Positions 1 through 41,458 of a stretch of 41,458 nucleotides of DNA are shown piece after piece; positions within the stretch are counted from its first letter, which is position 1; each line of letters opens with the position of its first letter. The notes under the pieces were generated by a model. The model was given only the letters and a program-made list of their open reading frames with translations. It made no database searches and was not told the DNA's origin. The translations under genes were made by a program, and so were the position numbers. The DNA comes from Polymyxa betae A26-41 (taxonomy: Eukaryota > Protista > Endomyxa: Phytomyxea), in the NCBI GenBank assembly GCA_003693705.1, contig RBZT01000488.1:1-41458 (forward strand), written 5' to 3'.

Positions 1-1060
1 TTGACGCGGAGACCGACAGGTTCATCCGCGCCTGGTCTCGTTTCCCTGCTTCCGTGCCAGAAACGGGCATGATATTGCAATATGGTCAGGATTACCACAG
101 TAGAGGCAAAGGTTGTTGTCGCGACGACGCTGACGTTCTTCAGGGGTCAGAGGAGCGCGGGGCCTTGATACTGGAATAGCGGCATCTATTATCATGGGAT
201 CGGAGGTCGGTACGGAATTGCTGGGTGCTGTTCACGGTAGGCTGTCGCTTTGTGAAGACAATCTGCTAGATCTGAGTTCGAATATGCGGTTATCAGCTTC
301 GATAGCGTCTTGAATCCTAAACCCTAAAAGGTAGATGGCCTAGGTTTTGATAACAGTAGATTTTTCACTTCGTCATTCAGGCCTTTGTGAAACCAGTACA
401 GTTTCGCGGAATCATTCCAGTCCAGGTCTGAAGATATCAATCTGAATTCCGAGGCATAAATAGAAGCGGGTCGTCTTCCTTGTCGAAGTCTTTCAATCCT
501 TTGTGAAGCCGTCTTCGACCTGTCCGGATCACCGAATGCGCTTTCCATCAAAGAGATAACTGTTTCAGCGTTATTGAGCCTTTCGTCGTTGGCTTCAAGA
601 AGCGGGGAGAACCACGACAGTGCAGGACCGGTTAGTAGGCTGCCAAGTAGTGCAACTCTTATTGAGTCAGTAGGGTATCGTCTAGGCTGAATTTTCCAGA
701 CAAGGCGCAATTGATTCAAAAAACCTCGAAGATTTCGGCGATCGCCGTTGAAAGGATCAGGTAACCGAATATTAGGTTCATTTTCTTGAACATGAGTGAC
801 GTTGTTGTGTCTCAGCTGTTGGATCTGATTACGATATTGATCAGTTTCGTTCAGAGCTTGCTGCAAGCGATTTTGGAGATCATTAACATCAGATAACTGC
901 GGTACATGATTTTGATGGTGTTGCTGGTGAAAAGCGATGGCTGTTGTTGTTGCTGAAGTTGTAGGTTCATAGCTTCTAAGAATGCAGGGTCTGTAGCTTG
1001 GCGATTACCAGGTGGAGGTAGAGACTCGGAACGAGAAAGGGCAATTTGTTCTGGGCCCAT
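1..1060 (-). mobile_element. gag: Degenerate Ty3/gypsy (chromovirus/sushi-like) LTR retrotransposon gag; pol would lie off the left edge
   Basis: ORF 324-866 has retrotransposon Gag motifs (LPDPFNGDR..LRGFL, LLTGPALSW, FGDPD, LRQG..AS.YASEF, W..FHKGL). Past a frame disruption at 316-329 the frame continues IQDAIEADNRIFE...DPMIIDA...[28 protein letters not shown] (CCHC knuckle, 67-108). A G-GGA-AAC heptamer (46-40) precedes the gag stop (24-22), as at the PEG10/sushi-type -1 frameshift site. Other lesions: a frameshift near 940 and a TGA at 232-234. Confidence 0.9.
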
Positions 1061-1064
1061 AACC
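1051..1064 (-). promoter_or_regulatory. Primer-binding site complementary to the anticodon arm of initiator tRNA-Met (half-tRNA type)
   Basis: Minus strand reads GGTTATGGGCCCAG. The plus strand CTGGGCCCATAACC matches the eukaryotic tRNAiMet anticodon stem-loop. It sits between the putative LTR and gag. Confidence 0.8.
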
Positions 1065-1244
1065 AGTTACACGGAACTAAGTTTCTAGAGATTCTAAGAC
1101 AAAGATGTTGTTAAAGTTAGCTAACTACATGATGTTTATATAGATCAGAGACTTTGCAACAAATAGAATCGTGACACATCAGGAGTCACGATGCATGAGA
1201 CTACTCAACTAGTACCGAACTCTTCGTAAGCGATTTCCAATACA
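1065..1244 (-). mobile_element. Putative 5' LTR of the gypsy element (outer boundary uncertain)
   Basis: Directly abuts the PBS. Minus-strand TATA-like TATATAAAC near 1134-1142 and a candidate TGT start at 1244. No second LTR in the window to confirm. Confidence 0.45.
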
Positions 1245-1676
1245 AACTTCAGTGATAGGTGTCCTTATGTATGAAGCAGATTATAAATTTGTATGGGGCA
1301 AATCGGTATTCGTCAATTCAATGATGCGGGGCCTCCCGACAGGCGTCCTACGTGGCCTCCTTCGTGGCCTCCTGCGCAGCCTTCTCCTTACATTGTTCAG
1401 TTACAACCGCCGGGGGATGAGGTCTTTCTGACCGGATGACGCCGTTTATCATGAAAAGACGGCGGTCTTTGAAAGTGAAAACATTGAAGTCCCATCTGAT
1501 AGTTCGGAGGTCAATCAAAAAAACAATTCGCGCTGCACGGTCTCCACATTATGGGATAAATTGAATCAGGTTATCGGTCCAAAGTCACCGCGACTGTATT
1601 GCTGTCGTTTCTGCCACTGATGAAAGTTGCCGATTTTTTTGACAGTTGTTAAACGTTACGACATGAGCATTATAGT

Positions 1677-2455
1677 CAGGCCTCTACATATAAGGCAAAC
1701 GCCGTATATGCCGATTATTGGTAAAAAACGGCATCGGATAGGATCAATATAAGGCATATAAGGCATAATCACAGAAACTCCAACAATACGGGGCGTTTAT
1801 TTTAAATTGGCGTCGAATTGACGACAATGAAGTATTACTTCGAGCGAAAAATACCTCAGGGCACTTTGATGAGCATCCTTTTCCCATTTCAAGACCGAAA
1901 AACCGATTCGACTGTTGCAGTGTTGGGAAATGGACAAGGAAGATCGGGGCTCCAAATACGCAACGAGTTTGTTTGCATGCTTTACCCTTTAGAACGTTTC
2001 CATTTCTTCCTTTGACCTCGACTTGTACTCCTGCCCTTTAGTTGGATGGTTCTTCATGTAGCGTAGACGATAGTTCTGAGGCCGGAACGGCGGACCTTCA
2101 AAGGTCCAACAGCTGAATGTTCTCTTGCGGTTCGCTCCTCGCCCAAACGATATTCAAAGTTTGCAACGCACAGCAACGACTACGGATGACAAAATGATCT
2201 CTCGCTGAAATAGCTAATCCATACTTTACCAGTGTGTTTTCTGAAACGGAGTTAACAGCGGTCCCACAGAACCATTACTAACTTTTTGCCGCAGGCTCTT
2301 AAAAGTCGGCTTCTCTCCATGCGTCAGGATTTGCGAAAATTTCTCATAATGATTACAAAAAACCAATGAAATGTGTTTAAAAAACGGCATCCCATCGAAG
2401 TGAAAAACGGCATTTAAGGCATCTATAAATAGATTGCCTTATATGTAAAGGCCTG
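1677..2455. mobile_element. Non-autonomous hAT-type DNA transposon, 779 bp
   Basis: 22-bp TIRs CAGGCCT(C/T)TACATATAAGGCAA (1677-1698 and 2434-2455, one mismatch). Perfect 8-bp TSD ATTATAGT (1669-1676, 2456-2463). Subterminal repeats ATAAGGCA and AAAAACGGCAT. No transposase ORF. Confidence 0.92.
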
Positions 2456-2557
2456 ATTATAGTGATAATGTATTAGCAGGTAAATATTATACTCGAAATT
2501 CTTTAAACATAAAGAGACAACGGGCAAAGTACGACCACGGTCACCCTCGTCGCCTCT

Positions 2558-3867
2558 CTAGCTGATCTTGCATTCTGGGGCGGATGCCGGGGCGGTCGGC
2601 CCTGCAGCAGCAGCTGGCGTTGTTGGCGACGATGGTGCTGGCCCTCGCCGATCCAAGACCATCACCGGATTCTGGTTGGCGTCATCGGTCGCTTGGGCGC
2701 CGTTGGTCTGCGGCGTACTGGCCCTGTGCGGGTCTGCGAACTCGGCTCCGTTGCCGTCTATTGTTTGGCAATTTGGTGCCGTGCCAATTCGGCGACGTTT
2801 CTCGCCGGGTGATTTCTGATTGATGAGTCCGTGAGCCTTCTCCAGCAGCGGCTGCAGATCGGCCTGGCTCGGATTCTCGCAGTAGCTGGCAATCTCGGAC
2901 GCCATGAACGCCGCAAACCTCGTCCCAGCGCAATTCGATCCACTATCGGCTATCTAGGCAAATCAATTAATATTAAGAAGCGTTAGAATAGAAAGACGCC
3001 AAAGAAAGATAGAATAGAAAATGCAAATTCCGATGAAAAAAACAAACCATGTTAAGAACAAGACTTTGTCGAGTTTGAACGAAATAGAGGGTTTTATAAG
3101 AAAAAAATTTAAACCGATCAAAGACAGCAGTTACAGCAATTCAGAAAGCTTAATAGGGATAATTTAAAAAAAAAATAAGATTAAAAGATAACGCGTCGAA
3201 CAAAAACGGATTCTAACAGGGAAGATTCTTTTACAGAGGACCAACTTACCCTTGCTAATATGATCGGATCGGTATTGATGAAGTCGGAGGCCACGCTCGT
3301 CATTAAATCCTCCAGACACTCAATCGAGCTCTCCTTACACATTGTATACAGATTCTGCCAGAGCTGTCTCGCCGCGAAATGCGTCCTCTCGGCCGCATTC
3401 GAGACGCTGCTCTTCTCGGTCGCTTTCGAGACGCTGCTTCGCCGCGACGAAATCTTCCCTTCCTCCACGACGCTGTGCTGGCCCGTCTTCGCACAAACCC
3501 TGCTTAGAATAAACCCGAACTGTTTGAACGTTTTCGCCGTGGGCTTCTCGCTTCCGGACAGATCGAGAACCGCCTGGAGCGGCGGCAACAAATCCGAATG
3601 TTGCCGGTTCAGGTGTTTCGAGCAGGTCTGATCGGACGGGTACGACTTGAAGCAGACGCCGCAGACGAACGGGACGACGGACTCCGAGCGCAGCAGCTCG
3701 TGCGTCTGCAACAGGTTCTGGAACGCGGCCAGGTCGAACGGCGTCCGGTTCCGAGCCCGGGCCAGCGTCGTGTCGTCGTACCGGACCATCTTCCGTTTCG
3801 GGGCGGCGTCGCAGGGGTCGCGCCGAGTCGCCTCTCCCTCGGTCGGCATCGGGTCGGAAACAGTCAT
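2558..3867 (-). CDS. Single C2H2 zinc-finger protein (~337 aa, 2 exons: 3867-3250, 2953-2558)
   Basis: FVCGVCFKSYPSDQTCSKHLNRQH finger; basic PKRK and KRRR patches. A GTAAGT...CCTAG intron joins ORF 3181-3867 in frame to ORF 2558-2905. Confidence 0.8.
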
Positions 3868-4070
3868 GTTTCTGGAGACGTACCCACCCCCCCCCCCCAG
3901 AATCGGGAAGGAGGGTCACTTTGCCACGGGCTTTGCTACGGACTTTGACGACCGCCTTGTTGAACGGATATTAATGTTACTGTTGTTTCTCGCCATTTTA
4001 TATGCAACGTCTCCCTATTATGTGCTCTCTCTGAAAGCTTCGGGCGGCTTTTATGGACGAAAATTTAACT

Positions 4071-4200
4071 TTGAATAAAATAATATAAATATCTTGGAAT
4101 TGAAGATTATGAAGAAATTTGAATGGAATGTTCTACATAACTTTGAATGGATAATTAGAAATATCATTGAATCGATTATTATGAATAGCTTTGAATAGAG
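4071..4200. repeat. Degenerate ~24-bp AT-rich minisatellite (~6 units starting TTGAAT)
   Basis: TTG(G)AAT recurs at about 4071, 4095, 4118, 4143, 4167 and 4191. Confidence 0.7.
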
Positions 4201-4844
4201 TATTAGGAATTCCGGTCCTCTCATCAAGGTTACTGTATAAATACACGGAATCCGATAGATCGCCGAACCAACCTGGGGATGGCCCAAAACCTCACAATTG
4301 GTTCGGTCAGATATCCCACGCGATATCAGAGCTCGACATTGGATTCGATTCTATTTTTACTTATTCGCTAATTTTTTGTTCATCAGTCCGCGCTATTCCC
4401 AAAACGCTTCGCTGGAAAGTTTTTCGCAACTTGACCAAATAGATTGCAGAACCCGTACTAACGATTTCGGGTCTTTAAAGTGTTTCACCCATTTTTTGAA
4501 ATTGTTGATCGCAGACGGTTCTATATGGAGGACCGAAGATGTTCTAGGGTTTCACTCTTTCTATGGCGGTCGAGCTCAAGTATGTCCTGATCATACTCGG
4601 TGGAATAGACGGCTATCAACGTAGAATCTCGCAGTCTGCGATGTCCTGTTTTGGGAGGCGGATTGCGCTAAACGGGTTCCAATTCTCTCCATACCCGCCC
4701 CAATAAACAAAATCTGATAGTAACAAATTCCCCCATGTTATGGCTGTATGGATTGCCATAGTTTTGTCTCCTAGAAAGTCTATCTGTCAAGAGACGAAAT
4801 TTGCCTGCAGAAGGTTGCAGCAACATTTTCGAGATTTATTGCGA

Positions 4845-5629
4845 CTATTGGTTCAGGTTTGCATCGATTGGGGTCGTTGAGGAGCTCGGACAGGGCTCGG
4901 ATTGTTTACAGATTGGGCACACAGGTGACCGCTGCCTGCTGGCCCATTGTTGGGCGCAGCTTTGATGTAACAAATGGCGACGGCAGGGCATCATACAGAT
5001 CTTAAAAGTAGAATCAGAACTGAGAAAAAACCGAACAAATTTGAAGCAAATTTAAGAAACTCTGCGGGATAGAGAGATGACAGAAACGAAATAAAAGCTC
5101 TGACATTTGGGGTGGTCTCGGACATTGTTTCCATACAAATGACGCAATCCTCATTAAGCTGTTCTTGATACTATGTAAGCACAGTTAGTATGAGGATACG
5201 ACAATAAGGAAAGAGGACTTTCAGACGAGCCGAATTGGAGAGAGTTGGTAACGAGATTTCAGTGGGCGTCGAGAGTTCAGGAACAGCTGTTGGTAACACG
5301 TGAGAACCAAGGACCTGGGGTTTAGGGTTAGGGTTTCGGAGATGCCATCCTCTGTGGGTTTCACATTTCGCGCTCTCTCATAGACACAGCGACAGCAATA
5401 AAAGAGGAGGAGGTATATTGCAGGCACAAGCAGGAAAAGACCCAGAAACTTCACAGCAGATACGGATGAGGGCGTGGCCTCAGGCGGCGCGACCTCCAGC
5501 AACAGTCGCCCTCTACACAGATTTCGCTCAGTTCCAGGCACGATCGAAGTTTCGGATACGTTACCGGGCCGAGTCGGGCCAGGACGACGTCCGCAGAGAC
5601 AGGACGGCGACGACGAAGGCGATATTCAT
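4845..5629 (-). CDS. Signal peptide + TM + RING-H2 protein (putative membrane E3 ubiquitin ligase), 5 exons
   Basis: Exons 5629-5565, 5512-5365, 5314-5219, 5170-5105 and 5000-4845 splice in frame with GT-AG introns. Product: MNIAFVVAVLSL... FLGLFLLVPAIYLLLFYCC (TM) ... EDCVICMETMSETTPN|ICMMPCRRHLLHQSCAQQW..SPVCPICK (C3H2C3 RING). Confidence 0.82.
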
Positions 5630-6195
5630 GTTCGGAGCAATGTCCGGACATGGACAATTCCGACCGCATTCGAATGCGAAACGCAGCCGTACCGGCTCGC
5701 AGAGTGGGAGCGACGGTTCGAACTGCGCACGGAATTTGCGAATGTTCTATAATACAGGCCATGATCGTCTCACGCCCGGATTTGAAAATGTCATGCCCTC
5801 AGGTAGAGTCACGTCATTCTTGTAGCTGGTTTTCGCAAATTTCCGTTCTACAGACCAAAAATTGTTCCAATATTCAGACAATCAGGAAACAGAAATTTCG
5901 GAATTTTCGAAAACATTTCGAGCTTGTTCACAAAAAGGTTTGCTGAAGCGATCCTCTTGACAAACCATTCAGACAGGCTCTAAGACATGGACCACCATCA
6001 GAATCATTAGGGTTTTAGGGTTTCAATTCAGCCAGCTCCTCCTCATTGACAGTTACCCGATCGTCAGCAGAATTCGGGTCGTACTGGCCCTCAATTGTCC
6101 CCACTGGGTGGAAGGCGTACATGCCCACAATATCTGAGATCACGTTCGGGTACCCTTCCTCTATCCACGTGTTCGATTTCGGTTGCCATCTGATC

Positions 6196-9100
6196 ATGGA
6201 GTTGCGCAGTTCGACGGCGCCGCCGTCGGAGCCGGCGACGCCGCGCTGGCCCATGCCGAGTGGATCCGCGACGACGGCCACGACGGCGACCAGTTCCGTG
6301 AGTCAGAGTACGCAACGGGATTCGACCGGGAAGGGATCCAGCGGACAGACCACGAACATTAAGGTCTGAGGCACTGCCGCAACGTTTCCTGTAACGAGTT
6401 CCCAACTCACGGGTTTATGTTACCACTTCATATCGCGGGATTTTCGGGATGGAATCTTCGATTTCTGCTGTGATGGAAACTTGCGAAATGCGGACATCAC
6501 TCTTGACGTTACCAGTTTACGTTTTCTTTCGTTACATGTCCAGAGAGACATTCTCTGACTCATGATGTGTTACAGCGAAAACAGACGGATCGGCTGTCGC
6601 GGGTCAAGAGGACCACACTGCTTGTGGTGATACTGGCCGATCTAACGTTACTCGGGGCGTTAACGTATCAGATGCTGTGGCTGCATTCATCGTTACTGGA
6701 AGCCCTGCAGGATCGCATCACGGACTCGATGGGATTCTATCACTACGTCTACAATCAGCAGTTCACAGAAATGGTCCCGTTCGCTTGTAACGTAATCTGG
6801 CATTACAGTCAACGGAATCTGTATAGGCGCTGTCCGCCACGCTGTATAGCTCGAGCGCGAACCAGGCCGTCGCCTGTTCGGCACTATCCGGAGACGCCGC
6901 CGCGCAGTCCGAAATGCAGCGGAGGCTCGGCAGTGATGTGCGTGGCCGCGGCATCGAAATCGCTCTGGTCACGGACACCGCCGGGGTGATTATGAGCACC
7001 GGAGGGCCGAAGTCCGCACTCGGAGCGAGATTCAATCCGCATGGTACCATTACGGACTTCGCCCAGAAGTACCCTCAGACAACGCAGCAGGTCGGTGGTG
7101 GTTAACGTTACAGGTAACGTGATGGGTTGAGCTGCGAGTGCAGCTGAAGTGTTCGGTGATGATGGAGCGCGATCTGTTCGAGACTCTGGGTGCGCCGGTG
7201 TATGCGAAGTCCGAGGACGGACCGGTTTTGTCCTGGCGCAACTATACGGAAACGTTAACCCGTCTGGTGGTTACGCCGCTATACTGTGGTCAGACACAGA
7301 ATCAGGGTTATCTAATCCTCGGTAATCATTCCCAATTTCTTTGCATCGGATATTATTCCATTTTTGTTTCTAACAAAGAAAAACCGCGAGTCCCATTTTC
7401 CAGCAATTTATTCAAAAAAAAAATCAAATTGCTCAGAAAAGTTTCGATTTTTCATATCCAGCAGAATTGATTTCCTTTCACCTGATTTGCCACCAAAAGC
7501 ACGAAACGTGCCTGTGCCAACTACTGACAAAGCTGCATTTGTAACATTAGGACACGCCCTGACTCCGAGTCCGTTCGAGCCTATCAATCGTCTGGTGCAG
7601 GCCACCGAGTCGGCGTTCGTGGCGGTCCTGGCTCGCACTTCGCAAGGCCGATGGCAGACCCAGTACGCGTTCAACCACAACAGCGACACGGGGCAGCACG
7701 GCTGGCGCGGCCCGCTCTCGGATCCGCTGCTCTATTTTGACGGCGACTTTCTCCGAGAGGTCACAGCGCAGCGCACCCCTCGAAGTGGACGCCAATCGAT
7801 TGGTAACGTAAACCGTGTGTCTTACGTTACTGGCTTACGTTACCCTAAGGTACATTCAAATACTCGTACGCGGCGCTGCCGATTGCCCGGACCCAGCTCG
7901 GGTCGGAAGTGATTGACGGGATTATGGGCGCGGACGCCGTGGTCGTTCACGCCGAGCCTGAGTATGCTGTTGCACGAACTGTGAATACCCTTCTTCTCTG
8001 GCATGTCCCGTTCGGCGTCTTTCTCATCCTTTTGAGCTTCGTTACACTGAAATTCACATGTAACGTTGCGTCAGACAGTATAAAGTTTCCTATCTGATAC
8101 CCAGTTTCTTATAGATGTGAAGTTTATCGACCCGATGAGGCTGCTCATCGATTCGGTCAAGAAACGACAGTAACGTTAACACTTTAGGATTGTAACGCTA
8201 TCCGACTGAGCCCCACTAGGATGAAGGAGTTCAGCGATCGGATCCGTCGTCTGAAATCGAGCCGCAGCTCGATGAACTCGCTACTGCTCAAGGCCGTACT
8301 GGTCCAAGGCGTCCTGCTTGGCCTCGTCTTCGCAAATCGTCACCTACTAACGTCGTCGATCGCGGATTTCACGTCGGCCACTGTCCAGGTCCGTCTCACA
8401 TGCAACGTTACTGTCACCGGAGCTTAAACTTACACTGCCGCAGGGTCGTATTGGCCCATACGTTTGCTCGACCGGCGCCCGCCTGATCATCTCGTATCTG
8501 AACGCCTGGGCCGGGTTCGACTCGATGCTCACCAATGCTGTTACACGTAACGTAACCGATTCGTTCCGCGCTGATCTCCAGACGGGATTCCAACCGATGA
8601 AGGCTGATGTCATCTACCTGATAGCTCCGTAAGCATTATGATGGAGATTCTTTGCCCAGAGCGTTTATCTCGATTGAAAAAGATCACACAGTTCGTTCTC
8701 CGGATATTTTGGTTTTCTAATGAGAGACTCCCATTTTTGTTGCGCTTAATCTTGGAGGATAATTTTCAACTTTCACTGGGACTGTAACAAGGCATAACAC
8801 GGTCTTTGATAAGACGCTTTTTTTCACGCATTTTTTGCAATATTGAGCCTTTTTTTCTGGGAACTGAAACAAACCACAACAGGGTCTTTCTTTCATATGA
8901 CGCTGTTTTTTTTTACAGATTTTTGCAATAATGAGCGATTGTTTTTCGTTTTCTGGGAACTCTGATATAGTCGTCGATCTGATCTCTCATGAAGAGATTC
9001 GACCGTTATCGCCAGCAGCTACCGACCCGCCGAAGGGCGTGTATTCCCCGAGGTCGGCATCATGTCGTATCTGCGAAAGCAGGCGCCCGCGGATCGGCGC

Positions 9101-10382
9101 ACCTTCACGACGCTGACGAACTGGCCCTTGGACGACGTGGCGGCGCTGATGCCGCGCGCCGCGAACTTTTCTGACGCTCCGGCTCTGATACGGCTGGCTG
9201 TGGCTCCGATCAGTTACGTTTCGTTGAATGGTAACTGTCCTTTTGACTGAAGGAACCCGGCCGATAAATGTTGCAGCAACAGATGGTTCCGTGGAGACGG
9301 GCGACCTGGTCGGGGCTCTGGTCGTCCTGCGCGTGTTTAACGGCCTCCATCTGATCTACGATTGGATGGTGGATGCGTTCGGCACCGGATATTATGGTAC
9401 AAGCGATTCCGCTTAGCGCTCCGATTAATATGTAACGTAATCTGCCTGAGCAGGGATTTATGAGTGGGATCGGTTCCAGCAGGAGTTCGCTGCAGTCACC
9501 ACGATACTCAGAGTACGACATTCATTTGTTTCGGATGTGAATGCAGTTTTTGGACATTGAAAACTATTAAGGATTTCACCCTAAAAACCCTATTAAGGAT
9601 TTCAACCTTTTCTCATAGGCCGCTCTCATTGGTTTTCGTGAAGTTTTCATCATCAAATGTCAACAAGTTTTTCTAATCTGTTTGGAAGTTTGCTCAATAG
9701 CAACTTTAACAGCTTTATTATTTCTGTTCGAAATTTCCAAAAATTTCTCAGCATTATATCAATGCCACTAGACACTTTCCTTTCAAAAATGAATTCAGTG
9801 GTTGTCTAAAATGTGACCATACAGACCGACACCGCCTCGGACTACGAGACCGATGTCCAGGACATGTATCCGGACCTGCTTTACAATGCCGACGCCGTCT
9901 TCACATCGTACGCCCACGACGCCGACGCCGGGATCCTCATTCGCCAAGGGGTCCGCATCGCCGGCCAGTCCACAACGGTGTCCGTGACGCCCTATTTCAC
10001 AGCCGACGACGTCGTACTGTCTCCGCTGATGTTCAACGCGTACCAAGTTACCGCCGTCCCGCAACAGCGCTACGACGACCTACTGGCCCATCAGCTCGCC
10101 GTGCAGATCGCGATCATGGCCGTGGAGTGGGCGGCCTCCATCGTGGCCTTGCTGTGTACGTACTGGCCCATGAAACGGTTTCTGGACCAGCTGGAAAAGG
10201 CGTTCAATGTGCCGTCGATGTCGGAAGCGAAACGGGCGAAGATGGAGGAGATGGCGGCGGCCATGGTGACACGTCCCGATCCAAGAACGAAGCCTGAGAC
10301 GATGAAGCCGGACGGGACGCCTCACGCCACGCACCAGCTGTCGCTTCCCGGCTTCATTACTAATCGACAGATAAAACAATAA
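6196..10382 (+). CDS. 883-aa four-TM membrane protein with two tandem Cache-like extracytoplasmic sensor modules and no catalytic output domain; 13 exons
   Basis: Exons 6196-6363, 6576-6773, 6827-7090, 7144-7321, 7551-7802, 7850-8059, 8115-8169, 8220-8388, 8444-8628, 8995-9230, 9277-9396, 9454-9512 and 9825-10382 total 2652 nt, with consistent phases and no stop. Intron positions are shared with the paralogue at 27911-30425. Each module reads TM - (IALVTDTAGVIMST / VIYLIAPDSTVIAS) - (LTRLVVTPL..GYLILG / LIRLAVAPI..VGALVV) - TM - P(M)xxL. Confidence 0.85.
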
Positions 10383-12570
10383 TGATACAGCGTTACCCCG
10401 CTGTTTAGTGACACGTAATTGTCTGTCAACTTCTGTCTGGGATGTCACATAGCTTTGAAACCCTAAACCCTAGACACCTTTACTAGTTGGAAGAAAAGTC
10501 CCAGAAACTGTGTCTCGATTGGCTTTGTCGTTTATGAGCATTTTATTCCCTTTGTCCAGGAGCAACTTTGCTATATTGTGTGCTCGAATTTGATATCAAA
10601 TCCAGAAACGTCTGCGGAAGGAACCGAAGCGAAAGGAGCTCGATAGTTCGATAGTCTCATTCAGCCAACGATTACCTCCTTTTTCTCCAAGACTACAGAA
10701 CCCGACTCGTTTTCTCTGCATCGACCATCCGGTATCATATCAGCATCCTCCAAAGAGAAGACGATTCCGCCTCAACAAAACTTCCTATTTCCGCAATCAT
10801 GGGAGGAAATGGATCGGATTTACCTTAGCTATAACTATGAAGGACATGGCAAAGGAGCCCTTGAACGAAATTATCGTTAGAAAACTGTCTTCAACACTTG
10901 CATGCTGGGGTGAGTGAATCATGTAAAGCCTAGAACCATGGGAATTCAGATCGCCTCAATGCATATAGAGCAATTTAAGAACCAATTGAAAAAATTTCTA
11001 TAAGATTGTTACTAAAACATATTGGGTTCACTTTATTTGCTATCTCTCGAAATATTGACATCCTCTCAAACTTCCACAGATGTCAGAAACTTTGACAACT
11101 TTGTCACTATTAGTATGAAAAAAAAAATTGTCTGGCCGAATTTGTCGCCAAAGTTAGGATGTCGCAGTCCTAAAGTGTCACAAAACCTCGAGGTAACTCT
11201 GTAGATAGACGGGATGGGCTTGAGAGAGAGAGCTAACAGTGAGATGCGCGACCCCCTTCGGCTCGGTAATTGCTAGCTGATTCGAGGAACCATCCTGACT
11301 GTGCGGTCAGCTCGACCGCCGAGCGGTGTCCAGTCGCGTACGAGTGTTATGAATCGCTGAGGAAGCCCTCGTACGCCATAGAAGCTTCCATGTAGCTATA
11401 CAACGATGGGACAGTTGCATTGCTTCGTTCGTTTATTATCACCGTTTCTTACCACTTTTCATTCATGATTGTCAATAGTATGACTGTACCGTTTTTCATC
11501 ACGTTTAGATCGGGATAAGGCTTTTGATTCAGAGGCTTCATTCGCTGTCGTGCCCATCGACATCAAGTGACTCATCGCATAACATATTCTCCTTCTATCA
11601 CCATTTACTCTTCTCTTTTCACTTCTATCACCATTCACCCTTCTTTAATTTTTTCTTACAAACATTTTATGCATTCTCAATCGCATATTTTACAGGTGTA
11701 TCACACTGGTCCATCATTAAAAATCTGCTACCTTAAAGACAGGATAATATCTGCCCAGCCATCATCGGTCGGTTGAAGACTCTTCCATTACCAGATATGA
11801 ACGAAGTCGACTTTGACAATGACGTTGAGAGCCTATTGACATGAGATGCGTCAACCCTTTATCTGATTGCTGAATCATGTCACAATGTATGAGCTCGGCC
11901 ACCATACATTGTACTTGTGAAATGACGCAAGTAGTCAGGTTCTGGATTGCTTTAAGCGGTCTCACACTCTCTAGATTCAATCCACCTTGCTTGTAACATC
12001 ATCAAAGAGCCCATTTCGGCATAGTCAGGAAATTGGATAATCGAAAGCGGTGTATTATGGAAAAAGATTAACGGATGGATTGGGCTTTTCTTGTTTGATG
12101 ATTTGGTCAATAGGCGGCGCTGTGTCAAGGAAAAACAGGCGAAACAGCAATCAGCAACGCATTCATAACGGATTAGTTCATGATTGCTTGGATCGGACTG
12201 TAGTTGATGGAATTTAGGAATCACATCGGAAGACGTCAATCTCAAACTTGGCACGTTTTTTCTGCCATGGACAAAGCGCTGAGAACACATTTACTTGCCC
12301 AAATTCTGGACAATATTGTTTTAACATTCCTAATCTGTTCATGTGCCATAATCATGACGCAGCACGACCAGGCGAGGCGCCATAGCGATGAAGAGATAAA
12401 CCCCAATTTTCCAAATTTTACGAGGTAGTGAGCGGTTCGGAAGCGATCCTGAGAAAAAAATTCCGCCAAAACATATGAATTTATATCCCTATTGTTTTGC
12501 TGCAACGCGAATTTGTTGTTGCCATTCTGCAATCGCTTATCCATCCTTTCCTATCACCCGTTACTGGGCC

Positions 12571-15500
12571 ATGTCTGTCCATTCAGGATCGTCAGAAGGT
12601 CGTGGTGAAGATGGTTCTCTTTCCAACACCCACCAATCTACGTGTGATAGGAAATCATCATATTTTATCTAATGTTTACAAACATATCAGTGTCGGACGA
12701 GAAGAAGAGCATCATCTCTAATATCTTCGACGAGCTCGCCAAAGGCGAGCGTAAGCTAAATCGACGGCGCTTCACGGACCTGCTTCCGATGCCAGAGCCC
12801 ATGAGCAAAGCTGTATTTCGCGGCTTCTGTGGCGGCGACAGCGGCAACATCGATCGCTCGAGATTTGTAGACTGCCTGCAGAAGATCGCAGTTGGAGGCA
12901 CCAAGAATAATGTGCGTGAACATCATCTCGTTAACTTTTCGAATTTTTTTTTAAGGGTTTTCTAAAATATTTGCGTCAACAACACTCATTTTTACGTTTC
13001 GGCGGAGCCTCCTCATCCGTCTTTTCGATCCATCTCCATTCGCTTGACCTTTATCTCTCACTCTTCTCTCTGTCATTATGTCATTTCGTAATCTATTAGG
13101 TTGAGCTTCTGTTTGGCGGCGGCGAGTTCTTGGCGGCAGATGCGCTCGAATCATGGCTCGTCGAGCTTCTGGAAGGATTATATCTGGTCGTTTTCAGACG
13201 GACATTCATCACTGGGCGCCCCTTGCCGAAGTTTATATGCTCTGCACTTCGTGAACGAGTAAGCGATGCTATTCGGCCATTCATCATATCAATAACTGTT
13301 TCAGGTACGAGAGATCACAGCTGATTTCGTATCGAATTCCAGCTGCAGGTCGGAAGGCGAAATAGCACTGTCTGATTTCGTCCAATATGTACGATAATGT
13401 TGATTCGTCAAACTGGATCATTCCTACCTTGTTTGAAGGCATGCTTCTTATCGATTTCATTTTTTTGTCATCAAAGTCTGTATTACTTTCTTTGTAAACT
13501 TGAAATTAAAGGTGAGAAAGCATCCAGGGCTGAAAGAGCTTTTTCGCCTTGTATTGCAGAACATCGCGAATGTTCCAGGATTTGCTCATGACAACATTGA
13601 TGCACCGGCGGCCTTCAAATCTTATCGTAAAATCTTGAAGCAGGTAATAATAACACGTCTTTTCCCGTGTTTCCGGTTCTTTTTTGTATCTGAACGCGCT
13701 CGTTTCCCAAATTGTTGGTGTCTGAGGAGACGAATCCTTTTTTCTGTTTATCGCCTCTCTGTATTTCAATACGCACTCTGACCCCATATCCTTTTGTGCA
13801 GATTATTAGATCTTGTCGTACCAAGAAGGTTGATTCCAATTCCTGGAAATACTGTGCTAAGGTCCTGGCACTACCGTCACCAGATCTCGAGTCTAGATCT
13901 GTCGACAGTCAAGGTGAAGGTGACGAGGACCGCGAAGAATCTTCGACGTCGTCGTCATCTACTGAGAACTCGGTACCGACGTTATCTTCGGGCTCTTACC
14001 GGAACTCGGTCGCGTCTAAAACCGTGCTGGTGAAGGCGATACAGCATCCTGATGTCATTGTGATGACGTCACCGTTACCAAGCAGTGAAGATACGACCCC
14101 GACAATGCCTAGTAACAAGTCAGCTGTGTTGCTTGTTTATTTGCTTGAATATGCCGCTGCTTTACTTCTATGCTTCTCTGATTTCTTTTTAGTTTGGTTT
14201 ACTGCGATAGGTTACAGTTTTCGTTTCGCTATTATCGAATCTGACCATTTTACATCTTACTGGATCTGCTGCAGTCATGGCTATCAGGGAATGTACAAGA
14301 TCTGTCAGAACTGTGGCATGACGATTGATATGAAATATTGCTGTGAATGCGGCATGGCCTTACCACGTCTCGGCATCAGATTGGCGTGTGACAAATGCGC
14401 TGCTGGTGGTCGTGGTTTGCTCTACAAGTTCTGTGCTCGATGTGGATATCACGAGCTCGTTGATCGCCACATAAACATGGTTCCGACAATGCCGGCCTCT
14501 GCGGTGGCAGATCCTTTTCTTCAAAAGTATAGCTGTGGCTGTCTATGAGTGCTTTTGCATTGTTTGTTATAATGTGGTTGCTGCGTTTTTATCACTTTGT
14601 CCTTCGGAATGCTCTCAATGTTTCAATCATATGTTTAACCTTTGTTCAAAAGCTGATTTCGCAATGATTCAGAGCTATTGTTTTGCACCACTCAGGTTGG
14701 TTTATAGGCATCGGCGGTCGAAAAGAGGGTAATTTGCTGTAATCCGCTTCTGGCTTTCGAAGCTCTAAGAAGCAATTCACAGTATTCACGGATTTGTCTA
14801 TGGAGATCTTCAGGAATGGTTCTATGTTTATGATCCCCAATCTGATGTAAGCTAAGACCTAATTTTTTCCAAAATTTGTGGTTTGCACATTTTATTCGCT
14901 TTTTCCTCGCTATTTGCACTTCTTTTCATTTGCTAGAATTTGCTATTGCAAGTTTTCATAATTGAGATGACATTTGTGGTTGACGGTTTATTCAATCTTA
15001 ATCTCTATTTTGACGTTTGTATTACAGCGATGGAATGCATGCTGGGCGCTGCTGGCGGATCAGTTCCTCTTGCTTTTCAGTAAAATACAGATTCCACATC
15101 CGCATCGAATCTTGTCACTTCAGGGACGTCAATTGGAGATCGAGGAATACCATGGTGATCATGATGAATACGTGATCGAAATCTCGCCTTCAGAGGATGG
15201 ACTTGATGAAGGCTGTAGGCTAATCACAACAGATCAACGGATTGGCAATCGTTGGCTCCATCAGATGCGCCAGGGAATTCGACGTCGGGCTGTCGAGGTC
15301 AGTTCAAATAATTTTAGCAAGTCTTTGCTATTTTTTTTGAAAATTTGTTTATTTGCTGTCGTCGTTTATTTTCGCTTTTATTTTCAATCAGCCATTGACT
15401 GCCTGTGCTCATCATAGGATTATTATGCGATTGGAGAGTGCGTCTTCAAGCTCACCGGTTTGGTTCAACGCTGCATTTGTCGCCACAGGCTCACTCGAGA

Positions 15501-16899
15501 AAAGTTTGTGGTGACGATTATTGACAAAGCCGGTATGAATCTGATATCTTCATGTCGCTCGCTGCTCGTCTTTCTTCGAGCAACAGGCTGAGTTGCTTTG
15601 GAGCCAAATTCTTGAGTTTTTCTCTATTTTTCCAATTGCTAGTGTGAACCCATTCTCACTTTATTGCCTCAGTGTTTGATGATTTCCAAATCGCCAAAAT
15701 CCGGACTTCTTTCGCTCTGTTCAAGCTCTTGCATCACCCGACCTTAACTAACGTCAAAGACGTCTTCGAATCCGCAACTCAATTCTGCTGCACTGTCCCG
15801 CAGTTGGACGGTATATCGCCCTGAAGCATTTGTTTTTCTATATTTGCTGTTGTAGCGAATTGTCTCTCGTTCCAACATTTCACAAATAGTTTTCTTGGCC
15901 TTTTTTTGAGTTTCTTGATTTTCTTTTCTTCGGTTTTTCTATGCCATGTAATATTCTTACTGTCTGCTGATATAGGTGGGTACCTCATCAAGTCTCTATT
16001 CCAAAAGGGTCATTTCGAAGAATCTGTTGTCCGCTTAGTTGTTTATCCTGTTGTCAACGCATTAGTTCGAATCCATCTTTCTGGGCTGGATCTAATGTAA
16101 GTCAGCTTTCGTTTCAATGGAACTGATCTGTCCTTGTCTATGTTTTTTGTTTAAAAATCTGTCTTCAATCACTAATTACGCTCTGTAGAAATATAAGGCC
16201 AGAATGTTTGATAATCACGCCGCATGCCCAACATCTACTCCAGGTAATGAATGTTTTCCTTTTCCAAGATTATGTTCACGCTGCATTTCTATTCCATTTT
16301 TCAACATCTTTGAACCTACACTGGCGTCGATTTTTTTACATGGTTGATATTGGAATGATACCCGGCTCCTGACCTCTGTTCAGATTGCCCATCTGGATCT
16401 CAATAAGTTTCTGTCGCCATCTGAGATCGTGCAGCGCGGTCTGCCAAACCGACTGCTGTCCTACAGATCGCCAGAGGTGCTTTACAGCGGCGGCCCAATC
16501 TGGGTCTGGGGCGCGCCTGCCGATATTTGGTCGGTTGGCGTGCTTATGTTCGAGTTATTGACTGGAGATTTACCATTCGAGCCGAAACCGGGAGAATTCT
16601 TCAATTTCTCTAAGGTACAACTGAAGTTCTTGCTGACAATCAAATTTAGATGAATTCTTATTTGATTTTTCCGATCGTTCATTCGTCTGGCGTTCGCCTA
16701 AAGCAGATTCAGGTTTATTTTAATGTGGCTTCTCATAATGATTTAGGCATTGGAGGACAAATTTGAATCAAACTCTTTATGGAGCCGTGTATCAATTGAA
16801 GCGAAGGCTATCATCCGAAGTCTGTTACAAGTTGATATCGATCGTCGTCCAACTGCTGAAGCTCTTCTTAAAAATCCTTGGTTTTCAATAGAGCTGTGA
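12571..16899 (+). CDS. EF-hand-like + double zinc ribbon + PH + CAMK-type pseudokinase (CDPK7-like layout), ~17 exons
   Basis: Spliced product has an EF-like N-terminus (GGDSGNIDRSRFVDCL; SEGEIALSDFVQY), four CxxC pairs (14300-14450), a PH-like domain (~14800-15297, RWNACWALL...NRWLHQMR) and a kinase fold (HHPTLTNVKDVFES, YRSPEV, ADIWSVGVLMFELLTGDLPF, RRPTAEALLKNPWF), ending TGA at 16897-16899. The first exon is the least certain. Confidence 0.8.
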
Positions 16900-19884
16900 C
16901 CGCAGCCCGTTTATCTACCGTATAATGTCACAAAAGATCGCATTTGAAGAATAGTCGCCGTTTGATTAAGATTCTCCATGGGCCAGTTTTTGCATGCTTT
17001 TTCCAATAAATAGTTCGTTATTTTTTCAAACGGCACTGTTTACCGGTAGGTCGTACTGGCCAATCGCCAAAGCGGAGATGCATGCATGGCGCCCAGAGCT
17101 GTGACCACGGATGCTGACGTGGCGGCGTTAGCTCGCCTCATCCTCTTGTGGTTAGGGTTAAACCCTAACTAAACAGCAGTCCCAATCACTGGAAACTATG
17201 ACGACGTCGCAGGTCACGGCAGTTCGACTCGCGATGTAATTTTCGAACGAATTCCTACAAGGACTTCGCTGGCGTCCGATAAGCAGCCGTACTGGATCGC
17301 GATTCCAATTGCAGCCCGGCTTCGAGAAAGGTCATTCCTGCTGCAATCATCGAGCCGGGCTGAAAGTGAAGCCTTTGAGTTAGGGTTTCGATGCGATTAA
17401 CAACCAGCAGAGTAATGGAGGTCGGTGTCCACCAGACATCGCGTCCTTTAATGCATCGTATCTCAGGGCCTAATCTCGTGCAAGATCATTCGGACCGCTA
17501 ATTCAACAGCGTGCGAAATCTCAGGCTTGCGGGCTTTGCTCTGCAATACTGGAAGCCCGCAATTTAGGGTTCATTTATCTCCAATTACTGAAGCTCGCCG
17601 TGTGAGAAATTTTCTCGAAGGGTTCTATAGACATTGCAATATGAGACACATTGACGTAAACTTTGAGATTCTTCTTCCGGACTTGACGAACGTTGAAAGT
17701 TGCAGTGTGAATGCATAGATGGGAAATCTCTTAATACATTTTGTGATTCAGGCAGAAATCCGATCGAAGCGGAGGATTCCGGCGATGGTTCAACGAATAT
17801 TCGTGAAAAGTTTCTGTCACTTTCAACACCAACAGCTAACTTAGAGAGCAACGGTTAAATCGCCCATAAACTTTCTCGTTTAATAATTGATGATCTCAGG
17901 CTCCCAGCGTTCTCCAAATGTCAGAACCGGCGCGAACTATTCCTTCGGATTCTAAGTTGAAATCGAGCAATCATGAGAGATTTGTGGTGATAGTATCTGT
18001 ATAGGCTGGGCTCTATTGTGAGCCATTTCGGTCCATGTGATGATCTCTCATTGGAGATGGCTCCGCTGTTGTGGTCCTACAATTGCCAAACTCGTTGTAT
18101 TACAGATACGATACGGAATCGTCACTGCCTTTATCAATCAATCCTGATGCAGAACTCTTGCTCTGAGCGCATTACCGAGCCAAACGAAGTATTTCGTTTG
18201 GTGCATTTTGAAAACTGCCGAATACAAAGCAGCAAACCACCGCTTCAAAACGATGATCAGGGACGTTTGAGGTCCACGAAGATCCAATAAAGAGCTCAGA
18301 TTGTGCAACCCTTTTTTGCATGGAAAAAGCTCAAACAGAGCCATGATATTGCCAATGAACTAAAGCGAGGCCGCGTACCATCATAGCAGCAATGCCGAGA
18401 AGAGATAAAATAGCAACGATTGATGGGTAGCGAATGGATGCCGGTATGACAGTGCCATGAATGTCATTAGGGTTTTAGGGTTTCCGCTCACTGAGTGAAA
18501 TCTAGAAAAGTTGCGCGTCGCGACCTCGTAGAGGCCGACGAGCGCCTCACATTGATTCGATCAACCGCAGGGGATGATAACGTCAGCCTCTAGTCGCAGA
18601 AGCCGCCGTTAATCATCACGATTCTTCTGCCCTTTGAATGCAAGCCCTGGTGCCAGCAAGGTGACGTCCGGTTATAAAATTCGGACAATGTTGCTGTCAC
18701 GAGGTCGTGATCACGTTTATCGCAGAGAGCGATTTTATCTGCGAGATCCACGACTGTTTAAAGAAGCTCCTTATCTGTTCTGACAGCCTAGATCCTGATC
18801 TTCCGATTCTGTTAGATCATTTCTTTCATCTTTTCATCCTGTTGATTTTCGCTGCGATTTTCACGACTTGAGTGCTGCATACAAAGCTGTATTGAAAGCA
18901 GATAGTATTCTGAGCGGGAAAAAGCTGTTCGCTTTGAGCTAATTTGGGAACCACCTCAAGTTTGATAGCACGATTGTAAAATCTAGCAATTATTCTGTTA
19001 CGTCAAGAACACAAAAAACAGTCAAAAACAGTTCTGCATAATGAATGATTCTGTATTACAGAACTCGCGTTGCTGATGTTCAGGCGGTAACGTGAGTTAG
19101 CTTGTATCAAAAACAGCTGTTGGAAAGAGCTCGGCGCTGAATGGATTCAGGAGTTGCCAGCCTGGCCTTGTTCATGAGGCGGAGATCGCATTCAGGAACG
19201 AGATTCATTCGGCGACCTGATTCAGGTCAAGATGATTAACGTCGTTGGCTTTGTCACAGCCGAATACGTACCTGAGAACAATTGAGGTTACCGCCATGGT
19301 CAATCAGATCATTGGACAATTTTCGCACGGAAAAATGAAAGTTCTGGCATCGGTTTCAAGAAGATTATCTGATGTGAAGATGAACCAAAGTTGACGCTCA
19401 AACACGATCAAGAGCAATCTTGGACAGTGAAAGCGAAAGAATTAATCAGGGCCGATGCGATGCTTCATTCAGCTTTACTGTTTGTAAACGCTTATGAGAT
19501 AATTCAGGCCTCCGGATCGGAGAGCAGCGCGTACTAACCCATTTGTAGACTTGAAAACGGCCGGTGTTTGAACTGGATGCGAATTGGCCGGTCTTGATGC
19601 CAGCTGTTTCAGCGATCTGCTTCAATATGGCGGTGTAACGTAACAGTACCTAAATCTTGCAGGTCGACGACGGAATGACGATATCAGCATTCGCAGCAGA
19701 TGGTGACTCGACGAACGACCGATGATCGTAGTTGAGCCGAAATTAGACTTCGTGCAAGACAAAGTTGAATACAAAACTTGCGCGATTGAAAAAAGTGCGT
19801 GACTAATAAAGTTTTTTCTCTGAAATGCACCCATTAGATTCTGGACTTCGCGCAGTGAGTGCGCCGGAATCCCGGAACAGAATA

Positions 19885-19961
19885 GCTCTCTCTGTCTCTT
19901 TCTCTCTGTGGCTCTGCCTCTCTGCCTCTCTCTTCTCTGTCTCTCTGTCTGTCTGCCTCTT
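19885..19961. repeat. Imperfect (CT)/(TCTCTG) microsatellite
   Basis: ctctctctgtctctttctctctgtggctctgcctctctgcctctctcttctctgtctctctgtctgtctgcctct. Confidence 0.85.
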
Positions 19962-20219
19962 GCAATCGCAGAGTCTATCTTGCGACGACGGGTCATTGTC
20001 TGACGCTTCTGCCGCAGTCGATTGAGCTACTGAAGTAATGATCCGAGGCTCCTGTCACCTGTTTAACTGCGATTAGCCCTGTAATGATGACTACGCGCGA
20101 GAGAATGATTTAGGTGTCAAGCTAAAATCATCTTTAAAAACTTTACTCTGGTCTTGATGCTTCTAAACCTGTCGCCTATATCGCTGACCGAGGCACCCTG
20201 CAATGATTTCCAGCATTTG

Positions 20220-21520
20220 ATCAAGCAATGGATCTTAGCGGATGTCATTGGAATCACCAGATGCTGATCATTTTTAGAATGCTCCCGGACGGCTCCAAAG
20301 CCCCCGCTTAGCAAAAGGTTGAATCAGGCCATCGTTGAACTCAATGACTATCCTGACTTTGAAGAATTTCGGTTGTCGCCTCTTTGAAGCATTGCTGGAT
20401 TGCCGCGAAGATGGGCATGCTGTGCTGATAGAAAACGCATTGGCTTTTGCATTCAGATGTATGTTTCAGATGGCAAGTTTGCGAACCAGCTCATTGATTT
20501 CCATGCCCGTGTTTGATTCCAATATTAACAAAGCTGGTTCGGGGCGCCGTTTTAAGCCGGGCGATGAGCAGGAAATCCGCGTTCAGCTGCAAGTACGAAC
20601 ACTCCGAGTTTTTGGTTATGCCTTTTGGGCTGAGGATTCTCCTTTCTTCCAATATTTATGCACGACAAATTCCGCGATTTTCCCGGATCAGGACGTTAAA
20701 AGGTTTCCAGGCAATGAGGGGGGTCGGTTTCTCCATATTTCCCCATCGCCCTCTTCGGCACTCATTGAAAGCACAAGACAAGGCTTTAAAAGCCATCGTT
20801 CACGATATCGCAAAACAAGGATTCATTGAAAAAATTTCCTTATCAGATCAAGATCTGAGCCCAACCTTTTTAGTGCATAAAAAAGGAACGCAAGTTCAGA
20901 GGCTTGTCCATGACTTTCGAGAAGTCAACAAGTTCATACCAGTCCCAAAAAACCAAGTTCCCAACTATTCGACAAGTCTGGAATCTAATTCACCAAACAC
21001 TTTTACAAAGATCGATCTGAAGAATGGCTATTGGAATGTGAAGTTATCATCATCCTGCCAAAAAGCAACAGCTTTTTCATTGGGAACGAAACTTACCAAT
21101 ACAGGGTCGTCCCTCAGGGCCTTAATATTAGTCCAGCACTATTTCAAAATCATACTTCAAAGATCTCGCGATAACTTCGGGATAAATATCAAGTCTTTGC
21201 CAAGTTTGCGAACCAGCTCATTGATTTCCATGCCCGTGTGTTTTTTCAATATTAACAAAGCTGGTTCGGGGCGCCTGCAGCCTCCTTCGTTTTAAGCAGG
21301 GCGATGAGTGGGAAAGCCGCGTTCAGCTGCAAGTACGAACACTCCGAGTATTTGGTTTGCCTTTTGGGCTGAGGATTTTCCTTCTTTCTTCCAATATTTT
21401 ATGCACGACAAATTCCGCGATTTTATCGACTTGTTTCTGGTGACCTGATATATTCCCGCAACGAAGCTGAACATGAACGACATGCAAAATTAGCTCTGTC
21501 CCGACTTCGCAGCGATCGAC
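20220..21520 (+). mobile_element. Fragmented Ty3/gypsy pol fossils: protease remnant, duplicated RT-A segment, and a different RT-B segment
   Basis: FEALLDC protease-like motif near 20385. RT-A (KQGDEWKAAFSCKY..EYLVMPFGL..FFQYFMHD..LIYSRNEAEHERH, with frameshifts and the YxDD region deleted) at 20474-20681 and 21201-21510. RT-B (SPTFLVHKK..RLVHDFREVNK..FTKIDLKNGYW..TAF..YQYRVVPQGLNISPALFQ) at ~20740-21160. Confidence 0.85.
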
Positions 21521-23776
21521 ATGTATGGCTGGAGTAATAGCACTAACGTCTTTTCTGTTTATTCTCGCCCAGATGCAGACTACTGGCGTATTGAATGGAA
21601 AGCCTCACCAACAGCTAAGGTAGTTGCTTGTCAATCATTATAGATACTGAACGGGAATCTGCCAATATTCAAAGTTTGCTGGTGTCAACTGCTTCCAGAA
21701 TCACGACAAACAACGTCGTCTGTCCGAACTTATTACCGTACTCCGATAATACTTCTTTGGAGCACCAATAAGATGAGCTTCTTGCCTCGCGGGAGCTTGG
21801 AGGCTTTATTGATAGAATGTCCTGAGTGAGGACTGACAAGACTCTGCAAAAAGCTTTTAATAATTATCTACACAATGGTCGCTACTCTGTTAACAAAAAC
21901 GTTCGAGTATGATACACATTAAATTAAGCAAATGGTTTTCTAGTGACCATCTGATGATTTTCGTCCCTATAATTCAAATTATACCAAATTAAAGTGCCGA
22001 AATTCTATAGAAAGCTTCAAACCACTTTGTAATAATTCTTCAAAAACACTTTTTAGAATCCCTAAAAGTAATCGGAGCAGTTGTATTTAAATCACGAATG
22101 ATCCCGAGGAGGATATGATTGTATAGGTGAGACGCAAATCTAAATCCGAAGCTGGCTCAAGTGTCAGTCATCGACTTTTTGCGTTCCCCTGAGGTTAAAC
22201 CATCAAGAAAATTTCCCAAAGTTGGTGTTTTGGATAAACTTGCGCGCAATCTGCTCCCTGCATTTCTGTGTTCGATCATTTCCTGCATTAGAAAGGTGTA
22301 ATGAAGTTCAAAAAAACGTTCCGCGATCCGCGGCCCTCTTTGTCGAAAAAATATCCGAGAACTTCCTCAATCATTGCACCAGAAATTAACATCCTCGTTG
22401 CTCAGTCACATCCCTTGTTTACGTTAACCGAATGTGTACGCTTGCTAATTTTGGGAACGAGTGAGCCCATTCAGCTGCTCTTACAAAGATCGGGAGCCCA
22501 AAGCCGATCATCATGTGGCTGTGAGGGAACATCTCCTTCCTTTGATTGTCTCTACAAAACAACACTTTCGTCAAATCTCTCTTGTAGCATCACATTCCAT
22601 TCTAATATAAATTTATATTCAAAGATGTCTACTCGGACCCATTCAGAAGTATCAGAACAACCTAACAGAATTTGGGCAAATATGCTCTCAAAACCTTTCA
22701 CAATCATTATAAAAGATGTCATTTAGAATTTGTACGGTAGAAATAGTCTCATTGTCTCCCAATGCTGCACCTGCGTACAGGATTAGGGCGCATTGTGCCG
22801 CTGCTGGCGATCTCGCCTCCCAATCCCGCCTCCTTCCCGTCGCCCAGCCTTTTAACTGATGAATCAACAAATACAGGATATCAGGACTTGTGCCTAAACC
22901 CTAACCCTTAAACCCAGCATTTGCATAGAGACTTCATCAAGCAATAAAACAAAAGAACAATTTATCGTAATTCTGCCATTGGGAGCTATGTAGACCGAAG
23001 CTGCAATACGAATCTTAATAGTTAAGAAAGTTACAGAATCGATTTGGTGGTCTGAAGTCCGATTTTATTCTGAATTCTTACAACATTACTTTTACCGCTA
23101 TCAGGGCCGTGGAAGTAGTGAATTAGCGCTGTCTGCTGTCGTATACGGCATCGTACTGGACCCGACTGGGAGGCACCAACGCCGCCACTCTGAGTCGAGA
23201 TACGCCTCATCTCATGCCTGATCGTAACGTTATCGTTCGTAAAGTCGCTGTATGACAGCAATACCGGGAGGATCCGAAAAGTGAATCGCATTTAGCAACT
23301 TTGCCAAACAAAAAGAAAAACTGCGCGACTGTAGATTTCCCATTTTGCATTCTTTGAATGGCGAAAAGCGTCCGGCTTTGTGCTGCCACGGCCATCATAT
23401 TCTTTTATATCAGCTGAGCCGAAATCCCCGATTGTCACGCTTTTCACTTCGCAACAATTCTACCCTGTCGGATCTCAATTCTCTCCTGAATCCAGAGCAG
23501 CAAAAACTGCGTGCGGAATTTCGATGCCACTGCAACAAACGTATCGCAACGACTCGGTCCCACGAGCAGACTTCATTGGGCGGGAAATGCTTTACCAAGC
23601 GGCTCCCTTCCTGATACTGAGTCTATCACTGTGCCTGGCTGCATTCAAATGTAATGTTACCGACTGTCGGGAACAGACTCATCTTTGTGTCGCTCCTCCC
23701 GACCTTCACGTTACAGACTCCAGCGTATGATTGATCTGTTAGAGAGAAGCCACTTCTCTTTAACATGAATTTTAGG

Positions 23777-26022
23777 AACTGATTGTCCATACTTCACATC
23801 CAATACAAACATGTGCGGATATTCCTTATTTCAACGACCTCTTAGATCCCTTATTTGATTTTAACCTGAATATGGAGATTGATGTATAAATTGATCATAT
23901 CACTCTTCCCGTAATTGATCTCTAATTCAGATATTCGCTGACGATCGCTCCCATGAAATATTGAACACTCCGCCTCCTATTGGATCGTTACCAACATCTT
24001 TATTACACCATACAGAATCTGTTCCGGGTTTACCTCTATTACAGGAATCTATGAATGTAATGTTTCATTATCAACTAGAAGATCTTAATGCTGAGATTTC
24101 CATAATAAGAACGCTGAATCTGCATCCCGAAAACGTCCTCGTATTGAACAGCCATCATCGCCAATCGACAATCTGCATAGCTTCAATCATGATGTGACTG
24201 ATATCAATGATTATAACAGTGTCTGCAAGTTTCTGGTGAAAAAAATTGAAAAAATCCATTTTATCTCGCAGCATATTGACTATATAGCTCAGATCAAAGA
24301 CCCGAATGATGAGGAGCTTCAGTTTCTGTCTTCACAGCTCGTTGATGCAGGTCAACTCTCTAAAATTTTTCTTTTTACTTTATTTTTTTTAAATTTTTCA
24401 TTGTATTTTTACTTTTTATTTTTGATTATATCTTCACAGCTCGTTGGTGATGCAGGTTAACGCTGCATAAATTTTCATTTTTTTTTTATTTTATTTTAAT
24501 TTATTTGTATTATAATTTTTGTTTCTGTTTTCACAGCTCGTTAGTGATGCAGGTCAAGGCTGCATAATCTTTAAATTCAATTTTTAATTTTAATTTTTAT
24601 TTTTGTTTCTGTTTTCACATCTCGCTGGTGATGCAGGGAAACGCTCCATGAGCAGCCGTCACTTAATTATCAATGTGGAAGGACACGATCTGGATGTGAG
24701 CGAGATCAAAAGGATCCGTTATGCTCCGAGCACATTACCGAGACTGATTCTGATAGCGAATGTGTATCGGAAAGTGATCTGGGCCTCCCGCAAGGACGAA
24801 TGGCCTTTGCTCAAGGCTGGTTCCATAATACGGAACTGGATATATATGGTGTGTCGGCCAGTATTACGATGCTTGATTCAATGCTGTCAGAAAGATCTCC
24901 CTCTGTTTCAGAATCGCTGGGGGAATCCCTTCTGTCATGCGAAATTCTTCAAGAAATGCTCCAGAGACGAATGCCGATACAAACTCTCCGCTATCCGTCG
25001 ATCCGTAAATAAGGCAAATGTACAATTCGGCCTGCTGCGGTCGTTCTGCCGGAACTTCTGAATTTTTTTCGATTTTTGTGTCGAGAAGATCACAGACTAC
25101 ACTTCTCTGTGCGCTTTTCTGGTGAGATTTCTTCATATTGAATAGCGGAATCTCGACTTCAACGTTTCTTCAGAAAAAGCAGCCTGATGATGACGAATTC
25201 GCGTTTCTTACGGACAGAAACCTATTAACCCCAACAAGGGGTAACCAACATGCTGCAAGAGACCCGATTATCATCAACGTTTTTGGCGATCCGGTCGTAC
25301 TGACCGAAACGTCGGACATCGTCAGTTCCGAGACCACGTCGTTACAGAAGCTGATCTTGGTGGCCAGTTTATGTCTGAGAGTGGTTCGGGCCAAGATCAC
25401 CGACCCGAATCTGATTCTGAGACGGGAACGTTGTCGGGATTGGCTGCAGCGAATCTGTTACCCGATACTTTCCTGTGTTCGAATCTGCTGTCGGAACGAT
25501 CTTCGGGTTTTCCAGTCTCGATGGGGAAATCCGTTTCTGCATAGCCATTTTCGAGAGCTTTGTTCAAGGCGTATTGGCAAGAGCGATCGGTGCGGATTTG
25601 AGACGCTCATCACGTGTAAGAACGGGAGATACTCGATCCGGTCACAACTGGTTTCTGATAGACACGGCCTTGCTCATTGTGTATTGAGATATTCTCTGAA
25701 AGGAATTGAGACGGTATTACTGTGTTCAAGTTTACGAGAGTTTTCTGAATCTATCACAGATGATCATGCTGGAGTGTATTCAGCGACTGGATGGTTACAT
25801 GAATGCGTCGATTTTCACATCTTCATTTACTATGGAGGAATATCTCGGAGATTCTCTAATCCAATATTATACTGTCTTAAACAACATTGTAATAATGATG
25901 TCAATTATTTCTCTCATATATTTGGCCATTATATAGATCATTATCAATTTCGACAGAATTACTGTCCTGGACATACTGGACAATGTCCTGCTCTATTTGC
26001 AGTAAATGCTAACAGGTGTTAA
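23777..26022 (+). CDS. Hypothetical protein with three tandem copies of a Cys/His-rich domain; 5' end not resolved (more exons likely upstream)
   Basis: In-frame exons 23777-23883, 23931-24056, 24110-24350, 24637-~25004 and 25174-26022; RKRPR basic motif. Repeats: PVLRCLIQCCQKDLPLFQNRWGNPFCHAKFFKKC, PILSCVRICCRNDLRVFQSRWGNPFLHSHFRELC and PILYCLKQHCNNDVNYFSHIFGHYIDHYQFRQNYC. Confidence 0.7.
24322..24650 (+). repeat. Four direct repeats (~45-nt core, period 84-105 nt) with AT-rich spacers, spanning intron 24351-24636
   Basis: Core TTCACA(G/T)CTCG(T/C)T..GATGCAG|G(T/G).AA.GCT.CAT, with the GATGCAG ending at 24350, 24455, 24552 and 24636. Confidence 0.9.
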
Positions 26023-26601
26023 TCAGTAAAGAATTGTTCAATTTGACTCTACCTTTGTCGAAAGCTCCATTTGTTTCTATCAGGATGCTGTAGCCGCAAA
26101 GCGGGACCATAGACAAGTTTGTACAACGATGAGGATCGTGTTTTGATAGGAAGCAACGAATCACTCGTTAGGGTTTGCTGTAATAGAGAGGCGGATTGGA
26201 TGATTCATGTCTATTATGTGTCCAAAATGAGATTCGTCACTTGAGGGATTCTGGTCCATCACAACAAAAAAGGGACGAAAACGGTCAAAACCCTGATTCG
26301 GGAGATGATTGATAAAACCGATCTGCCGAAACCTATCCTCCGGCGCACAATCGATACAGAAACAGTCCCATCGAGCACGGACTCTGCAAGCAGGAATGAC
26401 CTATCGAGAGACGATGCGCTAAACTCGGGCCAGTACGGTTATCAGATCATCGCTAAATCTCTTTGTAATGTTTGACTCGAAGTTTTGGGTTGGACAATTG
26501 GGGGTCGGTACGACCCAATTCGTAGCGGTTCGCGAACAGCGAAACCTTGACGAGAACATTCGGCGGTGTTCGAGGATTAATGTCCAGGATCGTTGAACGC
26601 T

Positions 26602-27556
26602 TTAGAGCAGTTTCAGATGTCCTGTTAGGGTCTGCAGGAAGGATTTCGGGGCCGGGCCGATGGCCAGTACGGTCGCCGTATCCGGCGCGATCTGCGTCCG
26701 CCCGGCATCGTACACGACATAGGTGCAGAGACCGGCCTGCTCGGAACGGCTTTTCATCTCCATCCTGAGCGAGGCAACATTGGAGATTACGATACAATTA
26801 ACAGCAACAGGAAGCGTTATGTGTAAAAGAAATTGTGTAACATTCGAAACAACGAGCGTTGGAAACCAAACAATCTGCAATCAGAAATCGTTCAGATATA
26901 TCCTGAGATTCACGGACAGAAAAGATAAAACTGCAGAACAATAAAACAAAACCAGCAGAAAGTTCTTGATATAAAAAATATAAAAAGTTTGGAACAAAAT
27001 CGATATCGCCGCAGACATCAAGAATGGAATGAAGCGAAACATTCTGAATTGTTGGGCAAAGAGAATAAACGGAAAACGATGAGATGCAAAGCTCAGAGAC
27101 GTACAGCTCGGCTTCATCCTGAATCTGTAGGGCGACTTTCGCCTGACCGAACCCTTCCCAGGCCATCAGGTCGGCCGGGAATCGCCTTACCGCACGTCTG
27201 TACGCCCCCAGAGTCGCGTGCGCGCATTGAGCTGTAAAACATTTTGAAAAAAGATGATCATTTAAAAAAATATAAAAAATATGTGTATTGAATAGGAAAA
27301 GTTCGGGAAAATGTTGAAACAAATTGCGAATTCTGATTGTTGAAGGACAAAAGTAAAACAAAGACGTACTGGCCTGCTTGCCTTTGCCCATCTGTAGATC
27401 TTTTCGGACCAAGAGTGACATCTGGGCAGGGCCGCGGCGACACGGAGCAAGCGCCGGTGTGCCAATCCGTCTGGTGAATCGTGAGAGCCAGAACCCGAGC
27501 ACGGCCGAGCAGACGCCGGCGGCGGCCACCGTCATGAACGTCGCGCCGCTCGACAT
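26602..27556 (-). CDS. PTH2: Peptidyl-tRNA hydrolase 2 (PTH2/Bit1 family) with N-terminal membrane anchor, 3 exons
   Basis: [26 protein letters not shown]...W..FGQAKVAL...[19 protein letters not shown]...TGHLKLL; GT-AG introns at about 27369-27232 and 27104-26765. Confidence 0.93.
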
Positions 27557-27910
27557 TCCCCAACTGATGTTGAAGACGATAAGAGGGAATGAAAGGAGAG
27601 ACGCAGTTTTTCCAACTGCGCGCAACTTTCTTAAAAACTGCGCATGTTTCATTCAAGAAAACCTGAATCGCTTTCCCGAAGTTTCTCGTGCAAGTTCCGA
27701 GCCTTTTTTTAATGACAATAACCAATTTATAGCACAGCGAGGCGATAGATAAAGTATCCTTATTCTCTTTGAAACCCATTTCGCTATGTTTTAGGTCGCG
27801 TCTTCTGATTTTCTCTAAGATAACAGCCGCTGCCACAATACAATATCAGAAAATGTCATTCATGATTATCGATATCCGGATGTATTAATTTAGCGGAGTT
27901 CACAGGCCAA

Positions 27911-30425
27911 CTATGAAACGAAATCGTGCGCTGATTCGTCCGGCTTCGTCAGCGCCTCCGCATTATGGACCCTGTCCGGCGCCGTCGGCATCATCAGCGC
28001 CACGGCACGCTCCTCCATCTTCCGCCGCTTGTCCCCGGACATCGACGGAATTCGGAACGCCTTCTCCAGATCGTCCAGGAACTGTTTCATGGGCCAGTAC
28101 GAACAGACCAGGGCCACGGTCGACGCATCGCCATGATGACGCTCTGCAGGACGGTTTGCCGCGCGCCTCCATCGTGTCGTACTGCTCCTGGCTGACGGCC
28201 GTGAGACCAGGTACCCGTTGACCATCAGCGGGGGCAGTACGGCGTTCTCGCCGGTGAAGTACGACGAGATCGAGAGCGTGTTGGACTGGCAGCGAATCTG
28301 GACGCCGGTCTGGACCAGCCTGCCGTTCGTCTCGTACGACCTCTTGATGGAGTTCTCGAAGATGGGGGCGTTCGCTTGGGAGATGTCGACGTTGTATTCC
28401 AGCGTGGTTGCAGTCTGCATCACCAAGTCAGAGGAAACCCTAAAACCCTCAACCAGCAGCCTTTTCGTTTGCATTTTGAATTTGAGAAGACAATGGGAAA
28501 CAGACATCGAATAACCAACAATGAACGTTGGAACAATTCAGGCGATAAACGTTTAAGTGGAAATTTCAAGAACATTTCCAAAAAAAATTCTTGTTTGAGA
28601 ACAGACAAAGTGATGAAATTTCTACAGGGAAACGCGTTGATATGAATAAAAAGAGACTCTTTCTGAGGTTGAAGATTAGTTAAAATGATAAAGAAAAAAT
28701 TAGAGTGAAAAAATTCTAGACGAAAATTCAATTTTTTTGAAAAATATGAATTCCAGATACCTTCCAGACAGAAGTAAGAGCAGCGAACCTCCCACGATAT
28801 CTGTCCCATTCGTATAAGCCTGTTTACGACTTGTTAGGGTTTAGGGTTTCTGATACCAGCAACCTCTCTCACCTCCATATCCAGTTCCGAACGCATTCAC
28901 GATATCACCCCAGACCGACGTCTTCCCGTTAAAGATTCGGATACAGATCAGAGCTCCCACCAGCTCATCTGTTACCGTAACGTTAGAAGCGTCATCTATC
29001 TGTAACGCACGTTACCATTCGAGGTCACAGGCGCGGCCTCCATACGAAGAAACGCGGGCGGGTTCGTACTCGCGAACGTCGACGGCGTGAAGGTATTGAC
29101 AACGGCGGGCTGTCAGTACGTTAATGTGATGAAGGGACGCCACTCCGATTCGGTCTGATTCTGATAGTATTTCATGACGCCCAGATTCGGGAATGTTTGC
29201 CCCTCCGACGATGGGTGAGTGCTGGCCACCACAATCGAATTGTTAAAAGTACATTCTCTGAAAAGATATTTCATGAAATATTTTCAAAAATATATCACCC
29301 CGATGTGATTAGTTTCAAACGAAATAAAAAAAATGGATCTTCAAAACAAAAATGACAAGAAAAGTGAAGGAGACACTGGGAACGCCGTAACAGAGTGCGC
29401 AGGAAGCCAGGCCGGACCTGTTCTGACGTCTGCGGAAACTGCTGGTGAAAGTCCGTGATGATCGAGTTCGGGTTGAACTCATGGCCGTGCGCCGTACTGG
29501 ACCCGGCTGTACTGACGATGGTGCCGGTAACGTCGGTAACAAGAGCAATTCCAATGTTGCGGAGTTGGATGTCGTTTGCGAGATGCTGCTGCATGTCGGA
29601 CAGCGCGGCGTCATCTCCGGAGAGGGCACCGCAGGCGGTCATCGCGGATGTGTTGAAAGAATGAATGCTGGCTCCGAGAGCCTGCAACGTGTCACGTTAC
29701 CGAGTGGAGTTGGTATGGCAGGTAACGTACAAGGCTGTCGAAAATCTCGCTGTAACTGAATCGATAGAATCCCATTAGGTTGGTGATACGATCCTCAAAA
29801 GCGGAATGAAGGCTCTGATCGAGCCAGATCATCTGATATGTGAGCGCCCCTAATAGTATCAGATCTGCTATGATCACCACCAGTAATGTGCGCTTCTTTA
29901 CAAACGCCAGCTTATCGTTTTGCGAGTGCTGCAACAGAGCACATCGTCAAAACTCATAGAAACGCCGCCTGTCGGAAAGCATGCAATTTCCGCACTTTTG
30001 AAAGAAAAAGAAAACGCTGACTGGTAGCTCAAACTTGCGTCAGCCATTGTAACTTTTACAGTTGGTGAAAAGATGGATAAATTATTGCGTATGTTGCAGA
30101 TATCAGCTGACAACAAGTTGCGTAGTCAACAATTGACTTCAAAGCAAAAAACTTAAAAACAGCGTAATCAAAAACTGCGTTATCGAACATGTTTGCAATG
30201 GCCACAGAGGCAAATTTATGAACTCTCAATACGGAGACTTGTTGAAATGTGACGCACTTTCTTCTCGGTGGTTTCGCCATCCGACGATGGCTTCCCGGTT
30301 GACGATTTCTTGGACTCCGGCGATGTGCTGCTCGAGACGTGGCTGGAAGTGGCAGCCGGCACGATGGCGATCGACCCGGCGTACCGCGGCATTTGCGTGG
30401 ACATCTGCTCCGAAGCGAGCTCCAT
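27911..30425 (-). pseudogene. Decaying paralogue of the 6196-10382 Cache-like receptor gene
   Basis: Exons 1-3 (30425-30258, 29928-29731, 29681-29418) match the paralogue in length (56, 66 and 88 codons) and sequence. Equivalents of exons 4-9 are absent. In-frame TGA at 29115-29113 aligns with Trp (TLTNW vs TLTY*). Small indels in the last exon (~28120-28210) scramble TM4. Confidence 0.85.
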
Positions 30426-31707
30426 CAGGTTGCGGCTGTTGTGACGTGGACGACGGTCTTGACACGAGTATTACTGCATCTGTACGTCACGATCATGATC
30501 CGGCTTAGTGAGTTCAGAGATCGCGAGGTACAGGGTTGTTAGGCGTTATGAACGAATTCATTTGCCGCTCTACCCAGCCGCTTGTACTGCTAGTTGGCGG
30601 ATTCTCCTGGGTGTATTGTTCTCCAAAATGCAAAGAAGTGATTTTTCAACACTTGCAAAATTGCTTACGAATTCTCCACTCTTCAAATGTGGCTTATGGG
30701 TCGGTCGAGAGATTCAACACTGTTTGACTTTTGTCAATATCGATGCTTATTGGTAACAACTTTGGAAAAAGTTTGAATGAATTCAACCAAGCCAACTGCA
30801 TCCTAGCGATATTGCAAAAGCAGAAATTCCCTTTGCTGATTATGCAGAGCGAAATCGGCTTGATTAAGTCTGGCGTAGTTTCATGTGTTGGATCTGTGCT
30901 TAGGGACTATCGCTATTGTCAGGCAAATGTCAGCTTCGTCCTTCAACTTTCCAGAAGCATTTGATCGTTAAGTATCGCGTTGATGCCTTGATGGCTGTCA
31001 CAATTGTAAAATATTTTCTATTCCAGATCTAGCAATCTCCCAATTTTCTGTTTCAATTTCCTAACTTTTTTAATAAAATTAAAATCTATGGGTGCCTATC
31101 AGCTCATTTAAATCCCCAATCGTCTAAACTCATTATCGCCTCTAGACAACGTTTTCGCTTCACAGATGTCACGCTCTCTAATAGGTCATCAAATTTCTCT
31201 ATCGTCTGCATTCGTGATTGTCTTTTCGCAACCTTTCTGCTTTCTAATCTGTTCAAGTTTGCAGATGGGACGCTCTATTTACAGAATGGAATTCAAGGCA
31301 GCCGTTCGTGTCGCAAGACAAGCCATTCATTGTATTGATGATGTTTACTTATCGATGATCAAGAATTAATTTTTTGCCGCGAAAGCAAAACTCACTTGAA
31401 CAACACGATACTTATGGTGGCGCGTGCCTATCTCGATCTGACAAACCAAACTTAACATTGTTCTGGAAAGTGCTAGAAAAAAGTCATACAGCCTCAGTAT
31501 ATCACATCAATCCATCATTTGCCAGTTAAGAGATTCTGTCGTCAGCAAACACGACGATCGCCATCTGTGGCCCGGCCTCTGCTGCAAAGTGACGCAGCCA
31601 CCTCAAGAGTGGCTCCTCAAGAGAGAGCAACCCCGTCTTATTAGAGCAGCTCATCATAGTGGGCGGAGCAGCCTCCTTCTGTTCAACCAACCCTCCGATC
31701 ATTCATC

Positions 31708-32808
31708 ATGCAGGTTAAGGTCAGGACCGTTCAGGGTCAGACCCACACCATAGACGATGTCCCAGAGGACGCCACCGTCGCTGACCTTAAGGAGCGAGTC
31801 GCTTCCGAGCTTCAGGTTGCCATCCCCTTGCAGAGGCTGATCTTCGCCGGGCGGGAGTTGGCGCTGGGGACCGAGAGGCTGGCCACCAATAACGTCGTCG
31901 ATGGCTGCACTGTCCATCTGGTGGTTCGCCAGGCACCCGCGGCTGCCCAAGGCCAAGCTGCAGCCGCTCCCGCCGGCCAGCCTGGACAGGATTTCGTTGC
32001 CGTGCCTATCGATCAGGGCCAAATAGTACGCTCGTGATACTTTTATAGCTTCGAATTTCTCAATTTGTCAACCTTTCGTAATTTTTTGCTTGCTTATTAT
32101 CCTTTTCTTATCAAAAGTGCATTAAACGCTATCTGTTTTTCTATTGATAGCATATGAACCACTCGAGATCGTTTTTGTCGAATTATGCACTTTCTTTGTC
32201 TAATGTTTCTTCAAAGTTATTGGAAAATTTGTTGGAAAATCCAAATCTCGTTTGCATGATTTGCTTATGACATTTCTTGACAACTAATGGTGAAATCAGA
32301 ATGTCGATGTGCTAATGGCAACACTGTCTGAGCAAGGCTATGCAACTCTTCAACTGTCGCGAACCATCAAGATGTTCGCCATCATCGACTGCGTATTCTT
32401 GCTGCTGTTCAGTCTGGGCATGCCCATGATTTTAATCGCTATTCTTCTTCCGTTGGCGGGCTATCTAGGTGCCGCTTACTTTCGAGTGTCTGGCCTTTAC
32501 ATATATGGCATCTATGTCCTCGGGAATATGGCATTGCGAGCTTACCTGAACAGCGTTTCTTCTACCAATGCCTTCTTTCTCATTCTGAATACGTTTGGCA
32601 TCATACTCGAGGTTTCTTTGATTTTGTTTTTTATTTTTTTATTATACGAAACCGTTTTCCACAAGAATTCATCTTTCGTATACTGAGAGGATTGTTTGTC
32701 TTTCAGGCGTTGATACTGTTCCTCACACAAAAGCTAGTGTTCGCCATCAAGTCGATGACACCAGAGCAAGTTAATATATTGAGAGCAATTGAAAGGAATA
32801 GATCTTGA
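31708..32808 (+). CDS. Ubiquitin-like domain + multi-pass transmembrane protein, 3 exons (31708-32025, 32300-32611, 32707-32808)
   Basis: MQVKVRT..TVADLKERVA..QRLIFAGREL..VDGCTVHLVVR UBL fold without a C-terminal GG, an Ala/Gln linker, then about 4 hydrophobic helices. Confidence 0.88.
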
Positions 32809-33275
32809 ATCTGATCTGTCTTCATATTTATTATACTGAATGTCAATATACTGAATCTATTGTAATTGTTCAAAACTCTAACATTCGGGAAGTATCTATC
32901 AATGTTTTCAATACTTTCCCAATTTGTTTTTTACCTAAGGAAACAGGCTTTGAAACTCTTTCTCGAATCATTTTTTCCAAAAGCTTTTAGTATTACTTGC
33001 ATTTTTTGCAGTTAGATCAAGAATCGATAGAAAATATCTTCAAGGAAGATCACCTTTACAGTACCTCATATTTCTTAACACTTCTGACTGAATAGCATGG
33101 CGACAGCGAAATGGTGGCATCAGGTCGAAGAGCCTTCAACGGAATGGCACGAACTTCGCACCGATGAAGGCCTGACCTACTGTAGGCCCGATTCCGAATC
33201 CCTAAACACTAGCTGACGCGCACAGTTCACAATGTGCGAACGAACGAGACACGATGGGATCGGCCTCGTGAACTG

Positions 33276-36200
33276 ATGACCGCCGAGCATGAAGCTCAGG
33301 CCGGCGCCTGGGTCTGGCTTCCGGACCCCGTGGAATGTTTCGTTCCTGCCAAAGTCGAATCGCCAGGCAACGTTACCATTGTCATCGTTACCATTTTCTG
33401 ATATCAAACAGGCGGCCCTGGACAGAAAGCTGTGCTGCGGACGGAGTCCGGTCGCGCCGTTCAAGTAACCGCAAAGGAGCTCGGCAATATGGCGCCATTA
33501 TCTTGGCCTTCTCTGCAGCGAATCGTCTCAGATTTGACCCTGCTTGATGACATGAACCCGGCCCTGATTTTACATAATTTAAAGCAGCGATTCGAACGCG
33601 ACCAGGTTTGTAACAAAAACGAAGAAATGGAGCTCGGTTGATGATTGTCGTAGATTTACTCGAATATCGGGACGATTCTGATCTCTGTGAATCCGTATTG
33701 TCGCCTGAATCTCTACTCACCGGAGGTCATCGATCAATATGAGAACCGAGGACTGAAAGAGATGCCACCGCATGTCTATACCATCGCTCATGATGCAATT
33801 ACTGGCATTAAGGTCGGGGACTTACAGAACCACTTTAGGGTTTTGTAACATTACAGTTTCTTTGGATTTGTCCCTGATTGAAACATTTTTCAATTCTTCT
33901 CTAATTTTACAGTTTCACCTTGTATCATGCTTAGCCTTGTGAATGTTTGTTCAACAATACAGCTTTGATTTTGTCTTTAACATCGTTTCTGAAAATTGTT
34001 ACGTTACAGTCATGTTGGCTGTCACCAGTTCTACCTCAAAGTAACATTTCTATCATTTTACTGCTCAGATATTCAGTCCATTATCATACGTCTGCAAGGT
34101 TATTCAAAACATTTTCCGCAGGATTCAGCTACGAACCAATCCGTTATTGTATCTGGTGAATCCGGAGCTGGAAAGACAGAAGCTACGAAACAGGTACAGC
34201 TCAGGGCTCCATTGAACAGCGGATCTGCACCCGTATGACTCACCGAACAGGTGCTGTCGTACATCGCCGCCGTTTCCGGATCGACGGGAAACGTCGAGGA
34301 GAAGATTCTGCTGGCGAACCCGATTCTGGAGACATTCGGCAATGCCAAAACACTCCGAAACAACAACTCATCCAGGTCGACGCCGCTGTTCGAATGCACT
34401 TGCTGCATCACTTTTTTTAGTATTTTTTCAAATCTTTTCACTGTTGTCACTCGGGCAAAACCCTAAAACCCTAATGTCTTTCAATTACAGCTTAACCAAC
34501 CACTCCTTTAGGTTCGGAAAGTACATTCAAGTGTATTTGAACGCGCGCGGCGAAATCTGCGGCTCGACCACACAGGTACGGTGTTCAGCACCGCTGCCGT
34601 ACTGGCACCGCACCGATTTGAGTCTCTGGGGTAGAACTTTCTGCTGGAGAAGGTGCGCGTGGTGAATCCGGCGCCGAACGAGCGTAACTTCCACGTCTTC
34701 TACCAGATCACGGAGGCGTGCTCGGCTTCGGATCGGGCGCGATGGGGCCTGGGCCGCGCCGCCGACTATTTCTATACGGTCCAGTCGCAATGTACGACCG
34801 TCCCGGGAATCGATGATCATGCCGATTACAACGATATGCTACAGGTCAGAATGTTCTTGCTTTCGCCAAAAACCTTCTGATTGTTTGAGAAATTTCGTTA
34901 AAATTTCATCAGTTTTTCAGCCCCAAACATTCCCTGCGATTTGGGCCCTCACGAAGTTGAGACATGAAATACTTTCGCACATTTACAACCTTCGATCCTC
35001 GTTCACTTTCGCAAAAAATAAACAATTACTTTAAACTGTTTTTCTTGAAAAATTTCACGTTTTTCCGCAGTCATTGAAATCTTGTCGCGTTTTTGTTCAA
35101 CCACATTTTTCAAGTTGGCAAAATTTGGCATCTTTTTTTTTGTAGAATGTTTTCTGAATTTCCTGCAAAAAGTTCATCTCTGTTGGAATTGACTCGTTGC
35201 GGTTTGTAGGCGATGAAGGCGATCGGCGTGTCGGATGCAGAACGCGACCAGCTGCTACAGGCCGTTGCCGCCATCCTTCATTTGGGCAACGTCGTCTTCG
35301 AATCGATCGGCGATAAGCAATGCCGCATCGCCAACGCCGATTCGCTATCATGGGCTGCGTCGTTATTCGGCGTCGACGAGAAACGCCTCGAATTCGTCAT
35401 GACCAAACGAATGCTGAAAATCCGAGGTCGGCGACGACGCCGATCGGGTCGTACTGGTCCAATGATGATATCGTTTCGGCAGGTCAAGGCGATACGCAGG
35501 TGCTGTTGAGCGAAGAGCAGGCGTTCGAGGCGCGTGACGCGCTGGCCAAGTTCGTGTACGCCGCCCTGTTCGACTGGATGGTGGCGCGCATCAACAAATC
35601 GATGGCCGTGGCGGACTCCGAACAGGCCCATTGCCGCTCGATCGGCATTCTGGATATCTTCGGATTCGAGGTATCGAATTCTATCAAATGAGCTTTTTCG
35701 AAAAAAGTTTTTTTTTTTAAAAAAGTTTTTTTTTTTTTTAAGTTATTTTTTTTTAAAAAGGTTTATTTTTTTTTCAAAAAAGGTTTATTTTTTTTTCAAA
35801 AAAGGTTTATTTTTTTTTCAAAAAAGGTTTATTTTTTTCAAAAAAGGTTTATTTTTTTCAAAAAATATTGAACTTTTCGTACCTCAGTCTGACTTGTGGG
35901 AAAACCCTAAACCCTCAACTAGGTGTTTCAAATGAACTCTTTCGAGCAGCTCTGTATCAATTTCACGAATGAGAGGCTGCAGCAGTTCTTCAATGCCAAC
36001 ACGTTCAAGCTGGAGGAGGATCTGTACGCCGCCGAAGGCATCGCTTTCGACCACGTCGCCTTCGTCGATAATCAGCCCATGGTCGACCTGCTCACCAAGA
36101 AGCCGTACGGCATCATGAACCTCCTCGACGAGGAAGTCGTCGTCCCACAAGGTCACCGCAATCGTTTATTTTTCACATTTTCTGTAGACTCGAAAAAGTT

Positions 36201-39200
36201 TGTGAAAAGAATCAAAAATTTCAAGAAATTTGTTGTTCTTGAGAGCGTTTCTGTTATCCGTTTTTGCAATTTTTTTTCTCTATAACGGAAAAATTGCAGA
36301 ATTTCAACGTGATCAAACTGTTGTATAAACTTTCCAATAATTTTTTCAATTGCGGTCTACAGGGTCGGATGTGAAATTCTTGCATAAAATCATCGAGAAC
36401 CATTCGAGCAATGCGCATTTCCGGACGGGTCCCGGGAACTCGGCGGCCTCGTTCGTCGTCGTGCACTACGCCGGTCCGGTCGTGTACGACGTGACCGGGT
36501 TCCTGGAGAAGAATCGCGATACGCTGACGCCGGATGCCATGCAGCTGCTGAATGCGTCGTCGGTCGGATTCATTGCGCAGATGTTCGCCTCATCTGCCGA
36601 TATGTCCTCCAAAGACCGCAAACAAACCCTTGGAAAACAGTACGAGAATTTGTTGGCAACCTTTCAAAAAAAAGTTTTTTTAATATTTTTAAAACTTTTT
36701 TCTTTTCGCAAAGGTGTCAGTTTTTGAGTTACTGTGAGCAGTTTCCTTGTTTGATGGTTTCTTGGACTTTTAAAAACGGATGTAACGTTGCGATCTGTAA
36801 CGTCATGACCTCAGGTTCCGTAACCAGCTGGATACGCTGATGACGACGCTTTCCAGTACGTCGCCGCACTATGTGCGCTGCATCAAACCGAACGAGGAGA
36901 AGAAGGCGCGCACGTTCGTCTCGAAAAACTGCTACGAGCAGCTGCTGTATTCGGTATCGTTGCACTCGACCGCAGATCGTCTTACGTTACCAGTAACGCT
37001 ATGATGACAGGGTGTGTTCGAGGCCGTCCAAATCCGCAAACGCGGATTCCCCTTCCGACAGAAGCACGCCGACTTCCTGTCACGTTACAAAGTCGGTAAC
37101 GTTACCGTTCGTTGAACATCGGTCAGTGACAACGTTTCAGGTCATTTTCCCGGAACGGAACCATACGTCATGTGATGCGTTACTGCGGGATTTGGCGTTA
37201 CCGGCCGAGAACGTCCGCATCGGGCGTACCATGATTCTCTACCGGTACGGAGTTGCGCAGCGGTGTCTTGTTCCTTCCGCGGACTTAGGCGCTGCTCAGG
37301 AGTGACGAATATAAGCAGTTGGAACTGCGCCGATCCATCACAGTCCGAAAGGCCGAAATCGTCGAAGAACTCCGCGATCTCACCAATCAGGACTTGAACG
37401 CACTTTCGGTTAGGGTTTCGCAGATCCTTCATGTAGTATAGTAACGCGGACTCTATCCTACAGAATGATACAGCCCGAGATAAATACTTCGAGCGCCTGT
37501 CGAAGGCCGTTCGGACTGCGGTCGAATTCAACGCCGACCATTCGGTCTGCAAAAAAGGCCGTGACCTGCTGATCGCGTTTATTGAGAGCCGAATGGATGA
37601 CGATACAAGGTTCAAACGTTACGATCCACAGTTTTTACGTTGCTCACGTGTTTTGCTGTTGATGTTACACTCTGCGTTAAAGCTACAGTTCGTTATCTGA
37701 GGGTTTTTTTAAAAATCATTTTTGAATTCAGTCGCCTTTTTTTCGTGTCGTCACTTTTCGAGCTCTGCGTTATACAAGAGCTGTTGTTACATTTATGTTT
37801 CTGAACACGGATGCTATCAGAGCCATGCTGGAAGAGGCGCAGCGACGCTGCGATCGTTCTCTGTTACAGGAGGCCATAAAGCGCTCGGATGCGCACGAAT
37901 ACAACACGAAACTGGTCAGATACTGTCTCGGGGTCTTTTGTTACCTGATCTGATCGCGTTTCCAGGTGCGTCAATGCCAGAAACTGCTGGAGCGCGTCGT
38001 TCGCGTCGACGATGAGTCGGAAGCAGCACTGAACCTGCTGGAGCGCGACCACATGAATGCAGTCGTCACAGCGGCCCGCGACCTCGGCTATTGGTAACAT
38101 GATTCCCTGTGCTGGTCCTCGGAGCCCGTCGTTTAACGATACGCTCAGGTCCGAAACTATCGAGTATTACGATCAACTCCTACAACAAACACCACGTGAT
38201 CTGCTTAAAGTGCAACTCAAACAGGTACGCAGTTTTTAACGCACTTTCATTTTCCACATTGGGGTATTTTTGTCGAAATTCTGAAACACAGTTTGAGTTT
38301 TCACAATTCGCACTCATGAGCACAGTTTTGACTCTTTTCTTCTGACGCGCTCTTTTACGCATCATTTTTCAAATCTATTATGTTTGTCTCTTATCTATCG
38401 CAGTTTATCTACTTTGTATCACCCACGCACATTTCGAATTGCGTTTGCGCGCAATCGAATTTTCTGCCATTTAAAAGTGCTATCTTTCCACTTTTTGAGT
38501 TTTGACACTTAAACTCACATTTCTCGCACTTTTTTCTTCTGTTTCCTGTTTTCTTTCTTTCCAACCACCAATACGCTTTCTTCATCAACCGTTGCGGATT
38601 ATCTCTCGACATTGCTCTTGCTACACGAGTCTGACTTGGCGCCCGTGTACGATACTGATTACGTTTCGCAGGCTGTAGCGATTGGAAACGTTGCGCGAGC
38701 CATTCGTTTGACAATCAAGATGAAGGACAGCGTATTCCAGGAGAAGGCGGCCATGTTCGACCTGCCGTCGTGCGGCATCATTAAGCCCGCCGAAGAATGG
38801 GCCTCGGAGAAGTTCCTCACTCTGCATCGGTACGCCTTACTGGCGGCCGCCCATCATCATAGCGGAATGTAACATTATCGATGTAGTGACCAGCTGCGTC
38901 TGGATATGCTGTCGTGGTCCAAGGACGACCTGCATTCGCCGCTGACGCGATTGCCGGACGGCGTCCATCTGAAGGAGATAACGAAGACGGCGCTGTCATG
39001 CTTCAAGCAACTGCAGTCGTTCATGGGTGATCGCAAATCCGAGAATCCAACCAATGACGGTAATTCGTTTCACTTCCAGAAAACATTCCAATTTTTGCGT
39101 AACATTACGAATCTTAAAACACTTCTCAGATTCGAGCTCTTTCATAGAATCTTCGTTTTCTGTGTTTAACGAATCTTTAATGTTTTTTATCAACAAAAAT

Positions 39201-40534
39201 TATCCCTTGCAAAAGAGGTTTCTGTATTCTTGAATTGGTAACATTAAATTAGCTGAGTTTCCTGTTGATTTCTTTAGCGGTGCCTGATAGCTGCTAATAG
39301 GTCATTGTCTGGTGATCACGGGCCACGGACGTGTAGAACTCCGTGATGAGATCTACGTCCTGATCCTGAAGCAGCTGACGAAGAATCCGAATCCGGACTC
39401 CGTCCGTAAAGGCTGGCAGCTGCTGGGTGCGTGCCTGGCGTCGTTCCCACCCGGGTCCGGATTCGAGAATTTCCTAGAGGTAACGTTACCTCTCGTTTGT
39501 CCGAGACAAGTCCGTGATTCGATTCCAGGTCTGGCTGCGCATCAACGCTCAGAACCCGGATTATCTCGGGTCGCTGCACGCCATCTGCTATCTCGGGGCG
39601 CGGCCTCTCCCAGTAGATCTCTCCCAACTCGACAACATCACCGATACTTTACGGTACTTTTAATTGGTTTTGAAATGACTTCTATTGCAATTTTGAATTC
39701 ATCCAAATGCTTTTTTGTTGTTTTTTGGTTTTTGTAAAAAATGAATTTTAACAAAACAAAATCATTTTTTGTACTTTTGAGACAGAATCTTTCCCAAATC
39801 GCGTGATTTTTTGTATGGCGACTGTTGACCATCAAGTCCTGATCTGTGGTATCTGTAGGCAGCGGACTCAAGAGTATGCGGAGCCTCTTCCGTCAGGTCC
39901 GCCCTCGTATCAGGACCTGATGACCCCCTTCGACCCCAACGTCGACGAGCTCGTGTTCAAACGTAAGGCGCCCGTTGTGAAGTCCGCAGCGGCGGCCTCC
40001 TCCCATCAGCCGACCGCCACTCCGGTCGGTGAAGCTTCACCCACTGCGAAACCCACCCATGTACACCACCGCTCGTAACGTTTCTGTAACGTATCACTGA
40101 ACCAGTCTCAGGCGCGTCAAATGTCGCGAGCCCAGCAAGCGGCGCAATTCACAAAACAAAGGGTAACGTGATCCGTTTGCTTTACACGTTTACATTACGT
40201 TTTCGTTACATGTATACTTTACGGTCACCTTACGTTTGCATGACATCTCTATGGATTCCAATTTTCGTAACATAACATTACGTGACTGTCTAAGTCACTG
40301 TCTCTACAGAATAAGTTACAGGCTCGGATCTCGACGTGCCGGCCCCCAGTTTGGGAGGCGCACATCGACCCGGCCTCGAATGCGACGTATTACTGGAATT
40401 CGGAGACCGGCGAATCCAGTTGGGAGAAACCGGCGGTCAGTCAGCTGCTGTTTTGCCACGGACTTTTGACTGATCGGATCTTTGTTCAGGAACTGAAATT
40501 CAGTGTTGCCGATGATGTCAAGCCACGTTTCTAA
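33276..40534 (+). CDS. Unconventional myosin: N-terminal SH3-like, motor, helical tail, MyTH4, C-terminal WW (class IV-like), ~27 exons
   Basis: [15 protein letters not shown]-terminus; P-loop GESGAGKT; switch I NNNSSRFGK; switch II DIFGFE; YVRCIKPN; MyTH4 (MLSWSK..FMGDR..ELRDEIY..KQLTKNP..GWQLL..FPP); WW ([27 protein letters not shown]); stop TAA at 40532-40534. Intron 1 (33367-33411) is GC-AG. Confidence 0.95.
35695..35866. repeat. Intronic ~20-bp A-tract/T-tract minisatellite (AAAAAAGGTTTATTTTTTTC, ~7 units)
   Basis: Directly visible inside myosin intron 35671-35922. Confidence 0.9.
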
Positions 40535-40650
40535 ACCAGTCCTAACTCAATAAAAGCTGTATGTTGGTGTCACTCACGAGAACCCTAAAACCTAAAAAAG
40601 TACGTCATCTGATGCCTCAACAACGATGGTAGAATCCCCGCCACGACGGG

Positions 40651-41217
40651 TCAGCACGCCCGGCCTGCGAATGTTACCTCTACCATCACCACGCCCAGCT
40701 CTGTTTTCGAAATGGGCCAGTACGCCGGCAAAGACTGGAACTTCAGAAAACGCAGCGAAGGGCTACGCTGCGAGCAGTGCGGCAGCGGCATTGCTTTTAA
40801 TATCGCAGAGCGGTCGCGCGATCGCCACGAAATATCGCTCGTCAGGGGCCGGCATGACCCGATTCGGGGTCCGGATACGATCTGTTCTAACGAAGACAGT
40901 ACTCCCGGTAACATAATTCCAGGAGTCAGTTTTCCAAATTTCGCAACGCTGTCTCCGGCATTGGCAACGCTCGATTCGCCATCGGACATTTTCAACCGGT
41001 CAATAGCACGCATCATTCGCTCATATTCGCTCTGACGAAGCTTTGCAGCGCCATAATCACAACTGCCTACTTTATAGCATTGGCTGAATACAAGACCATG
41101 TTGTATGGTTGGTCCTGCTGGGCCGGATATCACGCGATATTCGATGATGACGAGGGGATCTTCCATGGCAGAGCATCGTTCATAGCAATATCCATTTTGT
41201 AAGACAGGACATGACAA
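40651..41217 (-). other. 188-codon ORF of unknown status, convergent with the myosin
   Basis: Open frame only; no recognisable motif and non-ATG start in the ORF track. It may be an exon of a gene extending off the window or a decayed sequence. Confidence 0.25.
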
Positions 41218-41458
41218 GCGAGCTCAGATTGAGAAAAAAAGTCGATGGCAACGATCCGTTTGGAACATTTTCCTGGAAACCTGAAGATGGTGAACAAGGG
41301 GAAGAAACATCATATCAGGTCTGCTGTCAGTTTACACGCCAGTTTGGCTATCAGGAGGGCGAATTCGTTCCCATCAATATGACGACAGCAGAACGCTTCA
41401 CCTTGTTTCGTTACGATAGAATTTCGGATTGCTGTTGGGGTTTAGGGTTAGGAGCTTA

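What the first reader, a model, noticed from the sequence alone, without database searches (positions are those of the whole stretch)
6196..10382. Eukaryotic intron-rich receptor built from two chemoreceptor-like sensor modules, with no signalling domain
Seen: topology TM-sensor-TM-linker-TM-sensor-TM-short tail, an internal duplication. Each second TM is followed by a HAMP-start-like PMxxL (FIDPMRLL, YWPMKRFL), but no kinase, cyclase or MCP domain follows. From memory, not from a search: the motifs RGIEIALVT..G..FNP..QQLKCS..LTRLVVTPL and ALIRLAVAPI..LVGALVV...NG...AFGTGY resemble periplasmic Cache-type domains of cyanobacterial methyl-accepting chemotaxis proteins (R.IEYATLV..FNP..QIKAS..ALIRY.VTPV..IGALV.GD..NG..GGYSAVY). 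Inference: a bacterially derived sensor domesticated in a eukaryote (12 introns, gene duplication). The tandem fusion could mimic the bacterial receptor dimer in one chain and signal through a partner or the Ser/Thr-rich N-tail. This is the best candidate for an undescribed sensory system here.
Basis: partly seen in the sequence, partly recalled or inferred. Interest (0 to 1): 0.8.

Follow-up and report, generated by a model that had tools for sequence, protein, structure and literature searches.

The report
Tandem Cache-type receptor without output domain
This is an expressed gene of the sugar-beet root parasite Polymyxa betae for a four-pass membrane protein that carries two bacterial-style (Cache/PDC) ligand-sensor modules in one chain and no enzyme domain. 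The family is found only in the plasmodiophorid plant parasites and has not been studied.

Summary
Spliced transcript contigs from three studies confirm 13 exons, 12 GT..AG introns and an 883-aa product that stops at 10382 with no onward splicing. Hydropathy and charge give the topology TM, ~310-aa outside domain, TM, 40-aa basic loop, TM, ~310-aa outside domain, TM, 74-aa tail.

The Cache reading is supported by structure, not by sequence. The membrane-distal part of module 1 was folded from a paralogue's single exon (pLDDT 89). It matches the DctB and CitA sensor domains (Z 12.2 and 11.5) and cyanobacterial chemoreceptor sensors (TM 0.77). No Pfam Cache, CHASE or HAMP model matches.

The two modules align collinearly by profile comparison (E 1e-5; controls 0.08 to 0.6). 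The two halves of the Plasmodiophora homologue are predicted to pack like a bacterial sensor dimer (0.71 against 0.01 for controls).

The genome is the Polymyxa betae draft. It holds at least six further copies, two of them broken. An exhaustive search found relatives only in Plasmodiophora, Spongospora and a few environmental contigs.

A bacterial origin, the ligand and the output route are not shown. The scan also noted a paralogue elsewhere in this genome (s1-690283). I rate it a new variant of a known kind, of moderate to high interest.

The parts
6196..6363 (+). Exon 1: start codon and Ser/Thr-rich cytoplasmic N-tail (residues 1-56)
   Evidence: Joint 6363/6576 in the contigs of three runs; 41% Ser/Thr; residues 32-56 are 72% identical in paralogue C204
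6576..6773 (+). Exon 2: basic juxtamembrane helix (RKQTDRLSRVKR), TM1 (residues 69-87, window 6612-6668) and the start of the stalk helix of module 1
   Evidence: In the profile alignment it pairs with the KEFSDRIRRLK-TM3 segment
6827..7321 (+). Exons 3-4 (6827-7090, 7144-7321; intron 7091-7143): membrane-distal Cache/PDC domain of module 1 (residues about 123-270), with the conserved pair Cys139/Cys258
   Evidence: The equivalent single exon of paralogue C45 folds at pLDDT 89.1. Best matches are DctB Z 12.2, CitA Z 11.5 and cyanobacterial MCP sensors TM 0.77. Alignment A2
7551..8059 (+). Exons 5-6 (7551-7802, 7850-8059): second, membrane-proximal alpha/beta part of module 1 and TM2 (residues 400-420, about window 7987-8049)
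   Evidence: Paralogue alignment. Its fold was not modelled here; it is inferred from size, strand pattern and protein-language-model hits to double-Cache clusters
8115..8388 (+). Exons 7-8 (8115-8169, 8220-8388): conserved basic cytoplasmic loop (FIDPMRLLIDSVKK at 8123-8164, then MKEFSDRIRRLKSSRS), TM3 (residues 462-480, window 8278-8334) and the start of the stalk of module 2
   Evidence: The loop is the most conserved segment of the family, with mean pairwise identity 0.46 against 0.25-0.32 for the outside domains. The motif is kept in P0011 and P0016
8444..9512 (+). Exons 9-12 (8444-8628, 8995-9230, 9277-9396, 9454-9512): stalk and membrane-distal domain of module 2 (residues about 499-698)
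   Evidence: Joints. It aligns collinearly with the distal domain of module 1. Protein-language-model features of P0011:400-745 lie nearest dCache_1/PDC clusters at 0.97. It was not folded on its own
9825..10382 (+). Exon 13: last three strands of the proximal part of module 2, TM4 (residues 791-809, window 10101-10157), the conserved tail YWPMKRFLDQLEKAFNVPSMS (10161-10223), a second short helix and the stop codon
   Evidence: AF2 model at pLDDT 73.6 has one unbroken helix from the outside domain through TM4 into the PM motif, then a loop and a helix. In 18 sequences Pro813 is invariant and Phe817, Ser829 and Ser831 nearly so. Transcript contigs end at about 10398
27926..29934 (-). Broken copy of the same family in the same window. 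It lacks the equivalents of residues 213-560, has an in-frame stop, and has at least two frameshifts across the TM4 region
   Evidence: tblastn and three-frame reading

Best explanation
The locus encodes an expressed 883-aa, four-pass membrane protein of Polymyxa betae. It is built from two homologous units. Each unit is a short basic cytoplasmic helix, a TM helix, a ~310-aa extracytoplasmic sensor of the Cache/PDC (PhoQ-DcuS-CitA) fold class, a second TM helix, and a conserved 'P-M-x-x-L/F-L/I-x-x-V/L-K/E-K' helix that continues the TM helix into the cytoplasm.

The two units most likely pack side by side through their TM helices and long stalk helices. One chain would then reproduce the homodimer of bacterial Cache sensors, but with two non-identical ligand pockets.

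There is no kinase, cyclase, MCP or HAMP domain. The most likely working (inferred) is as follows:
1. A small molecule outside the cell binds in a distal pocket.
2. Binding shifts the C-terminal helix and its TM helix, as in bacterial Cache receptors.
3. This changes the short, highly conserved cytoplasmic loop and tail, including the invariant Pro and two near-invariant Ser residues.
4. A separate partner protein reads that change.

Shown: the gene model, its expression, the topology pattern, the PDC fold of one domain, the relatedness of the two units, and the family's restriction to plasmodiophorids. Inferred: the double-PDC build of each module, the pseudo-dimer, ligand binding, and any signalling.
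For: Gene model and expression: 12 identical GT..AG joints in contigs of three studies, and an 883-codon frame.

Topology: four hydrophobic segments, the positive-inside pattern, and sequons in the large domains.

Fold of the module 1 distal domain:
- AF2 gives pLDDT 89.1 and pTM 0.83, with helix-helix-strand-strand-helix-strand-helix-strand-strand order.
- Foldseek against the PDB gives DctB at E 1.8e-4 and TM 0.60, plus WalK, CitA, PhoQ, DcuS and KinD.
- VIA-align gives DctB Z 12.2 (2.5 A, 112 aligned), CitA 11.5, and the double-Cache sensors 3lif and McpH at 10.3. In the two-domain sensor structures among these matches the aligned residues fall in the first part of the chain, which I take to be the membrane-distal domain.
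- The ESM Atlas shape search gives TM 0.77 (127 aa, 1.9 A) to cyanobacterial MCP and histidine-kinase sensors with Cache_3 families.

Both halves of P0011 have dCache_1/dCache_3/PDC clusters as nearest neighbours by protein-language-model features (0.96-0.97).

Unit 1 against unit 2 by profile comparison: 336 collinear columns, E 1.1e-5; controls 0.08 to 0.6.

Pseudo-dimer: ipSAE 0.71 against a best control of 0.01. That mark was reached by 51 of 78 solved complexes and 2 of 108 mismatched pairs. Partner pLDDT is at least 71 and the runs agree in at least 81% of contacts. The interface is TM1 plus stalk and C-helix plus TM2 against TM3 plus stalk and C-helix plus TM4.

The cytoplasmic loop and tail are the best-conserved parts.

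No catalytic domain: no Pfam hit on any exon or on P0011 or P0016, and the transcripts end about 16 nt after the stop.
Against: - No Cache, CHASE or HAMP profile matches any member. The best is sCache_3_2 at E 0.11 in P0016.
- Profile searches of PDB sequences find nothing.
- Only one of the four presumed PDC domains was modelled with confidence, and it came from a paralogue about 34% identical, not from the window gene itself.
- The last-exon model gave no significant fold match.
- The unit-to-unit profile signal leans on the TM and juxtamembrane parts. With the outside domains alone it is weak and not collinear.
- The complex score may reflect the model's memory of solved sensor dimers. The two halves are in any case tethered.
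- No ligand, partner, localisation or phenotype is known.
Confidence: 0.65

Rival explanations
1. It is a CHASE-domain receptor in the sense of the plant cytokinin receptors, as the NCBI name of the Plasmodiophora homologue says, and it lets the parasite sense host cytokinin.
For: P0011 is named 'CHASE domain-containing protein' by NCBI. The CHASE domain of AHK4 is also a double PAS-like outside sensor, and it appears among the fold matches at Z 7.5. Cytokinin matters in clubroot disease (PMC12559101).
Against: Pfam CHASE (PF03924) finds nothing in P0011 or P0016, nor in the whole genome read in six frames. AHK4 ranks well below DctB, CitA and the double-Cache sensors (Z 7.5 against 10-12). 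The nearest predicted structures carry Cache_3 families. The NCBI name is automatic. The survey of eukaryotic histidine kinases lists 16 in P. brassicae and reports no CHASE kinase among them (PMC6324907).
Confidence: 0.08
2. It has a Cache fold but is not a signalling receptor. It could be an auxiliary or trafficking subunit of a channel or transporter, as the animal alpha2-delta proteins are, or a surface adhesion or recognition protein of zoospores.
For: There is no output domain. The known eukaryotic dCache_1 proteins are channel subunits rather than enzymes (PMC8915833). The outside domains diverge fast among paralogues.
Against: The short cytoplasmic loop and tail are the best-conserved parts, with an invariant Pro and near-invariant Ser residues. 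That pattern fits a conserved intracellular contact better than a purely outside role. There is no VWA domain, which that paper reports in every eukaryotic dCache_1 protein it found.
Confidence: 0.2
3. The two halves are not a duplication. Two unrelated outside domains were joined, and the likeness is limited to TM helices and composition.
For: Pairwise comparison is at chance (z 0.3). The comparison of outside domains alone is weak and not collinear.
Against: The full-unit profile alignment is collinear over 336 columns and lies far above the reversed and shuffled controls. Both halves give the same protein-language-model neighbours. The predicted interface uses equivalent elements of both halves. 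The motifs K-x-x-x-D-x-L/I-x-x-V/L-K before TM1 and TM3, and P-M-x-x-L/F after TM2 and TM4, recur at equivalent places.
Confidence: 0.05

Closest known systems
Bacterial double-PDC / double-Cache sensor domains (DctB; dCache_3 and dCache_1 families, such as rpHK1S-Z16, McpH, PscC and Tlp3)
   Same: An outside domain sits between two TM helices. A long N-terminal stalk helix is followed by a PAS-like alpha/beta domain, then a second alpha/beta part, then a C-terminal helix running into the membrane. Fold matches are Z 10-12. The predicted packing through stalk and TM helices resembles their homodimers.
   Different: No family profile matches. Two modules are fused in one chain by a 40-aa cytoplasmic hairpin. 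There is no HAMP, kinase, MCP or cyclase output. The gene is eukaryotic and has 12 introns.
Cyanobacterial methyl-accepting chemotaxis proteins and histidine kinases with sCache_3_3 / Cache_3-Cache_2 sensors
   Same: They are the nearest predicted structures to the modelled domain (TM 0.77, 127 aa, 1.9 A).
   Different: Those proteins carry HAMP plus MCPsignal or HisKA/HATPase_c domains. No significant sequence similarity to them was found.
Eukaryotic dCache_1 proteins (calcium-channel alpha2-delta, CACHD1)
   Same: They are eukaryotic proteins with two Cache-type double domains and no enzymatic output.
   Different: There the two dCache_1 domains are nested and one carries a VWA insertion, reported for every eukaryotic dCache_1 protein that paper found (PMC8915833). 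Here the modules are tandem, each with its own TM pair. There is no VWA domain, the amino-acid motif is absent, and Pfam dCache_1 does not match.
CHASE-domain receptors (plant AHK4, Dictyostelium DhkA)
   Same: They have a double PAS-like outside sensor between TM helices in a eukaryote, and the Plasmodiophora homologue is named after CHASE.
   Different: The CHASE profile does not match. The structural match is weaker (Z 7.5). There is no histidine kinase.

Membership tests
Cache superfamily (extracytoplasmic PDC/PAS-like sensors, Pfam clan CL0165) | Domain lies outside the membrane, flanked by TM helices | tested here: met
   Hydropathy, charge distribution and sequons. This is a prediction only; nothing was tested at the bench.
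Cache superfamily (extracytoplasmic PDC/PAS-like sensors, Pfam clan CL0165) | PAS-like fold with N-terminal helices and a five-stranded antiparallel sheet, resembling solved PDC sensors | tested here: met
   Met for the distal domain of module 1, taken from paralogue C45: pLDDT 89.1; DctB Z 12.2, CitA Z 11.5; Atlas TM 0.77. The other three presumed domains were not modelled well.
Cache superfamily (extracytoplasmic PDC/PAS-like sensors, Pfam clan CL0165) | Significant match to a Cache family profile (dCache_1, dCache_3, sCache_3 and others) | tested here: not met
   No hit at E up to 10 for the exons or for P0011. sCache_3_2 scores E 0.11 in P0016. dCache_1 in the whole genome read in six frames gives only E 0.44, and at another locus.
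Double Cache (two PDC modules per sensor) | Distal and proximal PAS-like modules on one long stalk helix | tested here: inconclusive
   Each outside domain is about 310 aa. The modelled domain aligns to the first part of the chain in two-domain sensor structures, which I take to be their distal module. About 130 further outside residues with a strand pattern follow it. Protein-language-model neighbours are double-Cache clusters. The last-exon model shows only three strands plus the helix.
dCache_1AA (amino-acid-binding subclass) | AA_motif Y-x4-R-x-W ... Y ... D in the distal module (PMC8915833) | tested here: not met
   No Y-x4-R-x-W or R-x-W-Y/F string in the window protein, its paralogues, P0011 or P0016.
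CHASE (PF03924) | Match to the CHASE profile | tested here: not met
   Searches gave no match. The AHK4 fold match is only Z 7.5. The PROSITE CHASE profile, which may be behind the NCBI name, could not be run.
HAMP (PF00672) | About 50 aa of AS1, connector and AS2 after the last TM helix, leading to an output domain; match to the profile | tested here: not met
   No Pfam HAMP hit in P0011 or P0016 at E up to 10. After TM2 there are only 40 aa before TM3. After TM4 there is a helix, a 6-residue loop (VPSMS) and a short helix. Only the P-M-x-x-L start resembles AS1, and that comparison is from memory.
Chemoreceptor, sensor kinase or cyclase | Cytoplasmic MCPsignal, HisKA/HATPase_c, GGDEF or cyclase domain | tested here: not met
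   No such Pfam hit. The tail is 74 aa. The transcript ends about 16 nt after the stop.
alpha2-delta / CACHD1 type | VWA domain inserted in a dCache_1 domain, and nested dCache_1 domains | tested here: not met
   No VWA hit. The modules are tandem, each between its own TM helices.

The most novel reading that the evidence does not exclude
Plasmodiophorid parasites have their own class of chemoreceptor. It is a single-chain pseudo-dimer of two different Cache sensors. It reads root or soil chemicals, for example to guide zoospore swimming, encystment or intracellular development. It signals through a short, conserved cytoplasmic module with no HAMP domain and an as yet unknown partner. The family has expanded in Polymyxa, with at least six intact copies, against one detected in Plasmodiophora.
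Probability: 0.3. Interest if true: 0.75.

Novelty: new variant of a known kind. Interest (0 to 1): 0.6.

Why it matters
Polymyxa betae transmits the rhizomania virus of sugar beet. Its relatives cause clubroot (Plasmodiophora) and powdery scab (Spongospora). Within the searches made here I found no description of a receptor by which these obligate parasites perceive host or soil signals.

This family is a concrete, expressed candidate. Its modules could be produced separately and screened for ligands.

It is also a eukaryotic Cache-fold protein outside the only well-described eukaryotic type, the VWA-bearing alpha2-delta/CACHD1 proteins (PMC8915833). Because no profile detects it, surveys based on Pfam would miss it.

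The one-chain pseudo-dimer is a natural test of how an asymmetric Cache 'dimer' passes a signal across the membrane without a HAMP or kinase domain.

Tried and rejected
**Searches that found nothing useful**
- Pfam on ten exons and on P0011 and P0016 gave no meaningful hit.
- PDB sequence searches with P0011 and with profile A2 found nothing.
- Pfam dCache_1 and CHASE over the whole genome in six frames found nothing relevant.

**Alignments for folding a whole protein**
- I tried to give AlphaFold a full-length alignment made of exon fragments. MAFFT stretched and misplaced the fragments in every variant tried, including with sub-ranges of P0011 as bridges.
- Only two sub-regions were therefore folded.

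**Fold searches with the last-exon model**
- Foldseek gave no significant match. KinD, PAS and CHASE4 appeared only at E 0.5-0.9.
- VIA-align was dominated by the long helix.

**Reads and early leads**
- Raw-read run X22 gave no reads, so it is no test.
- An early idea that the genome is an alveolate, prompted by a neighbouring note on a CDPK7-like gene, was dropped. P0011 turned out to be from Plasmodiophora, and the assembly size matched Polymyxa betae.

**The shortened copy in the window**
- I considered it as a natural single-module form. I rejected this because it has a stop and frameshifts, and its junction would duplicate strand 2 and a helix.

**Left out by rule**
- The joined 883-aa product was never handed to a search, fold or database tool. 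Those tools received exons by reference only.
- The joined model, and rough joined models of the paralogues, were used only inside local scripts, for hydropathy, MAFFT and hhalign.
Full report
**What is there**

The stretch 6196-10382 on the + strand is a real, expressed, intron-rich gene. Contigs of three public runs from three studies (X3, X5, X10) lie on it with the same 12 skipped parts, all with GT..AG ends.

The 13 exons are 6196-6363, 6576-6773, 6827-7090, 7144-7321, 7551-7802, 7850-8059, 8115-8169, 8220-8388, 8444-8628, 8995-9230, 9277-9396, 9454-9512 and 9825-10382. Joined, they give one frame of 883 codons.

The contigs begin about 20 nt before the ATG and end about 16 nt after the stop. 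There are no loose ends and no further joints. The product therefore does not continue into a catalytic domain.

By rule, the joined product was never sent to a search or folding tool. Those tools received exons by reference. The joined model was used only in local scripts.

**Topology**

Hydropathy gives four TM-like segments: 69-87, 400-420, 462-480 and 791-809. Three segments are basic: 57-68 (net +5), 422-461 (+7) and the tail 810-883 (+4). The two 310-aa domains are acidic (-4 and -13) and hold four N-x-S/T sites.

The N-tail (1-56) is 41% Ser/Thr.

**Which organism**

The window's assembly has 27,085,814 bases in 1,001 contigs. The Polymyxa betae draft genome is described as 1,001 contigs, 27,085,946 bp and 45.1% GC (PMC6328671).

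The only protein found with the module 1 profile is a 'Beta vulgaris' hypothetical protein on a 766-bp contig. It is most simply parasite DNA in the sugar-beet assembly.

**Family and distribution**

The genome holds further copies on contigs C204 (the closest, about 50% identical), C935, C45, C968 and C566 (cut by the contig end). There are also two broken ones:
- C31 has a last exon only, with an in-frame TGA.
- Window 27926-29934 (-) lacks the equivalents of residues 213-560, has a stop, and has at least two frameshifts.

A profile of the last exon was scored against every one of 1.84 billion representative proteins. It found 14 proteins. One is a full-length Plasmodiophora brassicae protein (P0011, 797 aa), which NCBI names 'CHASE domain-containing protein'. 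Others are 'uncharacterized' proteins of Spongospora subterranea, including the near full-length P0016 (714 aa). The rest are unnamed fragments from ENA, Logan and JGI assemblies.

No bacterial protein appeared in this search or in the word-based searches. I found no paper on this family.

**Fold**

No sequence profile recognises the modules. Pfam finds nothing for the exons or for P0011. P0016 gets only sCache_3_2 at E 0.11. PDB sequence searches are empty.

Structure prediction does recognise them. The region equivalent to residues 134-274 is a single exon in paralogue C45. With a 12-row alignment (A2) it folds at pLDDT 89.1 and pTM 0.83, into two helices followed by strand-strand-helix-strand-helix-strand-strand.

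Its matches are as follows:
- Foldseek: DctB (E 1.8e-4, TM 0.60), WalK, CitA, PhoQ, DcuS and KinD.
- VIA-align: DctB Z 12.2 (2.5 A over 112 residues), CitA 11.5, the double-Cache sensors 3lif and McpH 10.3, KinD 9.8, PscC 8.5 and Tlp3 8.1. In the two-domain sensor structures among these, the aligned residues fall in the first part of the chain, which I take to be the membrane-distal domain. The CHASE domain of AHK4 scores only 7.5.
- ESM Atlas shape search: the nearest predicted structures are sensors of cyanobacterial chemoreceptors and histidine kinases carrying Cache_3 families (TM 0.77, 127 residues, 1.9 A).

Both halves of P0011 have dCache_1, dCache_3 and PDC clusters as nearest neighbours by protein-language-model features (0.96-0.97).

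The last exon of the window gene folds at pLDDT 73.6. It forms three strands and one unbroken helix that runs from the outside domain through TM4 into the PMKRFLDQLEKAFN segment, then the VPSMS loop and a second helix. This partial domain gave no significant fold match.

**Are the two modules related, and do they pair?**

Pairwise comparison is at chance, and a first profile comparison was weak. With P0016 added, unit 1 and unit 2 align over 336 collinear columns. The score is 49.3, with E 1.1e-5 in local mode and 3.6e-9 in global mode. The reversed profile scores 21.7 and six block-shuffled profiles score 14-21.

The alignment pairs these elements:
- the basic helix before TM1 with the one before TM3;
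- IEIALVTDTAGVIMSTGG..G..FNP with VIYLIAPDSTVIASSY..G..FPE;
- LTRLVVTPL with LIRLAVAPI;
- the last strand, TM2 and PMRLLIDSVKK with the last strand, TM4 and PMKRFLDQLEK.

With the outside domains alone the signal is weak and not collinear. The duplication is therefore well supported for the unit as a whole, and less so for the sensor cores taken alone.

The two halves of P0011, given as separate chains, are predicted to bind. The ipSAE is 0.71 against a best control of 0.01. That mark was reached by 51 of 78 solved complexes and by 2 of 108 mismatched pairs. Partner pLDDT is at least 71, and the runs agree in at least 81% of contacts.

The interface is TM1 plus stalk helix and C-terminal helix plus TM2, against the equivalent four elements of the second half. 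That is the layout of bacterial PDC-sensor homodimers as I recall it. The score may partly come from the model's memory of those dimers. It shows the likeness, not the binding.

**What it probably does**

The best-conserved parts are not the sensors (mean pairwise identity 0.25-0.32). They are the cytoplasmic loop (0.46) and the tail (0.43). In 18 sequences Pro813 is invariant, and Phe817, Ser829 and Ser831 are nearly so.

Variable outside domains combined with a constant inside face is the pattern of a receptor family that uses a common intracellular partner.

The most likely reading is a ligand-binding, single-chain pseudo-dimeric Cache receptor. Its output would be a conformational change of the short loop and tail, read by another protein, perhaps with phosphorylation of the conserved serines. 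All of this paragraph's conclusion is inference.

The amino-acid motif of dCache_1AA sensors is absent (motif from PMC8915833), so the ligand cannot be guessed.

**Comparison with known kinds**

It works like a bacterial double-Cache sensor, but it fails the profile test for every Cache family, for CHASE and for HAMP. It differs from the known eukaryotic dCache_1 proteins (alpha2-delta, CACHD1), which are nested and carry a VWA insertion.

The NCBI name 'CHASE domain-containing' is not borne out by the Pfam profile or by the ranking of structural matches. The PROSITE profile could not be run.

The claim of a bacterial origin cannot be tested, because no bacterial relative is visible by sequence.

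**Verdict**

This is a new variant of a known kind: Cache/PDC sensors in a tandem, four-TM eukaryotic architecture with no output domain, restricted to plasmodiophorids and without a functional study that I could find. A first-stage note on another piece of this genome (s1-690283) describes what is evidently a paralogue.

Noticed in passing
window 27926-29934 (-): A second copy of the family lies in the same window and is a pseudogene. The equivalents of residues 213-560 are missing. It has an in-frame stop in the exon at 29023-29241 and at least two frameshifts across the TM4 region.
   Followed up: yes
L016 (G000:C31:13500-21500), match at 5544-6029: Only the last exon of a family member is detectable here, and it carries an in-frame TGA. 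It is probably a gene remnant.
   Followed up: partly
P0015: A 145-aa 'hypothetical protein BVRB_030670, partial [Beta vulgaris subsp. vulgaris]' on a 766-bp contig matches the module 1 profile at E 2e-14. It is most simply Polymyxa DNA in the sugar-beet assembly.
   Followed up: no
window 7803-7849, 8060-8114, 8170-8219 (introns 5-7): These short introns begin GTAACGT, and some carry ACGTTAC again near their 3' end, so that the intron ends could pair. Similar GTAACG/CGTTAC strings occur in other introns of the gene. Another first-stage note (s1-674184) covers this.
   Followed up: no
window 6010-6023 and 10458-10473: Telomere-type heptamer repeats flank the gene: GGGTTTTAGGGTTT about 170 nt before the start, and AAACCCTAAACCCTAG about 75 nt after the stop. 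They may be promoter or terminator elements, or simply dispersed repeats.
   Followed up: no
L022 (JGI metagenome 3300060284, 5.7-kb contig), 1-1980: This is an environmental, intron-containing distant homologue (P0012/P0017) with 43% GC. It has the end of one module with a TM helix, followed by a second module. The first half of that second module resembles module 1 of the window protein, and its second half resembles module 2. A Glyco_hydro_125 gene lies next to it. The source organism is unknown.
   Followed up: partly
P0011 (NCBI XXQ35093.1): The public name 'CHASE domain-containing protein' of the Plasmodiophora homologue is not reproduced by Pfam CHASE. The structural matches favour DctB, CitA and Cache_3-type sensors.
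   Followed up: partly
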